A stretch of 64,000 bases of DNA from Clostridia bacterium (GCA_029256705.1 JAQSXK010000007.1:4606-68605), one strand, 5' to 3'; shown: positions 1-64,000, numbered from the stretch's first letter. Numbers and translations are program-made. Notes: generated by a model from the letters alone, not told the origin.

Positions 1-360
1 TTAAATAATAATATAATAGAAAAAGATGAAAAAAAAGTAATAAGTGATAACTTAAAACCTTTTAAAAATTATGAAGATTTTAAAAATATTATACTTTCAA
101 AAGGAAATATTAAGTTGTTCTCTAATTTAGCAGGATCAAATATGTTTTTAACTGATGAAAATGTAGTAATTGTCACAGTTAATGAATTTGCATATAAAAT
201 GTTAGCACTTGAAGAACAAAAAATTATATTTTCTAATCTTTTAAAATCTGAGTATAATATAGAAAAGCCTTTAATAATAAAGCTAAAGAAACAAGTCAAA
301 GAAAGTAAAATGGAAAAAATACTTAAAGATAGTAGTGTAGAATATACAAATTTGGATTAA
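1..360 (+). CDS. dnaX: DNA polymerase III subunit gamma/tau, C-terminal fragment (gene starts upstream of window)
   Basis: Frame 1 is open from position 1 to the stop at 358-360. Its position immediately upstream of ybaB-recR matches the conserved dnaX-ybaB-recR synteny of Firmicutes. The tail itself is poorly conserved, so identity is by synteny. Confidence 0.45.
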   Translation, partial: LNNNIIEKDEKKVISDNLKPFKNYEDFKNIILSKGNIKLFSNLAGSNMFLTDENVVIVTVNEFAYKMLALEEQKIIFSNLLKSEYNIEKPLIIKLKKQVKESKMEKILKDSSVEYTNLD

Positions 361-369
361 GAAGGGAAT

Positions 370-711
370 GTGAATTTAATGGGTAAATTTGGTGGATTTA
401 ACGGTGGAGGCATGGGAAATATGCAAAACCTAATGAAACAAGCACAAAAAATGCAAGCGGATATGTTAAAAAAGCAACAAGAGGTTGGTGAAAAGGAATT
501 TGAAGCATCAGCAGGTGGCGGTGCAGTAATAATAAAATGTAATGGAGATAAGATAGTAAAAGAAGTAATAATTAAACCAGAAGTTATAGCGGATGGGGAT
601 GTAGAAATGCTACAAGATTTAATAAAAGCTGCTACTAATGAAGCTCTTGGTAAGGCTGAATCTGCTATGCAATCAAATCTAGGACAATTTAATATACCTG
701 GACTTATGTAG
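370..711 (+). CDS. ybaB: nucleoid-associated protein YbaB/EbfC
   Basis: 113 aa. The Gly-rich N-terminus, 'MQNLMKQAQKMQ' and the conserved YbaB core give a typical YbaB family signature; located between dnaX and recR. Confidence 0.85.
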   Translation: MNLMGKFGGFNGGGMGNMQNLMKQAQKMQADMLKKQQEVGEKEFEASAGGGAVIIKCNGDKIVKEVIIKPEVIADGDVEMLQDLIKAATNEALGKAESAMQSNLGQFNIPGLM

Positions 712-719
712 GTATAAAT

Positions 720-1313
720 ATGTATTCAGATATAATAAATAAATTAATTAAACAGTTTGAAAAATTACCAGGAATAGGTCATAAGACTGCAGTAAGACTT
801 GCCTTTTATATATTAGAGTCTCCAATAGAAACAGCAGAAGAAATGGCAAAAGTTTTAGTTGAGGCCAAGCAAAAGGTTAAACTTTGTTCGAAATGTTTTA
901 ATATAACTGAGAAAGATCCATGCGAAATTTGTTCAAATACAAAAAGGGATGAAACTATTATATGTGTTGTTGAAAGTGTTAAAGATGTTATTGCGATGGA
1001 AAGAACACATGAATTTAATGGTACATACCACGTATTACATGGGAGTATTTCACCGATGAACAATATAACAGCTGGGGATATAAAGGTTAAAGAACTATTA
1101 GAAAGACTAAAAGAAGTTGATGTTAAAGAAGTAATAATAGCTACAAATCCTACTATTGAAGGTGAAACTACAGCTATGTATATTTCGAGATTAATTAAAC
1201 CACTTAATATATCTGTTAGTAGAATAGCTCATGGTATTCCAGTAGGTGGAGATATAGAGTATACAGATGAAATTACATTAATAAAGGCATTAGAAGGCAG
1301 AAGAGAAATGTAA
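720..1313 (+). CDS. recR: recombination protein RecR
   Basis: 197 aa with an HhH N-terminus 'LPGIGHKTAVRLAF', a C4 zinc finger (CSKC...CEIC) and a Toprim domain. Confidence 0.92.
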   Translation: MYSDIINKLIKQFEKLPGIGHKTAVRLAFYILESPIETAEEMAKVLVEAKQKVKLCSKCFNITEKDPCEICSNTKRDETIICVVESVKDVIAMERTHEFNGTYHVLHGSISPMNNITAGDIKVKELLERLKEVDVKEVIIATNPTIEGETTAMYISRLIKPLNISVSRIAHGIPVGGDIEYTDEITLIKALEGRREM

Positions 1314-1319
1314 AAAAAT

Positions 1320-1565
1320 TACGCTAACCATAAGATTATAAAATCTTATGGCTAGCAACCTTATTCTCGGGTATAAAAAATACTTTAGAGAAACCAAGGG
1401 CAGTTATACTATCCAACATGTATTAAATATTAATTAAAATAATCAACAATAAATTAAACAATCAGGACTTGTATAACAAAGCTATATATTAACTATATAT
1501 ATAGACACTAATATTATGGTTTGTTTTTTGAAACATATACATATAATATAAAAAGAAAGGTGATA
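1320..1565 (+). promoter_or_regulatory. structured 5' leader / possible cis-regulatory RNA upstream of the PP-loop/MurD-like operon
   Basis: A perfect 10-bp stem CCATAAGATT-ATAAA-AATCTTATGG (1329-1352), extended by flanking GCTAACC/GGCTAGC, has no U-tract. A second hairpin pairs CCTTATTCTC (1363) with GAGAAACCAAGG (1390). A promoter-like TTGAAA is near 1536 and the RBS AGGTGA lies before the TTG start at 1570. Confidence 0.3.
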
Positions 1566-1569
1566 TTTT

Positions 1570-2946
1570 TTGAAATATAATAATGTAAAATATAATGAGT
1601 TAAGAGAAAAATATAAAGAATTTAATTATGATAATTATTCATATGTTTTCGTAGATAATAAATTAGAAATTACATTTGAGTTTTCACAATATGATGGTAT
1701 AAATTTTAAACCAAAATGGACAATACCGATAAGTGAAGATGAATATATAAAAAAGGATAGATCGTTCCTAGATAAAATAATATTTAATCTAGGCTTAGTT
1801 GAGGTTATAAGTTATTGGAAAGCTACATGTTCACCAATTTTAAATGTAAAATGTTCGACTTTAAATGAACATCAAAAGAAATGGTGGAAAAAATTATATT
1901 TTAATGGGTTAGGCGAATTTTTTTATACAAATCATATTTCCGTAAATGAAAGTGATTTTATTGATATTATATGCAAGGATGAATTAGAACAAAATAAAAT
2001 TATTTTAAAAGATGATTTTGAGGGATGTTTAATCCCAATAGGTGGAGGAAAAGATTCAATAGTAACATTAGAAACTTTAAATAAATCAAAACAAAAGTTA
2101 GATAATTTGTGTTATATTGTAAATCCAAGGGGAGCAACTATAGAAGCAGCAAAAATTTCAGGTTATATAGATAAAACTGTTTCTGTAAATAGAACTATAG
2201 ATAAAAAGTTATTAGATTTAAACAATAATGGATTTCTTAATGGACACACTCCTTTTTCTGCAATTTTAGCATTTTCATCATATTTAACAGCATATTTATA
2301 TAACAAGAAATTTATAACATTATCCAATGAATCTAGTGCTAATGAATCTAACGTTGAAGGAACTAATGTTAATCATCAATATTCTAAAAGTATAGAATTT
2401 GAAAATGATTTTAGGGAATATGCACAAATTTATCTGTCTGATAAAATACAATATTTCAGTTTGCTAAGACCACTTAATGAATTTAAGATTGTTCAAATAT
2501 TTTGTCAGTATAATAAGTATTTCAAAGTTTTCAAAAGTTGTAATGTTGGATCAAAAGAAGACATATGGTGCAATAATTGCCCTAAATGTTTATATGTGTA
2601 TATAATGTTATCTGCATTTTTATCTTCAGAAGAAATAAATGTTATTTTTGAAACTAATATGTTTGATAACATTGAACTTGCAAATATTTTAGATGGTTTG
2701 GTAAGTAGCAAATTTGATAAACCGTTTGAATGTGTTGGTACAAAAGAAGAAATAAATTATGCATTGTATATAAAAATTAATAAGTTAAAAGAAAATAAGA
2801 AGGAATTGCCACCATTATTATCATATTATATGAATAACTATTCTGATATATATGATAATATATTAAGGAATAATGTTAAAAATAATGTAGAAAATTATTA
2901 TGACTTGGAAAACAATATTCCAATTGAATTTAAGGGGTTAATATAG
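1570..2946 (+). CDS. PP-loop (adenine-nucleotide alpha-hydrolase-like) ATPase family protein, function unknown
   Basis: 458 aa with a TTG start after an AGGTGA RBS. The motif 'IPIGGGKDS' matches the SGGxDS PP-loop, and a CxxCxxC-like Cys cluster (CNNCPKC) is present. The stop overlaps/abuts the start of the murD-like gene (ATATAG ATG). Confidence 0.45.
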   Translation: MKYNNVKYNELREKYKEFNYDNYSYVFVDNKLEITFEFSQYDGINFKPKWTIPISEDEYIKKDRSFLDKIIFNLGLVEVISYWKATCSPILNVKCSTLNEHQKKWWKKLYFNGLGEFFYTNHISVNESDFIDIICKDELEQNKIILKDDFEGCLIPIGGGKDSIVTLETLNKSKQKLDNLCYIVNPRGATIEAAKISGYIDKTVSVNRTIDKKLLDLNNNGFLNGHTPFSAILAFSSYLTAYLYNKKFITLSNESSANESNVEGTNVNHQYSKSIEFENDFREYAQIYLSDKIQYFSLLRPLNEFKIVQIFCQYNKYFKVFKSCNVGSKEDIWCNNCPKCLYVYIMLSAFLSSEEINVIFETNMFDNIELANILDGLVSSKFDKPFECVGTKEEINYALYIKINKLKENKKELPPLLSYYMNNYSDIYDNILRNNVKNNVENYYDLENNIPIEFKGLI

Positions 2947-4314
2947 ATGGTAGAGCAAATGATTGATAATATATATAGTTTTTTAGATGGAAAAAAAATA
3001 TTGATATTAGGGTATAGTAGAGAAGGAAAATCTACATATAATTTTATAAGAAATAGATTGAAAAACATTAAAATATCTATATTAGATCATAATATTATTG
3101 ATAAAATTGATGATGATTATGTTGAAGTTTTTTGTGATAACGAATATGAAGATTATTTCAAAAAATTTGATATAATAATTAAAAGTCCAGGAGTACCTAT
3201 AAAAAGAGAACTGTATAATAAATATAAAGAAAAGATAGTGTCTCAAACTAGTTTATTTTTAGAGTATTCAAAAAATATAATAGTGGGTATAACTGGTACG
3301 AAAGGTAAAAGTACAACTTCATCATTAATACATCACATATTTAAAAATTGTAATTTAAATAGTATGTTGGTGGGTAATATAGGAACTCCTATTTTATCTC
3401 AAATTAATGATATAAGTGATGATACTATAATTGTATTTGAAATGTCATCTCATCAATTACAATATATTAACAAATCTCCTAAAATTTCAGTATTACTTAA
3501 TATTTACGAAGAACATTTAGATTACTATGAAACTTTTGAAGAATATATATTTTCTAAAGAGAATATATATAGATTTCAAAATGAAAATGATTTGGTAATA
3601 TATAATTCATCATTAGATACTATAAATGTTATTAATATATTAAAAATAGGGCAGAGAAGGTTACCTATATATATAAATAATGAAAATATAAAGGAAAATA
3701 ATTATGTTAATATAAAAGAAGATATAATATTATTTAAAACGGTCGAAAAAGAGTTATCAATTGATGTAGCAGATATAAATACTAACTTAAAAGGTGCACA
3801 TAATTTATATAATATAGTAATAGCTATATCTGTAGCTAATGAGATGAAATTAGAAATTAAAGATATTCTAAAGGCAATATCTTCTTTTGAAGGATTAGAA
3901 CATAGAATGGAATATGTCGGAAAGTTTAACGATATCAACTATTATAACGATTCTATCGCAACTATTCCGGAAGCTGCTATATGTGCTGTTAAAAGTCTTG
4001 TAAAAGTAGATACAATAATCATTGGGGGAAAAGACAGGGGAGTAAACTATTGCGAATTGGTAAACTTTTTGAATAAAAGCGAGATTGGTAAAGTATTGCT
4101 TATATCTGAAAGTGGAAAAAGAATATATGATATGTTAGAAAAAAATAATAATAAATATATATATGCCGAAAATTTGGAGAATGCAATTGAACTAGCAAAA
4201 TTAAATACTCCTAAAAATGGAATTTGTCTGTTATCACCAGCAGCAGCAAGCTATGGGTATTACAAAAACTTTGAAGAAAGAGGTAACAAATTCAAAGAAT
4301 TAGTTAAGAAATAA
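2947..4314 (+). CDS. Mur ligase family protein, MurD-like paralogue (UDP-N-acetylmuramoyl-L-alanine--glutamate ligase-like)
   Basis: 455 aa. It has an N-terminal Rossmann segment 'ILILGYSREGKST', the Mur ligase P-loop 'GITGTKGKSTT' and a MurD-type 'YYNDSIATIPEAA' (NDSKAT-like) motif. It lies outside any dcw cluster, so it is a second murD-like copy. Confidence 0.7.
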   Translation: MVEQMIDNIYSFLDGKKILILGYSREGKSTYNFIRNRLKNIKISILDHNIIDKIDDDYVEVFCDNEYEDYFKKFDIIIKSPGVPIKRELYNKYKEKIVSQTSLFLEYSKNIIVGITGTKGKSTTSSLIHHIFKNCNLNSMLVGNIGTPILSQINDISDDTIIVFEMSSHQLQYINKSPKISVLLNIYEEHLDYYETFEEYIFSKENIYRFQNENDLVIYNSSLDTINVINILKIGQRRLPIYINNENIKENNYVNIKEDIILFKTVEKELSIDVADINTNLKGAHNLYNIVIAISVANEMKLEIKDILKAISSFEGLEHRMEYVGKFNDINYYNDSIATIPEAAICAVKSLVKVDTIIIGGKDRGVNYCELVNFLNKSEIGKVLLISESGKRIYDMLEKNNNKYIYAENLENAIELAKLNTPKNGICLLSPAAASYGYYKNFEERGNKFKELVKK

Positions 4315-4325
4315 ATAATAAAGCA

Positions 4326-4357
4326 GAGGGAGAACGATTATTCAATCGTTCTCCCTC
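4326..4357. terminator. rho-independent terminator (bidirectional hairpin) after the murD-like gene
   Basis: GAGGGAGAACGATT-loop-AATCGTTCTCCCTC perfect 14-bp stem. Confidence 0.6.
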
Positions 4358-4643
4358 CATCTATATTAAATACTAAATTTTGGAAAATCCAAAATTTAGT
4401 ATATTTCAAAACGGTTTTTCTTATATTATTATTTCAATTTATTTTTTAAGTAAGAAAAAACTTCAGTAAACTAATATCTTTAAACACTAGGATCAGTCTT
4501 ATTATTTTTTAAATAATGTGTTATTTTAAATCTCGTATTATCAAACTTCCAAATTTGGGAGTATTAAAAAATTTTAATGAAGCTATTATATCACCAATGG
4601 AAGAAAATGTCAATAGTTTTAGACAATAAAGCAATAGAATATA

Positions 4644-4677
4644 AAAAAGGACGATTAAATTCTAATCGTCCCTTTTT
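4644..4677. terminator. rho-independent terminator for the minus-strand gene 4697-5218 (A/T tracts on both sides)
   Basis: AAAAAAGGACGATTA-AATTC-TAATCGTCCCTTTTT. Confidence 0.6.
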
Positions 4678-4696
4678 GTTTATCTGAATTAACTTT

Positions 4697-5218
4697 TTAA
4701 ATTTTAAAAAAATCAAAGTTCAAGAGTGTAGGGAAAGGATTTGATGCATATTCGGATTTGATTCTCGAAGTAAATTCGAGAGGTTCTTTTGTTAAAACAC
4801 ATCTTTCTCCTTTTAAATTGGTTTTTACAACCAGCTCGGTATCGATATTCTTACACCAATCGGCTAAGCCTGCAATATCATCTGTTTCAAATGTTGCTAT
4901 GATTGAATAATCATCAAGAACTAATGAAACAGTTTTTTCAATATACTGTGCAGTCATTCCAGCCATGTTTTGAATAATAAGTTTTTTTCCGGCCACAATG
5001 GCAGCGTCTACGTTTTCCTCCATAACACATATCAGGATTCTATCGTCAGACTTATACCAGTATACTTCAGCACCGATTTCTTCAGAAAGTTTAGCGCAGA
5101 TGCATGAATCAACCAGATCAAAATCTTCAAAGATTACAAATACATCAGTACACCGACCTTGGAACTTTTCATGCTTAACGCTTGAATCAACCAAAAAATG
5201 TTTTGCGACAATACCCAT
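4697..5218 (-). CDS. hypothetical protein (locally elevated GC)
   Basis: 173-aa ORF with coherent coding statistics and visibly higher GC than its flanks (e.g. CCGGCCACAATGGCAGCGTCTACG). It is bracketed by terminators and I recognise no family. Confidence 0.5.
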   Translation of the reverse strand: MGIVAKHFLVDSSVKHEKFQGRCTDVFVIFEDFDLVDSCICAKLSEEIGAEVYWYKSDDRILICVMEENVDAAIVAGKKLIIQNMAGMTAQYIEKTVSLVLDDYSIIATFETDDIAGLADWCKNIDTELVVKTNLKGERCVLTKEPLEFTSRIKSEYASNPFPTLLNFDFFKI

Positions 5219-5557
5219 AATAACAAACCTCCAATTTTGTAAGTTTTAAGTAATTTTTAAGCATTATAATTATATCATAGATTGCTTTGAAAGTCAATAA
5301 TATGGGTGTATTATTTAACATAATAATGATAAAATCGAAATAAAATTAAAAATTGAATGAATATAATAAAAATTATCGTAGGAATTTACTATAATTTATA
5401 TAAAATATAATAATTTTGTATAAAAATATTAAAGTTTTATTTAAATTACAACAATATTAAAAAAATTTAAGTAAAATTACACAAATATTTCAAAAAATAT
5501 AGAAAAATAAAAGTTTTATGATATAATGTATATAGAATATTTGTGGGGTGTTTTTGT

Positions 5558-6262
5558 ATGGAAGAGAGAAAAATTCTGATAGTAGATGATGAAAAGTCAA
5601 TAGTTGAAATTTTGAAATTTAATTTGGAAAAAGAAGGATATAAAACCTATGAAGCTTATGATGCTGATGAAGCTATTGAAAAGGCATTTGAAGTTAATCC
5701 AGATTTAATATTACTAGATGTTATGCTTCCTAAATCAGATGGCTTTACAGTTTGTAGAAGAATAAGACAAAAATTATCATGTCCTATTATAATGCTTACA
5801 GCAAGAGAAGATGTTGTTGATAAGATAATTGGACTTGAACTTGGTGCAGATGATTATATGACAAAACCTTTTAGCATTAGAGAGGTAATTGCTAGAATAA
5901 AAGCAAATTTAAGAAAATATGTTAAGACTGTTGAGAATAAGGTAGACGATGAAAAACAAAATGGATTTATGATAAAAGATATGTTTATTGACTCAAAAAA
6001 TTATCTTGCAACAATTAATGGAAAAATAATAGATTTAACAACTAAAGAATTTGATTTATTAAAACTATTATCAAGTTCTCCAAATGAGGTATTTACGAGG
6101 GAACAAATTTTAAAAACTATATGGGGTTATGATTATTACGGTGATGCAAGAACAGTTGATGTTACTGTAAGAAGATTAAGAGAGAAGATAGAAAATAATA
6201 CAGCAGCTCCAAAATATCTATTAACAAAAAGAGGAATGGGTTACTACGTAACACTAAAATAA
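5558..6262 (+). CDS. OmpR-family response regulator, WalR/YycF-like
   Basis: Receiver domain 'ILIVDDE...LILLDVMLP..DG' plus a winged-helix C-terminus. 'ILKFNLEKEGY' closely resembles YycF/WalR. An ATG at 5558 is preferred over the GTG at 5543. Confidence 0.8.
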   Translation: MEERKILIVDDEKSIVEILKFNLEKEGYKTYEAYDADEAIEKAFEVNPDLILLDVMLPKSDGFTVCRRIRQKLSCPIIMLTAREDVVDKIIGLELGADDYMTKPFSIREVIARIKANLRKYVKTVENKVDDEKQNGFMIKDMFIDSKNYLATINGKIIDLTTKEFDLLKLLSSSPNEVFTREQILKTIWGYDYYGDARTVDVTVRRLREKIENNTAAPKYLLTKRGMGYYVTLK

Positions 6263-6316
6263 CCTTTAGTGGTGCACATTTTGTACCACTATTTCTTTTA
6301 TAAAGAGGTGAAAAAA

Positions 6317-7693
6317 TTGAGAAGCTCAATAAAAAGAACTATAGTATTGCTTTCTATTGCTATAATTTTAATTGTTTATGTATCTATTTTTTATTTAACA
6401 AAACTAGGTATTATTCTAACTGATGATTTCTTTCACATTAATAACTTAATTATATTACTAGCTATATTTGTTATTGTAATGACAATATCTAGCGTAATAT
6501 CAAAGATGATTATATTTCCGCTTAGAAAAATAGAGAGAAATATGAAAAGTGTTGTAGATGGTAAATCAATTGAAACTAAACATTTAAAAGGATATAATAA
6601 ATTTAAAGAGATTGATGATTTAATTGATATATATTCTACTATGATGGAAGTAATTAAAAAGAATAATTTTGATTTAAACAGCCAAAAAAGTAAAACTGAA
6701 ATTATATTAGAACAAATGGCAGATGGAGTAATTGCATTTTCTGTTACAAAGGATGTTATCCATATTAACAAGTCAGCTATTAACCTTTTAGGTATATCTA
6801 AAGAATTTGATAATTTTGATAAAATAATAAGCAAGATTAACTTACAATTAGATTTTGATCAGATAATGTATTTGCCAAACTATAAAAGTATAGAATATAG
6901 AGCAGTGATAAATGAAAATATTTTAAACTTGATATTTGTACCTTTTTTTAGTGATAAGCTTATACCTATGGGTATAATAATGGTTGCAAGAAATGTTACA
7001 GAAAGTGTTAGATTAGATAATATGAGAAAAGAGTTTGTGGCTAACGTTTCTCATGAACTTAAAACGCCGCTTACTTCTATAAAAGGTTATTCGGAAACAA
7101 TGATGAGAGCAGATTTAACAGATGCTGAAATTTCAGAGTTTGCTAAAGTTATTAATCAAGAGGCTAGTAGAATGGACAGGCTAGTTGTAGATTTATTGCA
7201 ACTTTCTAAGTTTGATTATAGTAAGGCATCATTTAAAAAGACAACTTTTTCTTTATCAGATTTAGCAACTAATGTAACTGAAAAAATGAAATATAGTGCT
7301 AGTCAGAAAGAGCATACTTTAGATTGTGAAGTAATTGTACCAACTAAGGCATATGCAGATAAAGATTCAATAGAACAAGTAATAATGAACGTAGTTAGTA
7401 ATAGTATAAAATATACACCAGATGGTGGTAATATAATGGTATATGTAGGAAGTGTAAATAATAGTGCATATATTAAAATAGTCGATAATGGTATGGGTAT
7501 ACCTGAAAAAGATTTGCAAAGAATATTTGAAAGGTTCTATAGAGTAGATAAGGCAAGATCTAGACAAATGGGTGGAACAGGTCTTGGACTTGCAATAGTT
7601 AAAGAGATAGTAGATGGTAATGGTGGAACTATAGATATTAGAAGTGAAGTAGATAAGGGTACTGAAATAATTATAACTTTACCAGTTAAATAA
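6317..7693 (+). CDS. sensor histidine kinase (TM, PAS, HisKA, HATPase), WalK-like
   Basis: N-terminal TM helices, the H-box 'NVSHELKTPLTSIKGY' and G-boxes 'DNGMGIP'/'GGTGLGLAIVK'. It directly follows the regulator. A TTG at 6317 sits after an AGAGGTG RBS. Confidence 0.8.
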   Translation: MRSSIKRTIVLLSIAIILIVYVSIFYLTKLGIILTDDFFHINNLIILLAIFVIVMTISSVISKMIIFPLRKIERNMKSVVDGKSIETKHLKGYNKFKEIDDLIDIYSTMMEVIKKNNFDLNSQKSKTEIILEQMADGVIAFSVTKDVIHINKSAINLLGISKEFDNFDKIISKINLQLDFDQIMYLPNYKSIEYRAVINENILNLIFVPFFSDKLIPMGIIMVARNVTESVRLDNMRKEFVANVSHELKTPLTSIKGYSETMMRADLTDAEISEFAKVINQEASRMDRLVVDLLQLSKFDYSKASFKKTTFSLSDLATNVTEKMKYSASQKEHTLDCEVIVPTKAYADKDSIEQVIMNVVSNSIKYTPDGGNIMVYVGSVNNSAYIKIVDNGMGIPEKDLQRIFERFYRVDKARSRQMGGTGLGLAIVKEIVDGNGGTIDIRSEVDKGTEIIITLPVK

Positions 7694-7704
7694 AAGGAGA
7701 TAAA

Positions 7705-8472
7705 ATGGCATATATAGACACACATGCTCATTACAATGATGAAGTATATAAAGATAATTTAGATGAAGTATTAAATATAGTAAAAAAAGCAAATGTAGAT
7801 AAAATAGTAAATGTAGGTTACAGCATAGAAGGTTCCAAAGAGTGTATTGAACTTGCAAAGAAATATGATTATATATACTCTACAATAGGTATACATCCCG
7901 AAAATGTAGATGATAGTGTTGATGAACTTGAAAAATTATATAATGAAAATAGAGATGGTAAAATAGTAGCAATAGGTGAAATAGGTTTAGATTATGCCTA
8001 TGTACAAGATAACAAAGAAAAACAGATTAGTCAATTTATAAAGCAAATTAAATTAGCCGAAAAACTTAATCTGCCAATTGTAATACATTCAAGAGATGCT
8101 TCTTTGGATACATATAATGTAATAAGAGAAAATGTAATTGAAGGAACAAAATTGTTATTTCATTGTTTTGCGCCTACAGATGATTTAGTTAAATTAGTAT
8201 TAGAAAGAAAATATCTTGTTGCTTTTGGGGGGAATATAACATATCCCAGAAACGTATCTTTTAAAAGATACATTGAAATGATTCCAGTAGAGCAAATGGT
8301 ATTGGAAACAGACTCTCCATATTTAACCCCAATACCTTTTAGAGGTAAAATTAATAATTCTTCTAATTTAAATATTGTATGCAAGAAGCTTGCAGAATAT
8401 AAAAATATGAATGAAGAAGATTTAGCAAAGATATTGTATAAGAATTCAATAGAATTTTTTAATTTGAAATAG
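7705..8472 (+). CDS. tatD: TatD-family metal-dependent hydrolase/DNase
   Basis: 255 aa starting 'IDTHAHY', with the TatD motifs 'GEIGLDY' and 'HSRDA'. Confidence 0.85.
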   Translation: MAYIDTHAHYNDEVYKDNLDEVLNIVKKANVDKIVNVGYSIEGSKECIELAKKYDYIYSTIGIHPENVDDSVDELEKLYNENRDGKIVAIGEIGLDYAYVQDNKEKQISQFIKQIKLAEKLNLPIVIHSRDASLDTYNVIRENVIEGTKLLFHCFAPTDDLVKLVLERKYLVAFGGNITYPRNVSFKRYIEMIPVEQMVLETDSPYLTPIPFRGKINNSSNLNIVCKKLAEYKNMNEEDLAKILYKNSIEFFNLK

Positions 8473-8536
8473 ATTAAATTATAAATATTAGATATTAATT
8501 GTCTAATATTTATATATAATTAGGGGGGGAGGTATT

Positions 8537-9034
8537 ATGAAAAATAAAAGATTAGTTATAGTGATAATTATATTAGTTATTTTAGTTATATCTTCAATAA
8601 TTATATTTTTTAGAGAAGATTATTCTAAGGTAAATGTAAAAACAATAGATATTATGGACAATATCTGTGAAACATTAGATGAAGATATTCCTAATATGAT
8701 TGACCTTACTGAAGAGGAACTTAAAAACAATTACAATATAGATGTTGATAAAATTGAAGAGTATGTTGTTAAAATGCCTATAATGAATGTTAGGGCGAAT
8801 GAAATTGCCATAATAAAAGTTAAGAATATAAGAGATATTGGATATATAAAAGATAAAGTTAATGATAGAATCAAAAATATTCAAGATAGTTTCGATGGAT
8901 ACCTACAAGATCAACTAGTAATTGCTAAAAGCCCTTTAATAATTGTAAAAGGCAGATACGTATTGATGTCAATATCTGAAAGTAATGATACAATTGAAAG
9001 TATATTTAATAGTTATTTTATAAATAATAAATAG
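8537..9034 (+). CDS. membrane-anchored hypothetical protein (DUF4358-like)
   Basis: 165 aa with an N-terminal TM helix; family assignment is from memory only. Confidence 0.4.
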   Translation: MKNKRLVIVIIILVILVISSIIIFFREDYSKVNVKTIDIMDNICETLDEDIPNMIDLTEEELKNNYNIDVDKIEEYVVKMPIMNVRANEIAIIKVKNIRDIGYIKDKVNDRIKNIQDSFDGYLQDQLVIAKSPLIIVKGRYVLMSISESNDTIESIFNSYFINNK

Positions 9035-9112
9035 TGAAATTACTAATAAATAAAAATAATGAATATTATTTCTTAATAAATAGTATAATATAAATAGAAA
9101 TGAGGTTGTCTT

Positions 9113-9364
9113 ATGCAATATTTAATTTTTTTTGGATGTATAATAGCGGTTGTAATAATAGCTAAGATATTATCTTGGCCTTTTAAAATAATATTTAAAT
9201 TACTGATCAATATTGTTATTGGTGGATTACTTTTACTAGTAGTTAACATATTTGGAGCTGGATTTGGATTACATATACCGTTTAATACCATAACAGCACT
9301 TGTATCAGGAATATTAGGTTTACCAGGTGTATTACTTCTAATTGCACTTCAATATATAATATAA
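9113..9364 (+). CDS. bofA: pro-sigma-K processing inhibitor BofA family protein
   Basis: 83-aa two-TM protein with a Gly-rich C-terminal half 'GGLLLLVVNIFGAGFGLHIPFN...GLPGVLLL', located downstream of recR as in the Bacillus dnaX-yaaK-recR-yaaL-bofA arrangement. Confidence 0.7.
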   Translation: MQYLIFFGCIIAVVIIAKILSWPFKIIFKLLINIVIGGLLLLVVNIFGAGFGLHIPFNTITALVSGILGLPGVLLLIALQYII

Positions 9365-9437
9365 ATATAATTTACATATAGTAAAATTGTATATTTTTTT
9401 AGAATTTGCTAAAAATATTACTAAAATAGGAGGTAAT

Positions 9438-9977
9438 ATGAAAGCATATAGTTTTAAGAAATATACAATTTTTTTATGCGTATTAACTTTTTTGGTATTT
9501 TCACTTTACTTATCTATTAACAATATTAGTATAAAAATACCTGAAATATATGCTGCAAAGGAGACTAAAGCAAGTTCACTTTCTACTAAAAATCCATCAT
9601 CTGGCTCTGATGTTACGGGTTTATTAGCAAGATTAATTAATGGTGAGGCAAGAGGAGAACCATATCAAGGGCAAGTAGCAGTTGGTGCAGTAATTTTAAA
9701 TAGAGTTAAAAGCGCAGAGTTTCCTAATACTATATCTGGTGTAATATATCAAAAAGGACAATTTTCTTGCGTTACAGATGGACAATTTGATAAACCAATA
9801 GATAAAAACTCTACTATATATAAAGCAGCTAAAGAGGCAATGAATGGTGCTGATCCAACTAATGGAGCTTTATTTTTTTATAACGCCAAAACTACAAAAA
9901 GCAAATGGCTATTTACACTTAAAACAGTTAAGGTAATTGGAAAACATACATTTGCAATTAGTGGAGGTAAAAAATGA
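9438..9977 (+). CDS. sleB: spore-cortex-lytic / cell wall hydrolase, SleB/CwlJ catalytic-domain family
   Basis: The Hydrolase_2 signature 'ARLINGEARGEPYQGQVAVGAVILNRV...FSCV' is present, with an N-terminal signal/TM. An ATG at 9438 follows a GGAGG RBS. Confidence 0.8.
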   Translation: MKAYSFKKYTIFLCVLTFLVFSLYLSINNISIKIPEIYAAKETKASSLSTKNPSSGSDVTGLLARLINGEARGEPYQGQVAVGAVILNRVKSAEFPNTISGVIYQKGQFSCVTDGQFDKPIDKNSTIYKAAKEAMNGADPTNGALFFYNAKTTKSKWLFTLKTVKVIGKHTFAISGGKK

Positions 9978-11353
9978 TAGAACAGATTGAAAATAGAATA
10001 TTAAAATTCAAAAGAAATATAGATCCTAGAGTACTATCATTAATATTTTTTTGTATATTTGGATTTTTTACTATATTTAGTATGGAAATGACTAATAACT
10101 TTAAAAGACAAAAACAACTTGTACAAGATGAATATAATAGAAGCATGTATGAAATGACTTCATATATAAAGAATGTTGATCTACAATTATATAAAGTACA
10201 GTTAACATCAGATAAAAGATTAATAATAGCTACACTTGCAGATATATGGAGACAATCTAATTTAGCAAAAGAAAATTTAGCTAATCTACCAATACTACAA
10301 GATAATATGGCAAATACATCAAAATACTTAACCCAAGTTAGTGATTTTTCACATTTTCTAATGGATTCTGTTTCTAGAGGTAAAGAAATAACTAAAGAAC
10401 AATATGAGGATATCGCTAAACTTAACACAAGTAGTACAGAGCTTTTAATCATTACTAATAAAATATATGATGATCTTAATACTGGAAGATTAAAATGGGA
10501 TGAAGTTGAAAAGTCTGGTAACGAAAACTTAGATGAAAATGTTGCTGTATCTAATATTAATAGTATTTCTGAAACATTTGTTGAGTATGAAGGTCTAATT
10601 TATGATGGTGCATATTCAAATCATATTATAGAGATTACACCTAAAAGTTTAAGTGAAAAAGTTGTTACTCAAGAAGAGGCAAAAGCTAATTTAATTAATA
10701 TATTTGGAGAAAAAAATATAGAATATGTAAATTTTACTGGTGAAAATAACAATAGATTAGAATTATATGGATTTCAATTGAAGTTAAAAGATAACCCTAA
10801 TATACGCGATATATATATGACTAAAAAAGATGGGAAGTTGTATTTGATGATAAGTGATAAAAAAGTAGAAGAACAAAAAATTACGGTAGACAGTGCTAAA
10901 GATTTGGGAGAAGATTTTCTAAAAAAAATTGGAATAGATAATGTTGTAGATACCTACTATATTATAACAGAAAATCTTGTTACTATTAATTATGCTGCAG
11001 TTCAAAATGAGATAATATTATATCCGGATTTGGTTAAAGTAAAAATTGCACTTGACGATGGTGAAATTTGCTCAGTTGAAACTGGAGGATATACCTTTAA
11101 TCACATAACACGAGATAATATATCTCCAAAATTAACTATTGAAGAGGCACAAAGTAAAATAAATAAAAATATTAAAATAGAAAGTAAAAATTTGGCTATA
11201 ATTCCTACTGAATCTAAAAAAGAGCTACTAGTATACGAATTTAAAGGTACAGTAAATGAAAAGAAATGTATACTATATATAAATGCCTTAACGGGAGAAG
11301 AAGAGAACATTTTGATGGTTATAGAAACTCCTAATGGTAGTTTGACAATGTAG
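9974..11353 (+). CDS. ypeB: germination protein YpeB
   Basis: 459 aa with an N-terminal TM, overlapping the sleB stop (operon). Length and architecture match the YpeB partner of SleB. Confidence 0.7.
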   Translation: MIEQIENRILKFKRNIDPRVLSLIFFCIFGFFTIFSMEMTNNFKRQKQLVQDEYNRSMYEMTSYIKNVDLQLYKVQLTSDKRLIIATLADIWRQSNLAKENLANLPILQDNMANTSKYLTQVSDFSHFLMDSVSRGKEITKEQYEDIAKLNTSSTELLIITNKIYDDLNTGRLKWDEVEKSGNENLDENVAVSNINSISETFVEYEGLIYDGAYSNHIIEITPKSLSEKVVTQEEAKANLINIFGEKNIEYVNFTGENNNRLELYGFQLKLKDNPNIRDIYMTKKDGKLYLMISDKKVEEQKITVDSAKDLGEDFLKKIGIDNVVDTYYIITENLVTINYAAVQNEIILYPDLVKVKIALDDGEICSVETGGYTFNHITRDNISPKLTIEEAQSKINKNIKIESKNLAIIPTESKKELLVYEFKGTVNEKKCILYINALTGEEENILMVIETPNGSLTM

Positions 11354-11600
11354 TAATATATATATAATAATGTTACATATAATAAATTAAAATATTAATA
11401 TACCAAAATAGTTATATTAACTACTTTGGTATATTTTTTAAAATTAGTTTTCGGATAAATATCTAATGTAAATTAAAAAGTATGTAATTCATTTTATTTA
11501 ATTTACTAATATATATTATGTAAAAAAAATACGTTTGACAGTAATATTTAAAAATACTATTCATATATTGTAATATAAAAATATATGAGGAGGAAATATT

Positions 11601-13136
11601 ATGTTAGTAAATACAGAAAATAAAGGTTTAAATCTACATACGGTGCCAATAAGAGAAAATGTAAGTGTGTGGATAGAGCAAGACATACTTGTTCCAGATA
11701 CTAAACCAGATGCAATTAAAATAATAAATGTTACAGTTAATCCATATGTAACAGATGTAGAGGTTATGGATAATAAAGTTAAGGTTACGGGTAAGCTTAA
11801 CTATTATGTAATATATAGGACAAATGAAACTAATATGGGTACAAGAGGACTATTCGTATCACTCCCATATACACAAATATTAAATGTCAAAGGTATAAAA
11901 AAAGATACTGATGTTAGAGTAAGACCTATGGTTAAAAATGTTATTTATTCTCTTCCAAATGAGAGAAAAATAGCAATTAAAACTGAGATTATATTTAGAG
12001 TTAAAGGATTAGAATCTACATATATAAACCTGATACAAAGGTTTTCTCCTGATCATAAGGTAGAAACTAAGTTAAGTCAAAATACGTTTAACAATATAAT
12101 AAGAAGTAAATATAATGTTATTGCATCAAGAGAAGATATTATGATTCCAAATGAAAATGAAGATCTATATGAAATATTAAAAGTTGAACCATTTATTATA
12201 AACACAGAATATAAAGAAAGTTATAATAAAATTATGGTTAAAGGTGATATATCTGTTAATCTACTGTATCTAGTAGATAAACAAGAAACTGAAATCAAGA
12301 AAATAACTCTTCAAATACCCTTTACAGGTATGATTGAAATGGATAACATAACAGATAAATCAAAATTCAGCATAGATTTCGTAATAAATGACTTTAATAT
12401 CAGACCTAATATAGAAATGTCTGCTTCAAAAACAATGAGCGTAGATTATCAAATTGGTGTATATGTAAATATGTTTGAACAAGAAGAAATATCATATGTA
12501 GATGACTTTTATAGTGAAGAAAAAAAATTAAAATGTGAACAATGTATCAAAAGAGCAGTTAGAGATGAAATAGTAATACAAAAAAATATAGATATTAAAG
12601 AAACTTTAAATAATATTTTACCGGATAATACAAAATTATTAGATTATACCATTGATACAAGTTACATAGTACTTAAGCAAGTAGCAAATAATGTACATGT
12701 GGATGGTAATGTGAAAATAGGTATTCTAGTTCAAAATATAGATACATTAGAGATTGAAAATAAGGTTGTTGATGTATTAGTAAATGAAGAATATAATTTA
12801 GAAGATGTAAACCAAGATACTAATATCAGTCTTAACATATATGCAGATAAAATAAGTATTTCTCAAACCGGAAATGATATGGATGTAAAACTAAAACTAA
12901 ATTTAGATATAAAAACTGAAAGTATAGTTGATCTTAATGTTTCAGATAATATAGAAGAGGAAGATTTAGATATATCTAATATGGATAGTATGAACATATA
13001 TATAGTAAAACCAAAAGATACATTATGGTCTATAGCTAAAAAATATAATACAACTGTAGAAAAAATAATTCAAACTAATGATTTAACAGATCAAAGTATA
13101 ATTAATGTAGGGCAGAAAATTCTTATTATCAGGTAA
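11601..13136 (+). CDS. DUF3794 repeat / C-terminal LysM domain protein (SipL-like spore morphogenetic protein)
   Basis: 511 aa whose C-terminus 'YIVKPKDTLWSIAKKYNTTVEKIIQTNDLTDQSIINVGQKILI' is a LysM domain. The architecture matches clostridial SipL. Confidence 0.55.
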   Translation: MLVNTENKGLNLHTVPIRENVSVWIEQDILVPDTKPDAIKIINVTVNPYVTDVEVMDNKVKVTGKLNYYVIYRTNETNMGTRGLFVSLPYTQILNVKGIKKDTDVRVRPMVKNVIYSLPNERKIAIKTEIIFRVKGLESTYINLIQRFSPDHKVETKLSQNTFNNIIRSKYNVIASREDIMIPNENEDLYEILKVEPFIINTEYKESYNKIMVKGDISVNLLYLVDKQETEIKKITLQIPFTGMIEMDNITDKSKFSIDFVINDFNIRPNIEMSASKTMSVDYQIGVYVNMFEQEEISYVDDFYSEEKKLKCEQCIKRAVRDEIVIQKNIDIKETLNNILPDNTKLLDYTIDTSYIVLKQVANNVHVDGNVKIGILVQNIDTLEIENKVVDVLVNEEYNLEDVNQDTNISLNIYADKISISQTGNDMDVKLKLNLDIKTESIVDLNVSDNIEEEDLDISNMDSMNIYIVKPKDTLWSIAKKYNTTVEKIIQTNDLTDQSIINVGQKILIIR

Positions 13137-13140
13137 TGAT

Positions 13141-13830
13141 ATGAGATTAAAATATTATACAAGAACATTAAGACAAATGAGTTTAAACAAACCATTTGTC
13201 TTTATTTTTATAACAGTAGTAATTATAATTTCAATTTGTATATATATGTATAGTAAAGCAGCACCAATAATAAATGCTGTATGTGAATCTAATGCTAAAT
13301 ATATTGCCCTAGAAGTAACTAATAAAGCTGTATCTGAAAGTATAGATGATATTAAATATGAAGACTTGGTAATATTAAAACAAGATACAACAGGTAAAAT
13401 AATAGCAATAAACGCTAATGTTATGGAACTGAATAGATTATCTACTAATATATCAACAACTGTATCAGAAAAGTTAGCCAATATAAAGGATAGATATATA
13501 ACAATACCACTTTCCAGCTTATTTAATATGGGACTATTTAGTGGTTATGGACCTAAATTACCACTTAGTATAATTCCTTCTGGAAATGTAACAGCAAAAT
13601 TTAAATCTGAATTTGAAGAAGCTGGTATAAATCAAATAAGACATAGAATATTTATTGAAGTAACTACTAAAGTAAGATTAATAGCGCCGTTTTATACATC
13701 ATCACAAGAGTATATTAATGAGGTTACAGTTGCTGAATATGTTATAGTAGGAGATACACCTAGTACATATTATAACATAACAGGTATAGAAGATTTAAAT
13801 AAAGATACTACAACTAACTTAATAAAATAA
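13141..13830 (+). CDS. yunB: sporulation protein YunB
   Basis: 229 aa with an N-terminal TM and a YunB-like core. Confidence 0.65.
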   Translation: MRLKYYTRTLRQMSLNKPFVFIFITVVIIISICIYMYSKAAPIINAVCESNAKYIALEVTNKAVSESIDDIKYEDLVILKQDTTGKIIAINANVMELNRLSTNISTTVSEKLANIKDRYITIPLSSLFNMGLFSGYGPKLPLSIIPSGNVTAKFKSEFEEAGINQIRHRIFIEVTTKVRLIAPFYTSSQEYINEVTVAEYVIVGDTPSTYYNITGIEDLNKDTTTNLIK

Positions 13831-13922
13831 TAATATATTATTAAGAATATTCTTTAAAACAAATAAATTTTATACATTCCTATTTGAATTTTTATCAATA
13901 AATGGTATAATTCTAACAGGAA

Positions 13923-14654
13923 GTGATAGAATTGAAAAAAAGAATATTCTTAATTGCTATAATAACATTAATTATCCTAATAATAACTTTAACAGTTATA
14001 TATGTCAAAAATATAGGTACTGATCAAAAACAAGAAGAAATAGAAAAGCAAGTAGATGAATTAGAAAATGTAGTAGTTGAAGAACCAAAACCAGAAGTAT
14101 ATAAAGATGATAACCCAATAAAAATTGGTTTATATATAAATAGTAATAATGGTAAAAAATTAATAACAGAATACTCTTCTATATGGAATGCCGAAGAGAT
14201 AATGGGAATGTTTTATGCAATTCCTACAAATGATCCTGTAATTAGTGGAAAATCATTTGAAACTGTTTGGGAAAAGTATTGGAATGAATATTCAAATATT
14301 GAAAAATACAGAATAGGATATAATATTAAATTTACTCTAAATACTGGAGAAATAATTGATCAAAAAATATTAAATCCTGATCATGCATATTTAATGTTTC
14401 CTAAAGTACAATTTTATTTATATGATGATGTTAATTTAATTCCTGGTAGAAGATATTATCACGTAACACAAGGAGAAATGACAGAAAATACACAATGTAC
14501 CTCTGTGAAGATAGTTGGAGATAAATCAACTAAAAATATTATATCACCAATTGAATTAACTGTATATACTTTTGATGGTGAGGAAGACTTTGACCCCATG
14601 ACTGGTAAATATCGCGGAAACAGCTATTATACTATTTTGATTAATAAAAAATAA
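13923..14654 (+). CDS. membrane-anchored hypothetical protein
   Basis: 243-aa ORF with an N-terminal TM and an acidic linker; no recognised family. Confidence 0.5.
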   Translation: MIELKKRIFLIAIITLIILIITLTVIYVKNIGTDQKQEEIEKQVDELENVVVEEPKPEVYKDDNPIKIGLYINSNNGKKLITEYSSIWNAEEIMGMFYAIPTNDPVISGKSFETVWEKYWNEYSNIEKYRIGYNIKFTLNTGEIIDQKILNPDHAYLMFPKVQFYLYDDVNLIPGRRYYHVTQGEMTENTQCTSVKIVGDKSTKNIISPIELTVYTFDGEEDFDPMTGKYRGNSYYTILINKK

Positions 14655-14672
14655 CTAATGAAAGGAAAAAAT

Positions 14673-15044
14673 ATGAATACAATTTTATTGTCTATAAATC
14701 CAGAGTATATAGAAAATATATTTAATGGAATAAAGCAATATGAATATAGAAAAATTAAATGTAGGAAAGATATAGAAAAAATAATAATATATTCTACATA
14801 TCCGGTAAGAAAGGTTGTAGGAGAAGCAAGGGTAGAAAAAATATTAGGAGATACACCAAACAATATATGGAAAATTACAGAAAAATATTCAGGTACTAGT
14901 ATACATTTTTATAACGAATATTTTAAAGGTAGAGAAAAGGCTATAGCATATAAATTAATAGATGTTAAAAAATATAATAAACCTAAACAACTAAGTGAGT
15001 ATGGTATAAAATGTGCACCACAATCTTTTATATACATTAAATAA
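14673..15044 (+). CDS. ASCH (PUA-like) domain protein
   Basis: About 123 aa; the 'ILLSINPEYIENIFNGIKQYEYRK' beta-barrel start is typical of ASCH/YqfB-like proteins. Confidence 0.55.
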   Translation: MNTILLSINPEYIENIFNGIKQYEYRKIKCRKDIEKIIIYSTYPVRKVVGEARVEKILGDTPNNIWKITEKYSGTSIHFYNEYFKGREKAIAYKLIDVKKYNKPKQLSEYGIKCAPQSFIYIK

Positions 15045-15060
15045 ATATAAAAACAAAAGT

Positions 15061-15105
15061 GAAAACACCTTGAAAATATATAGTTTCAAGGTGTTCTTTT
15101 TTTTC
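15061..15105. terminator. bidirectional rho-independent terminator
   Basis: GAAAACACCTTGAAA-loop-TTTCAAGGTGTTCTTTTTTTTC. Confidence 0.65.
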
Positions 15106-15127
15106 TTTACTCACTGGTAAAGTAGTT

Positions 15128-15301
15128 TCATGAAGGTTGTGATGCATTTGTAACATTTTGTTCTTCAATTTGATTTGTTTCATCTTCACTTACAATTTCA
15201 GGTTCCTCATATCCTTGGTAAATTGCACATGACACAACATGACACTCTCCGTTGTAGCAATCTCCTGGTTTACAATTTGGATGATCTTTAATATATGCCA
15301 T
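15128..15301 (-). CDS. small Cys-rich hypothetical protein (58 aa)
   Basis: A GGAGGTG RBS precedes an ATG on the minus strand; the protein 'MAYIKDHPNCKPGDCYNGECHVVSC' is followed by an acidic tail. Confidence 0.4.
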   Translation of the reverse strand: MAYIKDHPNCKPGDCYNGECHVVSCAIYQGYEEPEIVSEDETNQIEEQNVTNASQPS

Positions 15302-15542
15302 ACAAAACACCTCCTTAATTAATACACTTATTAAAGGTAAAATAGAAAATTGAAATATACAGTATAATTATACCATATATTTTATAAAATTCAATATGAT
15401 ATATATAAATATTCCTTATTTTTCCAAATAAATTAATAGTAAGAATTTAGCATTTAAATATACTTAAAAAGAATTACTGTTAATATTTACTTTTATAAAA
15501 ATAAGTTATATAATATTAATAAAAAACAAAAGGAGATTATAA

Positions 15543-16103
15543 ATGGATAACAAAAAAATAGATTTAATCAGTAAAGAAGTATATAAAAGATGTATTAGTG
15601 AAGACAATTTTTTTGGTATAGGAGCATTCTACCATATAGAAGCAGTAGTCAAAAATGCTGTATTTCTTGCAAAAATATATAATGCAGACATAGAAATAGT
15701 TACGCTAGCTGCATGGCTTCATGATATAGCTTCAGTAACAAACTATGAATTATATGAAGATCATCATATACATGGAGTTGAAATTGCAGAAAAAATATTA
15801 TCAGATTTAGAATATGATAATGAAATAATTGAACATGTGAAAAAATGTATATTAAATCATAGAGGAAGCGTATTAAATGAAAAAGAAACAGTAGAAGAAA
15901 AATGCATTGCTGATGCTGATTCAATATCGCATTTTGATAATGTACCATCATTATTTAATCTTGCTTTTGTTGTAAGAAAATATTCAATCAGCGATGGAGA
16001 GAAATTTGTTAAAGATAAACTAATAAGAAGTTACAATAAACTATCTCCTGAAAGTAAAAAAATATATAAGAATAAATATAATAGTGTAATGGAAATATTT
16101 TAG
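15543..16103 (+). CDS. HD-domain phosphohydrolase
   Basis: 'AAWLHDIASV' and 'HHIHGVEIA' give the H...HD...D signature. Confidence 0.75.
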   Translation: MDNKKIDLISKEVYKRCISEDNFFGIGAFYHIEAVVKNAVFLAKIYNADIEIVTLAAWLHDIASVTNYELYEDHHIHGVEIAEKILSDLEYDNEIIEHVKKCILNHRGSVLNEKETVEEKCIADADSISHFDNVPSLFNLAFVVRKYSISDGEKFVKDKLIRSYNKLSPESKKIYKNKYNSVMEIF

Positions 16104-16273
16104 TATGACATTGTATCATATAACATCTTAGTGGATTACAAGTTAAGTTTTTTAATAGTTTTAAATAGTATGTATAACATTTTATATAATTTGACATCAG
16201 GCATATATTTATATGTAAATATATGGTATAATAAGTTTAATAAAAAACTTTATTTTATTGGAGGTGTTAGAAA

Positions 16274-16630
16274 TTGAAAAAAGAAAAAATATATAAAATT
16301 TTACTTGTAATTTCTTTTTTGCCATATGTTTTGTTAATATTAATTTCATTATATCATTCAATTTTTGGGTATGACGTATATACTTTAATATTACCAACAT
16401 ACGTTAAAACAATATATGGTATGGAGGCTTTCATATCAACTTTGTCTTGGAATGCGTTATTATTATGTTTTCTTCCAATTTTACCTATATGTTTGTTATA
16501 TCAAATAATATATTTAACTACCTGTATTATTAACAAAATAAAACATAATAAATATAAACACATTAGTATTTATTTAATTGCAATTTGTGTTGTACTTGTA
16601 GTTTGTGTGCTAATTTTCATTAGACTTTAG
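16274..16630 (+). CDS. hypothetical multi-pass membrane protein
   Basis: 118 aa, three to four hydrophobic helices. Confidence 0.45.
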   Translation: MKKEKIYKILLVISFLPYVLLILISLYHSIFGYDVYTLILPTYVKTIYGMEAFISTLSWNALLLCFLPILPICLLYQIIYLTTCIINKIKHNKYKHISIYLIAICVVLVVCVLIFIRL

Positions 16631-16718
16631 AAAATTGAAAATATTGTTGTTATGTAATTTATAAATAAATTGTGATATAATATAAATTATTAGTAAAAAA
16701 TAAAATTGAGGTGATAGT

Positions 16719-17249
16719 TTGAAAAAATTAAGAAAAATGTTAGGCAAATATAATGATGAACATATGATTCAACTTATGACTCTGATTTCAAGTCAAAGTA
16801 AAGAAACTATTGCTAATTGGTGTATTGATTATGCTGAAAGAGAAATTCTACCAATATACTTAAAGTATTATCCAAATGATTATAGACCTAAAATGGCTTT
16901 AGACGCTTCTCGTGATTGGTTAAAAGGATTAAAGAAACTTCCAGAAGTTAAAAATATAATCTTAAACGAATGTCATCAGGCAGCGCGAGAAGCAGAGAAT
17001 AATCCAGCAGCTCAAGCAGCGGCAAGAACTCTTGGACAAGCGGCAGCTTGTTTTCATACTCCAACACATTCAATGGGATTAGCATTCTATGGTGGAGCAG
17101 CCGTTGCTTATGATAGATTAGGACTTGAAGCTAGTAATGGGGAATATGAAGAGGTAGCCTATCAGGAAGTTATTAAAATGACTAATGAGTTAAAGAAAGT
17201 TGCAGTAGAAAATGAACCAAATAAGGCAAAATTAAATTGGCACTGTTAA
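16719..17249 (+). CDS. hypothetical protein (Ala-rich, locally GC-rich; possibly immunity-type)
   Basis: 176 aa with an 'AQAAARTLGQAAACFHTPTHSMGLAFYGGAAVAY' core. GC is clearly above the flanks; a terminator lies at 17271-17305. Confidence 0.45.
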   Translation: MKKLRKMLGKYNDEHMIQLMTLISSQSKETIANWCIDYAEREILPIYLKYYPNDYRPKMALDASRDWLKGLKKLPEVKNIILNECHQAAREAENNPAAQAAARTLGQAAACFHTPTHSMGLAFYGGAAVAYDRLGLEASNGEYEEVAYQEVIKMTNELKKVAVENEPNKAKLNWHC

Positions 17250-17270
17250 TAAATTATAATAATAAATATA

Positions 17271-17305
17271 AAAACCCAGTAAATTTAATCATTTACTGGG
17301 TTTTT
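17271..17305. terminator. rho-independent terminator
   Basis: AAAACCCAGTAAAT-ttaatc-ATTTACTGGGTTTTT. Confidence 0.65.
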
Positions 17306-17315
17306 ATAAATAATT

Positions 17316-17333
17316 TTTATCTTTTTTGAAAAT
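17316..17333. repeat. degenerate copy of the rpsI 3'-end core (TTATCTTTTTTGAAAATA) - leftmost cassette junction
   Basis: Compare the rpsI end TTATCTCTTTGAAAATTGT at 24162-24180. Confidence 0.35.
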
Positions 17334-17344
17334 AAATGCAATAT

Positions 17345-17373
17345 ATAGTTGACATTATGTAAGATATAGTATA
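17345..17373 (+). promoter_or_regulatory. sigma-A promoter TTGACA-17-TATAAT of cassette 1
   Basis: TTGACAttatgtaagatatagtaTATAAT. Confidence 0.55.
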
Positions 17374-17400
17374 TAATATTATTATCAAATGAGGTGAAAT

Positions 17401-17601
17401 ATGAAGAATAGGAAAATGAAAATAGCACGATTAGAACTAGATATGAAACAAGAAGATCTAGCAACTATTGTAGGAGTTACACGCCAAACAATTGGTATGA
17501 TTGAGTCTGGAAATTATAATCCTACTTTAAATCTTTGTATTGCAATCTGCAAGGCACTTGGAAAAACTTTGGATGAATTATTTTGGGAGGTAGAGAAATG
17601 A
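17401..17601 (+). CDS. XRE-family HTH transcriptional regulator
   Basis: 66 aa with the classic Cro/C1 HTH 'QEDLATIVGVTRQTIGMIESG'. Confidence 0.85.
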   Translation: MKNRKMKIARLELDMKQEDLATIVGVTRQTIGMIESGNYNPTLNLCIAICKALGKTLDELFWEVEK

Positions 17602-18086
17602 AAAAACAAATTATACAAGACGAAAGAGTAGTAGCACAAAAACAAAAAATATTAAGTGAATCATATGTCATTTTAATGATAATTCTTATTATATCTATAT
17701 TTATACAGCAAAATTTATTAAATGCACCTTTTAAGCAATATGCAGTTGAATTTATATGTTTTTTTGGAATATCAATTTACATTTTAATACGTAATTTAAC
17801 ACTTGGAATTGATATGTTTGGGGAGAAGAAAAAGGCAAAAATAATAGCTCTTAGAAATAGTATAATAGCTGGAATTGCTGTAACCGTTGTAACAGGTATT
17901 TCAAACTATATTGAATACGCTGAAAAATATGAAGGAAAATTAATTTTTTTTGTAATTTCACTATTGATTACATTTGTTAGTGCAGTTATTTGCACATTTG
18001 TTGTTTTTGCATTGATAGGTTTTATTAATAATATGAAAATAAATCAACTTGAAAAAAAATTAGATGAAGAAGAAAAAAGGAATTAA
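17598..18086 (+). CDS. membrane protein partner of the XRE regulator
   Basis: Overlaps the XRE stop; three TM helices; GGGAGG RBS. Confidence 0.55.
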   Translation: MKKQIIQDERVVAQKQKILSESYVILMIILIISIFIQQNLLNAPFKQYAVEFICFFGISIYILIRNLTLGIDMFGEKKKAKIIALRNSIIAGIAVTVVTGISNYIEYAEKYEGKLIFFVISLLITFVSAVICTFVVFALIGFINNMKINQLEKKLDEEEKRN

Positions 18087-18124
18087 TGGCTAAATTAGAA
18101 TTTATGAGTCAACTAACAATATAT

Positions 18125-18159
18125 AAAAAAGCTTTAAAACACTGTGTTTGGGGCTTTTT
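18125..18159. terminator. cassette terminator hairpin
   Basis: AAAAAAGCTTTAAAACAC-tg-TGTTTGGGGCTTTTT. Confidence 0.5.
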
Positions 18160-18167
18160 ATATTTTA

Positions 18168-18195
18168 TTGTCTTACATTTTGATAGTTGTAAATT
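18168..18195. repeat. cassette junction repeat (TTGTCTTACATTTTGATAGTTGTAAATT), homologous to the rpsI 3'-end core
   Basis: Aligns with TTGCTTATCTCTTTGATAGTTACAAAT of the other junctions. Confidence 0.45.
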
Positions 18196-18221
18196 AAGTC
18201 TTATCAGTAATTATACATATT

Positions 18222-18256
18222 TTGTATATTATGAGTATGCTAAGTGAGAGTTTGAT
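18222..18256. repeat. GTATATTA-containing junction motif (degenerate copy)
   Basis: TTTGTATATTATGAGTATGCTAAGTGAGAGTTTGATAG. Confidence 0.4.
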
Positions 18257-18284
18257 AGTGTCTTGTACTAAATAGTCCTTGAAA

Positions 18285-18313
18285 TATTATGTAAAATATG
18301 ATATAATACATAT
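18285..18313 (+). promoter_or_regulatory. sigma-A promoter TTGAAA-17-TATAAT of cassette 2
   Basis: TTGAAAtattatgtaaaatatgaTATAAT. Confidence 0.55.
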
Positions 18314-18343
18314 AGTTAAATTTATATTAATGGAGGGATGAAT

Positions 18344-18712
18344 ATGTCATTGACAATTTATCGAGTGTGTCAACCGGTGATTATCCGGGAAGAGAATATT
18401 ATTGATGTAAAATCTGTAACTTTGGCTTGTAATTTTTCATACTCATTGAGTTATTCGGCTGTAGAATTTGTCAAAAAAGCAGGTGAAAATGCAGTTGCCT
18501 ATGTGGAAGAAAGCTGCGGTGCTAAATTACTATTGCTATGCAATGCGGAGACGGGTGAAGTTTTTATACCAGATGATTATCCTGAAGTAATAAGGTTTGA
18601 AATAAAGCAACAGTTTATAGCATATTTGCTATCTAACATTCAATTTAAAGACATAAAATTCATGAAATTCAAACGAGATAGACTGATCGAACAAAAAGCT
18701 AACAAACTTTGA
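18344..18712 (+). CDS. hypothetical protein
   Basis: 122-aa ORF with a GGAGGG RBS. Confidence 0.45.
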   Translation: MSLTIYRVCQPVIIREENIIDVKSVTLACNFSYSLSYSAVEFVKKAGENAVAYVEESCGAKLLLLCNAETGEVFIPDDYPEVIRFEIKQQFIAYLLSNIQFKDIKFMKFKRDRLIEQKANKL

Positions 18713-18733
18713 AAAAATATTTAGGAGGTTTTT

Positions 18734-19183
18734 ATGTCTAATAAAGAAAAACGGATTTTTAAAAAGGGTGAGGTATTATATGTAATTGATTGTTGGGGCA
18801 CTACATGCGGCATGCATGCTTTTGAGGCTTCAGCTAGAATTATTCATATTGATGAAGAAATAGGAAGTTTCGATGCAGTTCTATATGGTGATACATATCA
18901 GAGATATAATGTTAAAGATTATGGTCGTTTGATTTTTGATGATGAATCAGAAGCGCTAAAAGCTGCATATAAATTACCAAAGCCTACTTCACTTGTATAT
19001 CAACTAATAGGTAATAGAGTTTTTAAAAAAATTGTTGTAGGAGTACGAAATGAAAACATTAATAACTTCACAGATCTAGTTGTTCATTTAAATAAAGGGA
19101 AAAGCGTGCCTATAGGAAGAATAGGCATTGAACTTTTTCTTGATGAATCATCTGCGAGAGAAAAAATAAGAAAAATTGATTAA
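18734..19183 (+). CDS. hypothetical protein
   Basis: 149-aa ORF with an AGGAGG RBS. Confidence 0.5.
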   Translation: MSNKEKRIFKKGEVLYVIDCWGTTCGMHAFEASARIIHIDEEIGSFDAVLYGDTYQRYNVKDYGRLIFDDESEALKAAYKLPKPTSLVYQLIGNRVFKKIVVGVRNENINNFTDLVVHLNKGKSVPIGRIGIELFLDESSAREKIRKID

Positions 19184-19251
19184 TTTTCTTGGTTTTTCTA
19201 AAAGAACTTATATATTTGAGTAGAGTTTTTCAAAAACTTCAACTGTAAAAA

Positions 19252-19285
19252 GAAAAAGCACCAAACCATTGAGGTTGGTGCTTTT
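19252..19285. terminator. cassette terminator hairpin (CCAAACCATTG-loop family)
   Basis: AAAAAGCACCAAACC-attga-GGTTGGTGCTTTTT. Confidence 0.6.
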
Positions 19286-19298
19286 TCTATATATTTTA

Positions 19299-19322
19299 TT
19301 ATCTCTTTGATAGTCACAAACG
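19299..19322. repeat. rpsI 3'-end core copy TTATCTCTTTGATAGTCACAAACG
   Basis: 12/12 identity to TTATCTCTTTGA at the rpsI stop region. Confidence 0.6.
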
Positions 19323-19348
19323 TAGTAATATCAGTAGTTATATAGATT

Positions 19349-19379
19349 TTTGCATATTATATGTATATTACGTAGAGAG
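19349..19379. repeat. GTATATTA quasi-palindromic motif TTTGCATATTATATGTATATTACGTAGAGAG
   Basis: Conserved at 6 junctions. Confidence 0.55.
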
Positions 19380-19479
19380 TTTTATAGAGTTAGAGTAATC
19401 ATATTTTTTATATATTAAATAGAAAATGTAAAAAACTATTTACATTAAATTCATTTTATGGTATTATAAAAATGTATAC

Positions 19480-19508
19480 TTCAAATTTATTTAATATTAT
19501 GATATAAT
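19480..19508 (+). promoter_or_regulatory. sigma-A promoter TTCAAA-17-TATAAT plus the conserved leader AATTAAACAAATGATAATTTGTATAGGAGG
   Basis: Spacing is 17 bp; the leader/RBS is shared with cassettes 4-6. Confidence 0.55.
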
Positions 19509-19549
19509 CAATTAAACAAATGATAATTTGTATAGGAGGTAATCGAAAT

Positions 19550-20011
19550 ATGGCAAAGGCAGAATGGTATGATGGAAAAGAAGGAAAGGCTGAACATTTA
19601 GTATATCTAAATAGTAAGGCAAAAGAATTAGAAAAATTAGAATGTAAAGAAAAAACAATGATTATTAGAGGTGCAGCAGGCAAAAAATGTCCTTTAGGTG
19701 GTCGTGCTAAATTAAATGATAATATATATTTTGTGGAAACTGGTGGAGATATGACAGTTACTCATAAAGGTATTATTTCAAATATAATAGAAAGTGAAAA
19801 AATGACTCCAGAGGAATCTGTTAATTTCATAAAAAAATATGAAAAACAGTTAAATCTATCAAAAGATCAATATGATAGATGGGCAGGTAAAAAGTTTCTT
19901 GCCGTTTATGAAATATCTAATTTAGAAAAGATTATTCCTTTTAAATATAACAGAGAGAACAATATGGATGATTGGATTATTACAGATGATATTAACAAAA
20001 TAAAAATATAA
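19550..20011 (+). CDS. hypothetical protein (cassette 3 cargo)
   Basis: 153 aa starting 'MAKAEWYDGKEGK...'; AGGAGG RBS. Confidence 0.5.
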   Translation: MAKAEWYDGKEGKAEHLVYLNSKAKELEKLECKEKTMIIRGAAGKKCPLGGRAKLNDNIYFVETGGDMTVTHKGIISNIIESEKMTPEESVNFIKKYEKQLNLSKDQYDRWAGKKFLAVYEISNLEKIIPFKYNRENNMDDWIITDDINKIKI

Positions 20012-20065
20012 TAAATTACAATTTATGAGTTAATAAAAAATATATATAAAATCAAACTATCAAAT

Positions 20066-20102
20066 ATAAAAAAGCCCCAAACCATTGCGGTTGAGGCTTT
20101 TG
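20066..20102. terminator. cassette terminator hairpin
   Basis: AAAAAAGCCCCAAACC-attgc-GGTTGAGGCTTTTG. Confidence 0.6.
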
Positions 20103-20116
20103 TTGTATGTTTTTGC

Positions 20117-20140
20117 TTATCTCTTTGGTAATTGCAAATA
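20117..20140. repeat. rpsI 3'-end core copy TTATCTCTTTGGTAATTGCAAATA
   Basis: 11/12 match to the core; the flanking TTGC also matches the rpsI context. Confidence 0.55.
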
Positions 20141-20165
20141 TATTATTATCAATGTTTATTGGCAT

Positions 20166-20198
20166 CTTTGTATATTATACGTATATTACGTAGAAAAT
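20166..20198. repeat. GTATATTA motif CTTTGTATATTATACGTATATTACGTAGAAAAT
   Basis: Tandem GTATATTA x2. Confidence 0.55.
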
Positions 20199-20244
20199 TT
20201 TATGGGACTTTGCAGATACCTCTTTTTCATAATAAAGTGTATAC

Positions 20245-20273
20245 TTGAAATTTATATGAAATTATGATATACT
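20245..20273 (+). promoter_or_regulatory. sigma-A promoter TTGAAA-17-TATACT of cassette 4
   Basis: TTGAAAtttatatgaaattatgaTATACT. Confidence 0.55.
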
Positions 20274-20309
20274 TAGTTAATTAAATGGTAATTCATGGAG
20301 GGAAAGTAA

Positions 20310-20786
20310 ATGTTTAAAATGAAATATATTATTTTAGGAATAGTAATTGTTATAATTGGAATATTTATTTGTGTATTTCTTTATGATAAAAAAGGTCTAA
20401 TTTTAGAAAATGAATCTAAATTGATTTACGAAATAAGTGAATGTCCAAACTCTAAGGTTGTTGCAAACGAAAATGAAAAAGTATATTATTATATTAAAAT
20501 TTATCAAGAAAAGGATAATACAATTATAGTAAAGGCAACATCTAATTCAGAATTAATGAAAGGCTTGCAATATACAATTAAATATGATAAAGTAATTACA
20601 CAAGATAATATAGAAATAAAATGGTTAACTTTAATGGGACAAAATAATGCAAGTGAGAATAATCAGGCAGCAATCGCAGATATAATTATATCAGATAATA
20701 AAGAAGTAGTTAGCGAAAGAAAGATAAATTTTGTATCAAAAATTATAGAGATAATAGTTGATAGAATTAATAAAAATAGCAAGTAA
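20310..20786 (+). CDS. membrane-anchored hypothetical protein (cassette 4 cargo)
   Basis: 158 aa with an N-terminal TM; GGAGGG RBS. Confidence 0.5.
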   Translation: MFKMKYIILGIVIVIIGIFICVFLYDKKGLILENESKLIYEISECPNSKVVANENEKVYYYIKIYQEKDNTIIVKATSNSELMKGLQYTIKYDKVITQDNIEIKWLTLMGQNNASENNQAAIADIIISDNKEVVSERKINFVSKIIEIIVDRINKNSK

Positions 20787-20815
20787 ACTATAATTTATGA
20801 GTTAGTCAATAATAT

Positions 20816-20850
20816 AAAAAGCACTAAATATAATATTTGGTGCTTTTAAG
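20816..20850. terminator. cassette terminator hairpin 1
   Basis: AAAAGCACTAAATAT-aat-ATTTGGTGCTTTT. Confidence 0.5.
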
Positions 20851-20890
20851 ATATGTTGATGTTATTAATAAGTATGAAGAAACATATAAT

Positions 20891-20927
20891 AAAAAACCCG
20901 AAAATCGTTGTGATTTCTGGGTTTTTA
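20891..20927. terminator. cassette terminator hairpin 2
   Basis: AAAAAACCCGAAAATC...GATTTCTGGGTTTTT. Confidence 0.5.
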
Positions 20928-20938
20928 AGCTTTTCTTC

Positions 20939-20962
20939 TCTATCTCTTTGATAGTTACAAAT
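20939..20962. repeat. rpsI 3'-end core copy TCTATCTCTTTGATAGTTACAAAT
   Basis: 11/12 match to the core. Confidence 0.55.
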
Positions 20963-20988
20963 CCATTATTATCAGTAAATGTATAGAT

Positions 20989-21027
20989 TTTTGTATATTA
21001 TGTGCATATTGTGTAGAGAGCTTTATA
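20989..21027. repeat. GTATATTA motif TTTGTATATTATGTGCATATTGTGTAGAGAGCTTTATAG
   Basis: Conserved junction motif. Confidence 0.5.
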
Positions 21028-21098
21028 GCTTCTAAAAAATTAATAAATATAATTATTTACTTTAGATTATGTTTATTTATTATTTAGTAAAATTAGCT

Positions 21099-21126
21099 TT
21101 GAAAATCAGTTTGAACATGATATAAT
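21099..21126 (+). promoter_or_regulatory. sigma-A promoter TTGAAA-16-TATAAT of cassette 5
   Basis: TTGAAAatcagtttgaacatgaTATAAT; followed by the leader TAGTAATTTGTGAGTAGAGGAAAG. Confidence 0.45.
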
Positions 21127-21185
21127 TATACTGATTAAACAAATTTAATAAATAGTAATTTGTGAGTAGAGGAAAGTGAAATTAT

Positions 21186-21734
21186 ATGATGCGATATGTA
21201 GCTTTATTAAGGGGAATAAATATTAGTGGTAAAAATAAAATAGCGATGTTAGAATTAAAAAAAGAATTTGAAAAATTAGATTTTTTTGAAGTTCTTACTT
21301 ATATCAATAGTGGAAATATTATTTTTTCTAGTAATATAGAGGATACAGACATTATAGAAAATAATATTAAATTAATGATACAAAATAAATTTAATTTAAA
21401 TATTCCTGTATTTATAATAACAATAGAAAAATTAGCAATGATATTAAAAAATGCACCAGATTGGTGGGGAAATGATAACAAAGAAATATATGACAATATT
21501 ATTTTTATAATTCCGCCTACAACATATGAAGAAGTATTCTTAGAAATTGGCGAGGCTAAACAAGAGTATGAAAAAATAAGTAACTATAAAAATGTAATTT
21601 ATTGGTCTTTTGACTTGAAATCTTATTCTAAAACAAATTGGATTAAGACAGCAAATTCAAAAATAAATAATAAAGTTACAATAAGAACAGCAAATACTAT
21701 GAAAAAATTATTTGAACTTAGTAAAACAGTGTAA
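21186..21734 (+). CDS. DUF1697 family protein
   Basis: The N-terminus 'MMRYVALLRGINISGKNKIAMLELK' is the hallmark DUF1697 signature (RGINVGG). Confidence 0.7.
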   Translation: MMRYVALLRGINISGKNKIAMLELKKEFEKLDFFEVLTYINSGNIIFSSNIEDTDIIENNIKLMIQNKFNLNIPVFIITIEKLAMILKNAPDWWGNDNKEIYDNIIFIIPPTTYEEVFLEIGEAKQEYEKISNYKNVIYWSFDLKSYSKTNWIKTANSKINNKVTIRTANTMKKLFELSKTV

Positions 21735-21792
21735 AAGACAAATTAAAATTTAATTGATTAGTTATAAAAATAGTAATTTGTGGAGGTGTAAG

Positions 21793-22140
21793 ATGTTTAA
21801 TGAAATATGTATATACGAAGTAAAATTAAATAAACAAGATGAAGTTGAAGAACTTATGAGAGAAGTTGCTGATTTTTATAAATTCCAACCGGGTGTTATT
21901 GAAGTTAAGTATATAAAAAGAACTCATAGGCAAAAAGACTTTAATACAGTTAAAGAAGGTCAAGTACCGGTTGAATTAACTAGATATGTAGATAAAGTTA
22001 CTTATGTGTTATATTGGGTATTAGAAAGTAAAGAAGCACACGCAGCAATATATCCAATTGCTCTAGAAAAGTTTTATAAAAGATGGACTAGATGTTTAAC
22101 TACAATGCCTAGAATTATATTAGGCGAAAATATTGTTTAA
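21793..22140 (+). CDS. hypothetical protein (possibly ABM/Dabb-like small alpha+beta protein)
   Basis: 115 aa; the GGAGGTG RBS and leader resemble the cassette leader. Confidence 0.4.
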   Translation: MFNEICIYEVKLNKQDEVEELMREVADFYKFQPGVIEVKYIKRTHRQKDFNTVKEGQVPVELTRYVDKVTYVLYWVLESKEAHAAIYPIALEKFYKRWTRCLTTMPRIILGENIV

Positions 22141-22157
22141 GAAAGGAAGTCAGAGTT

Positions 22158-22481
22158 ATGCATGAAATATTATTAACATTATTAATAGGATTTATTGTAG
22201 GAATTATAGATATAGCACCAATGATTAAAATGAAACTTGATAGATACGCTTTATCATCTGCATTTACTTTTTATTTTATTATGCCTTTTATTATTTATAA
22301 TTTAGATTTTTTAAATACTTTATGGTGGTTAAAAGGGGAACTTATAACCCTCATATTATCTATTCCTACAACAATTCTTATAGCAAAAACAGATAAGAAA
22401 GGTTGTATCCCAGTTGTTATTATGTCTATTGTACTTGGAACTATAATAGGTATAGCTGGACATTTATTAGGGATTATGTAA
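22158..22481 (+). CDS. hypothetical membrane protein
   Basis: 107 aa with four hydrophobic segments. Confidence 0.5.
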   Translation: MHEILLTLLIGFIVGIIDIAPMIKMKLDRYALSSAFTFYFIMPFIIYNLDFLNTLWWLKGELITLILSIPTTILIAKTDKKGCIPVVIMSIVLGTIIGIAGHLLGIM

Positions 22482-22517
22482 AAGATAAATTACAATTTAT
22501 AAGTTAATTAATAATAT

Positions 22518-22551
22518 AAAAAAGCTCCAAACCATTGAGTTTGGGGCTTTT
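22518..22551. terminator. cassette terminator hairpin
   Basis: AAAAAAGCTCCAAAC-cattgag-TTTGGGGCTTTT. Confidence 0.6.
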
Positions 22552-22562
22552 GAACATCTTTT

Positions 22563-22593
22563 TGCTTATCTCTTTGAAAATTGTAAATAAAGT
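22563..22593. repeat. rpsI 3'-end copy TTGCTTATCTCTTTGAAAATTGTAAATAAAG (22/23 identity to 24158-24180)
   Basis: TTATCTCTTTGAAAATTGT is identical to the rpsI terminal 19-mer. Confidence 0.7.
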
Positions 22594-22616
22594 ATTATCA
22601 GTGTTTACTATTATAT

Positions 22617-22645
22617 TTGTATATTATATGTATATTACGTATAGT
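22617..22645. repeat. GTATATTA motif TTTGTATATTATATGTATATTACGTATAG
   Basis: Conserved junction motif. Confidence 0.55.
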
Positions 22646-22689
22646 AATTTAGAAAATTTTTAAAGTAGTTCTTGTTAAAAAATGTATAC

Positions 22690-22718
22690 TTGAGATTTAT
22701 ATCATATTGTGATATACT
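22690..22718 (+). promoter_or_regulatory. sigma-A promoter TTGAGA-17-TATACT of cassette 6
   Basis: Followed by the leader AATTAAACATATAGTGATTTGTAAAGGAGAG. Confidence 0.5.
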
Positions 22719-22765
22719 TAATTAAACATATAGTGATTTGTAAAGGAGAGATTGTTTTGGATAGA

Positions 22766-23320
22766 ATGAGATTTGAATTATATTGGAGTTATTATTTGTC
22801 AATTGAAAAAATGTTAAGTAATACAAGTCAATATGTATCACCTTCAAGTGAAAATAAAAAAACATATTCTGACGAATTTACAAAAATAATATTATTATCA
22901 TGTTCAGAAATAGACTCTATATTAAAATTAATTTGCAAATGTAAAGGAATAGAATATGATCAAAGAAAATATAATATGAATATTTATTCCGAAGTTTTAT
23001 TGCAATTTAAAGATATTAAAAAAATTTCTTACGCTTCAAATTCAAATACCTCGATGAATGAAAATAGTCTAAGTGTTACTCCATTTGAAAAATTAAATAG
23101 CAATACAAAATACGGGGGATTAAGTTGGTGGGAAGATTATCAATCGCTAAAACATAATAGATTAGATAATGCAGAAAAAGGAAACCTATTCAATGCGGTA
23201 TCTTCAATTTCAGCACATTACATTTTATTAAGATTTTTAATAGAATTTTTAGATGAGTATGCTGGAAAAAGCTATGTAATAGATCATAATCTTTCTGAAT
23301 ATTTAATACCATGTGTATAA
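22766..23320 (+). CDS. hypothetical protein (upstream partner of the HEPN-like gene)
   Basis: About 185 aa; AAAGGAGAG RBS. The start is the ATG at 22766 or the TTG at 22757. Confidence 0.45.
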   Translation: MRFELYWSYYLSIEKMLSNTSQYVSPSSENKKTYSDEFTKIILLSCSEIDSILKLICKCKGIEYDQRKYNMNIYSEVLLQFKDIKKISYASNSNTSMNENSLSVTPFEKLNSNTKYGGLSWWEDYQSLKHNRLDNAEKGNLFNAVSSISAHYILLRFLIEFLDEYAGKSYVIDHNLSEYLIPCV

Positions 23321-23382
23321 TGATAATATAATACTGGTTACAATTCTTAGGATATATAAACATATTAGGAGGGAGATATTTA

Positions 23383-23916
23383 ATGGATACAGTATTAGAG
23401 TATATGATTAATAAAGAATGGGAAAAGGATTATAAAGCCAAAAGAAAAATTTATTTAATAAATTTAGCTGAAAAAAGTAAAAGAGAAAAAGATATATCAA
23501 ATAAAATAGGAAGTATGTTAATATATAATCAAGTTATTGAACAAATATTAAAAGAGGTAATTATATGTAGTGTAGGTTATATAAAAGCAGAAATATGGCC
23601 AAGTTCTATACAGTTAGATATAAATTTAGATAGGGCAACTTTTGGTGTGTTGATAGAATATTTTAAACAATATGCTGTAAAAGAATACAATAGAGATATA
23701 ATATTAGAATATTTACAAAAATTAAATATAGAAAGAAATAAAGTTGTACACAAACTTTTTGATATTGAGGATATAAGAAAATTAAGTAAACAACTAAATG
23801 AATATGGTGATTTAGCATATGAATTAATAATACTTTTAAACGAATATTATGATCAAATTTGCTGGCGATTATATGACCTAAATGATAGAGTTGATTTCGA
23901 GTCTTTAAGTGAATAA
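23383..23916 (+). CDS. HEPN-like protein (Rx4H motif 'RNKVVH')
   Basis: 177 aa, all-alpha character, with 'ERNKVVHKLF' matching the HEPN Rx4-6H motif; AGGAGGGAG RBS. Confidence 0.45.
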   Translation: MDTVLEYMINKEWEKDYKAKRKIYLINLAEKSKREKDISNKIGSMLIYNQVIEQILKEVIICSVGYIKAEIWPSSIQLDINLDRATFGVLIEYFKQYAVKEYNRDIILEYLQKLNIERNKVVHKLFDIEDIRKLSKQLNEYGDLAYELIILLNEYYDQICWRLYDLNDRVDFESLSE

Positions 23917-23970
23917 AAGGAATTAAACATGGCAGTGGATATATGAAATAAATAACTATAATTATAAGTG

Positions 23971-24013
23971 TATTTGTATATTGCTTGTATATTATGTGTA
24001 TATTGTATAAAAA
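23971..24013. repeat. GTATATTA motif (three tandem GTATATT units) immediately left of the rpsI terminator
   Basis: TATTTGTATATTGCTTGTATATTATGTGTATATTGTATAAAAAC. Confidence 0.5.
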
Positions 24014-24107
24014 CTTTAGTAATATTATAATTGATTAAATGTACTTAAATTAACATTTATGATTAAATTGAAATTATATGAATAGCTATAAGTAATATAT
24101 AATAAAA

Positions 24108-24147
24108 AACCTTAAAAGTATTGATACTTCTAAGGTTTTTAATGCTT
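24108..24147 (-). terminator. rpsI rho-independent terminator
   Basis: AAAACCTTAGAAGTATCAATACTTTTAAGGTTTTTT read on the minus strand. Confidence 0.7.
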
Positions 24148-24162
24148 CTTGAAAAAGTTTGA

Positions 24163-24555
24163 TTATCTCTTTGAAAATTGTGGTGCTTTTCTTGCTTTCT
24201 TAAGACCATATTTTCTTCTTTCTTTAACTCTTGAATCTCTAGTTAGTAAACCATTTCTTTTTAGAACTGTACGAGTATCTAAGTCAGTTGTTGAAAGTGC
24301 TTTTGCAATACCATGAGCAATAGCTCCTGCTTGACCTGCAAATCCACCACCATGAACTGTAGCCTCAACATCATATTTTTCCATTAAGTTTGCTACGTTA
24401 AAAGGTTTTAATATTATTGCTTTTAATGTATCTAGGTTAAATACTTCGTTAATGTCTTTTTTATTTATAGTTATTTTACCTGTACCTGGTATTATGTTTA
24501 CTCTTGCAATAGATGATTTTCTTTTACCTGTTGCATAAATATATTCTTTTGCCAT
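24163..24555 (-). CDS. rpsI: 30S ribosomal protein S9
   Basis: 'ATGKRKSSIARV...GGGFAGQAGAIAHGIAKAL...RDSRVKERRKYGLKKARKAPQFSKR' is near-identical to the S9 consensus. Confidence 0.95.
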   Translation of the reverse strand: MAKEYIYATGKRKSSIARVNIIPGTGKITINKKDINEVFNLDTLKAIILKPFNVANLMEKYDVEATVHGGGFAGQAGAIAHGIAKALSTTDLDTRTVLKRNGLLTRDSRVKERRKYGLKKARKAPQFSKR

Positions 24556-24567
24556 TTCCAATGCCTC

Positions 24568-25002
24568 CTAATAATTCCATATTTCAGGTTTTTGAGCTGA
24601 TTGTGTATGCTCTCCACCTTTATATATTTTTAATTTTGTTAACATAGCTCTACCTAAGCTATTTTTAGGTAACATTCCTTTTACAGCAAGCATAAGTGCT
24701 TTATCTGAACATTTATCCATCATTACAGTGTAAGGAGTTTCTTTCATTCCACCAATGTAACCAGAATGTTGTCTGTATACTTTTTGATTTAGCTTATTAC
24801 CAGTTAAGATAATTTTATCGCTATTTAAAACTATTACATAGTCACCACAATCTAAATGTGTAGAATATGTAGGTTTATGTTTTCCTTTTATTAGTTTTGC
24901 TACTTCTGTTGCAACTCTGCCTAATGGCTTATCTGCAGCATCTATAACATACCATTTTTTTTCAATTTCGTTTAGCTTAACGCTATGTGTAGTATTGTTC
25001 AT
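24568..25002 (-). CDS. rplM: 50S ribosomal protein L13
   Basis: 'WYVIDAADKPLGRVATEVAKLIKGKHKPTY' is canonical L13; a GGAGG RBS precedes an ATG at 25002. Confidence 0.95.
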   Translation of the reverse strand: MNNTTHSVKLNEIEKKWYVIDAADKPLGRVATEVAKLIKGKHKPTYSTHLDCGDYVIVLNSDKIILTGNKLNQKVYRQHSGYIGGMKETPYTVMMDKCSDKALMLAVKGMLPKNSLGRAMLTKLKIYKGGEHTQSAQKPEIWNY

Positions 25003-25264
25003 AAAATCCTCCAAAAATATTAAAATAATATAACTAATGTAATCTTCCGGGACCAATTACTTAATTATTTTTCACGTTTAATATTATACAATTAAAAAGG
25101 TGTAAAGTCAAGAAAATGTGTGCATTTTACATAAAAAAACTGTAAAAATAATTTGTAGTGTAAAAAAAAGGATAAAAACAATCAATTTTTAGTATTAATA
25201 TTGTAAAAAAAATAAATAAATGATATAATGTTTTCAAATCAAATTATAAACTAGGAGGTTTGGA

Positions 25265-26923
25265 ATGCAGAGTTTTGAAGGGCTAATTGACATGGAAACT
25301 ATAAATATAAAAGCCGGTATTGAAGATGCAAAAGCAGAGACACAAATAAATAATATAATATCTAGCTTATATTCAACAAATGACTCACATGCTTTAACTG
25401 AGATATATTCAAATATATTATGTGATGATAATGTAGTATATATTTTAAATAGAATATCTAAAGAACAATGTTTCCTAAAACATTTTCCGGAAATTTACGT
25501 AAAAAATAAATATGGTGAAAATGTTATCAATTGTACTCAAAATAGTACATATCATAGATATGGAGTTTTTAAACATATATTGGTTACAATAGAGGAAGTT
25601 GGAAAATATAACAAAACAATAGGGGATTCCCAAAGAAAAATTTTAAACTGGACAATGTTATTACATGATATAGGTAAGCCTTATGTTAAAGTTGTAACAG
25701 ATAAAAACACTGAAAGTTTTGCAGGTCATGATGAAATGTCTGTAGAGCTTGCGGAGGTTATTTTAAATAGATTTTATTTTACTGAAGAAGAGAAACACCT
25801 TATTTTAACGCTTATCAAATATCATGATAAATTTTTAAATGAAGGTGAAATAACATATGATAATTTAAAGACATTAGCAGAAGAATTAGGCAATAAAAAA
25901 GAATTATTTTATATGTTAATAGATGTTAAAGATGCTGATGCTGCTGCAAAAAGCATTGAAGTATATAACAAATACAAACTAACTAAATCTAAATATTTAG
26001 ATTTTGCAAATACATATTTTGAGAATGTTATAGTAAATTCTAGAACTCAATCTAATATTGTAACAAATTCTTCAGATATAATCTCGCATGTTAATATGGC
26101 TACTTCAGGTAAAATTGAAGATGTATTACAAGAAATGAGAATGAGTGAAGTATCTACAATGGAATATGATAAACTTATAGAAGAAGTACTGGATAAAAAG
26201 AGAATGTGTCCGTTATATCAACCTATAGTAGATATTGTTACAAGAAGTGTATTTGGATATGAAATTTTAACAAAAATTGAATATTCAAAAAGAATAGATA
26301 CAGAATTATTTTTAAAATATGCTGAAGATACTAAAAGATATGATAAACTTCAACAGGTATTATTTACTAATTGTATAGATAGTTTTATAGATATACGTAC
26401 TAAAGAGTCTAAAAAGGCTTTCGTAAACGTGAATTTATCTAGTTATGAAAAATATGTGAATAAACCTAGAATATATGACGCAATGAGTAAAGTTCATTTA
26501 GTATTAGAATTACATGGTTACGAAAAATATGACTTAACATCATTACAACAATTTATAACTACTGTTCATAATAATAACGGAAAAGTATTACTTGATCATT
26601 TTGGAATAGGTATATTAAGTATCGATGATATGAAACTTTTAACTCCAGATTATATCAAATTGGATAGAAGTTTAGTTATAGATTTATTAGAAAATGTTAA
26701 TAAACAAAAATATATTATGGAACTTCAAACATTATGTGTAGCCAAAAGTATAGATTTAATTGCAGTTGGTGTAGAAACAAAAGAAATATATTCAAAATTA
26801 AAAAGTTTAGGCATAAGACATATGCAAGGATATTTCTTAGCTTATCCAGCATATTCAATTGATGTATTAAATGATATACTTCCAAGTATATTAAACGATA
26901 TATCAGAAGATAGCATTGTATAG
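25265..26923 (+). CDS. HD-domain + EAL-like domain protein (possible c-di-GMP phosphodiesterase; EAL motif reads EIL)
   Basis: The N-terminal half has an HD signature 'LLHDIGKP...GHDE'. The C-terminal half has EAL-domain motifs 'QPIVD', 'GYEILTKI', 'DHFGIG', 'KLDRSL'. Confidence 0.6.
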   Translation: MQSFEGLIDMETINIKAGIEDAKAETQINNIISSLYSTNDSHALTEIYSNILCDDNVVYILNRISKEQCFLKHFPEIYVKNKYGENVINCTQNSTYHRYGVFKHILVTIEEVGKYNKTIGDSQRKILNWTMLLHDIGKPYVKVVTDKNTESFAGHDEMSVELAEVILNRFYFTEEEKHLILTLIKYHDKFLNEGEITYDNLKTLAEELGNKKELFYMLIDVKDADAAAKSIEVYNKYKLTKSKYLDFANTYFENVIVNSRTQSNIVTNSSDIISHVNMATSGKIEDVLQEMRMSEVSTMEYDKLIEEVLDKKRMCPLYQPIVDIVTRSVFGYEILTKIEYSKRIDTELFLKYAEDTKRYDKLQQVLFTNCIDSFIDIRTKESKKAFVNVNLSSYEKYVNKPRIYDAMSKVHLVLELHGYEKYDLTSLQQFITTVHNNNGKVLLDHFGIGILSIDDMKLLTPDYIKLDRSLVIDLLENVNKQKYIMELQTLCVAKSIDLIAVGVETKEIYSKLKSLGIRHMQGYFLAYPAYSIDVLNDILPSILNDISEDSIV

Positions 26924-26935
26924 TCAAAACAAAAT

Positions 26936-26972
26936 AAAAAGCTCATCAAGTAAATTACTTGATGAGTTTTTT
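26936..26972. terminator. bidirectional rho-independent terminator
   Basis: AAAAAGCTCATCAAGTAAATTACTTGATGAGTTTTTT. Confidence 0.7.
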
Positions 26973-26983
26973 ATTACATGAAA

Positions 26984-28621
26984 TCAGATATATAGCTTTT
27001 CAAAATATTCAGACATCATACGTTTCGTATTGTAGTAATTGTCTACTGTGTAAATTGATTCGAACATCATCCTTTCCCATGCACTTTTATTATTCATGTA
27101 CATTGGTAATATTTCGTTATTTAAATAGTACATTAGAGATTGACAATCCCGTATATCACGTTCATTAGTATCTTGAATTTCATCGTGAATATGAATTTCA
27201 AAACCATTTATACCATGAAAACAAGCTTCTTTCCACCATCCATCTAAAGTGCTAAAATTTATACAACCATTAGCTGCAGCTTTCATGCCACTTGTTCCGG
27301 ATGCTTCTAAACCATTAGGAGTGTTTAACCAGATATCTGATCCACCTTCTAATTTTTTAGCAATATTAATATCATATCCTTCTATGAACACAATATTATT
27401 AGGATACTTACATGAAAGATCATAAATGTTTTGGATATATTTACGTCCAACATAATCATTTTTATGACACTTTCCTGCAAATACAAATTGAACATTAAAT
27501 GCTTTAATTACATAATCAAGTGCTTCAGGAATCTTTGCAAATAAATCCCAACGTTTGTAATCTGTAGCGCGGCGAGCAAAGCCTATGAGTAAGCTGTTTT
27601 CATCAAGTTTAACACCATTTTTATAATATATAAAATCTATGAGGTCTTTCTTGTGAAGAGAATGTAATTTACCTATTTCTTGTATATCGTTCTTCTTAAA
27701 TGCTTCTGCAATATCCTCATGTTGCCAAGTTGATAGATGTACTCCATTAGTTATAGGAAATATTTGTGGAACATCAGGTATATACTTCCAAAGTATATTA
27801 GCCGTTTCACTGTGAACTTTTGCAACAGCATTTACTTTGCCGGAAACATGAAGAGCAGCAACTGTCATACCATAAGGTTCCCCACCAATTTTTTCAAGCA
27901 TACGATACTCTAAACCACAATTAGCACTATAGCACATAAGGGTAGCAATATCATGTTTCTCATTTCCACTTGCAACATTTGTATGGGTAGTGAATCTAAC
28001 TGTTTTTTTAACCATATTTAGTGCATCGTTGAAAGATATGCCCCTATTAATATACTCATTAATTATACCGTGGACAGCAAAAATTGCATGACCATCATTA
28101 AAATGGTAGAAAGATATATCTTTGCCTAATGCCTGCAATGCATAAAGCCCACCAATTCCTAAAATAATCTCTTGACATATTCTTTCTTTTTCAGCTTGGT
28201 TTTCAAATTTTTCATTACCGCCATATAGATTGTATGTGAGATATCTGTAGTCATAGTTGCAATCTAGATCTGCATCTAGCATGTAGAGTTCACCATTATT
28301 AAATTTCCAAATCTTTAGCGTAAGATCAAAATCTTCAATTTTAACTGTTACAGTTTTACCGGTGTAAGTAACATAATTTTGCCAGTTATCATTTGAATTA
28401 GATACATCAATAACATTTCCATCTTTAATTTCTTGCTTATTGTAACCATTCTTCCATAGTATAGATATAAATGTTATTGGACGTTTCTCATCCGTTGCCT
28501 GTTTGAAATAGTCTCCGGCCAGCACACCTAGTCCACCAGAATAGGTCCGGAAATCTTTACAATAATCATTTGATATTAATGTAGGCGCAATTTCCATAGT
28601 AAAATATGCAATATTCCCCAT
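26984..28621 (-). CDS. alpha-glucan (glycogen/maltodextrin) phosphorylase family protein, short GT35 type
   Basis: 'EASGTSGMKAAANG' is the PLP-site signature of GT35 phosphorylases. A GGAGG RBS precedes an ATG at 28621. Confidence 0.75.
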   Translation of the reverse strand: MGNIAYFTMEIAPTLISNDYCKDFRTYSGGLGVLAGDYFKQATDEKRPITFISILWKNGYNKQEIKDGNVIDVSNSNDNWQNYVTYTGKTVTVKIEDFDLTLKIWKFNNGELYMLDADLDCNYDYRYLTYNLYGGNEKFENQAEKERICQEIILGIGGLYALQALGKDISFYHFNDGHAIFAVHGIINEYINRGISFNDALNMVKKTVRFTTHTNVASGNEKHDIATLMCYSANCGLEYRMLEKIGGEPYGMTVAALHVSGKVNAVAKVHSETANILWKYIPDVPQIFPITNGVHLSTWQHEDIAEAFKKNDIQEIGKLHSLHKKDLIDFIYYKNGVKLDENSLLIGFARRATDYKRWDLFAKIPEALDYVIKAFNVQFVFAGKCHKNDYVGRKYIQNIYDLSCKYPNNIVFIEGYDINIAKKLEGGSDIWLNTPNGLEASGTSGMKAAANGCINFSTLDGWWKEACFHGINGFEIHIHDEIQDTNERDIRDCQSLMYYLNNEILPMYMNNKSAWERMMFESIYTVDNYYNTKRMMSEYFEKLYI

Positions 28622-28779
28622 AATATACTCCTCCTTTAAATTATTAGTAGGATTAAAAATATTTTTCATATATTATATTAACACACATTGCAAAACTTGT
28701 CAACATTTGTCGTTAATAAATGAATTTATTAAATTTGACAAATATGTTATAATATAATTTATATATTTAGGAGTAGAGT

Positions 28780-29676
28780 ATGGATAATATATTAGAAAAA
28801 TGTGAGGTATGTCCACATAAATGTAAAACAAATAGAACAAAAAGTATGATTTCAAGATGTAAAGCTACAGATAAAATAAAAATAGCTCTTGCATCAATTC
28901 ACAATCACGAAGAACCATGCATAAGTGGAACAAAAGGTTCGGGTACTATATTTTTTTCTAATTGTAATTTGAATTGTATATACTGCCAAAATTATGAGAT
29001 TAGTCAAGAAGGCTATGGAAAAGAAATTACGATAGAACATTTAGCAGATATTTTCATATCTCAGCAAAATAAAGGAGCTCATAATATTAATTTAGTATCG
29101 CCTACAATATATTCAATTCAAATTTTAGAAGCAATTAAAATTGCTAAAAGTAAAGGGTTAACTATACCTATTATATATAATACAAGTGGATATGATTCAG
29201 TAGAAACATTAAAATTATTAGAAGGATATATAGATGTGTATTTGCCAGATTTTAAATATTCTAATAATGAAATTGCCTATAAATATTCAAAAATTAATAA
29301 GTATTTTGATGTTATAAAGGATTCTATTGTTGAAATGTATAGGCAGGTTGGAAATCCAGTTTTTGATGAAAATGGAATTATACAAAAAGGTATTATAATA
29401 AGACATATGATATTACCAAATAATTTAAAGAATACAAAAGGAGTTTTAGATAATATATATAATATGTTTGGAAATAAAATATATATAAGTATAATGGCTC
29501 AATATTTTCCTACGCATCTTGCTAAACAAACTAATGATTTAAATAGGAAAATAACTAGAAAAGAATTGATATCTATAGAAGATTATATGTTTAAATTGGA
29601 TTTTGAAAATGGTTATATTCAAGAATTGGGAAAACATGAAGAAGAGTATGTTCCTATATTTGATTTAAGTGAATAA
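28780..29676 (+). CDS. radical SAM protein, PflX-like (activating-enzyme family)
   Basis: The 'CNLNCIYCQN' motif (CxxxCxxC) follows an N-terminal Cys cluster CEVCPHKC; 298 aa. Confidence 0.65.
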   Translation: MDNILEKCEVCPHKCKTNRTKSMISRCKATDKIKIALASIHNHEEPCISGTKGSGTIFFSNCNLNCIYCQNYEISQEGYGKEITIEHLADIFISQQNKGAHNINLVSPTIYSIQILEAIKIAKSKGLTIPIIYNTSGYDSVETLKLLEGYIDVYLPDFKYSNNEIAYKYSKINKYFDVIKDSIVEMYRQVGNPVFDENGIIQKGIIIRHMILPNNLKNTKGVLDNIYNMFGNKIYISIMAQYFPTHLAKQTNDLNRKITRKELISIEDYMFKLDFENGYIQELGKHEEEYVPIFDLSE

Positions 29677-29684
29677 AAATAAAT

Positions 29685-29720
29685 AGAAGAAGATGTAATA
29701 GTTTTTTACATCTTCTTTTT
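29685..29720. terminator. bidirectional terminator
   Basis: AGAAGAAGATGTAA-tagtttt-TTACATCTTCTTTTT. Confidence 0.65.
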
Positions 29721-29724
29721 AAAA

Positions 29725-29970
29725 TTATTTCGAAATTGCGTTTTTAACTTGTTCTATATCTGCTTCTCCAGCTGGTGCAGCAGGAATATAGTAACCTTTT
29801 TCTTTTGCAATTGCATATGTATCCCATTTTAAATTATCCAGTTTGTTTCTAGACTCTATTAAAGTTTGTCTGAATTGTTCGTTATCACTATGTTCTATTG
29901 CATGATTAATCATAGTAATTGACATGTTTAGGCAGCTTAAAACATCACCTACAGCAAGTTTCTCATTCAT
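29725..29970 (-). CDS. Coat F-domain small spore coat protein
   Basis: 81 aa whose 'NHAIEHSDNEQFRQTL...WDTYAIAKEKGYY' pattern matches CotF; AGGAGG RBS. Confidence 0.5.
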   Translation of the reverse strand: MNEKLAVGDVLSCLNMSITMINHAIEHSDNEQFRQTLIESRNKLDNLKWDTYAIAKEKGYYIPAAPAGEADIEQVKNAISK

Positions 29971-29971
29971 A

Positions 29972-30163
29972 TTACATACCTCCTAAAAGATTTGAAAGTT
30001 GTGTTTTTAGGTTATTAAAACCATCACAAACATCTTCGAAATTTTTCACTACACTTTGATCAGAAGTTAGTGTTTTGTAATAAGTAATCTTATCACAAGC
30101 AGCAGTAGAAGCAAAAGCTAGATGTCTAATGTTTTGAATTTCTAATTGATTTAAAGAATTCAT
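29972..30163 (-). CDS. small helical protein, DUF1657-like (spoVA-associated)
   Basis: 63 aa with an AGGAGG RBS, immediately downstream of spoVAE. Confidence 0.35.
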   Translation of the reverse strand: MNSLNQLEIQNIRHLAFASTAACDKITYYKTLTSDQSVVKNFEDVCDGFNNLKTQLSNLLGGM

Positions 30164-30236
30164 AATAATACCTCCTAAAATTAGATACATATATATTATT
30201 AGTAAATCATATTTTTTTATACTTGAAAAATAAAAA

Positions 30237-30596
30237 TTATTTGATTTTGGGTTTTGCAAAAAGTGCAGCTAGGTATCCAAAAGCTATAGCGGCTGCTATA
30301 CCTGCTGAAGTAGCTTTAACTCCACCCGTAAATATACCAATAAATCCTTTATCTTTAACTTCCTCTATAACACCATTTGCTAAAGCATAACCAAAACCAG
30401 ATATAGGAACTGTTGCACCAGCTTTACCATAATCTACGAGGGGTTTGTAGACTCCAATAGCAGTGAATATAACACCAAGTGTTACAAAAATAACCAATAT
30501 TCTAGCAGGAGTTAATTTAGTTTTATCTATTAAAATTTGACCGATTGAACATATTATACCGCCAGTTATAAAAACTTTTAAATATTCTATAATCAT
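30237..30596 (-). CDS. spoVAE: stage V sporulation protein AE (SpoVAEb)
   Basis: 119-aa membrane protein with 'PISGFGYALANGVIEEVKDKGFIGIFTGG'. Confidence 0.8.
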   Translation of the reverse strand: MIIEYLKVFITGGIICSIGQILIDKTKLTPARILVIFVTLGVIFTAIGVYKPLVDYGKAGATVPISGFGYALANGVIEEVKDKGFIGIFTGGVKATSAGIAAAIAFGYLAALFAKPKIK

Positions 30597-30600
30597 GTAA

Positions 30601-31626
30601 TTACACCTCGTTTTCTATTGCTGCAGCATGAGCAATTGATGGAATAGATTCACCCTGACCAATAGAAATGGGACTCATTAATGCTCCAGTTGCAACTATT
30701 AAAACTCTATTTAATCTTTTTTCTTTTAGTTCCTGGTAAAAATATCCAGAAAATACTGATGCCATACAAGCACAACCGCTTCCGCCAGCATTCATATCTC
30801 TTTTAGTTAAGTCATATATTTCTTTGCCACAATCCCTGTGTACTTTAGAAATATCTACTCCATAATCTTTGCATAAATCTATTAAAATATCTGTACCTTC
30901 TACACCTAAATCCCCAGTAATTATTGCATCGTAATATTCAGGCTTTCTTTCAGTATCTTTAAGATGTGTTATGATAGTATCAAATGCAGCAGGGGCCATA
31001 GCAGCTCCCATATTATTCATATCTTTAATTCCCATATCTACTATTTTTCCTGGTGTAACATAAGTTACAACTGGAACTTTTTTTTCAAAAGTATGTGGTA
31101 CTAATAAAGCGGCTCCACAACCTGTCACAGTTGATTGAGCAGTGGGAGGTTTTTGATTGCCATGTTCTAGGGGCATTCTAAATTGTCTTTCTGCACTACA
31201 AAAATGTGAAGAAGCAGAAGCTATTACTTTAGTTCCATATCCTGCGTTTATAAAGAGTGAAGATAAAATTATGGATTCAACAAATGTTGAACATGCACCA
31301 TATAAACCAAAAAAAGGTATATTTAAATCTCTTATACAATATCCTGAAGCTATGCATTGGTTTAATAAGTCACCTGCAAATATATAATCTATATTATCAT
31401 TTTGTAAATTTAGTTTGTAAAGCAAATTATCTATTGCAGCTTTCATATATTTACTTTCAGCTTTTTCAAAAGTTTTTTCACCATAGAATACATCACTACA
31501 TTTAATATCAAAATATATACCAAGTGGACCATCACTCTCTTTTGGACCAACTGCAGCTGAAGTTTCCAAAATTTTAGGAGTACTTTCTAATTTTAATGTT
31601 TGTTTACCAATTTTCATCCTTATCAC
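30601..31626 (-). CDS. spoVAD: stage V sporulation protein AD
   Basis: 341 aa with a thiolase-like fold, placed between spoVAC and spoVAE. Confidence 0.8.
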   Translation of the reverse strand: MIRMKIGKQTLKLESTPKILETSAAVGPKESDGPLGIYFDIKCSDVFYGEKTFEKAESKYMKAAIDNLLYKLNLQNDNIDYIFAGDLLNQCIASGYCIRDLNIPFFGLYGACSTFVESIILSSLFINAGYGTKVIASASSHFCSAERQFRMPLEHGNQKPPTAQSTVTGCGAALLVPHTFEKKVPVVTYVTPGKIVDMGIKDMNNMGAAMAPAAFDTIITHLKDTERKPEYYDAIITGDLGVEGTDILIDLCKDYGVDISKVHRDCGKEIYDLTKRDMNAGGSGCACMASVFSGYFYQELKEKRLNRVLIVATGALMSPISIGQGESIPSIAHAAAIENEV

Positions 31627-31627
31627 C

Positions 31628-32089
31628 TCATCTTACTAATAACATTAGCCAATATACGAAACCTACAATAACTGAAGTGAGTATACCGTATACTAAAACA
31701 GGACCTGCAATTTTAAACATATTTGCTCCAAGCCCAAGTACAAATCCCTCTGACTTATATTCGATAGCAGGTGCAACAATAGAATTTGAAAAACCAGTGA
31801 TAGGTACAACAGATCCAGCACCCGCATATTTACCAATTTTAGAATATAAATTTACAGCAGTTAAAAAAGCACCTAAAAATATAAGTGAAATTGTAGAAAT
31901 TATAATTGCATCTTTACTTTCTATTCCATAATTGATACATAGATTAGTTATTATTTGTCCTATTACACAAATTAATCCACCAGAAATAAATGCAAGAAAT
32001 ATATTTTTTATTATTGGACTTTTTGCAGATTTACTTTCAACATACTCAGAATATTCTTTAACCGTCATTTTTATTTTATCGTTTTCCAT
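31628..32089 (-). CDS. spoVAC: stage V sporulation protein AC
   Basis: 153-aa membrane protein with 'NIFLAFISGGLICVIGQ' and 'PITGFSNSIVAPAIEYKSEG'. Confidence 0.8.
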   Translation of the reverse strand: MENDKIKMTVKEYSEYVESKSAKSPIIKNIFLAFISGGLICVIGQIITNLCINYGIESKDAIIISTISLIFLGAFLTAVNLYSKIGKYAGAGSVVPITGFSNSIVAPAIEYKSEGFVLGLGANMFKIAGPVLVYGILTSVIVGFVYWLMLLVR

Positions 32090-32331
32090 AAAATCACCTG
32101 TTAATATTATTAGATGAAAAAAATTTTTTATACTAACTTTTAAATTATGATTTTTTAAAAAATAAATCGACTAATTTTTCATTTTATTCTTTAAAATGTA
32201 TATATATTATCCAAATTTTATTAAAAATCTTGCATTTGCAATAAAAATGTAATATAATTGTAACATAAATAATCATATCGTTGAAAGGTGGTGGATTTTC
32301 TAATTTTAATTAATTAAGATTAGAATGTATT

Positions 32332-33348
32332 ATGACATTTGGACAAGATATAGCAATAGATTTAGGAACTGCAACAATACTGGTATACGTTAAAGGCAAA
32401 GGAATCGTACTTAGAGAACCATCTGTAGTTGCAATAGATAAAAATACAAATGAAGTTTTAGCTGTAGGTTCAGAAGCAAGAAAAATGCTAGGAAGAACAC
32501 CAGGTAATATAGTAGCAATTAGACCACTAAAAGACGGAGTTATTTCGGATTATACAATAACAGAAAAAATGCTTAAGTACTTTATAAATAAAGTATGTGG
32601 CAAATTTGTATTTGCACCAAAAGTTATGATTTGTGTACCATCTTGTGTAACTGAAGTTGAAAAAAAAGCTGTAATAGATGCAGCTAGTCATGCAGGAGCA
32701 AAAAAAGTATATCTAATAGAAGAACCAATTGCAGCAGCAATTGGAGCAGGGATAGATATAACAAAAGCATACGGTAGCATGATACTAGATATAGGAGGAG
32801 GAACCTCAGATATAGCGGTTATATCACTTGGTGGCGCCGTAAAAAGTAGAACAATAAAATTAGCTGGAGACAAATTTGATGAAGCAATAATGAGGTATGT
32901 AAAGAAAAATAGAAACTTAATTATTGGTGAAAGAACAGCAGAAGATATAAAAATAAATGTAGGATGCATGTATCCTAAAACAACAATTGAAAAAATGGAG
33001 ATAAAAGGTAGAGATGTAACTACTGGATTACCAACAGAAATAGAAATAACATCTGAAGAAACATTAGAAGCATTAAAAGATGCTGCAGAAGAAATAGTTG
33101 AATGTGTACATGGTGTACTAGAAGAAACTCCACCTGAATTACTTGGTGATATAACAGCAAGAGGAATATATATAACTGGTGGCGGTGGTTTAGTATATGG
33201 ATTAGATAAGTTAATTGCTGAAAGAACAGGAATACCGGTTATGATAGCTGAAGATCCTATTTCATGTGTTGCAATGGGAACTGGTAAAGCATTAAATCAT
33301 ATTGAATTACTTGAAACTGGTAATGCGATCAAGATAAAGAAATTTTAA
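32332..33348 (+). CDS. mreB: rod shape-determining protein MreB/Mbl family
   Basis: 'IAIDLGTATILVYVKGKGIVLREPSVVA' matches actin-like MreB throughout. Confidence 0.85.
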   Translation: MTFGQDIAIDLGTATILVYVKGKGIVLREPSVVAIDKNTNEVLAVGSEARKMLGRTPGNIVAIRPLKDGVISDYTITEKMLKYFINKVCGKFVFAPKVMICVPSCVTEVEKKAVIDAASHAGAKKVYLIEEPIAAAIGAGIDITKAYGSMILDIGGGTSDIAVISLGGAVKSRTIKLAGDKFDEAIMRYVKKNRNLIIGERTAEDIKINVGCMYPKTTIEKMEIKGRDVTTGLPTEIEITSEETLEALKDAAEEIVECVHGVLEETPPELLGDITARGIYITGGGGLVYGLDKLIAERTGIPVMIAEDPISCVAMGTGKALNHIELLETGNAIKIKKF

Positions 33349-33577
33349 TGTATTAAATATAAAATAATACATTTAATTAAAAAGATTTACATATAAAATT
33401 TTATAAATGAGTGCAGCATAAATCTGATAAAATATTCAGTAGTTTTGCTGCATTATCTATATCTATAGATAGAAAAATGTATATTTTAAAGTTGCATGTA
33501 TAACAATTTAATAATTTAATATATAATCAATATTATTGGTATAATTAAAATAAAATTGTTTTAAGTAAGGAGGAAAT

Positions 33578-34267
33578 ATGATAAATAGTATAGAAATATA
33601 TTTTTTATTATTTTTAATATATTCTTTCATAGGATGGGGTATGGAAGTAATAGCTGATTTAATAAGAACAAAGAAGTTTGTTAATAGAGGGTTTTTAATA
33701 GGTCCATGCTGCCCGATATATGGGGTAGGCGTTATTTTAATAACGTTTTTATTGGAAAGATATAAAACAGATACTGTTATTACTTTTGTTTTAACTATAT
33801 TGCTTTGTGGTACTTTAGAATATATTACAAGTTACTTAATGGAAAAGTTATTTAATGCAAGATGGTGGGACTATAGTAATCACAAATTTAATATTAATGG
33901 AAGGATTAGTTTAGCAATACTACTTTTCTTTGGTATAGGTGGATGTTTTGTAATATATGTGCTTAATCCAATAATGTTAAATTATTTATGTCTAATACCT
34001 GGTTTCGTTTTGAATATAATATCTATTATAGCGCTTATTGCAATAATAATTGATACTATAGTTTCGTTTGAAATAATATTAGATTTTAAAAGCGCAACAG
34101 TACAATTTAAAGATAGCACAGAGGAGATTTCTAGAAAGGTAAAAGAAATAATAAGTCAAAAATCAGCTGCAGGAAAAAGATTAATTGATGCTTTTCCAGA
34201 TCTTGAAATGATAAAAACAACAATAAAAAATAAAATTCAAGAAGGTAAAGAGGCAATGAAAAAATAA
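33578..34267 (+). CDS. multi-pass membrane protein (GW..E motif; possibly PF06541-like)
   Basis: 229 aa, six or more hydrophobic helices; 'YSFIGWGMEV'. Confidence 0.4.
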   Translation: MINSIEIYFLLFLIYSFIGWGMEVIADLIRTKKFVNRGFLIGPCCPIYGVGVILITFLLERYKTDTVITFVLTILLCGTLEYITSYLMEKLFNARWWDYSNHKFNINGRISLAILLFFGIGGCFVIYVLNPIMLNYLCLIPGFVLNIISIIALIAIIIDTIVSFEIILDFKSATVQFKDSTEEISRKVKEIISQKSAAGKRLIDAFPDLEMIKTTIKNKIQEGKEAMKK

Positions 34268-34323
34268 TAGAAAAATTATAATGAAGTATAATATAGAAAG
34301 TAGAAGTAAAGGGGAATATTAAT

Positions 34324-34785
34324 TTGGTAGAAATAAGAAGTTTTTATGATTATATTGAAGAATTAGAAAGTGTACAGGAAGTTCATAAGATGAAGAACTA
34401 TGTTCAGCATGGTAAATCAAGTACATATTCTCATTGTAAAATAGTGGCATATTATAGTTATTGTTTGGCAATAAAAATAAATTTGAAATTAGATTATGCA
34501 AGTCTTGTTAAAGGTGCATTTTTACATGATTTTTATTTATATGATTGGCATATAAAAAATGATGGTCATAATTTACATGCTTTTACTCATCCTAAAAAAG
34601 CAGTTGAAAATGCATCAAAAAATTTCCAACTTAATTCAAAAGAAATAAATATAATTGAAAGTCATATGTGGCCACTTACAATAAATAAGATTCCAAAATC
34701 TAAAGAGGCAATTATTGTGTGTATTGTGGATAAATTTTGCGCAATAATTGAGGCGGTAAAAATAAGAAATGAATTAACCTTTTAA
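34324..34785 (+). CDS. HD-domain phosphohydrolase
   Basis: 'HCKIVAYYS...FLHDFYLYD' HD signature; TTG start after AAAGGGG. Confidence 0.65.
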   Translation: MVEIRSFYDYIEELESVQEVHKMKNYVQHGKSSTYSHCKIVAYYSYCLAIKINLKLDYASLVKGAFLHDFYLYDWHIKNDGHNLHAFTHPKKAVENASKNFQLNSKEINIIESHMWPLTINKIPKSKEAIIVCIVDKFCAIIEAVKIRNELTF

Positions 34786-34892
34786 AAATAGTTTAATTTA
34801 CATAATATTTGACAATTTGTTTTGAATATGATATAATATAATCGAAAAGTTAGTTGGTTATACTTTATCACATTATTATGGAGGTATTATAA

Positions 34893-35195
34893 ATGGAAGA
34901 TATGTTTTTTCCGAAAGATGTTAATATTTCAAATGGATTAATGGGTAGTAAATTGAGGCGGAGTGAATTTGAAACGATAGCAAGAAATCTTGTTATTGTA
35001 AGTAGAGTCAAAAATGAATGGCTTGAGAATTTTACTTTAGCTGAATACAAAAAAAGATGTTCACACACTGTCTCTGATAGAGAAATCGTGGAATTGAATT
35101 CTATGGTCGATGAAGGTTTCTTAAAAATAAAGGATGGAACGTATATGTTCACAACTAAAATGTTTGAGGTATACAGAGATTTTATAAAAAAATGA
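34893..35195 (+). CDS. hypothetical protein
   Basis: 100 aa; a TTGACA-17-TATAAT promoter lies at about 34812-34840 and a GGAGG RBS precedes it. The minus-strand ORF overlapping it has no signals. Confidence 0.5.
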   Translation: MEDMFFPKDVNISNGLMGSKLRRSEFETIARNLVIVSRVKNEWLENFTLAEYKKRCSHTVSDREIVELNSMVDEGFLKIKDGTYMFTTKMFEVYRDFIKK

Positions 35196-35345
35196 TAAAT
35201 GGACAATTCTGCAAATTATATTGCAGGATTGTTTTTTATTTAAAATATTTCCTTTAAGAAGAAAAAACTTAAAATATTTTTTATTTCTTTATTGTATTAT
35301 CATTGTATAGGTGATATAATAAATTCAGTTAATGGAGGTTAGTTT

Positions 35346-35810
35346 ATGAGTAATAATGTTGAAGAAAGAAACGAAAAATATATTGAAAATTTAATGAGTA
35401 AAAAAAGTACAAAAAATGTAAATGATATTCATGATAAAACACTTGGTTTTGGAGATAAAATAGCAGATAAAATTGCTGAAGTCGCAGGTAGTTGGCCGTT
35501 TATAATTTGTTTTATATTATTTATAGTTTTATGGATTGGGTTAAATGTATCACAATTATTTTTCCGTTTTGATGAGTATCCTTTTATATTACTTAATCTT
35601 GCTCTATCTTGTGTAGCAGCTTTACAAGCTCCTATAATTATGATGAGTCAAAATCGTCAAGAAGAAAAAGATAGAATAAGAAGCGAACAAGATTATCAAA
35701 CTGATGTTAAGGCTGAAGTTTTAATTGAGGAAATATTAAAACATACTAAAAAGATTGAACAAATTGAAAAGAAACAAAATGATATTTTAGAATATTTAAA
35801 AAACAAATAA
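35346..35810 (+). CDS. DUF1003 membrane protein
   Basis: 'WPFIICFILFIVLWIGLN...QAPIIMMSQNRQEEKDR' is typical of DUF1003. Confidence 0.6.
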   Translation: MSNNVEERNEKYIENLMSKKSTKNVNDIHDKTLGFGDKIADKIAEVAGSWPFIICFILFIVLWIGLNVSQLFFRFDEYPFILLNLALSCVAALQAPIIMMSQNRQEEKDRIRSEQDYQTDVKAEVLIEEILKHTKKIEQIEKKQNDILEYLKNK

Positions 35811-35832
35811 GATGAAAAGAGGAGAGATATTT

Positions 35833-36312
35833 ATGAAAACTGCTGTAGTGTATTATTCATTAGAAGGAAATACAAAGAAGATTGCAAATCAGATATCTGT
35901 TAAATTAAATGCAGATATCTATGAATTAAAAGAGATTAAATGCAAGGTTCCTAAAGAAGGTTTTTCAAAATTTTTTTGGGGAGGAAAACAAGTTTTTATG
36001 AAGGAAACCCCAGATTTAGAAAAATTAAATTTTAATGTTGATGAATATGACTGCATTTTTATTGGAACACCAGTATGGTCATTTACTTATTCACCAGCTA
36101 TCAGAAGCTTTTTTAAAAAATATACTTTGAAGGGGAAGAAGATTGGTATTTTTTGTTCACATAGTGGGGGACTTAAAAATACTATTCAAAACATGAAAGA
36201 CCAATTGGTTGGAAATGAGTTTATAGCTGAAATTGATGTAATAGACCCAATTAAAAATGATGTTGAATCTACTAAAAAAATAGAGCAATGGTTAAGCAAT
36301 ATAAATATATAA
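35833..36312 (+). CDS. flavodoxin-family protein
   Basis: 'MKTAVVYYSLEGNTKKIANQI' flavodoxin N-terminus; AGAGGAGAG RBS. Confidence 0.75.
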   Translation: MKTAVVYYSLEGNTKKIANQISVKLNADIYELKEIKCKVPKEGFSKFFWGGKQVFMKETPDLEKLNFNVDEYDCIFIGTPVWSFTYSPAIRSFFKKYTLKGKKIGIFCSHSGGLKNTIQNMKDQLVGNEFIAEIDVIDPIKNDVESTKKIEQWLSNINI

Positions 36313-36442
36313 AATTATAACGAAATTAGTATTATGTAATAACATTCCAAAAGAAGCAAAAAACTTAAAAAGTTTTTGCTTTTTTGTTGTATTGTTGAGT
36401 TATAGATGGTATAATAATACCAAAATAATGGAGGTTGTACAA

Positions 36443-37387
36443 ATGATAGAAGTATTAAAAACAAACACAGTGACAGGCAAATTAGAAAACGTTTCAAGTA
36501 TAACAAAAGGTGTATGGATAAATATAGTTGATCCTTCATCTGATGAGATACAAAGCATAGCTCATAAATTGAATTTAGCAGAAAATTTACTTAGATATCC
36601 ACTAGATATTGCTGAAAAAGCCCATATTGATACTGATGAAGAAAATGTTCTTATTGCAATAGATGTGCCAATAACTGAGTACAAAGGTACTAAAAAAGTA
36701 TATTCTACAATACCACTTGGAATGATACTTGTAAGAGATGATTATTTTGTAACAATATCTCAAAGTAGAATTGATGTTATTAATGAAGTTTTAACTTCAG
36801 TGAAAATGTTTGATATATATACAGACAAAAAATCTAGATTAGTGTTTCAAATATTATATAAAGTTGCTTCGGATTATATTAGATATATAGGTTATATAAG
36901 TAAAGATATTGATTCATTTGAAAAGAGCATGCATAAAGCTATGAAAAATGACGAATTATTATCTTTATTAGATTTTGAAAAAACTATGATATATTTTAAT
37001 GCATCTATTAAAGCAAACCAAACAGTTCTGCAAAAAATAAATAGAGGAAAGTATATTAAATTATATGAAGAAGATGAAGACATACTTGATGATACAATAA
37101 TTGAGAACACACAGGCTATGGAAATGGTTCAGACTTACAGTGAAATACTTAATGGGATAATAGATATATTTGGTACTATAGTATCTAATAATCTAAATAC
37201 AGTAATGAAATTTTTAACTTCAATAACTATTATTATAGCAATACCAACCATGATTTCAAGTTTCATTGGTATGAACGTAGAATTTCCATTTAATACTACT
37301 ACAATAGGTTTTTATACTGTAATGGGAATAGCAATTTTGTCTACAATAATAGCTACTCTATGGTTTAAAAAGAAGGATATGTTATAG
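36443..37387 (+). CDS. corA: CorA-family magnesium/cobalt transporter
   Basis: Two C-terminal TM helices with the 'GMN' signature (FIGMNVEFP). Confidence 0.8.
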   Translation: MIEVLKTNTVTGKLENVSSITKGVWINIVDPSSDEIQSIAHKLNLAENLLRYPLDIAEKAHIDTDEENVLIAIDVPITEYKGTKKVYSTIPLGMILVRDDYFVTISQSRIDVINEVLTSVKMFDIYTDKKSRLVFQILYKVASDYIRYIGYISKDIDSFEKSMHKAMKNDELLSLLDFEKTMIYFNASIKANQTVLQKINRGKYIKLYEEDEDILDDTIIENTQAMEMVQTYSEILNGIIDIFGTIVSNNLNTVMKFLTSITIIIAIPTMISSFIGMNVEFPFNTTTIGFYTVMGIAILSTIIATLWFKKKDML

Positions 37388-37388
37388 A

Positions 37389-38096
37389 ATGCAAGTTATA
37401 ATTGACGAAAGAGTTAATACTGAAATTAAAAAATATTTTTTAGAGTTAGGTTATGAAATAATTAAAATAAAAAAACACGATAATATATATAGTGAGATAT
37501 CTAGTCATACAGATATATTTTGTTTGAAATTAGGTAATACCGTTATATATGAAAAAGATGCTGTTTCAGATATGTTATATAATAAATATGATTATTTTCA
37601 TGGGGATAATGTGGAAAACATTTACCCTAAAACAGCTGCATATAACGTTTGTGTTATAGATAACTTTGTAATACATAATTTTAAAATTACGGATAAAAAA
37701 ATATTAGAAAAGTTAAACGAAATGAAATATACCTTTATTGACGTTAAACAAGGTTATTCAAGGTGTAGTATACTTCCACTTGATAATAGATGTTGTATAA
37801 CTTCAGATAAAGGAATATATAATAAATTAATTCAAAATGATTTTGATGTGTTATATGTTGATTCGTCTGAACTAGATATTAAGTTGTTTAATGAAGATGG
37901 AACATATTCAAATATGTCTGGTTTTATTGGTGGATGTAGTTGTGTTTTGAATGATACGGTTATATTTTTTGGAGATGTAGACAAGCTTAAATGTAAAGAA
38001 AAATTAATAAATTATATAAATTCAAGGGGATATAAAATAAAAGATTTTAAGAAAATGGACGTTATAGATTATGGTTCATGTATATTTTTAGATTGA
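37389..38096 (+). CDS. hypothetical protein
   Basis: 235 aa with 'SHTD' and 'GGCSC' motifs; no confident family. Confidence 0.45.
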   Translation: MQVIIDERVNTEIKKYFLELGYEIIKIKKHDNIYSEISSHTDIFCLKLGNTVIYEKDAVSDMLYNKYDYFHGDNVENIYPKTAAYNVCVIDNFVIHNFKITDKKILEKLNEMKYTFIDVKQGYSRCSILPLDNRCCITSDKGIYNKLIQNDFDVLYVDSSELDIKLFNEDGTYSNMSGFIGGCSCVLNDTVIFFGDVDKLKCKEKLINYINSRGYKIKDFKKMDVIDYGSCIFLD

Positions 38097-38109
38097 AGGG
38101 GTAATAGGG

Positions 38110-40374
38110 TTGAGTAGATTTTTAGAAGGATTAAATGATAGACAATTAGAGGCAGTTTCATATACAGAGGGACCACTTCTTATTTTAGCTGGTGCTGGAA
38201 GTGGAAAGACTAGAGTATTAACATATAAAATAGCTTATTTGATAGAACAAGAGATAGTTAAACCATGGCAGATATTAGCTATAACCTTTACAAATAAAGC
38301 AGCTAAGGAAATGAAAGAAAGAGCTTTGAGTCTTATAGATAGTGCAAGTGATGTATGGCTTGGAACATTTCATTCTATATGTGTTAAAATATTGAAAAGG
38401 GAAATAGAATTATTAGGATATGGAAAAGATTTCAATATATTTGATGAATTAGATAAAGAAAAGTTAATTAAAGAAGTACTTAAAAAATTAAATTTAGATG
38501 ACAAGAAATTTATTCCGAGTTCTATTGGTTATGAGATTTCTAAGGCTAAAGATAACATGATATCTGCTGAACAATATAGTAGAGAGAACTCTGGAGATTA
38601 TAGAAAAGAGCAAATAGCAAAAATTTATAGTATATACCAAAGTGAACTTAAATCGTACAATGCAATAGACTTTGATGATATTATAATGCTTACTGTTAAG
38701 TTGTTTGTAGATAACCCAGATAGATTGGCATTTTACCAGAATAAGTTTAGATATGTGCTTGTAGATGAATATCAAGATACCAATAAGTTGCAGTTTACTT
38801 TAATAAGTTTAATAGCCAGTGCACATGGAAATATATGTGTTGTTGGTGATGAATCACAAAGTATATATGGTTGGAGGGGTGCAGATATTGCTAACATATT
38901 AAACTTTGAAAAAGAGTTTTTTAATGCTAAGGTAATAAAACTTGAGGAAAATTATAGAAGTACACAAACAATTTTAAATGCTGCAAATGAAGTTATTAAA
39001 AATAATTCCGCTAAAATAGATAAGAATTTATGGACAAAAAACGTTGAAGGGGAAAAGATAAAATATTTTAGTGCTAATAATGAGTATGCAGAAGTTGAAT
39101 ATGTTATTGATCAAATAGATAATATATGTAGAAAAGAAAATAAAAAATATTCAGATTTTGCTGTGCTTTTTAGAACTAATGCACAAGCCAGGGTAATAGA
39201 AGATGTTTTTATGAAAACAGGTACGCCATATAAACTAATTGGTGGTCTTAAATTCTATTCAAGAAAAGAAATAAAAGATTTAACGTCGTATTTAAAATTA
39301 TTGCAAAATCCTAATGACGCTATTGCTCTTAAAAGGATAATAAATGTACCAAAAAGAGGTATTGGAGATTCTGCTTTAGATAAATTAGAAGAAATAGCAG
39401 CAGAAAAAAATATTTCCTTATTTGATGTTATAAAAGACAGTAGTAATTATAGAGATTTGAGAAGTAGTGGAAATATTTCATTCTTTAGAGAAATAATGAT
39501 AGATTTAGTAGATAAAAAAGATAAACTTTCTGTTTCACAGCTTATGAAAGAAATTTTAAAAGTTACTGGATATGAAGCTATGCTTAATGAAGAAAAAACT
39601 AAAGAGGCAGAAAATAGATTCGATAACTTAATGGAATATATAGGTGTGGCTATTGAGTTCGAAAAAGAAAATGCAGAAAATACATTAGCAGATTTCTTAG
39701 ATAGTATAGCTTTGGTTGCAGATGTAGATAAACTAGATGATGAAGCAGAAGCTGTTACTTTAATGACATTGCATAGTGCTAAAGGATTAGAATTTGACGT
39801 TGTATTTTTAGTTGGTATGGAAGAGGGTTTATTCCCTTCTAGTAGATCTATAAATGAAGATGAAGATGCAGAGGAAGAAAGAAGATTATGCTACGTTGGA
39901 ATTACACGTGCTAGAAAAAATGTCTTTATTACATCGGCAAGTAAGAGAACAATGTATGGTTCAACATCATATCCAATACCGTCAAGATTTATTAATGAGA
40001 TACCTGATAATTTATTTGAAGAAGTATCTAAAAGTGAAAGACCTAGTAAAAATAATGAATTTTTAAATAATGAATATGCTAGAAGTAGCGCTGTCACAAC
40101 GAGTAAAATATCTGGTGGTTTTGTAAGTAGTAGTAAAAATAACTTTGGACAAAGTGTTGAAAGTTTCTTTAAAAATATTACTAATAAACCAGAAGAACCA
40201 AAAGATATATCAAATTACAAAGTAGGAAGTAAAATAAAACATAAAAAGTTTGGAATTGGAGTAATATGTAATATAGAGCCAGAAGGCGATGATTTAAAAC
40301 TTGAAATTAATTTTGAAGGATCAGGTTTTAAAAGATTAATGGCAAAATACACTCCTCTTGAAATATTAGATTAA
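38110..40374 (+). CDS. pcrA: ATP-dependent DNA helicase PcrA (UvrD family)
   Basis: 'LNDRQLEAVSYTEGPLLILAGAGSGKTRVLTYKIAYLI' and UvrD motifs throughout; TTG start. Confidence 0.9.
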   Translation: MSRFLEGLNDRQLEAVSYTEGPLLILAGAGSGKTRVLTYKIAYLIEQEIVKPWQILAITFTNKAAKEMKERALSLIDSASDVWLGTFHSICVKILKREIELLGYGKDFNIFDELDKEKLIKEVLKKLNLDDKKFIPSSIGYEISKAKDNMISAEQYSRENSGDYRKEQIAKIYSIYQSELKSYNAIDFDDIIMLTVKLFVDNPDRLAFYQNKFRYVLVDEYQDTNKLQFTLISLIASAHGNICVVGDESQSIYGWRGADIANILNFEKEFFNAKVIKLEENYRSTQTILNAANEVIKNNSAKIDKNLWTKNVEGEKIKYFSANNEYAEVEYVIDQIDNICRKENKKYSDFAVLFRTNAQARVIEDVFMKTGTPYKLIGGLKFYSRKEIKDLTSYLKLLQNPNDAIALKRIINVPKRGIGDSALDKLEEIAAEKNISLFDVIKDSSNYRDLRSSGNISFFREIMIDLVDKKDKLSVSQLMKEILKVTGYEAMLNEEKTKEAENRFDNLMEYIGVAIEFEKENAENTLADFLDSIALVADVDKLDDEAEAVTLMTLHSAKGLEFDVVFLVGMEEGLFPSSRSINEDEDAEEERRLCYVGITRARKNVFITSASKRTMYGSTSYPIPSRFINEIPDNLFEEVSKSERPSKNNEFLNNEYARSSAVTTSKISGGFVSSSKNNFGQSVESFFKNITNKPEEPKDISNYKVGSKIKHKKFGIGVICNIEPEGDDLKLEINFEGSGFKRLMAKYTPLEILD

Positions 40375-40421
40375 TATTTTATATTATAAACCAAATAGAT
40401 ACCTAGAATGGAGGAAATAAA

Positions 40422-41189
40422 TTGAATATAAATATTAAAGATATAAATTTAAATTATGAGATATTAGGAGAAGATAATACTTCTTCGGTAGTAATATTAC
40501 ATGGTTGGGGAGCAAATCTACAAACATTTGCACCTGTTTCTAAACATTTATCTAAAAATTATAAAGTATATTCAATTGATTTACCTGGGTTTGGATTAAG
40601 TAGTGAACCTAACTTTATGTATAGTGTTACAGATTATGCAAGGGTTATATTGGAATTTATAGAAAAAATGAAAATAGAAAATCCAACTTTAATAGGGCAT
40701 TCTTTTGGTGGAAGAGTTATTATAAAAATGGTTGGAGAATTAGAATATACTCCAAAAAATATAATATTTGTAGATAGTGCAGGTATTAAGCCAAAAAGGA
40801 GTATTAAATATTATTTTAAGGTTTATTCTTACAAGTTAACAAAGAGAATTATACAGCTTTGCAATAGTAAAGAAAAAGCAGAAAAAATAATTTCAAATTT
40901 AAGAAAAAATGCGGGTTCTACAGATTATAGAGCCGCTTCTGAAAATATGAAAAAAATATTTATTAATGTTGTAAACGAAGATTTAAAAAAATATTTACCG
41001 AAAATAAAGGTACCTACCTTACTTATATGGGGTGAAAATGATAAAGATACACCAGTAAAAGATGCAAAAATATTCGAAAAGTTAATTCCAGATAGTGGAC
41101 TTATTGTCTTTAAAGGTGCAGGACACTATAGTTATTTAGATAAACTTGGAGATTTTTTAGTTATAATTTCAAAGTTTTTGGAAGGGTGA
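40422..41189 (+). CDS. alpha/beta-fold hydrolase
   Basis: 'HGWGAN' and the nucleophile elbow 'GHSFGG'. Confidence 0.75.
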   Translation: MNINIKDINLNYEILGEDNTSSVVILHGWGANLQTFAPVSKHLSKNYKVYSIDLPGFGLSSEPNFMYSVTDYARVILEFIEKMKIENPTLIGHSFGGRVIIKMVGELEYTPKNIIFVDSAGIKPKRSIKYYFKVYSYKLTKRIIQLCNSKEKAEKIISNLRKNAGSTDYRAASENMKKIFINVVNEDLKKYLPKIKVPTLLIWGENDKDTPVKDAKIFEKLIPDSGLIVFKGAGHYSYLDKLGDFLVIISKFLEG

Positions 41190-41198
41190 AAGTATTAA

Positions 41199-42800
41199 AT
41201 GATAACTACAATTTTAGAAATTAGTATTATAATATTAGGACTTGTGTTATTACATGTGAACTTAGATAAATTTTTACATATACTACAACAATCTTTTTAC
41301 CACAATTCAGAATTAATATCTGTACTGAAAAAAACGGATGCATTAAAAATTGGTACATTTGAAATAATTCTTACAGCTTTATCATTAATAAGTATTGCAA
41401 CATTTAAGGATGTGATGTATGTATTATGGATTATTGCTGCAATACTTGCAATAAACTTTGCTATAATGAATAAACCAAAAGTAAAGAAAAAGTTTGTTAT
41501 TACAACAAGAGTAAAAATAACTTATGTTGCTGTATATCTGTTAATACTTTTATTTGTTATATTACCATATATATTAATGAAAACAGACATTGTAACAACT
41601 TCTATTTTTTCTGCATTACTAATATTATTATCACTGAGCAAATATTTAGCTATTTGTATAAGTATGATTGCAAATGTAATAATTATGCCAATACTTAATC
41701 TAATTAATTTAAGATATATTAATGAAGCAAAAAAGATAATAAGTTCAAATAAAAAGTTAAAAATTATTGGTATTACTGGTAGTTATGGTAAGACTTCCAC
41801 TAAGAATATTATATACCAAATTTTATCTCAAAAATTCTCTGCTGTAATGACTCCTAAAAGTTATAATACAACACTTGGTGTTGTAAAAAGTATAAGAGAA
41901 AGTATTAAGCCATATACAGAAGTATTTGTTTGTGAGATGGGTGCAGCAAGACTTGGTGAAATTAAAGAAATATGTGAAATAGCACCTCCAGATTATTCTG
42001 TTATAACCTCTATTGGACCACAACATTTGAGTACATTTAAATCTATGGAAAATATTGTTCAAGGTAAATTTGAAATTGTTAATTATGCTAAAGAAGATGC
42101 ATTGGCTATTTTAAATACAGATAACGAATATATAAGAAAAAATATGGATAAACAAATAAATGGTAAAAAGGTTATACAGTATAGTATATTAGATAAAAAA
42201 CAAAAGTACTATGTAGAAGATATACATATGAATGACACAGGTAGTACTTTTACAGTTGTTTGCGAGGATAAAAAAATAGAGTTAGAAACAAAGCTACTTG
42301 GTAAGCACAATATATATAATATAGTTTGCGCGGTGGCAATTTCTAAAGAACTTGGTATGACAGATGTTGAAATACAAAAGAGTATTAAGAGATTAAAACC
42401 AGTGGAACATAGATTACAACTTAAGTCAATGAATGGAATACTTGCTTTAGATGATGCTTTTAATTCTAATCCTGAAGGTTCTAAGATGGCAATAGAATGC
42501 TTAGCAATGTTTGAAGATAAATATAAAGTATTGGTTACTCCAGGAATGATAGAACTTGGTGAACAAGAATATGAATTAAATAAAAAATTAGGTGAGTATG
42601 CGACTAAATGTGATTATGTATTTTTGGTTGGAGATAAAACAACTAAGGCAATAAAGGATGGAATGGATGAGCAAAAATATACTAATTATGAAACTGTAAA
42701 AGATGTATATGAAGCTTTTGAAAAATTAACAAAAATAAAAGAAAACCATCCTAATTTAATTGCTTTATTTGAAAATGACTTGCCGGATAGTTATTCTTAA
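41199..42800 (+). CDS. murF: UDP-N-acetylmuramoyl-tripeptide--D-alanyl-D-alanine ligase (MurF) with an N-terminal ~170-aa membrane extension
   Basis: Mur ligase P-loop 'GITGSYGKTSTKN'; lies upstream of ddl. Confidence 0.75.
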   Translation: MITTILEISIIILGLVLLHVNLDKFLHILQQSFYHNSELISVLKKTDALKIGTFEIILTALSLISIATFKDVMYVLWIIAAILAINFAIMNKPKVKKKFVITTRVKITYVAVYLLILLFVILPYILMKTDIVTTSIFSALLILLSLSKYLAICISMIANVIIMPILNLINLRYINEAKKIISSNKKLKIIGITGSYGKTSTKNIIYQILSQKFSAVMTPKSYNTTLGVVKSIRESIKPYTEVFVCEMGAARLGEIKEICEIAPPDYSVITSIGPQHLSTFKSMENIVQGKFEIVNYAKEDALAILNTDNEYIRKNMDKQINGKKVIQYSILDKKQKYYVEDIHMNDTGSTFTVVCEDKKIELETKLLGKHNIYNIVCAVAISKELGMTDVEIQKSIKRLKPVEHRLQLKSMNGILALDDAFNSNPEGSKMAIECLAMFEDKYKVLVTPGMIELGEQEYELNKKLGEYATKCDYVFLVGDKTTKAIKDGMDEQKYTNYETVKDVYEAFEKLTKIKENHPNLIALFENDLPDSYS

Positions 42801-42819
42801 AATGAAAGGAAGTAGTGTT

Positions 42820-43983
42820 ATGAAAACAGTAGTAGGAGTATTTTTTGGAGGAAAAACAGTAGAACATGAGGTATCTATATTATCCGCTTTACAGACAATA
42901 TATGCAATAGATAAAGAGATATACGAAGTCGTTCCAATATATATAACAAAAAATAATGAATTCTATTATTCAGAAAAATTATTAGATATAAATATATATA
43001 AAGATATTGAGAAATTAAAAAAAGAATGTAATCAAATATATTTTACACATAAAAATGGCCAAATGATAGTTAATTCTCTAGATGGAGTATTTAAAAAAGA
43101 ATTAATAAAAATTGATATTGCATTTCCTGTAGTTCACGGACTAAATGTAGAAGATGGTACACTTCAAGGATTTTTAGAGATGTATAATATCCCTTATGTT
43201 GGATGTGATATTACTTCTTCAGCTGTTGGAATGAATAAAATAATATTTAAGAAAGTTTTGGTAGCTTCAGACATACCAGTAATAGACTATTATGAAGTAC
43301 ATTTAGAAGATTTTGAAGAAAATGAAGAAGAAGTTTTAAATAATATAATTAATAAACTTTCTCTTCCAATTATATTGAAACCAGCTAATTTGGGATCAAG
43401 CGTTGGAATAAAAATAGTTAGAAATAAAGAGGAATTTTCTGAAGCAATGAATTTTGTTTTTGAATTTACAGATAAAATATTAGTTGAAAAGTGTATTGTA
43501 AATTTAAAAGAAATTAACTGTTCTGTATTAGGTAATTTTGAATCACAAGAGGTTTCAGAATTAGAAGAACCTGTAAAGGCAGATGAGATTTTAAGTTTTA
43601 AAGACAAGTATATGTCAGCTGGCGGTGGTAAGGGTTCTAAATCTGGTGGAATGGCTTCTTTAACAAGAAAAATACCAGCTGAAATTAGTTCTGAGATGAA
43701 AATTGAAATAGAAGAATTATCTAAAAAGGTATTTAAAATTTTAGATTGTGAGGGTGTTTCAAGAATAGATTATATAATAGATAATGATACGAATAAAGTA
43801 TATGTAAATGAAATAAATACTATTCCAGGTTCACTTGCTTTTTATCTATGGGAAGCAAAAGGAGTAAGTTTTGATATTTTATGTGATAAATTAATAAAAC
43901 TTGCAATTAAAAGAAGAGATAAAAGGTCAAATATAATATATTCAAATGATGTTAACTTACTTAGTATGCATTCAAAGAAATAA
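42820..43983 (+). CDS. ddl: D-alanine--D-alanine ligase
   Basis: 'VGVFFGGKTVEHEVSILSA' and the ATP-grasp region; AAAGGAAG RBS. Confidence 0.9.
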   Translation: MKTVVGVFFGGKTVEHEVSILSALQTIYAIDKEIYEVVPIYITKNNEFYYSEKLLDINIYKDIEKLKKECNQIYFTHKNGQMIVNSLDGVFKKELIKIDIAFPVVHGLNVEDGTLQGFLEMYNIPYVGCDITSSAVGMNKIIFKKVLVASDIPVIDYYEVHLEDFEENEEEVLNNIINKLSLPIILKPANLGSSVGIKIVRNKEEFSEAMNFVFEFTDKILVEKCIVNLKEINCSVLGNFESQEVSELEEPVKADEILSFKDKYMSAGGGKGSKSGGMASLTRKIPAEISSEMKIEIEELSKKVFKILDCEGVSRIDYIIDNDTNKVYVNEINTIPGSLAFYLWEAKGVSFDILCDKLIKLAIKRRDKRSNIIYSNDVNLLSMHSKK

Positions 43984-44040
43984 TATTAAATAAATCAATC
44001 TTAGTACATAATATACTAATATAAATAGTAGGAGGATATT

Positions 44041-44751
44041 ATGAAAGATAAAAAATTATTAGTTATTTTTGCATTCATATTAATAATTGCTTTTGTATTT
44101 TGTGGGATATACTTATACAAAGAGTTTATTGAGATAGATGATGAAAATAGTGAGAATGATATTTATAAATCTGACGAAAAAATTAATTTAATAAATAACG
44201 TTGAACCGTTTTTGTTTATAAGAGATGATATTAAATTAATTTATGAAGGAGGACCATCTCATTGGGGTTCTAAGACTGTTACATTGTCTGATGTTCAAAA
44301 CACATCAAATGGTAAAATTGTGAATTTGCATGTAGTTGATGAAAGTGATATGAAGGGTGAGTCTCCTAAAAAAGAGTGGAATCAAAAGTGGGAAGTAACA
44401 AAAGATGGATCATTATATATAGATAATAAATTGATGTTAAAAACACCGGTTATAGTTGGTCAAACTTGGTTTATAGAAGACTATACCCCAGTTGTTAATG
44501 CAGAGAAAAAGTATAAAGCAAAGGTAAAGATAACTAGTGTTCAAGATAATTTAGGTGTTGCTGATTCAGTAATTAGAAATATAATTACTACTTTAACTAT
44601 TGAAGATTTAAAAACTATAGATGGTAATGTATATACTGAAATTAGAGAATTTGAATATGGAAAGGGTTTAATAAAATTTGTAGCTACTGAACCTACCATT
44701 TCAGATTTCACACTTAGTTATTGGCTAGATAGGACTAGTGATGTTGAATAA
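44041..44751 (+). CDS. membrane-anchored hypothetical protein
   Basis: 236 aa with an N-terminal TM; AGGAGG RBS. Confidence 0.5.
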   Translation: MKDKKLLVIFAFILIIAFVFCGIYLYKEFIEIDDENSENDIYKSDEKINLINNVEPFLFIRDDIKLIYEGGPSHWGSKTVTLSDVQNTSNGKIVNLHVVDESDMKGESPKKEWNQKWEVTKDGSLYIDNKLMLKTPVIVGQTWFIEDYTPVVNAEKKYKAKVKITSVQDNLGVADSVIRNIITTLTIEDLKTIDGNVYTEIREFEYGKGLIKFVATEPTISDFTLSYWLDRTSDVE

Positions 44752-44776
44752 AATTATGTAAAAGATTATATTAAAG

Positions 44777-44804
44777 TAAAAAGATAGAAGAAATTCTATC
44801 TTTT
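44777..44804. terminator. rho-independent terminator
   Basis: AAAAGATAGAA-gaaa-TTCTATCTTTTTT. Confidence 0.65.
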
Positions 44805-44941
44805 TTATATGTTTAAAATCTAAAAAAATGAAAATATTTACAAAAAATAATATTTTTTGTTGACATATATAATTCATTATGATATAATTTTATATATCGT
44901 TAGACGATATATCGTAAAACGTTATAAAGGATGTGAAAGAA

Positions 44942-45265
44942 ATGGAAGGAAATATTGATAAAATAGTTTTAACAGAGGCAGTATATTATATTTTGTTATC
45001 AATATATACACCAATGCATGGATATGGAATAATGCAAAATGTTTCTGAACTTAGTAATGGAAGAGTTAATCTTGGACCGGGTACTTTATATGGAGCAATT
45101 AATACTTTACTTGAAAAAAAGTGGATTTTACCGTTAATAGAAGATTTGAATTCACGAAAAAAAGAATACTTAATAACAGATTTGGGTAAAGAAATTGTAA
45201 AAAATGAAATAGTTAGACTAGAAGAACTTGTTAAAAACGGTAAAAAGATAAGAGGTGAAAATTAA
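44942..45265 (+). CDS. PadR-family transcriptional regulator
   Basis: 'YYILLSIYTPMHGYGIMQNVSELSNGRVNLGPGTLYGAINTLLEKKWI' is a textbook PadR wHTH. Confidence 0.85.
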   Translation: MEGNIDKIVLTEAVYYILLSIYTPMHGYGIMQNVSELSNGRVNLGPGTLYGAINTLLEKKWILPLIEDLNSRKKEYLITDLGKEIVKNEIVRLEELVKNGKKIRGEN

Positions 45266-45810
45266 TGAAAAAAGTTGTATACAAATTTTATTATGATTTT
45301 GAGAAAGAAGAAAAATGGCTAAATGAAATGTCTTCAAAAGGATTTGCGTTAGTCGATTTCTTTATGGGTAAATATACATTTGAAGAATGTGAAAAAGGTG
45401 AATACATATATAGGATAGAATTACTTGAAAATTTAGTATCAGATCCTAAAAGTATAGAGTATATTAATTTTTTAGAGGAAACGGGTGTGCAGCATGTTGC
45501 ATCTAGTTTTCGATGGGCGTTTTTTAGAAAAAAAGCAAGCTTAGGTCAATTTGATATATATTCAGATGTGGATTCAAAAATCGGACATTACAAGAAAATA
45601 GTAGGATTTTTTAGTGTATTAGCATTTGCTGAAATAACTATAGGAATTAGTAATATTAATCTTGGAACACATGTTCATACAGAAATTTCAGGAGTAAATT
45701 CTGTTCTAGGGTTATTCTGTTTTCTTATTGGAATCGTTTTTGTATCAATAAGTTTGAGGTTTTCAGGTAAAATAAATAAGCTCAAGAAAGAAAAAATAAT
45801 TAAAGAATAG
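45265..45810 (+). CDS. DUF2812 membrane protein (PadR partner)
   Basis: 'FEKEEKWLNEMSSKGFALVDF' N-terminus; overlaps the PadR stop. Confidence 0.65.
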   Translation: MKKVVYKFYYDFEKEEKWLNEMSSKGFALVDFFMGKYTFEECEKGEYIYRIELLENLVSDPKSIEYINFLEETGVQHVASSFRWAFFRKKASLGQFDIYSDVDSKIGHYKKIVGFFSVLAFAEITIGISNINLGTHVHTEISGVNSVLGLFCFLIGIVFVSISLRFSGKINKLKKEKIIKE

Positions 45811-45931
45811 TATATAAAATAGTAATTTTAATAGAATGTAAAATAAGATTAAGATTTATGTTTTTGATTTAAAAAATTGACTTTTAAAAGTTGATAGTAT
45901 ATAATTATATTTATTTAAATGGAGGTAAATT

Positions 45932-46828
45932 ATGGGACTTAAGGTAGAAAACGTTTCTAAAAGCTTTGAATCCAAAAATGCAGTAAGTAACATTTCTTTT
46001 GAGATGAATGAACCGGGTGTGTTTGGATTGCTTGGTACAAATGGGGCTGGTAAAACTACTACAATTAGAATGATATTAGGAATATTAGAAAAAAATTCGG
46101 GAAATATTTCATGGAATGGAAAAAGTGTAACAAGAAAAAATGTTAACTTTGGATATTTACCAGAGGAAAGAGGAATATATCCAAAAACAAAAGTAGGACA
46201 ACAACTTATATATTTTGCTAAACTAAAAGGAATGAAACAAAAAGATGCTGAAGAATCGTTGAAATATTGGGCAAAAAAACTAAAAATAGAGGAATATATA
46301 AATACGCAAGCAGAAAAATTATCAAAAGGAAATCAACAGAAAGTACAATTTTTGACTTGTGTAATGCATAACCCTGAATTAATTATATTAGATGAACCTT
46401 TTAGTGGATTAGATCCAATTAATTCAGATATTTTAAAAAATGTAATAAAAGAATTGATTAGTGAAGGAAAATATATTATTATGTCTAGCCATCAAATGGC
46501 ATCTATTGAAGAATTTTGTGACGATATATTGATTATTAACGCTGGAAAAACAATACTTAAAGGTAATTTAAAAGATATAAAAAACGGATATGAAATTAAA
46601 AAGATATTTGTTGAATCTGATGAAAAAATTGATGATATTATTAATAAATTGGGATTAACAATAATTACAAATAATGAAAATGAATATTTATTAGAAATTA
46701 ATAATATAGAGAAAGCTGAAGAATTATTAAAAGATATTGTTAATCAAGGGATAAGAGTCAAAAAATTTGAATTAGTGAAACCAACACTACATGATATATT
46801 TGTTGAGAAGGTAGGTGAAGACAAATGA
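45932..46828 (+). CDS. ABC transporter ATP-binding protein
   Basis: Walker A 'GTNGAGKTT', 'LSKGNQQK' signature, Walker B 'ILDEP'. Confidence 0.85.
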   Translation: MGLKVENVSKSFESKNAVSNISFEMNEPGVFGLLGTNGAGKTTTIRMILGILEKNSGNISWNGKSVTRKNVNFGYLPEERGIYPKTKVGQQLIYFAKLKGMKQKDAEESLKYWAKKLKIEEYINTQAEKLSKGNQQKVQFLTCVMHNPELIILDEPFSGLDPINSDILKNVIKELISEGKYIIMSSHQMASIEEFCDDILIINAGKTILKGNLKDIKNGYEIKKIFVESDEKIDDIINKLGLTIITNNENEYLLEINNIEKAEELLKDIVNQGIRVKKFELVKPTLHDIFVEKVGEDK

Positions 46829-48048
46829 GAGATACAATAATTGTAATGACACACACAATTAAAGAGCGTTTGATGAAAAAGTCATTTATTATTTCAAATT
46901 TAATAATGTTTGCTATAATAATACTTATGTTTAATATTCCAAATATAATGGAAAAAACAAAAGGTGATGAGACTAAAGATGTTTTAATTGTAGACAGTTC
47001 TAATATATTTGAGAATAGTTTATCAACATTAAATAGTATGGGATTAGAATACAACTTTTTAATTGAGAATAATTCAACAAGTGATGAAGATATAAAAAAT
47101 AGAATAGATAATAAAGAAATTCTAGGATCAGTAACAATATTTAGAGATGGTAAAGATGTAAAATTTAATTATGTAGTATCTGAGATAGGTAAAGGACCTG
47201 ACCCAAAAGTTTTACAAAGTTTATTTTCAAAAATAATTTTCAATGTAGAGGTTTCAAAATTAAATTTGACTTCGGATCAATTGGGTAGTATTAATACACA
47301 AGTCATTTATGATGTAAAGACAGTAACAGGTGAGGAAGCACCAGAAATTTCATTTGCTATAATAATACTTTCTATAGGATTATTCTTTGCAATATATTTT
47401 TGTGCGTATCAAGTTTCTGCGGAAGTTACTATGGAAAAAACTTCAAAGATAATGGAAACTTTAGTTACTTCAACTAGTCCAAAACATATTGTATTAGGAA
47501 AGACAATAGGAACCGGTATAGTTGGATTAATTCAACTGCTGGCAACTACAATTGTTTCACTTATATCATACAAAGTATTTGCGGAAGGAAAGAGTACATT
47601 AGATTTCTTAGACTTTTCACAAGTTACACCAGCTATAATTATTGCTGCATTTGCCTACTTTATATTAGGTTATACGTTATATGCATTTTTATATGCTTTA
47701 GTAGGTTCTACAGTAAGTAAGCCAGAAGATATTCAATCAGCAAATGCACCAGTAGCTATGCTTTCTATGTTCGGATTTTATTTTGGATATTTTACAGTAA
47801 TATTTGCCCCAGCTGGCATGATGACTAAAGTTGCTTCTTTACTACCATTTTCATCACCATTTAGTATGCCTTTTAGAATGATGATGGTTACTGTACCTAC
47901 ATGGGAAGTACTTACTTCAGTAGGAATTTTAATTGTAACTATAATACTAGTTATTCAAATTTCAATCAGGATATATTCTGCTGCAGTATTACATTATGGT
48001 AGTAGAATAAGCATAAAAGATTTGTTTAAATTATATAAACAAAAATAA
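46825..48048 (+). CDS. ABC-2 family transporter permease
   Basis: 407 aa, six TM helices, overlaps the ATPase stop. Confidence 0.7.
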   Translation: MRDTIIVMTHTIKERLMKKSFIISNLIMFAIIILMFNIPNIMEKTKGDETKDVLIVDSSNIFENSLSTLNSMGLEYNFLIENNSTSDEDIKNRIDNKEILGSVTIFRDGKDVKFNYVVSEIGKGPDPKVLQSLFSKIIFNVEVSKLNLTSDQLGSINTQVIYDVKTVTGEEAPEISFAIIILSIGLFFAIYFCAYQVSAEVTMEKTSKIMETLVTSTSPKHIVLGKTIGTGIVGLIQLLATTIVSLISYKVFAEGKSTLDFLDFSQVTPAIIIAAFAYFILGYTLYAFLYALVGSTVSKPEDIQSANAPVAMLSMFGFYFGYFTVIFAPAGMMTKVASLLPFSSPFSMPFRMMMVTVPTWEVLTSVGILIVTIILVIQISIRIYSAAVLHYGSRISIKDLFKLYKQK

Positions 48049-48199
48049 AAGTTATAGAGGGTTATAAGAAAAGCTTAATATTTTAGATATTAAGCTTTTT
48101 GTTATGTGAATAATAGTTTTTATACTATTGTTATAAAGTACATTGAAAATACTTTTAAAATCTTTACATTTAATATATTTTACTATATAATATACGCAG

Positions 48200-49105
48200 G
48201 TGATAAATGTGTTAGAAGTTAAAAATATGACAAAAAAATTTGGTGACTACTTAGCAATAGATAATATTTCTTTTACTGCTAAAGAAGGTAGAATACTTGG
48301 GATATTAGGCAGAAATGGTGCAGGCAAGTCTACACTTTTTAGAAGTATTTTGAATATTGTTCAAAAAGATAAAGGAGAAGCTTTGTTAGATGGAGAATCT
48401 ATAAATTACTCTATACTAGACAGAGTTGGATATTTAATAGAAGAAGGATCTTTAACTCCTGAATATACTGTATATAATCAATTTTCTACTTTTGGAATAT
48501 TGAAAAATATGAGTGATGATGAGATAACAACTTCATTAATATACTGGCTTAAAAAATTTGATATGTTAGAATATCTAAATATGAAAATAAAAAATATTTC
48601 TAAAGGGAACAGGCAAAAATTACAGTTTATAGTTTCTGTTTTGCATAGTCCAAAATTATTAATACTAGATGAACCTTTTTCTGGACTTGATCCAGTAAGT
48701 GTTGATGAATTAAAGAATGTTATATTAGAATTAAAAAAAGAAGGAATAACTATAGTTTTCTCATCTCATCAAATGGAACATGTGGAACTTTTATGTGATG
48801 ATATATTGCTTATAAACAAAGGTAAAATGATACTTTATGGAAATTTAAATGAAATAAAAAATGGCTATGATAAAAAGAAAATTAGTGTTGTGGGCTGTTT
48901 AAATATAGATAAGTTAAATAATGAAAATATATTTAAGATTGTAAATGACAAACTTAATACTTATGAAATATATGTAAATGGATCAAATAATGTAACAGAT
49001 ATTTTAGATCTAATAAAAACATTTGATGTTCAAAGTATAAATATTAATAATTTAAGTTTGGAAGATATCTTTATGGATAAGGCGGGTATTAAATATGAAG
49101 AATAA
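48200..49105 (+). CDS. ABC transporter ATP-binding protein
   Basis: 'GRNGAGKST', 'ISKGNRQK', 'ILDEP'. Confidence 0.85.
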   Translation: MINVLEVKNMTKKFGDYLAIDNISFTAKEGRILGILGRNGAGKSTLFRSILNIVQKDKGEALLDGESINYSILDRVGYLIEEGSLTPEYTVYNQFSTFGILKNMSDDEITTSLIYWLKKFDMLEYLNMKIKNISKGNRQKLQFIVSVLHSPKLLILDEPFSGLDPVSVDELKNVILELKKEGITIVFSSHQMEHVELLCDDILLINKGKMILYGNLNEIKNGYDKKKISVVGCLNIDKLNNENIFKIVNDKLNTYEIYVNGSNNVTDILDLIKTFDVQSININNLSLEDIFMDKAGIKYEE

Positions 49106-51248
49106 ACTATATAGATTAACAGTTTTGGGTATTGAACAAACATTAAAAATGAAATTTTTTGTTATATTAAATATAATAATGTTAGTAGGAATTATTGGAG
49201 TTGTAAACTTTGGAACTGTAAAACAAATAATTGAAAAAAATACAGGAAAGGGTATAGATAAAAATATACTAAAAGTAATGGTTCAGGATGAAACTGAAAG
49301 ATTTGTTGATCTTGTAAAACTAAAAGAAATAAAAGACATAGAAGTTGTAGATTATTCTGAGCAAGGAGTAACTGAAGGTAAATCTTTAGTAGAAATTAAA
49401 TATAGCAATGTTAGTATTATAAGTGCAAAGATAACATCTAATGAATATATTGAAGATAATAAATATACAGAGTTGCAGAATATAATAAATGAAATAAGAA
49501 CTGATATATTTGTAGATAAATATGATGCTAATTTAAATGAGGTTCAGGAACTAGGCAGTAATGTAAAAATAGAAAGAATAGTTCTTACATTAAATGCTAC
49601 AGATTATGTTAAATATGAACCAGTAGTAATGGTAATTGCATTTATAATGTATATGTTGTTTATATTTGTAGCAGCAACTATCTCATCAACAATAGGTATA
49701 GAGAAAATCAGTAAAACAACAGAATATATGTTAACAGGAATAAGTGAAAAGGCATATTTATGGTATAATATCTTGCAAGTAAATATAGTGTTTTTGATTC
49801 AAATGATATTAAGTGGTGTATATTATGTTTTTGCTAATATAATTAGTAGTTTACTTATAATTAAATTTTTAGATGGTAGTGTAGGGAAAATAGGAGAAAT
49901 AGCAACTTTTAGTATGGACCCTATATTATTTAAGATAGTAGTACTTACACTTGTTCAAACCGTGCTTTGTGTACTGATATTGTCTATAGTACAAGCTATT
50001 ATGACATCTAAAGTTAATAATATGACAGATATCTCAAATTCAAGTATGCTTGTAATTATGATAGTTGTATTAGTATGTTTTGTAAGTCCTAATATAATTA
50101 ATGTATCTGAAACTGTAAATATTTTTATTAAAATTGTATCTTGTCTTCCAGTGTTATCTATTGTAATGGTACCAAAATTAATACTTCTTCACCAAATAAG
50201 TAATATAGGAATAGTATTAGCTGTTCTTGCTAATGTTGCTACACTAACGTTTTTATCTATATTTGGTTCTAGATGGTTTAAAAGAGGATTACTAGATTCA
50301 GGCAATAGTAAAAAATCTGATAAACGTAAAAAAGACGAAATATATGATATGAATAAATCTAAATTTAAAGAAACAATATTTAAAGTTAGTATTGCTATGC
50401 TAATGTACTTAGTAATTTCTAGTGCTTTAGGATTTATATTAATATTTATTAAGGGAGCATTTATATTAAGTACAAATATTGCAAGTTTAATTAATATTAT
50501 TATTTGGGTTGCTAGTATATTACCTCCATATTTCTATTTAAAACCTTTACATGTTAAAAGTAAAGAGGCAAATAAGAAAGTAGCGATTAAAGATAAAATT
50601 AATCTGCTATTCAGTTGTGCATTTTTAGTTATTGTTATACAGTTTATTATATCTTTTATAATAAAGGATAATTCAAAATTTGATATAGTAGACTTGATAG
50701 GTGCAGATTTTAAATCTATAATAGGAATTTTACTATTTACAATTCAAGTTGCAATACTTCCAGCAATATTTGAGGAGTTACTATTTAGGGGTGCTATGCT
50801 TAAAGTACTTAATAAGTTTGGGAATTTAGCTTCGATATTAATAACTGCCTTTTGCTTTGGTTTAATGCACCAAAACTTAACACAAGGAATATTTGCGTTT
50901 TTACTAGGAATAATTTTAGCATTTATAACAATTAAAACAAAATCAATAATTCCAGCTATGATAATTCATTTCTTAAATAATTTTGTTTCTGTAATAGCTG
51001 TAATAGCTGCTGAAACAAATAATAATATAATGATAAATATTATTAATATATCAGTATATGCAGTTGTGTTAATGTCTGGTTTATATTTTGCTAAAAATAT
51101 ATTAGTTAATAGAAAAATATTTAAGTTAGAAAATACTGGAATTAAAATTAAAAATATACTTAGTTGTATATTTACACAATATATAGTTGTAATTACATTA
51201 TTGCTATACGTTATAATTACAATATATATGGAAATGTTACTATTTTAA
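49095..51248 (+). CDS. fusion: ABC-2-type permease + C-terminal CPBP (CAAX protease/Abi) intramembrane metalloprotease domain
   Basis: 717 aa, more than 12 TM helices. The C-terminal region carries the CPBP motifs 'EELLFRG' and 'FGLMH' followed by 'HFLNN'. Confidence 0.65.
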   Translation: MKNKLYRLTVLGIEQTLKMKFFVILNIIMLVGIIGVVNFGTVKQIIEKNTGKGIDKNILKVMVQDETERFVDLVKLKEIKDIEVVDYSEQGVTEGKSLVEIKYSNVSIISAKITSNEYIEDNKYTELQNIINEIRTDIFVDKYDANLNEVQELGSNVKIERIVLTLNATDYVKYEPVVMVIAFIMYMLFIFVAATISSTIGIEKISKTTEYMLTGISEKAYLWYNILQVNIVFLIQMILSGVYYVFANIISSLLIIKFLDGSVGKIGEIATFSMDPILFKIVVLTLVQTVLCVLILSIVQAIMTSKVNNMTDISNSSMLVIMIVVLVCFVSPNIINVSETVNIFIKIVSCLPVLSIVMVPKLILLHQISNIGIVLAVLANVATLTFLSIFGSRWFKRGLLDSGNSKKSDKRKKDEIYDMNKSKFKETIFKVSIAMLMYLVISSALGFILIFIKGAFILSTNIASLINIIIWVASILPPYFYLKPLHVKSKEANKKVAIKDKINLLFSCAFLVIVIQFIISFIIKDNSKFDIVDLIGADFKSIIGILLFTIQVAILPAIFEELLFRGAMLKVLNKFGNLASILITAFCFGLMHQNLTQGIFAFLLGIILAFITIKTKSIIPAMIIHFLNNFVSVIAVIAAETNNNIMINIINISVYAVVLMSGLYFAKNILVNRKIFKLENTGIKIKNILSCIFTQYIVVITLLLYVIITIYMEMLLF

Positions 51249-51339
51249 ACATTCAATTACAAAAATCTCCATTATCTCTTGATAATTAAACCAAATTAAT
51301 ATATAATATAGTTATTAATATGGAATTGAGTGATATAAA

Positions 51340-51741
51340 TTGGATGAATACATAGATAAAATAGATTTACAAATTGTTTCTAATCAAACATTAGCTTTTA
51401 TTGGTGATGCAGTATTTAATATATATATAAGAACTTATCTAGCAAGTAAAAGCAATTTGCAAACAGGACTTCTACATAAACAGTCTATAAAATACGTAAG
51501 TGCCAAAGCGCAATCTAAAATTATAGATCATATAGTAGAAAATTTAAGTGAAGATGAAGTAAATATATATAAAAGAGGTAGAAATACTAATATAACAACA
51601 GTATCTAAGAATGTTGATGTTGTTGAATATAAAAAAGCAACTGGATTTGAGGCTTTAATAGGTGAATTATATATACAAAAAAAAATAGATAGATTAGAAG
51701 AAATTATAAAAATATCTATAAAAATAGTTGAAACTAATTAG
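51340..51741 (+). CDS. mrnC: Mini-ribonuclease 3 (Mini-III)
   Basis: 'LAFIGDAVFNIYIRTYL' RNase III catalytic signature in a ~130-aa protein; TTG start. Confidence 0.75.
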   Translation: MDEYIDKIDLQIVSNQTLAFIGDAVFNIYIRTYLASKSNLQTGLLHKQSIKYVSAKAQSKIIDHIVENLSEDEVNIYKRGRNTNITTVSKNVDVVEYKKATGFEALIGELYIQKKIDRLEEIIKISIKIVETN

Positions 51742-51777
51742 TATATATTTAAGTTGATAAATGTGGGAGTGTAGTGT

Positions 51778-52323
51778 ATGAGTGAAAAGATTAAGGTAGA
51801 AGAAAATTTAGATGAAATTATAAAAAATGTAGTAAAAGATATCAAAAAAAATAAGAGTTTATCTGCTCAAGACATAGATAAACTTATGAATGATGCAAAT
51901 GAGAATATAGAATTTACAAAAGTAATAAGTGATATAAAATTAGAATCACCGGATAACAGGGTTATCTTTGTAGACGGTAATGAACAATTAATGTATGATC
52001 ACGGTGAATTTTTTATCTGTGATACAGTAGATTCTAGAAAACTAAAGAAAAAAATTAAAAGAAAAGAAGCTACGGAAAGATATATTGAGTATTTTATACG
52101 TTATCAATTGAATCCTATAATTGAACAAAAAAATATGTATAATATTAGTAAAACTATAACTAAAAATGAGAATGAAAAGTCAGCTGTAAATAAAGTTAAA
52201 ACTGTTGAAAAAACGGTAGATAAAAAAGTAGAAGTTAAGCCTAAAGTTGAAATTAAACAAAAAACTGAAACAGAAAAAGTTAAAGTAGTATCTAAAAAAG
52301 TTAAAGATGATTTAACAAGATAA
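51778..52323 (+). CDS. hypothetical protein with Lys/Val-rich C-terminal tail
   Basis: 181-aa ORF. Confidence 0.5.
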   Translation: MSEKIKVEENLDEIIKNVVKDIKKNKSLSAQDIDKLMNDANENIEFTKVISDIKLESPDNRVIFVDGNEQLMYDHGEFFICDTVDSRKLKKKIKRKEATERYIEYFIRYQLNPIIEQKNMYNISKTITKNENEKSAVNKVKTVEKTVDKKVEVKPKVEIKQKTETEKVKVVSKKVKDDLTR

Positions 52324-52338
52324 AAGGAGATAATATTT

Positions 52339-52644
52339 ATGGAAAAATCATATTTTGATGGTAAATTACTTCAATATATTGGATGGTTAATATTAGGAGC
52401 TTTAGTAACGTTTTGTACCTTAGGAATTTGCTATCCATGGGCATTATGCATGATATATGGATGGAAAATACGTCATACTGTAATAAATGGAAAGAGACTT
52501 GAATTTGATGGTAGTGCAATAGGACTTTTTGGACAATGGATAAAATGGTTTTTATTGTGTATAATTACTTTAGGTATATATTCATTTTGGTTACAAATAG
52601 CTTTAGAAGAATGGAAAGTAAAACATACTTACTTTGCTAACTAG
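52339..52644 (+). CDS. small two-TM membrane protein
   Basis: 101 aa with an AAGGAG RBS, immediately upstream of the Bce-like module. Confidence 0.5.
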   Translation: MEKSYFDGKLLQYIGWLILGALVTFCTLGICYPWALCMIYGWKIRHTVINGKRLEFDGSAIGLFGQWIKWFLLCIITLGIYSFWLQIALEEWKVKHTYFAN

Positions 52645-52751
52645 AAAATAAGAACTTGTGGTAATTTTTATCGCAAGTTTTTTTATACAATTATACTATT
52701 GAAATTAAAAGGTTTTAATAGTATAATTATATTTAATACTGGAGGAAATTT

Positions 52752-53420
52752 ATGTATAAAATTTATATTGTTGAAGATGATGATAAAATTAAAAATGAGC
52801 TGGGTATTTTCTTATCTAAAAACGGATATGAAATAGAAAAAATAGGGACTTTTAATAATGTTTTAGAAAATATTATAAATTCTAATTCTGATTTAGTTTT
52901 ATTAGATATAAATCTTCCTAGATATGATGGATATTACATATGTAAAGAATTAAGAAAAGTATCTGATATTCCAATAATAATAGTTACTAGTAGAAATAGT
53001 GAAATAGATGAACTTATGAGTATGAATATTGGGGCAGATGATTTTATAACAAAACCATATAGCGTGCAAATACTACTAGCAAGAATTGAAGCTATATTTA
53101 AACGTGTTAACAAAATAAATAATAATTCTATTATAAACTTTAATGGAATTAAGTTTGATCTTTCAAAAAGTATTATAGAATTTGAAAAAGAAACTATTGA
53201 GCTTAGCAAAAATGAAACAAAAATATTACACTATTTACTTAAAAATAAAGGTGTTATAGTTTCAAGAGAAGAAATAATGGTATATTTATGGGATAGTGAA
53301 ATGTTTGTAGATGATAATACTCTTACGGTTAATATTAATAGACTTAGAAAAAAGTTAAGTGATATAGGAAAAAAAGATATTATTGAAACCAAGAGAGGCC
53401 AGGGTTATATAATAATATGA
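52752..53420 (+). CDS. OmpR-family response regulator (BceR-like)
   Basis: 'IYIVEDDDKI...LLDINLP..DG' receiver plus winged helix. Confidence 0.85.
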   Translation: MYKIYIVEDDDKIKNELGIFLSKNGYEIEKIGTFNNVLENIINSNSDLVLLDINLPRYDGYYICKELRKVSDIPIIIVTSRNSEIDELMSMNIGADDFITKPYSVQILLARIEAIFKRVNKINNNSIINFNGIKFDLSKSIIEFEKETIELSKNETKILHYLLKNKGVIVSREEIMVYLWDSEMFVDDNTLTVNINRLRKKLSDIGKKDIIETKRGQGYIII

Positions 53421-54427
53421 AATTAATAGATTATTTAAAAGATAGAATAATAGAAATATTAATGTATTTATTGCTTATGACTTTTGTAATAGTAGTATTA
53501 AAAATTTTTGATGTAAATATTTTTCTTATTGTATATATTCCTATATTTATTACAATAGCTGCTATTATTGTTTTATTTCATGACTACTTTAGAAAATCTT
53601 ATTTTTATAATGAATTAATTTCAAATTTAGAAATTTTAGATAAGAAATTTTTAATACAAGAAATGATAAAGAAACCAGATTTTTTAGATGGTAAAATATT
53701 ATATGAAATAATACATGAATCTAATAAATCTATGCTTGAAAATGTTAATTCATATAGATATACTCAAGAAGAATTTAGAGAATATATAGAGATGTGGGTT
53801 CATGAAATTAAAACCCCAATTTCTTCTAGTAAATTAATAGTTGAAAATAATAAAAATGATGTAACTTCTAATATAGATGAAGAACTTGATAAAATAGATA
53901 ATTATATAGAGCAAGTACTGTATTATTCAAGGAGCGATAATGTAGAAAAAGATTATACAATAAAGGAAATAATATTAGAACAAGTTGTAAATAATGTCAT
54001 ATTAAAAAACAAAAAAGATTTTATATATAAGAATATATTGTTAGATATAAAAGATTTAAACATTAATGTAAACAGTGATAGTAAATGGTTAGAATATATA
54101 ATAAATCAGATAGTAACAAATAGTATAAAATATTCTAAACAAGAAAATGCTATGGTTAGAATATACGCTACAAAAAATAAAGAGAATGTACAGCTATTTA
54201 TTGAAGATAATGGTATTGGAATAGATAAAAAAGATTTGAGTAGAGTATGGAATAAAAGTTTTACAGGAGAAAATGGTAGAAAAAAATATAATTCAACAGG
54301 AATGGGGCTATATCTTTGTAAAAAATTAATTGAAAAGTTAGGACATAGTATAGATATAGATTCTAAATTAGATAAAGGCACAATTATTAAGATTACTTTT
54401 CCGATAGGTAGTTTCAATAAAATATAA
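53417..54427 (+). CDS. intramembrane-sensing histidine kinase (BceS-like)
   Basis: Two N-terminal TM helices with no extracellular domain, the H-box 'HEIKTPISS', and HATPase 'DNGIGI' / 'GMGLYLCKK'. Confidence 0.8.
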   Translation: MKLIDYLKDRIIEILMYLLLMTFVIVVLKIFDVNIFLIVYIPIFITIAAIIVLFHDYFRKSYFYNELISNLEILDKKFLIQEMIKKPDFLDGKILYEIIHESNKSMLENVNSYRYTQEEFREYIEMWVHEIKTPISSSKLIVENNKNDVTSNIDEELDKIDNYIEQVLYYSRSDNVEKDYTIKEIILEQVVNNVILKNKKDFIYKNILLDIKDLNINVNSDSKWLEYIINQIVTNSIKYSKQENAMVRIYATKNKENVQLFIEDNGIGIDKKDLSRVWNKSFTGENGRKKYNSTGMGLYLCKKLIEKLGHSIDIDSKLDKGTIIKITFPIGSFNKI

Positions 54428-54558
54428 TTTTAAAAATATGCTAGTAAAATAGCATGTTTTTTTATCTTACAAAATTGTAAGATAAATGTAAGATAAATAG
54501 ATTGTTAAAATGAATATATAGTAGTATAATGTACGTATAAAATAAAGGAGATATGTAT

Positions 54559-55326
54559 ATGAGCAAAGTATTAAAAATAGAAAAAGTAGAAAAATGTTAT
54601 GGTAATAAGGGAAATTTAACAAAAGCTGTAAACAACATTAGCTTTGAAGTAGAAAAGGGTGAGTTCATTGGTATTATGGGAGTATCTGGTAGTGGTAAAA
54701 CAACATTACTTAATTGTATATCTACCATAGATAATGTTACTAGTGGACACATTTATGTAAATGATGAAGATATAACAAAATTGAAAGGTTCTAAACTTAC
54801 TAAATTTAGAAGAGAAGAATTAGGATTTATATTTCAAGATTTTAACCTTTTAGATACACTAACTGCATATGAGAATATAGCTTTAGCTTTGACAATACAA
54901 AGGATAAAACCAAAATTAATAGAAGAAAAAGTAAAAGATATATCCAAAAAACTTGGTATATATGATATCTTAGAAAAATATCCATACCAATTATCCGGTG
55001 GACAAAAACAAAGAGTAGCATCTGCTAGAGCTATAATTACAGATCCTGCTTTAGTACTTGCTGACGAACCAACAGGTGCACTTGATTCAAAATCTGCAAG
55101 AATGCTTTTAGAAAGCTTCGAAATTTTAAATAGAAATTTAAATACTACTATATTAATGGTGACACATGATGCATTTACAGCAAGTTATGCAGATAGAATT
55201 GTATTTATTAAAGATGGAGAAGTTTTCAATGAAATAATAAAAGGTCAGGATACTAGAAAAGAGTTTTTTGATAAAATTATAAATGTAGTTACGCTTCTTG
55301 GGGGTGAACTAAATGATGTCATTTAA
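54559..55326 (+). CDS. ABC transporter ATP-binding protein (BceA-like)
   Basis: 'GVSGSGKTTLLN', 'LSGGQKQRVASARA', 'LADEPTGALD'. Confidence 0.85.
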   Translation: MSKVLKIEKVEKCYGNKGNLTKAVNNISFEVEKGEFIGIMGVSGSGKTTLLNCISTIDNVTSGHIYVNDEDITKLKGSKLTKFRREELGFIFQDFNLLDTLTAYENIALALTIQRIKPKLIEEKVKDISKKLGIYDILEKYPYQLSGGQKQRVASARAIITDPALVLADEPTGALDSKSARMLLESFEILNRNLNTTILMVTHDAFTASYADRIVFIKDGEVFNEIIKGQDTRKEFFDKIINVVTLLGGELNDVI

Positions 55327-57391
55327 ACTATCTTGTAAAAATATACAAAAAAGTTTTAAAGACTATTCTATATATTTTATTACACTTATTTTTGGCGTTG
55401 CTATATTTTATGTGTTCAATTCAATAGATGCTCAGAGTTCAATGTTAGAACTTAATAGTTCTAAAAATGAAATGGTTAAAAATCTAGTTGAGATTATAGG
55501 AACAATTTCAATATTTGTATCTATTATATTAGGTTTTTTGATTGTATATGCCAACAATTTTTTGATTAGAAGAAGGAAAAAAGAATTAGGACTGTATATG
55601 ACACTTGGAATGGGAAAAGGAAAAATTTCTAAATTATTACTAACTGAAACAATAATAATTGGTGTAATATCTCTAGTTTTAGGATTAATAATTGGTATAT
55701 TTTCATCTCAACTTTTATCTGTTTTAATAGCAAAAATGTTTGAAACTGATATGAGTAAGTTTACATTTGTATTTTCTAAAGAATCTTTAATTAAGACTTG
55801 TATGTATTTTGGTATAATATATTTTTTAGTTATGATTTTTAATATTATAACAATATCTAAATATAAATTAATAAATTTAATTAATGCGAATAAGAAGAGT
55901 GAAAAAATAAAAATAAAAAATAGATTTGTAACTATGATATTATTCATACTTTCTATTGTATTTATTGGTTATTCATATTACTTATTAAAAAATGATGCGT
56001 TAATGCAGCCAGATAGCAAGTTTTTAACTATGATAATATCTGGTAGTATGGGAACTTTATTGTTTTTTGCCTCACTTTCAGGATTTTTACTAAGAGTAAT
56101 ACAAATGAATAAGAAAATATATTTTAAAGACTTAAATATGTTTGTTTTAAGACAAATAAATAGTAGAATAAATACTAATATGATATCTATGAGTCTTATA
56201 TGTATAATGTTACTTTTAACAATAGGAATTTTATCAGGTTCGATGTCTTTGAGTAATAGTTTTAATACTGATCTTAAAGAAAATAATCTTACAGATGTAA
56301 CAATGGTGAATTATGTAACTCTAGAAGGAAATTCAGAATATGATAAAGATGAAATATTAAATTTAGAAGAAAGATTTATAAAAGATAATTTTGATATATC
56401 TAAATATATCAAAGAATATGTACAATACAATGTATATAATGTACAAGAAGAAAATACTTTAATGTCTAATTTTTTATTAAAGGAAGATATAGATAAATTT
56501 AAAGATGAGTATGGAGATATGTTTAATTTAGATGGTGAATATTTAAGATTTATGAAAGAATCTGAATATAATAAGTTAATGGATATATATAATAAGGAAA
56601 ATTTTAGAATCAATTTAAAAGATAATGAATATGTTGTAGTTGCAAATTTTGAAAAAGTACTACCTGCATATAACAATTCTTTAAAAAATAGTAGGATTAT
56701 AACAATAAATGGGAAAGAATATATACCACAGAGAGAAAATTGTATAGAAGTGACAACACAAAATGCTAGTTTCAAAATGAATCTTGGAATTATAGTCATA
56801 AAAGATGAAGCAATAAAAGGATCAAAATTAATAGAAAATATTATATGTGGTAATTATTTGGCTAAAAATGATAATGAAGCTGAAAAAACAGAGGAGAATT
56901 TTATAAAAGATATATCTACTTTCTATAAATCACATGAGTCAGAAGGATTATATAGACCGTATGAACAATTTTTTACTAAGATAATAATGAATGCCTCAAG
57001 TTTAGGGATAAAAACAATACTAACATTTATTGGACTATATCTAGGAATAATATTTTCTATAACTTCTGCTGCAATACTTGCAATACAGCAATTATCTCAA
57101 AGTTCAGATAATAAAGAAAGATATGAAATACTAAGAAAAATAGGTGCAGATACGAAGATTATAAATAGATCATTATTTATACAAATTGCAATATTTTTCA
57201 TGTTGCCGCTTTCGTTAGCTCTTGTACATAGTATAGTAGGACTTTCAGAAATAAATAAGATTATAGCTATTTATGGTGAAATAGATTTGACTTCTAATAT
57301 AATAATAACAACTTTATTTATATTACTAGTATATGGTGGTTATTTTATAGCTACATATTTAGGAAGTAAATCAATTATAAAAGAAAGATAG
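55313..57391 (+). CDS. FtsX-like ABC permease with large extracellular domain (BceB-like)
   Basis: 692 aa, 10 TM helices with a central ~200-aa extracellular loop; overlaps the ATPase stop. Confidence 0.8.
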   Translation: MMSFKLSCKNIQKSFKDYSIYFITLIFGVAIFYVFNSIDAQSSMLELNSSKNEMVKNLVEIIGTISIFVSIILGFLIVYANNFLIRRRKKELGLYMTLGMGKGKISKLLLTETIIIGVISLVLGLIIGIFSSQLLSVLIAKMFETDMSKFTFVFSKESLIKTCMYFGIIYFLVMIFNIITISKYKLINLINANKKSEKIKIKNRFVTMILFILSIVFIGYSYYLLKNDALMQPDSKFLTMIISGSMGTLLFFASLSGFLLRVIQMNKKIYFKDLNMFVLRQINSRINTNMISMSLICIMLLLTIGILSGSMSLSNSFNTDLKENNLTDVTMVNYVTLEGNSEYDKDEILNLEERFIKDNFDISKYIKEYVQYNVYNVQEENTLMSNFLLKEDIDKFKDEYGDMFNLDGEYLRFMKESEYNKLMDIYNKENFRINLKDNEYVVVANFEKVLPAYNNSLKNSRIITINGKEYIPQRENCIEVTTQNASFKMNLGIIVIKDEAIKGSKLIENIICGNYLAKNDNEAEKTEENFIKDISTFYKSHESEGLYRPYEQFFTKIIMNASSLGIKTILTFIGLYLGIIFSITSAAILAIQQLSQSSDNKERYEILRKIGADTKIINRSLFIQIAIFFMLPLSLALVHSIVGLSEINKIIAIYGEIDLTSNIIITTLFILLVYGGYFIATYLGSKSIIKER

Positions 57392-57403
57392 ACATATAAT
57401 TAT

Positions 57404-57446
57404 AAAAAAAATTAACAGCACTGGTATAACAGTGCTGTTAATTTTT
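57404..57446. terminator. rho-independent terminator
   Basis: AAAAAAATTAACAGCACTG-gtataa-CAGTGCTGTTAATTTTTT. Confidence 0.7.
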
Positions 57447-57521
57447 TACTTGAAATAAAATGAATACTCCGAACTATTGTATTTATATATAAATATAATA
57501 AATTAGAGAGGGGTGAATTAT

Positions 57522-57821
57522 ATGGATATATTATCAATAGCAGTTATTGTAGTAGGCGCTATTATAGTTTTAGGTACTTTATATATTTCAATTAAAAATA
57601 AAGGACTTAGAGAAGTAGCTATTATTCTTATAGTTGAAGCAGAAAAAGCTTTTGAATATGGTAAAAACTCAGAGAAGTTTAATTATGTATTTGAAAATTT
57701 TTATGAAAGACTTCCAATTATTTTTAAGTTATTATTAACAAAACAGAATGTCATTAATTTCATACAAATGGTTTTTGATGAAATTAAGATATCTTTAGAC
57801 TATAAAAATACAGATGTTTAA
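57522..57821 (+). CDS. small single-TM protein (holin-like?)
   Basis: 99 aa with an N-terminal TM and a charged C-terminus; AGAGAGGGG RBS; sits upstream of an amidase. Confidence 0.4.
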   Translation: MDILSIAVIVVGAIIVLGTLYISIKNKGLREVAIILIVEAEKAFEYGKNSEKFNYVFENFYERLPIIFKLLLTKQNVINFIQMVFDEIKISLDYKNTDV

Positions 57822-57950
57822 AAAATAAATAAGAGCTAGATTAAAGTAAATTAAAAAAACTTTAGTCTACTACATATAAAAGAATAATAATTTTTATAAA
57901 CTTGAATAATATAAATAAAGATAATAATTTTTGATAAGGTGGAAGAGTTT

Positions 57951-58502
57951 ATGATTATTGTGAATGATTTTTTGACTTTAGGAAGTATAAATAGACCAGG
58001 CGAAAAAATAAAAGAAATTAAAGGATTAATAATACACTATGTTGGTATAGCTGAAAAATCCGCAAATGTTATACGAAATAGTTTTGAAAATACAACTAGA
58101 TATGGTGCTACTCAATACGTTTGTGATTATAATGATGGACATATAATAAGAACTATGCCTGAAAATGAAGTGACTTACCATTGTGGTTCTAATGTATATA
58201 AACCACTTAAATTTGAAATAGCAGGAGAAGATAATCCAAACTATTACTTAGTTGGTATTGAAACCTGTATAGAAAGTGTGCAAAACTCAAAACCTTCAAA
58301 CGTACAGTGGAAATCGTTAATTGAATTTTCAGCAGATTTTCTATCTAGAAATGGACTGGATTCTAAAAACTTATATTTACATAATCAAATAACATATACG
58401 CAATGCTATAAATGGTTTATAGATCATCCTAAAGATTGGGAAAAATTTAAAAGGGAAGTTCAAAATAGGATAAATTTAAGTAATAAAAAAAACTTGGTAT
58501 AA
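57951..58502 (+). CDS. N-acetylmuramoyl-L-alanine amidase (Amidase_2/PGRP fold)
   Basis: 'NRPGEKIKEIKGLIIHYVG...YGATQYVCDYNDGHIIRTMPENEVTYHCG...YLVGIETC' matches CwlA-type amidases. Confidence 0.65.
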   Translation: MIIVNDFLTLGSINRPGEKIKEIKGLIIHYVGIAEKSANVIRNSFENTTRYGATQYVCDYNDGHIIRTMPENEVTYHCGSNVYKPLKFEIAGEDNPNYYLVGIETCIESVQNSKPSNVQWKSLIEFSADFLSRNGLDSKNLYLHNQITYTQCYKWFIDHPKDWEKFKREVQNRINLSNKKNLV

Positions 58503-58532
58503 TATTATTATACCAAGTATAAAAAAGCAGTG

Positions 58533-58658
58533 TTATTTCTTTTTAGATGTGTTTTGAGAAAAGTTAGTAGCTTCAGCTGTTTTAGAAGTTTTAGAAGATC
58601 TATCATCTTGCATACCATTAGATGCTACTTTATTAGAGTTTTTATTATGACCCATCAT
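58533..58658 (-). CDS. small hydrophilic protein (41 aa), possible minor small acid-soluble spore protein
   Basis: Not in the supplied ORF track. An AGGTGA RBS precedes an ATG; the protein MMGHNKNSNKVASNGMQDDRSSKTSKTAEATNFSQNTSKKK has SASP-like composition. Confidence 0.3.
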   Translation of the reverse strand: MMGHNKNSNKVASNGMQDDRSSKTSKTAEATNFSQNTSKKK

Positions 58659-58757
58659 GATCACCTCACTTGTTAGTAATTATACAATAGTACAAATGAT
58701 AATAATGTTGAAAGTAGTCGACATTAAAAATTATTTTCAAAATTTTGAAAATAATTT

Positions 58758-59639
58758 TTATTTGCTGAAAATTTCAAAATTTACAGTTTTCTTTTTATGT
58801 GATTTTATTATATCAAGCCATATTGTATCTTCAACGTTTCTCGCTTTTTTAGGGTGAACAAGATATCTTATATATAATTCAATATGATCTTCTACAATAG
58901 ATGTATATATAATTGGTTCTAAATTATTAAAGTATATTCTATAATTTTTACTTGAATCATTTACTTGAGACTTCATTTTACTAGGAATTTCTTGAATAAT
59001 ACTATTTTTTGTAATTATTTCATAAAGCATAGATTTTAACTTGGGAATATCGCTATCCAAAGTTACTTTTAGGTTTATTTCATTCCATATATATTTAAAT
59101 GCCTCAACATAATTTTTTACTGGATGTGTAAATACAATTGAACTTGGTATATGAACTATTCTACCAGTACTTTGTTCCCCATATACTCTATCTCCTATTT
59201 CTAAAACATCAAAACTTGCAGCGTTAATATTTACAACGTCACCTTTTAAACCATTTATTTCTATACGATCTTCTAGCACAAAGGGTTTACTTACTCTAAT
59301 ATATATTCCAGCAAAAAAGTTTAAAATTATTTCTCTTAATGCTATAGCAAAACCAGCTGAAATAAAACTAATAAGAGTCATGAAACTTTTTATATGACTT
59401 TCCCAAATTATAAATACAGCAACTAAAATTAAACTAGTGCATACAATTTGAATTTTTCTATTATATAGATATTTATCTCTTCCTGTTTTATGATTTCTAG
59501 TGTATATTTTAAAGCAAATCACTTTTGCTAATTGTATCGTAGTTATACTGATTAATGTTAACGTAACCAGTTTTATATATTCAGCAGGAATACTTGTTAT
59601 TCCTTCTAAAAAACTACTTAAACTATTTGACCATTTCAT
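58758..59639 (-). CDS. mechanosensitive ion channel, MscS family
   Basis: Three N-terminal TM helices and the 'FFAGIYIRVSKPFVLEDRIEINGLKGDVVNI' beta-domain signature. Confidence 0.75.
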   Translation of the reverse strand: MKWSNSLSSFLEGITSIPAEYIKLVTLTLISITTIQLAKVICFKIYTRNHKTGRDKYLYNRKIQIVCTSLILVAVFIIWESHIKSFMTLISFISAGFAIALREIILNFFAGIYIRVSKPFVLEDRIEINGLKGDVVNINAASFDVLEIGDRVYGEQSTGRIVHIPSSIVFTHPVKNYVEAFKYIWNEINLKVTLDSDIPKLKSMLYEIITKNSIIQEIPSKMKSQVNDSSKNYRIYFNNLEPIIYTSIVEDHIELYIRYLVHPKKARNVEDTIWLDIIKSHKKKTVNFEIFSK

Positions 59640-59744
59640 TTTATCACCTTACATTTCTTTTATTTATAGTATTCTAATATTATTTATTATGATACTTTAT
59701 ATTTCATATTATTTGTTTACTTATTTTTAATTTTCATTTTGGGG

Positions 59745-59784
59745 TAAATAAAGAAACTAGTTAAGAAACTAGTTTCTTTATAAT
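59745..59784 (-). terminator. terminator of the tRNA gene
   Basis: AAAGAAACTAGTT-tctt-AACTAGTTTCTTT read on the minus strand. Confidence 0.55.
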
Positions 59785-59860
59785 TGGTGCACCATCTGGG
59801 ACTCGAACCCAGGACCAATTGCTTAAGAGGCAACTGCTCTACCAACTGAGCTAATGGTAC
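59785..59860 (-). tRNA. tRNA-Lys (anticodon CTT), CCA encoded
   Basis: Manual fold: acceptor GTACCAT/ATGGTGC, D-arm GCTC-AGTTGGTA-GAGC, anticodon stem GTTGC/GCAAT with loop CTCTTAA, T-arm CTGGG-TTCGAGT-CCCAG, discriminator A. Confidence 0.85.
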
Positions 59861-59993
59861 ATCATTAATATTATATCAAAAAAATATATAAAAGTAAATA
59901 AAAAGTCGTTAATTTATGAAAAAAATTATTTATTGCTTGAAATAAGATAATTTATATAGTATTATGATATATGTAATAAAGGGAGTGATTCTT

Positions 59994-61433
59994 TTGAATA
60001 ATAAATATGATTTAATAATAGTTGGGGCAGGTCCAAGTTCAATTTTTCTTGCTTATGAATTGATAGAGCTTAAGGTAAATAAAAAGATTTTGATAATTGA
60101 ACAAGGAAGAAAAATTGAACAAAGATACTGCCCAGCTGAGGGAAGTAAGTGTATAAAATGTAAACCACTTTGCCATATTACAAGTGGATTTTCTGGAGCA
60201 GGAGCTTTTTCAGATGGCAAGCTTTCACTATATAACAAAGATGATGATAAAATAGAAGTAGGAGGAATGATTCATGAATATATAGGTATAAAACATACAA
60301 AAGAATTAATTGACTATACTGACAAAATATATTTAAAATTTGGTGCAGATGAAAAATTAGAAAGAACTGAATACAAAGAAGAAGTTAAAAAGATAGCAGA
60401 TGTTGCAAGTATAAACAATATAGATTTGATTAGTATACCTATAAGACATTTGGGTACAGAAAAAAGTCATGAATTATATAAAAAATTACAAGATTACATT
60501 TTAAACAATAATATAAATATACAATTTGAAACTTCAGTTACAGATTTAATAATTGAAGATAATAGAGTAAAAGGTGTTAAGATTAGATCAACTAAAGATT
60601 TAAAAAATAATAGTTTAGAAGATGAATATTTATATGCAGATAAGGTTGTTTTGGGTATTGGTAGAAAAGGTGCTAATTGGTTATCAGATATGTGTAAAAA
60701 ACATAAAATACATAATAAATCTGGAGTTGTAGATATAGGTGTTAGATATGAACTTCCAGATAGTGTCATGAGTGAAGTTAATAAGTATATGTACGAAGGG
60801 AAATTTGTTGCACATTTAGAACCATATAAAGATAAAGTTAGAACTTTTTGTCAAAATCCTAGTGGTTTTGTATCTAACGAGGTTTATGACAACAATTTAA
60901 CTTTAGTTAATGGACATTCATATAAACATAAGAAAAGTATAAATACTAATCTTGCTATACTTTGTTCACACAGCTTTAATCATCCATTTAATGAACCAAT
61001 AAAATATGGTATGAATGTAGCTGAAAACTCTAATCAGTTAGGTAATGGTAATGTTTTGGTACAAAGACTAGGAGATATACTAAATGGTAAAAGAACATGG
61101 GATTATGAGCTTAGTTCAAATAGTGTGGTTCCTACTTTAACCTCCGCAGTTGCAGGAGATATAACATATGCAATAGGATATAGAACGATGGTAGATATAT
61201 TAGAATTTATTAAAACTATGGATAAAGTAATTCCAGGTTTTGCGAATCCAGATAATCTGCTTTATGGGGTAGAAATTAAGTTTTACTCTAATCAAGTTCT
61301 AATAGATAATAACTTTAAAACAAGTATAGATGGACTTTATTCGATAGGTGATGGTGGGGGTCTTACTCGTGGACTTATGATGGCATCTTGTAGTGGAGTG
61401 CATATGGCAAGATTAATATTTAAGAGTATTTAA
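59994..61433 (+). CDS. FAD-dependent oxidoreductase, COG2509-like
   Basis: 'YDLIIVGAGPSSIFLA' dinucleotide fold plus a 'CPAEGSKCIKCKPLC' Cys cluster; TTG start after AAGGGAGTG. Confidence 0.6.
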   Translation: MNNKYDLIIVGAGPSSIFLAYELIELKVNKKILIIEQGRKIEQRYCPAEGSKCIKCKPLCHITSGFSGAGAFSDGKLSLYNKDDDKIEVGGMIHEYIGIKHTKELIDYTDKIYLKFGADEKLERTEYKEEVKKIADVASINNIDLISIPIRHLGTEKSHELYKKLQDYILNNNINIQFETSVTDLIIEDNRVKGVKIRSTKDLKNNSLEDEYLYADKVVLGIGRKGANWLSDMCKKHKIHNKSGVVDIGVRYELPDSVMSEVNKYMYEGKFVAHLEPYKDKVRTFCQNPSGFVSNEVYDNNLTLVNGHSYKHKKSINTNLAILCSHSFNHPFNEPIKYGMNVAENSNQLGNGNVLVQRLGDILNGKRTWDYELSSNSVVPTLTSAVAGDITYAIGYRTMVDILEFIKTMDKVIPGFANPDNLLYGVEIKFYSNQVLIDNNFKTSIDGLYSIGDGGGLTRGLMMASCSGVHMARLIFKSI

Positions 61434-61620
61434 TATGTATTAAATTTTATAAAATAATAGATAGTACTTGAATTTGTATATTTTTTGTAGTATTATTTAT
61501 ACATGAAATATAGAAAATTATTTATAAATAATTAAATAGCGTAAAGGATATAGTCAATATTTCATATTTGACTATATTTTTTAGTAGAATTTATTAATAA
61601 ATTTACTAGGAGGCATTATA

Positions 61621-62172
61621 TTGAAATCATTTAAAACGGGGCTTGTTGTTGGTAGGTTTCAACATATTCATACAGGTCATGAAAAGCTTATTAACATTGG
61701 ACTTGGCTTGTGTGATAAACTAGTTATATTTGTCACATATAGAGATAATGTAGAAACAAGTAAAAATCCATATAGTGTTGAATATAGAATTAAGTTATTA
61801 AATATAGTATATGAAAAAGAAATAAAAGAAAACAAAATTGTCATATATCCTTTTCAAGATATAAATTTAGAAGATGGAGTAACACATTTATGGGGAAAAT
61901 CTATAATAGATACATATGTAAAATGTATAGGCACTAGACCAGAATGCATAATATATGGAAAAGATAAGAACATAAATAAGTGTTTTGAACCCAATATTGT
62001 ATCTAATATAACTGAAGTTTTTGTAGATAGATTATCACTTAAAATATCTGCTACAGAAATGAGAGGATTTTTAATAAATAATAATTATGAAGAGTGGAAA
62101 AAGTATGCAAATAGTAAAATACATAAAGAGTATGATACTATTAGGAATAAATTAATGAAAGTAGAGGTATAG
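61621..62172 (+). CDS. cytidylyltransferase-like nucleotidyltransferase (HxGH motif; NMN/NaMN adenylyltransferase-like)
   Basis: 'GLVVGRFQHIHTGHEKL' (H/T-x-GH); TTG start after AGGAGG. Confidence 0.6.
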   Translation: MKSFKTGLVVGRFQHIHTGHEKLINIGLGLCDKLVIFVTYRDNVETSKNPYSVEYRIKLLNIVYEKEIKENKIVIYPFQDINLEDGVTHLWGKSIIDTYVKCIGTRPECIIYGKDKNINKCFEPNIVSNITEVFVDRLSLKISATEMRGFLINNNYEEWKKYANSKIHKEYDTIRNKLMKVEV

Positions 62173-62236
62173 TGTCATGATATAATTTGTATAGTTTAAA
62201 TGATTTATTAAAATAATTTGAATGGGGGATTTTAAA

Positions 62237-63493
62237 ATGGAAAATTTGAAAAATTATGATGAAGAAATATTTAATGCTATAGAAAAAGAAAATCAAAGAC
62301 AAAAAAATAACATAGAGCTAATTGCTTCAGAAAACTTTGTATCACAGGCTGTATTAGAAGCAGTAGGAAGTAAACTAACAAATAAATATGCCGAAGGATA
62401 TCCAAATAAAAGGTATTATGGTGGATGTGTTAATATAGATGCTGTTGAAACTTTAGCAATTGAAAGAGCAAAGAAATTATTTAATGCTGAACATGCAAAC
62501 GTACAGCCACATTGTGGTAGTAGCGCTAACATGGGAGTATATATGGCAGTATTACAGCCAGGAGATACAGTTTTAGGTATGGATTTATCTAATGGAGGTC
62601 ATTTAACTCATGGAAGTAAAGTGAGCTTTTCAGGTAAGTTATACAATTTTGTATCATATGGTATAGATAGCAATGGATATATAGATTACAAAGATGTAGA
62701 AGATAAAGCAATAGAATGTAAACCAAAAATGATTGTTGCAGGAGCAAGTGCATATCCAAGATCAATAGATTTTAAAAAATTTAGAGAAATAGCAGATAAA
62801 GTTGGAGCTTATCTTATGGTAGATATGGCACACATTGCAGGACTAGTATGTACAGGTAATCATATGTCACCAGTTCCTTATGCAGATTTTGTGACTTCAA
62901 CTACACATAAAACTTTACGTGGACCACGTGGTGGGCTTATACTTTGTAAAGAAAAATATGCTAAAGATATAGACAAAACAATATTTCCTGGAACTCAAGG
63001 TGGACCATTAGAACATGTTATAGCTGGTAAAGCAGTTTGTTTTAAGGAAGCATTAGAACCAGAATTTAAAAAATACATTGACCAAGTTGTTCTAAATTGT
63101 AGAGTACTTGCAGAAGAATTAATTAAAAGAGGATTTAAATTAGTTTCTGGTGGAACAGATAATCATTTAATGCTACTAGATTTAACTGTTAAAAATTTAA
63201 CTGGTAAAGAGGCTGAACATTTATTAGAAGAAGTTCATATAACATGTAATAAGAATTCAATTCCAAATGATAAAGAAAAACCTACTGTAACAAGCGGAGT
63301 AAGAATTGGGACTGCTGCATGTACTTCAAAAGGTTTGAACGAAAAAGATATGGTACTTTTAGCTAGAGCAATGGAACTTGCACTATCTAAAAATATGAAT
63401 AATATAACAGAAGAAGAATATATAAAGAATAAAGAAGAAGCAAAAAGTATAGTTAAAACATTAACTAAAGGGGTTGAAAATAGTGCCAGATAA
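62237..63493 (+). CDS. glyA: serine hydroxymethyltransferase
   Basis: '[18 protein letters not shown]' and '[12 protein letters not shown]' PLP-lysine region. Confidence 0.95.
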
Positions 63494-64000
63494 ATTAGTA
63501 ATAGTAGAATCACCATCTAAAGCGAAAACTATAAAAAAATATTTAGGAAGTGAATTTGAAGTCATAGCATCACAAGGACATATAATAGATTTGCCTGCAA
63601 GTAAGTTTGGTATTGATGTTGCAGATAATTTTAAACCCGAATATATTACCATGAAGGGTAAAACTAAAATAATTAGTGAAATAAAAAAGGAAGCAAAAGG
63701 TAAAGATATAGTTTATTTAGCAACCGATCCGGATAGAGAGGGTGAGGCTATTGCATGGCATTTAAAAAATTTACTTAAGATTAAAGATGATACTAAATGT
63801 AGAATTGAATTTCATGAAATAACGGAAAGTGCAGTGAAAAAAGCTATAAAATCTGCTAAAAAAGTAGATTTTAATCTGGTAAATGCACAGCAAACTAGAA
63901 GAGTTTTAGATAGAATAGTTGGATATAAGATTAGTCCATTACTTTGGAAAAAAATTAAAAAAGGATTAAGTGCAGGTAGAGTCCAATCAGTTGCTCTAAA
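63481..64000 (+). CDS. topA: DNA topoisomerase I (type IA), N-terminal Toprim part; continues beyond the window
   Basis: GTG start; '[18 protein letters not shown]...[13 protein letters not shown]' Toprim signature. Not in the ORF track because there is no ATG and no stop. Confidence 0.7.

What the first reader, a model, noticed from the sequence alone, without database searches (positions are those of the whole stretch)
22757..23916. Two-gene HEPN-like module as cassette cargo (candidate abortive-infection / toxin-antitoxin pair)
The innermost cassette carries two co-directional genes with no scaffold between them (22766-23320 and 23383-23916). The second has the HEPN Rx4H signature (ERNKVVHKLF) in an all-helical 177-aa protein. 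HEPN RNases are typical effectors of abortive-infection and TA systems and are normally paired with a neutralising partner.
Basis: inference. Interest (0 to 1): 0.6.

Follow-up and report, generated by a model that had tools for sequence, protein, structure and literature searches.

The report
Two stacked solo HEPN-type defence genes
The two neighbouring genes are real, and the second is very probably a HEPN-type RNA-cutting enzyme, but they are not a toxin–antitoxin pair: each belongs to its own unannotated family that elsewhere occurs alone among anti-phage genes.

Summary
Two co-directional genes (22757-23320 and 23383-23916) lie 62 nt apart, with no repeat scaffold or terminator between them. 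They sit in the cassette next to rpsI.

Gene 2 (177 aa) is a HEPN-superfamily protein:
- R118-N119-x3-H123 is invariant in 73/73 homologues.
- The motif ends helix 3 of a confident all-helical model.
- An E-x3-K motif lies in helix 2.
- 45/73 family members hit CARF-HEPN/Csm6 models and 27/73 hit Pfam RiboL-PSP-HEPN. All these hits are below curated cut-offs.

The pair interpretation is not supported. No gene 1 relative was found in 24 independent loci with a gene 2 homologue, and no gene 2 relative in 41 loci with a gene 1 homologue. Neither family has a conserved partner. Both sit among restriction-modification (R-M), Gabija, helicase, AbiH and HepT/MNT genes or on mobile elements.

Gene 1 (187 aa) belongs to a very large unannotated family. 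It has a HEPN-like helix layout and an invariant variant motif, D-x3-K … WW-x2-Y-Q-x2-K-H-x-R. It does not look like an antitoxin.

Best reading: two independent single-gene, abortive-infection-type effectors stacked behind one promoter. These are new families of a known kind, of moderate interest.

The parts
22482..22756 (+). Upstream scaffold of the cassette. It holds a hairpin (22520-22551), a copy of the rpsI 3' end (22566-22584), TGTATATT repeats (22609-22642), a promoter-like site and the RBS.
   Evidence: It aligns with four other scaffolds of the array. The motif searches give 4 and 5 matches against 0.29 and 0.00 expected by chance.
22690..22718 (+). Best promoter-like site for the pair: TTGAGA, 17-nt spacer, TG-extended TATACT.
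   Evidence: It matches 10 of 12 consensus positions, the best in the region. It lies in repeat family D6, which is conserved in three scaffolds. The total number of promoter-like sites in the region is not above chance, so this is a consensus match only.
22757..23320 (+). Gene 1, 187 aa from TTG 22757. It belongs to a large unannotated family with E48-x-D50-x3-K54 in helix 2 and W121-W122-x2-Y125-Q126-x2-K129-H130-x-R132 at the end of helix 3 (numbering from ATG 22766).
   Evidence: No Pfam, NCBIfam or PADLOC family matches. It matches phrog_19461 at E 1.9e-6. Its top Foldseek PDB hits include HEPN structures but are not significant.
23321..23382 (+). Intergenic gap with the gene 2 RBS AGGAGGGAG (23367-23375). 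It contains no terminator and no scaffold repeat.
   Evidence: A second promoter-like site matching 10 of 12 positions (23303-23332) overlaps the end of gene 1.
23383..23916 (+). Gene 2, 177 aa, a stand-alone HEPN-superfamily protein. [quoted passage not shown]
23962..24106 (+). Partial scaffold downstream of gene 2: TGTATATT repeats (23962-24011) and a promoter-like stretch, with no gene behind it.
   Evidence: It aligns with the right-hand part of the other scaffolds.
24105..24140 (.). Hairpin with T/A runs on both sides. It is the rpsI terminator and the only terminator-like structure downstream of gene 2.
   Evidence: with the sequence.
24163..24181 (-). Last codons and stop of rpsI (…QFSKR*). 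This 19-nt block is identical to 22566-22584 and marks the right-hand boundary of the cassette.
   Evidence: Read directly from the sequence. The rpsI ORF is and its Ribosomal_S9 Pfam assignment.

Best explanation
The cassette next to rpsI carries two unrelated genes that each act alone. They are probably co-transcribed from the scaffold promoter, and both are candidate single-protein abortive-infection effectors.

Gene 2 is a stand-alone HEPN ribonuclease whose catalytic domain is most like the HEPN domain of Csm6/CARF-HEPN and RiboL-PSP/AbiD/AbiF proteins. It has only a roughly 40-residue helical N-terminus in place of a sensor domain. By analogy with characterised HEPN enzymes, it should dimerise (or form a higher oligomer) so that R118/N119/H123 from two subunits form a metal-independent RNase site. 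It would stay latent in uninfected cells and cut tRNA, rRNA or mRNA when a phage product activates it, stopping translation.

Gene 1 belongs to a separate, much larger unannotated family. Its helix order matches HEPN: an acidic-x3-K motif in helix 2, a long insert, and conserved residues at the end of helix 3. Its motif differs: Y-[NQ]-x2-K-H-x-R. It is most likely a divergent HEPN-like enzyme, not an antitoxin.

Shown here: the genes, the motifs, the predicted folds, the profile similarities, the lack of co-occurrence and the defence-island neighbourhoods. Inferred: RNase activity, oligomerisation, phage triggering, co-transcription, and the HEPN ancestry of gene 1.
For: Gene 2 is HEPN:
- R118, N119, V122 and H123 are present in 73/73 homologues. 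E53 is E or D in 72/73, and K57 is K in 40/73.
- The model has pLDDT 93.6. The helices are 19-33, 38-70, then an insert, 104-123 and 131-169, so the motif ends helix 3. That is where PMC3710099 places it.
- 27/73 members hit PF18735 HEPN_RiboL-PSP, best E 7.2e-5. P0052 residues 52-164 align to profile positions 91-190 of 191.
- 45, 41 and 37 of 73 members hit two CARF_HEPN models and the Csm6 model of PADLOC, best E 1e-5. The window protein hits Csm6 positions 167-294 of 316 at E 0.005.
- Foldseek PDB top hits are 1wwp (prob 0.98), 7ae6, 5yjc, 2hsb and 2q00.

The genes are independent:
- tblastn of both proteins on 68 loci finds both only in the three contigs of the same organism. 24 independent gene 2 loci (21 with at least 1 kb on both sides) and 41 gene 1 loci (26 likewise) lack the other gene.
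- No neighbour is conserved across diverged loci.

Defence context:
- Around gene 2 homologues: PLD-helicase, AbiH and DUF3427 helicase; MazG plus SLFN-type helicase/STAND; SNF2 and SLFN helicases, HepT/MNT and KAP NTPase; Gabija-like OLD-TOPRIM plus UvrD, Fic, and ICEA plus methylase; an integrase and Mob element.
- Around gene 1 homologues: Gabija-like genes and HsdS in Staphylococcus; methylase plus Eco47II; the edge of a mobile element in E. faecalis; RelE/HTH.

Gene 1 family:
- 3357 representative clusters at E ≤ 1e-3.
- Invariant D50, K54, Y125, Q126, K129, H130 and R132.
- Model pLDDT 93.7.

Precedent: HepS is a solo HEPN that both senses and kills, with no partner (PMC13043305).
Against: - No HEPN profile is matched above its curated threshold by the window protein or by any relative whose bit score was returned. 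For example, P0052 scores 17.8 bits against a cut-off of 28.4.
- Profile searches against PDB sequences found nothing.
- For gene 1 the HEPN reading rests on helix order, motif position and non-significant fold hits. hhalign against the gene 2 family and against two HepT sequences was not significant.
- Here the two genes are 62 nt apart with no terminator between them, so a lineage-specific functional link cannot be excluded.
- No experiment supports RNase activity or phage defence for either family.
Confidence: 0.6

Rival explanations
1. One reading: a two-gene toxin–antitoxin or abortive-infection module, in which gene 2 is the HEPN toxin and gene 1 its neutralising partner.
For: The genes are adjacent, on the same strand and 62 nt apart, with no terminator between them. 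One strong promoter-like site lies upstream of gene 1, and the upstream position is typical for an antitoxin. The pair is kept together in three contigs from this organism.
Against: - The families do not co-occur in 24 plus 41 independent loci, including the closest gene 2 relatives at 75, 70 and 61% identity.
- Gene 1 matches no Pfam, NCBIfam or PADLOC family at all, so no nucleotidyltransferase or DNA-binding domain was found.
- The gene 1 family is far larger than the gene 2 family and occurs alone.
- Its invariant Y/Q/K/H/R cluster looks like an active site, not an antitoxin surface.
Confidence: 0.1
2. Two HEPN-type proteins that cooperate only in this lineage, for example as a hetero-oligomer or as two layers with one trigger. 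They would have been brought together by cassette shuffling and are now a functional unit.
For: Both have a HEPN-like helix order, with conserved residues at the end of helix 3. HEPN sites are formed between subunits (PMC3710099; PMC13043305). The genes are probably co-transcribed.
Against: There is no detectable sequence relationship between the two families (hhalign probability 0.1). There is no co-occurrence elsewhere. Each family is evidently functional alone.
Confidence: 0.1
3. Neither gene is a defence effector. Gene 2 would be a non-catalytic or housekeeping RNA-binding HEPN protein, and gene 1 an unrelated helical protein such as an immunity or anti-defence factor. Both would be passenger cargo of the rpsI hotspot.
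For: The same array carries an Imm5-like immunity protein and other small genes of unknown function. Gene 1 has relatives in phage collections (phrog_19461; one BFVD hit at E 2.5e-7). No functional data exist for either family.
Against: Full conservation of R-N-x3-H in 73/73 gene 2 homologues argues for catalysis. PMC3710099 reports that non-catalytic HEPN domains lose this motif. Both families recur next to known defence genes.
Confidence: 0.15

Closest known systems
HEPN domain of Csm6 / CARF-HEPN proteins (type III CRISPR ancillary RNases)
   Same: These are the best profile matches for the gene 2 family: 45, 41 and 37 of 73 members, best E 1e-5. The window protein aligns to the HEPN part of a Csm6 model, positions 167-294 of 316. 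Both have the R-N-x3-H motif. Csm6 structures are among the top fold hits.
   Different: Gene 2 has no CARF sensor domain: it is 177 aa with a short helical N-terminus. No CRISPR context was seen, and its homologues stand alone in defence islands. All matches are below family thresholds.
RiboL-PSP-HEPN (Pfam PF18735), and the AbiD/AbiF families that PMC3710099 calls its distant relatives
   Same: This is the only Pfam family hit recurrently by gene 2 relatives: 27 of 73, best E 7.2e-5. The match covers the C-terminal half that includes the motif. The motif is conserved, and AbiD and AbiF are abortive-infection gene products (PMC3710099).
   Different: Scores are below the gathering cut-off (17.8 against 28.4 bits). 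There is no L-PSP fusion, and no ParB-type gene was noted next to the homologues examined.
HepS, the solo HEPN abortive-infection protein of Salmonella prophage Gifsy-1 (PMC13043305)
   Same: Both are single small HEPN proteins with a canonical Rx4H motif, no conserved partner or inhibitor gene, and a mobile or defence-locus location. [quoted passage not shown]
   Different: No sequence match to any PDB chain was found. No HepS-named structure appeared in the top 50 fold hits, although it is not known whether the HepS structure is in the library searched. Oligomeric state, trigger and RNA target are unknown here.
HepT/MntA (HEPN–MNT) type II/VII toxin–antitoxin pairs
   Same: The toxin is a small HEPN protein, and it is among the fold hits for gene 2 (7ae6, 7bxo).
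   Different: These pairs are defined by an adjacent minimal nucleotidyltransferase antitoxin. Gene 1 is not one and is not a conserved neighbour. True HepT/MNT pairs occur separately near homologues of both genes.
Integron-cassette HEPN family (PDB 3jrt; PMC3710099)
   Same: A small HEPN protein carried as cargo of a cassette-type array.
   Different: The array here has neither attC-type sites nor a nearby integrase. Each unit carries its own promoter and a copy of the rpsI 3' end. No sequence link to that family was found.
AbiV (lactococcal abortive infection, HEPN without the canonical motif)
   Same: One gene 1 relative (P0160) is named 'AbiV family' in UniProt. AbiV is also a roughly 200-aa protein (size from my own knowledge) listed in PMC3710099 with a non-canonical HEPN site.
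   Different: No member listed a match to the AbiV Pfam model. In AbiV the H of the motif is lost and another H lies in the insert. In gene 1 the H is kept, the R position is Y, and an R follows two residues after the H.

Membership tests
HEPN superfamily (gene 2) | Rx4-6H motif with a polar residue directly after the R | tested here: met
   R118-N119-K-V-V-H123. R, N and H are present in 73/73 homologues. The definition is from PMC3710099.
HEPN superfamily (gene 2) | [quoted passage not shown] | tested here: met
   The AF2 model (pLDDT 93.6) has helices 19-33 and 38-70, an insert at 71-103, then helices 104-123 and 131-169. This rests on secondary structure only, because model coordinates could not be inspected.
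HEPN superfamily (gene 2) | Conserved acidic residue in helix 2, typically as E-x3-[KR] | tested here: met
   E53 is E in 67 and D in 5 of 73 homologues. K57 is K in 40 of 73.
HEPN superfamily (gene 2) | Significant sequence-profile or fold similarity to established HEPN families | tested here: inconclusive
HEPN superfamily (gene 2) | Metal-independent RNase activity that depends on the R and H | not testable with these tools
   This needs biochemistry.
Pfam PF18735 HEPN_RiboL-PSP | Score above the gathering threshold (28.4 bits) | tested here: not met
   The window protein has no hit. P0052, the only relative whose score against this model was returned, reaches 17.8 bits. The best E-value among 73 members is 7.2e-5.
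Csm6 / CARF-HEPN | N-terminal CARF sensor domain fused to the HEPN domain | tested here: not met
   Only the HEPN part of the model (167-294 of 316) is matched by a 177-aa protein.
HEPN–MNT (HepT/MntA) toxin–antitoxin | Adjacent minimal nucleotidyltransferase antitoxin | tested here: not met
   Gene 1 matches no Pfam family, so no NTP_transf_2 or Polbeta domain. It is helical with its own conserved motif.
Two-gene toxin–antitoxin or Abi module in general | The two genes are kept together across genomes | tested here: not met
   0 of 24 gene 2 loci and 0 of 41 gene 1 loci hold the other gene. There is no conserved neighbour.
HEPN superfamily (gene 1) | Rx4-6H motif | tested here: not met
   The H is conserved (H130, 81/81). 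The position five residues before it is Y125 (81/81), followed by Q126 (N in the wider family). An invariant R132 follows the H.
HEPN superfamily (gene 1) | Helix order, acidic-x3-K in helix 2, and conserved residues at the end of helix 3 | tested here: met
   Helices are 3-22 and 36-59 (with D50-x3-K54, both 81/81), an insert at 60-114, helix 115-130, R132 in the loop, and helix 141-159.
HEPN superfamily (gene 1) | Significant profile or fold similarity to HEPN families | tested here: inconclusive
   HEPN structures 1wol, 2hsb, 1jog and 8xdj are among the hits, but with E ≥ 0.7. No Pfam HEPN hit was found. Single weak PADLOC HEPN hits appear. hhalign was not significant.
AbiV (Pfam PF18728) | Match to the family model | tested here: not met
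   No member of A4 or A5 listed it (the list was cut at 25 of 43 families). The only link is a UniProt name on P0160.
Integron gene cassette | attC recombination site and an IntI integrase with attI nearby | tested here: not met
   The scaffolds are roughly 270-nt units, each with a hairpin, a copy of the rpsI end and a promoter. No integrase or recombinase Pfam hit lies within ±10 kb. The rest of the window was not scanned.

The most novel reading that the evidence does not exclude
Gene 1 represents a very widespread single-gene defence family (at least 3357 clusters at 50% identity) that is not annotated in Pfam, NCBIfam or PADLOC. It would use a re-wired HEPN-type active site, Y-[NQ]-x2-K-H-x-R in place of R-[N]-x3-H. 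The rpsI-linked array would be an integrase-less bank of promoter-bearing cassettes that stockpiles such solo effectors.
Probability: 0.25. Interest if true: 0.65.

Novelty: new member of a known kind. Interest (0 to 1): 0.38.

Why it matters
Solo HEPN proteins have only recently been shown to be complete sense-and-kill immune systems (HepS, PMC13043305). Gene 2 adds a compact Csm6-like HEPN family with no sensor domain and no partner, which raises the question of what activates it.

Gene 1 points to a large family that is absent from Pfam, NCBIfam and PADLOC and recurs in defence islands of Firmicutes. Plasmid-borne relatives were found in Proteobacteria and Bacteroidetes. It has an invariant catalytic-looking motif, which makes it a cheap, testable candidate for a new defence gene.

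The correction also matters for annotation. Adjacency inside a cassette is not evidence for a toxin–antitoxin pair.

Tried and rejected
- Direct family scans of both window proteins gave only chance-level hits, apart from the HEPN part of Csm6 for gene 2.
- Profile searches of both families against all PDB sequences found nothing meaningful.
- Foldseek against PDB gave no hit with E < 0.1 for either model.
- hhalign of the gene 1 family against the gene 2 family gave probability 0.1. hhalign of either family against two HepT sequences taken from fetched loci gave P 0.03-0.14. Those runs did align RN..VH with RN..AH.
- Scans of viral contigs found no relatives of either family.
- tblastn against plasmids found nothing for gene 2 and only 'hypothetical protein' for gene 1.
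- Rfam and tandem-repeat scans for an RNA antitoxin or a known RNA in the scaffolds found nothing above threshold.
- The AbiV lead from a UniProt name found no support in the listed Pfam matches.
- The scaffold is absent from the locus of the closest gene 2 homologue.
- GC content of the cassette is the same as its surroundings, about 24%.

Full report
**What is there**

The + strand carries two ORFs, 22709/22757/22766-23320 and 23383-23916.

For gene 1, homologues start M-[DE]-R-x-x-F-E-x-Y-W, and a GGAG at 22745-22748 precedes TTG 22757. The protein is therefore most likely 187 aa from 22757, which is the finding's start coordinate. Public records annotate 195 and 203 aa. Gene 2 starts at ATG 23383, behind AGGAGGGAG at 23367-23375.

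The source is a Clostridia MAG (proteins MDF2866213 and MDF2866214). GC content is about 24% throughout and the cassette is not compositionally distinct.

The 62-nt gap has no hairpin and no scaffold repeat. The best promoter-like site is in the scaffold upstream of gene 1: 22690-22718, TTGAGA-17-TG-TATACT. The only terminator-like hairpin downstream is the rpsI terminator at 24105-24140. Co-transcription is therefore likely, but it is an inference.

**Gene 2 is a HEPN protein**

Eighty-seven homologue clusters were found, none with a Pfam domain. In 73 full-length members, R118, N119, V122 and H123 are invariant. E53 is E or D in 72 of 73, and K57 is K in 40 of 73.

The AlphaFold model (pLDDT 93.6) is all-helical: helices 19-33 and 38-70, an insert at 71-103, then helices 104-123 and 131-169. 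The R-N-x3-H motif thus ends helix 3, and E-x3-K lies in helix 2. This matches the positions that define HEPN domains in PMC3710099.

The window protein alone matches only the HEPN part of a PADLOC Csm6 model (E 0.005). Across the family the signal is consistent:
- 27 of 73 members hit Pfam HEPN_RiboL-PSP, best E 7.2e-5. The match covers the C-terminal half of the profile.
- 45, 41 and 37 of 73 hit two CARF_HEPN models and the Csm6 model, best E 1e-5.

Foldseek against PDB puts HEPN structures on top (1wwp, 7ae6, 5yjc, 2hsb, 2q00), but with E ≥ 0.14. No curated threshold is reached. This is therefore a new family inside the superfamily, not a member of an existing Pfam family.

**Gene 1 is not an antitoxin-like protein**

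It has 86 close homologue clusters. A profile search of 1.84 billion representatives found 3357 clusters at E ≤ 1e-3 and 1171 at E ≤ 1e-10. None of the sampled members has a Pfam, NCBIfam or PADLOC assignment. The only family match is phrog_19461, of unknown function.

The model (pLDDT 93.7) has helices 3-22 and 36-59, an insert at 60-114 with short strands, then helices 115-130 and 141-159.

[quoted passage not shown] In the wider family the pattern reads E-x-[DE]-x3-K and WW-x2-Y-[NQT]-x2-K-H-x-R.

The layout parallels HEPN. [quoted passage not shown] The canonical R position, however, is Y, and an R follows the H. PMC3710099 describes HEPN families with comparable rearranged sites. HEPN structures appear among the Foldseek hits (1wol, 2hsb, 1jog, 8xdj), but not significantly.

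I rate HEPN ancestry of gene 1 at about 50%.

**The pair is not a conserved module**

tblastn with both proteins on all 68 fetched loci finds both only in three contigs of the same organism, at 100% identity.
- 24 independent loci with a gene 2 homologue lack a gene 1 relative. 21 of them have at least 1 kb on both sides, and they include the closest relatives at 75, 70 and 61% identity.
- 41 independent loci with a gene 1 homologue lack a gene 2 relative. 26 of them have at least 1 kb on both sides.

Some loci are near-duplicates of one another. Clustering all neighbouring ORFs shows no partner shared across diverged loci for either family.

**Neighbourhoods**

Gene 2 homologues lie next to:
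- a PLD-helicase, AbiH and a DUF3427 helicase;
- MazG with an SLFN-type helicase/STAND protein;
- SNF2 and SLFN helicases, a HepT/MNT pair and a KAP NTPase;
- Gabija-like genes, Fic, and ICEA with a methylase;
- an integrase and Mob element;
- ORFs whose N-terminal sequence resembles Dam-type methylases (my reading of the sequence, not a family search).

Gene 1 homologues lie next to:
- Gabija-like genes and HsdS fragments in Staphylococcus;
- a methylase with Eco47II;
- the edge of a mobile element in E. faecalis;
- RelE/HTH.

Both families therefore behave as solo genes of defence islands and mobile elements.

**Mechanism proposed**

Each protein would act alone as a latent effector. For gene 2 the analogy is with characterised HEPN enzymes. 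Subunits pair so that R/N/H residues form a metal-independent RNase site, and activity is unleashed by a phage product, as shown for the solo HEPN protein HepS (PMC13043305). All of this is inferred; no activity was tested.

**Context**

The cassette is the last unit of an array at 18.1-24.2 kb. Each roughly 270-nt scaffold contains a hairpin, a degenerate copy of the last rpsI codons, TGTATATT repeats, a promoter-like site and an RBS.

The 19-nt block TTATCTCTTTGAAAATTGT is identical at 22566-22584 and at the real rpsI stop, 24163-24181. Downstream of gene 2 lies a scaffold fragment without a gene. No recombinase Pfam hit occurs within ±10 kb.

This looks like repeated site-specific insertion into the 3' end of rpsI. 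That is a known target of integrative elements in streptococci according to my own knowledge; the papers found (for example PMC5357655) were not read. Here, however, the units are tiny, carry their own promoter and lack an integrase. I did not pursue this further.

**Verdict**

The HEPN call for gene 2 is supported. The toxin–antitoxin pairing is not supported. Both genes belong to unannotated families of a known kind (solo HEPN-type effectors). The gene 1 family is the more novel lead.

Noticed in passing
window 18087-24181: An array of at least five gene cassettes is separated by roughly 270-nt scaffolds. Each scaffold holds a hairpin, a degenerate copy of the rpsI 3' end (…QFSKR*), TGTATATT repeats, a promoter-like site and an RBS. 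A 19-nt core is identical at 22566-22584 and at the real rpsI stop (24163-24181). No recombinase lies within ±10 kb. It looks like serial site-specific insertion of tiny integrase-less elements into the 3' end of rpsI.
   Followed up: partly
window 23962-24106: The right-hand part of a scaffold (TGTATATT repeats and a promoter-like stretch) has no gene behind it. It runs straight into the rpsI terminator, like an empty slot. The gene 1/gene 2 cassette also lacks the usual hairpin and rpsI-end copy at its own 3' side.
   Followed up: partly
L009:5570-5983, L061:5578-5991, L011:7090-7593: In two diverged loci a 137-aa peptide-deformylase-like gene sits 9-17 nt upstream of the gene 2 homologue, and in a third it lies nearby. 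This is the only recurrent neighbour among diverged gene 2 loci.
   Followed up: no
proteins P0240, P0339-P0363; phrog_19461: The gene 1 domain also occurs as the C-terminal half of proteins of about 340 aa, with an unannotated N-terminal region of about 150 residues. These are frequent in Bacteroides-type metagenomes and are represented in a phage protein family.
   Followed up: no
window 16719-17249 and 17400-18086: Just upstream of the array lie an Imm5-like immunity protein (E 1e-36) and an HTH gene followed by a DUF6773 membrane protein. These are further conflict-system-type cargo in the same variable region between yunB and rpsI.
   Followed up: no
window 22709-22766: Public annotations start gene 1 at GTG 22709 (203 aa) or further in (195 aa). 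Homologue alignment and the RBS favour TTG 22757 (187 aa).
   Followed up: yes
L024-L030 (e.g. L025:4095-5966): In five loci a gene 1 homologue directly follows, or overlaps, a gene for a protein of 557-623 aa with a zinc-ribbon-like N-terminus (…WWKCPKCGH). The minimum identity among these upstream proteins is 33%. It may be a subfamily-specific partner.
   Followed up: no
window 20310-20786: This cassette gene encodes a 158-aa protein with an N-terminal hydrophobic segment. It has a weak match (E 0.003) to the EndoU-type NSP15 C-terminal domain.
   Followed up: no
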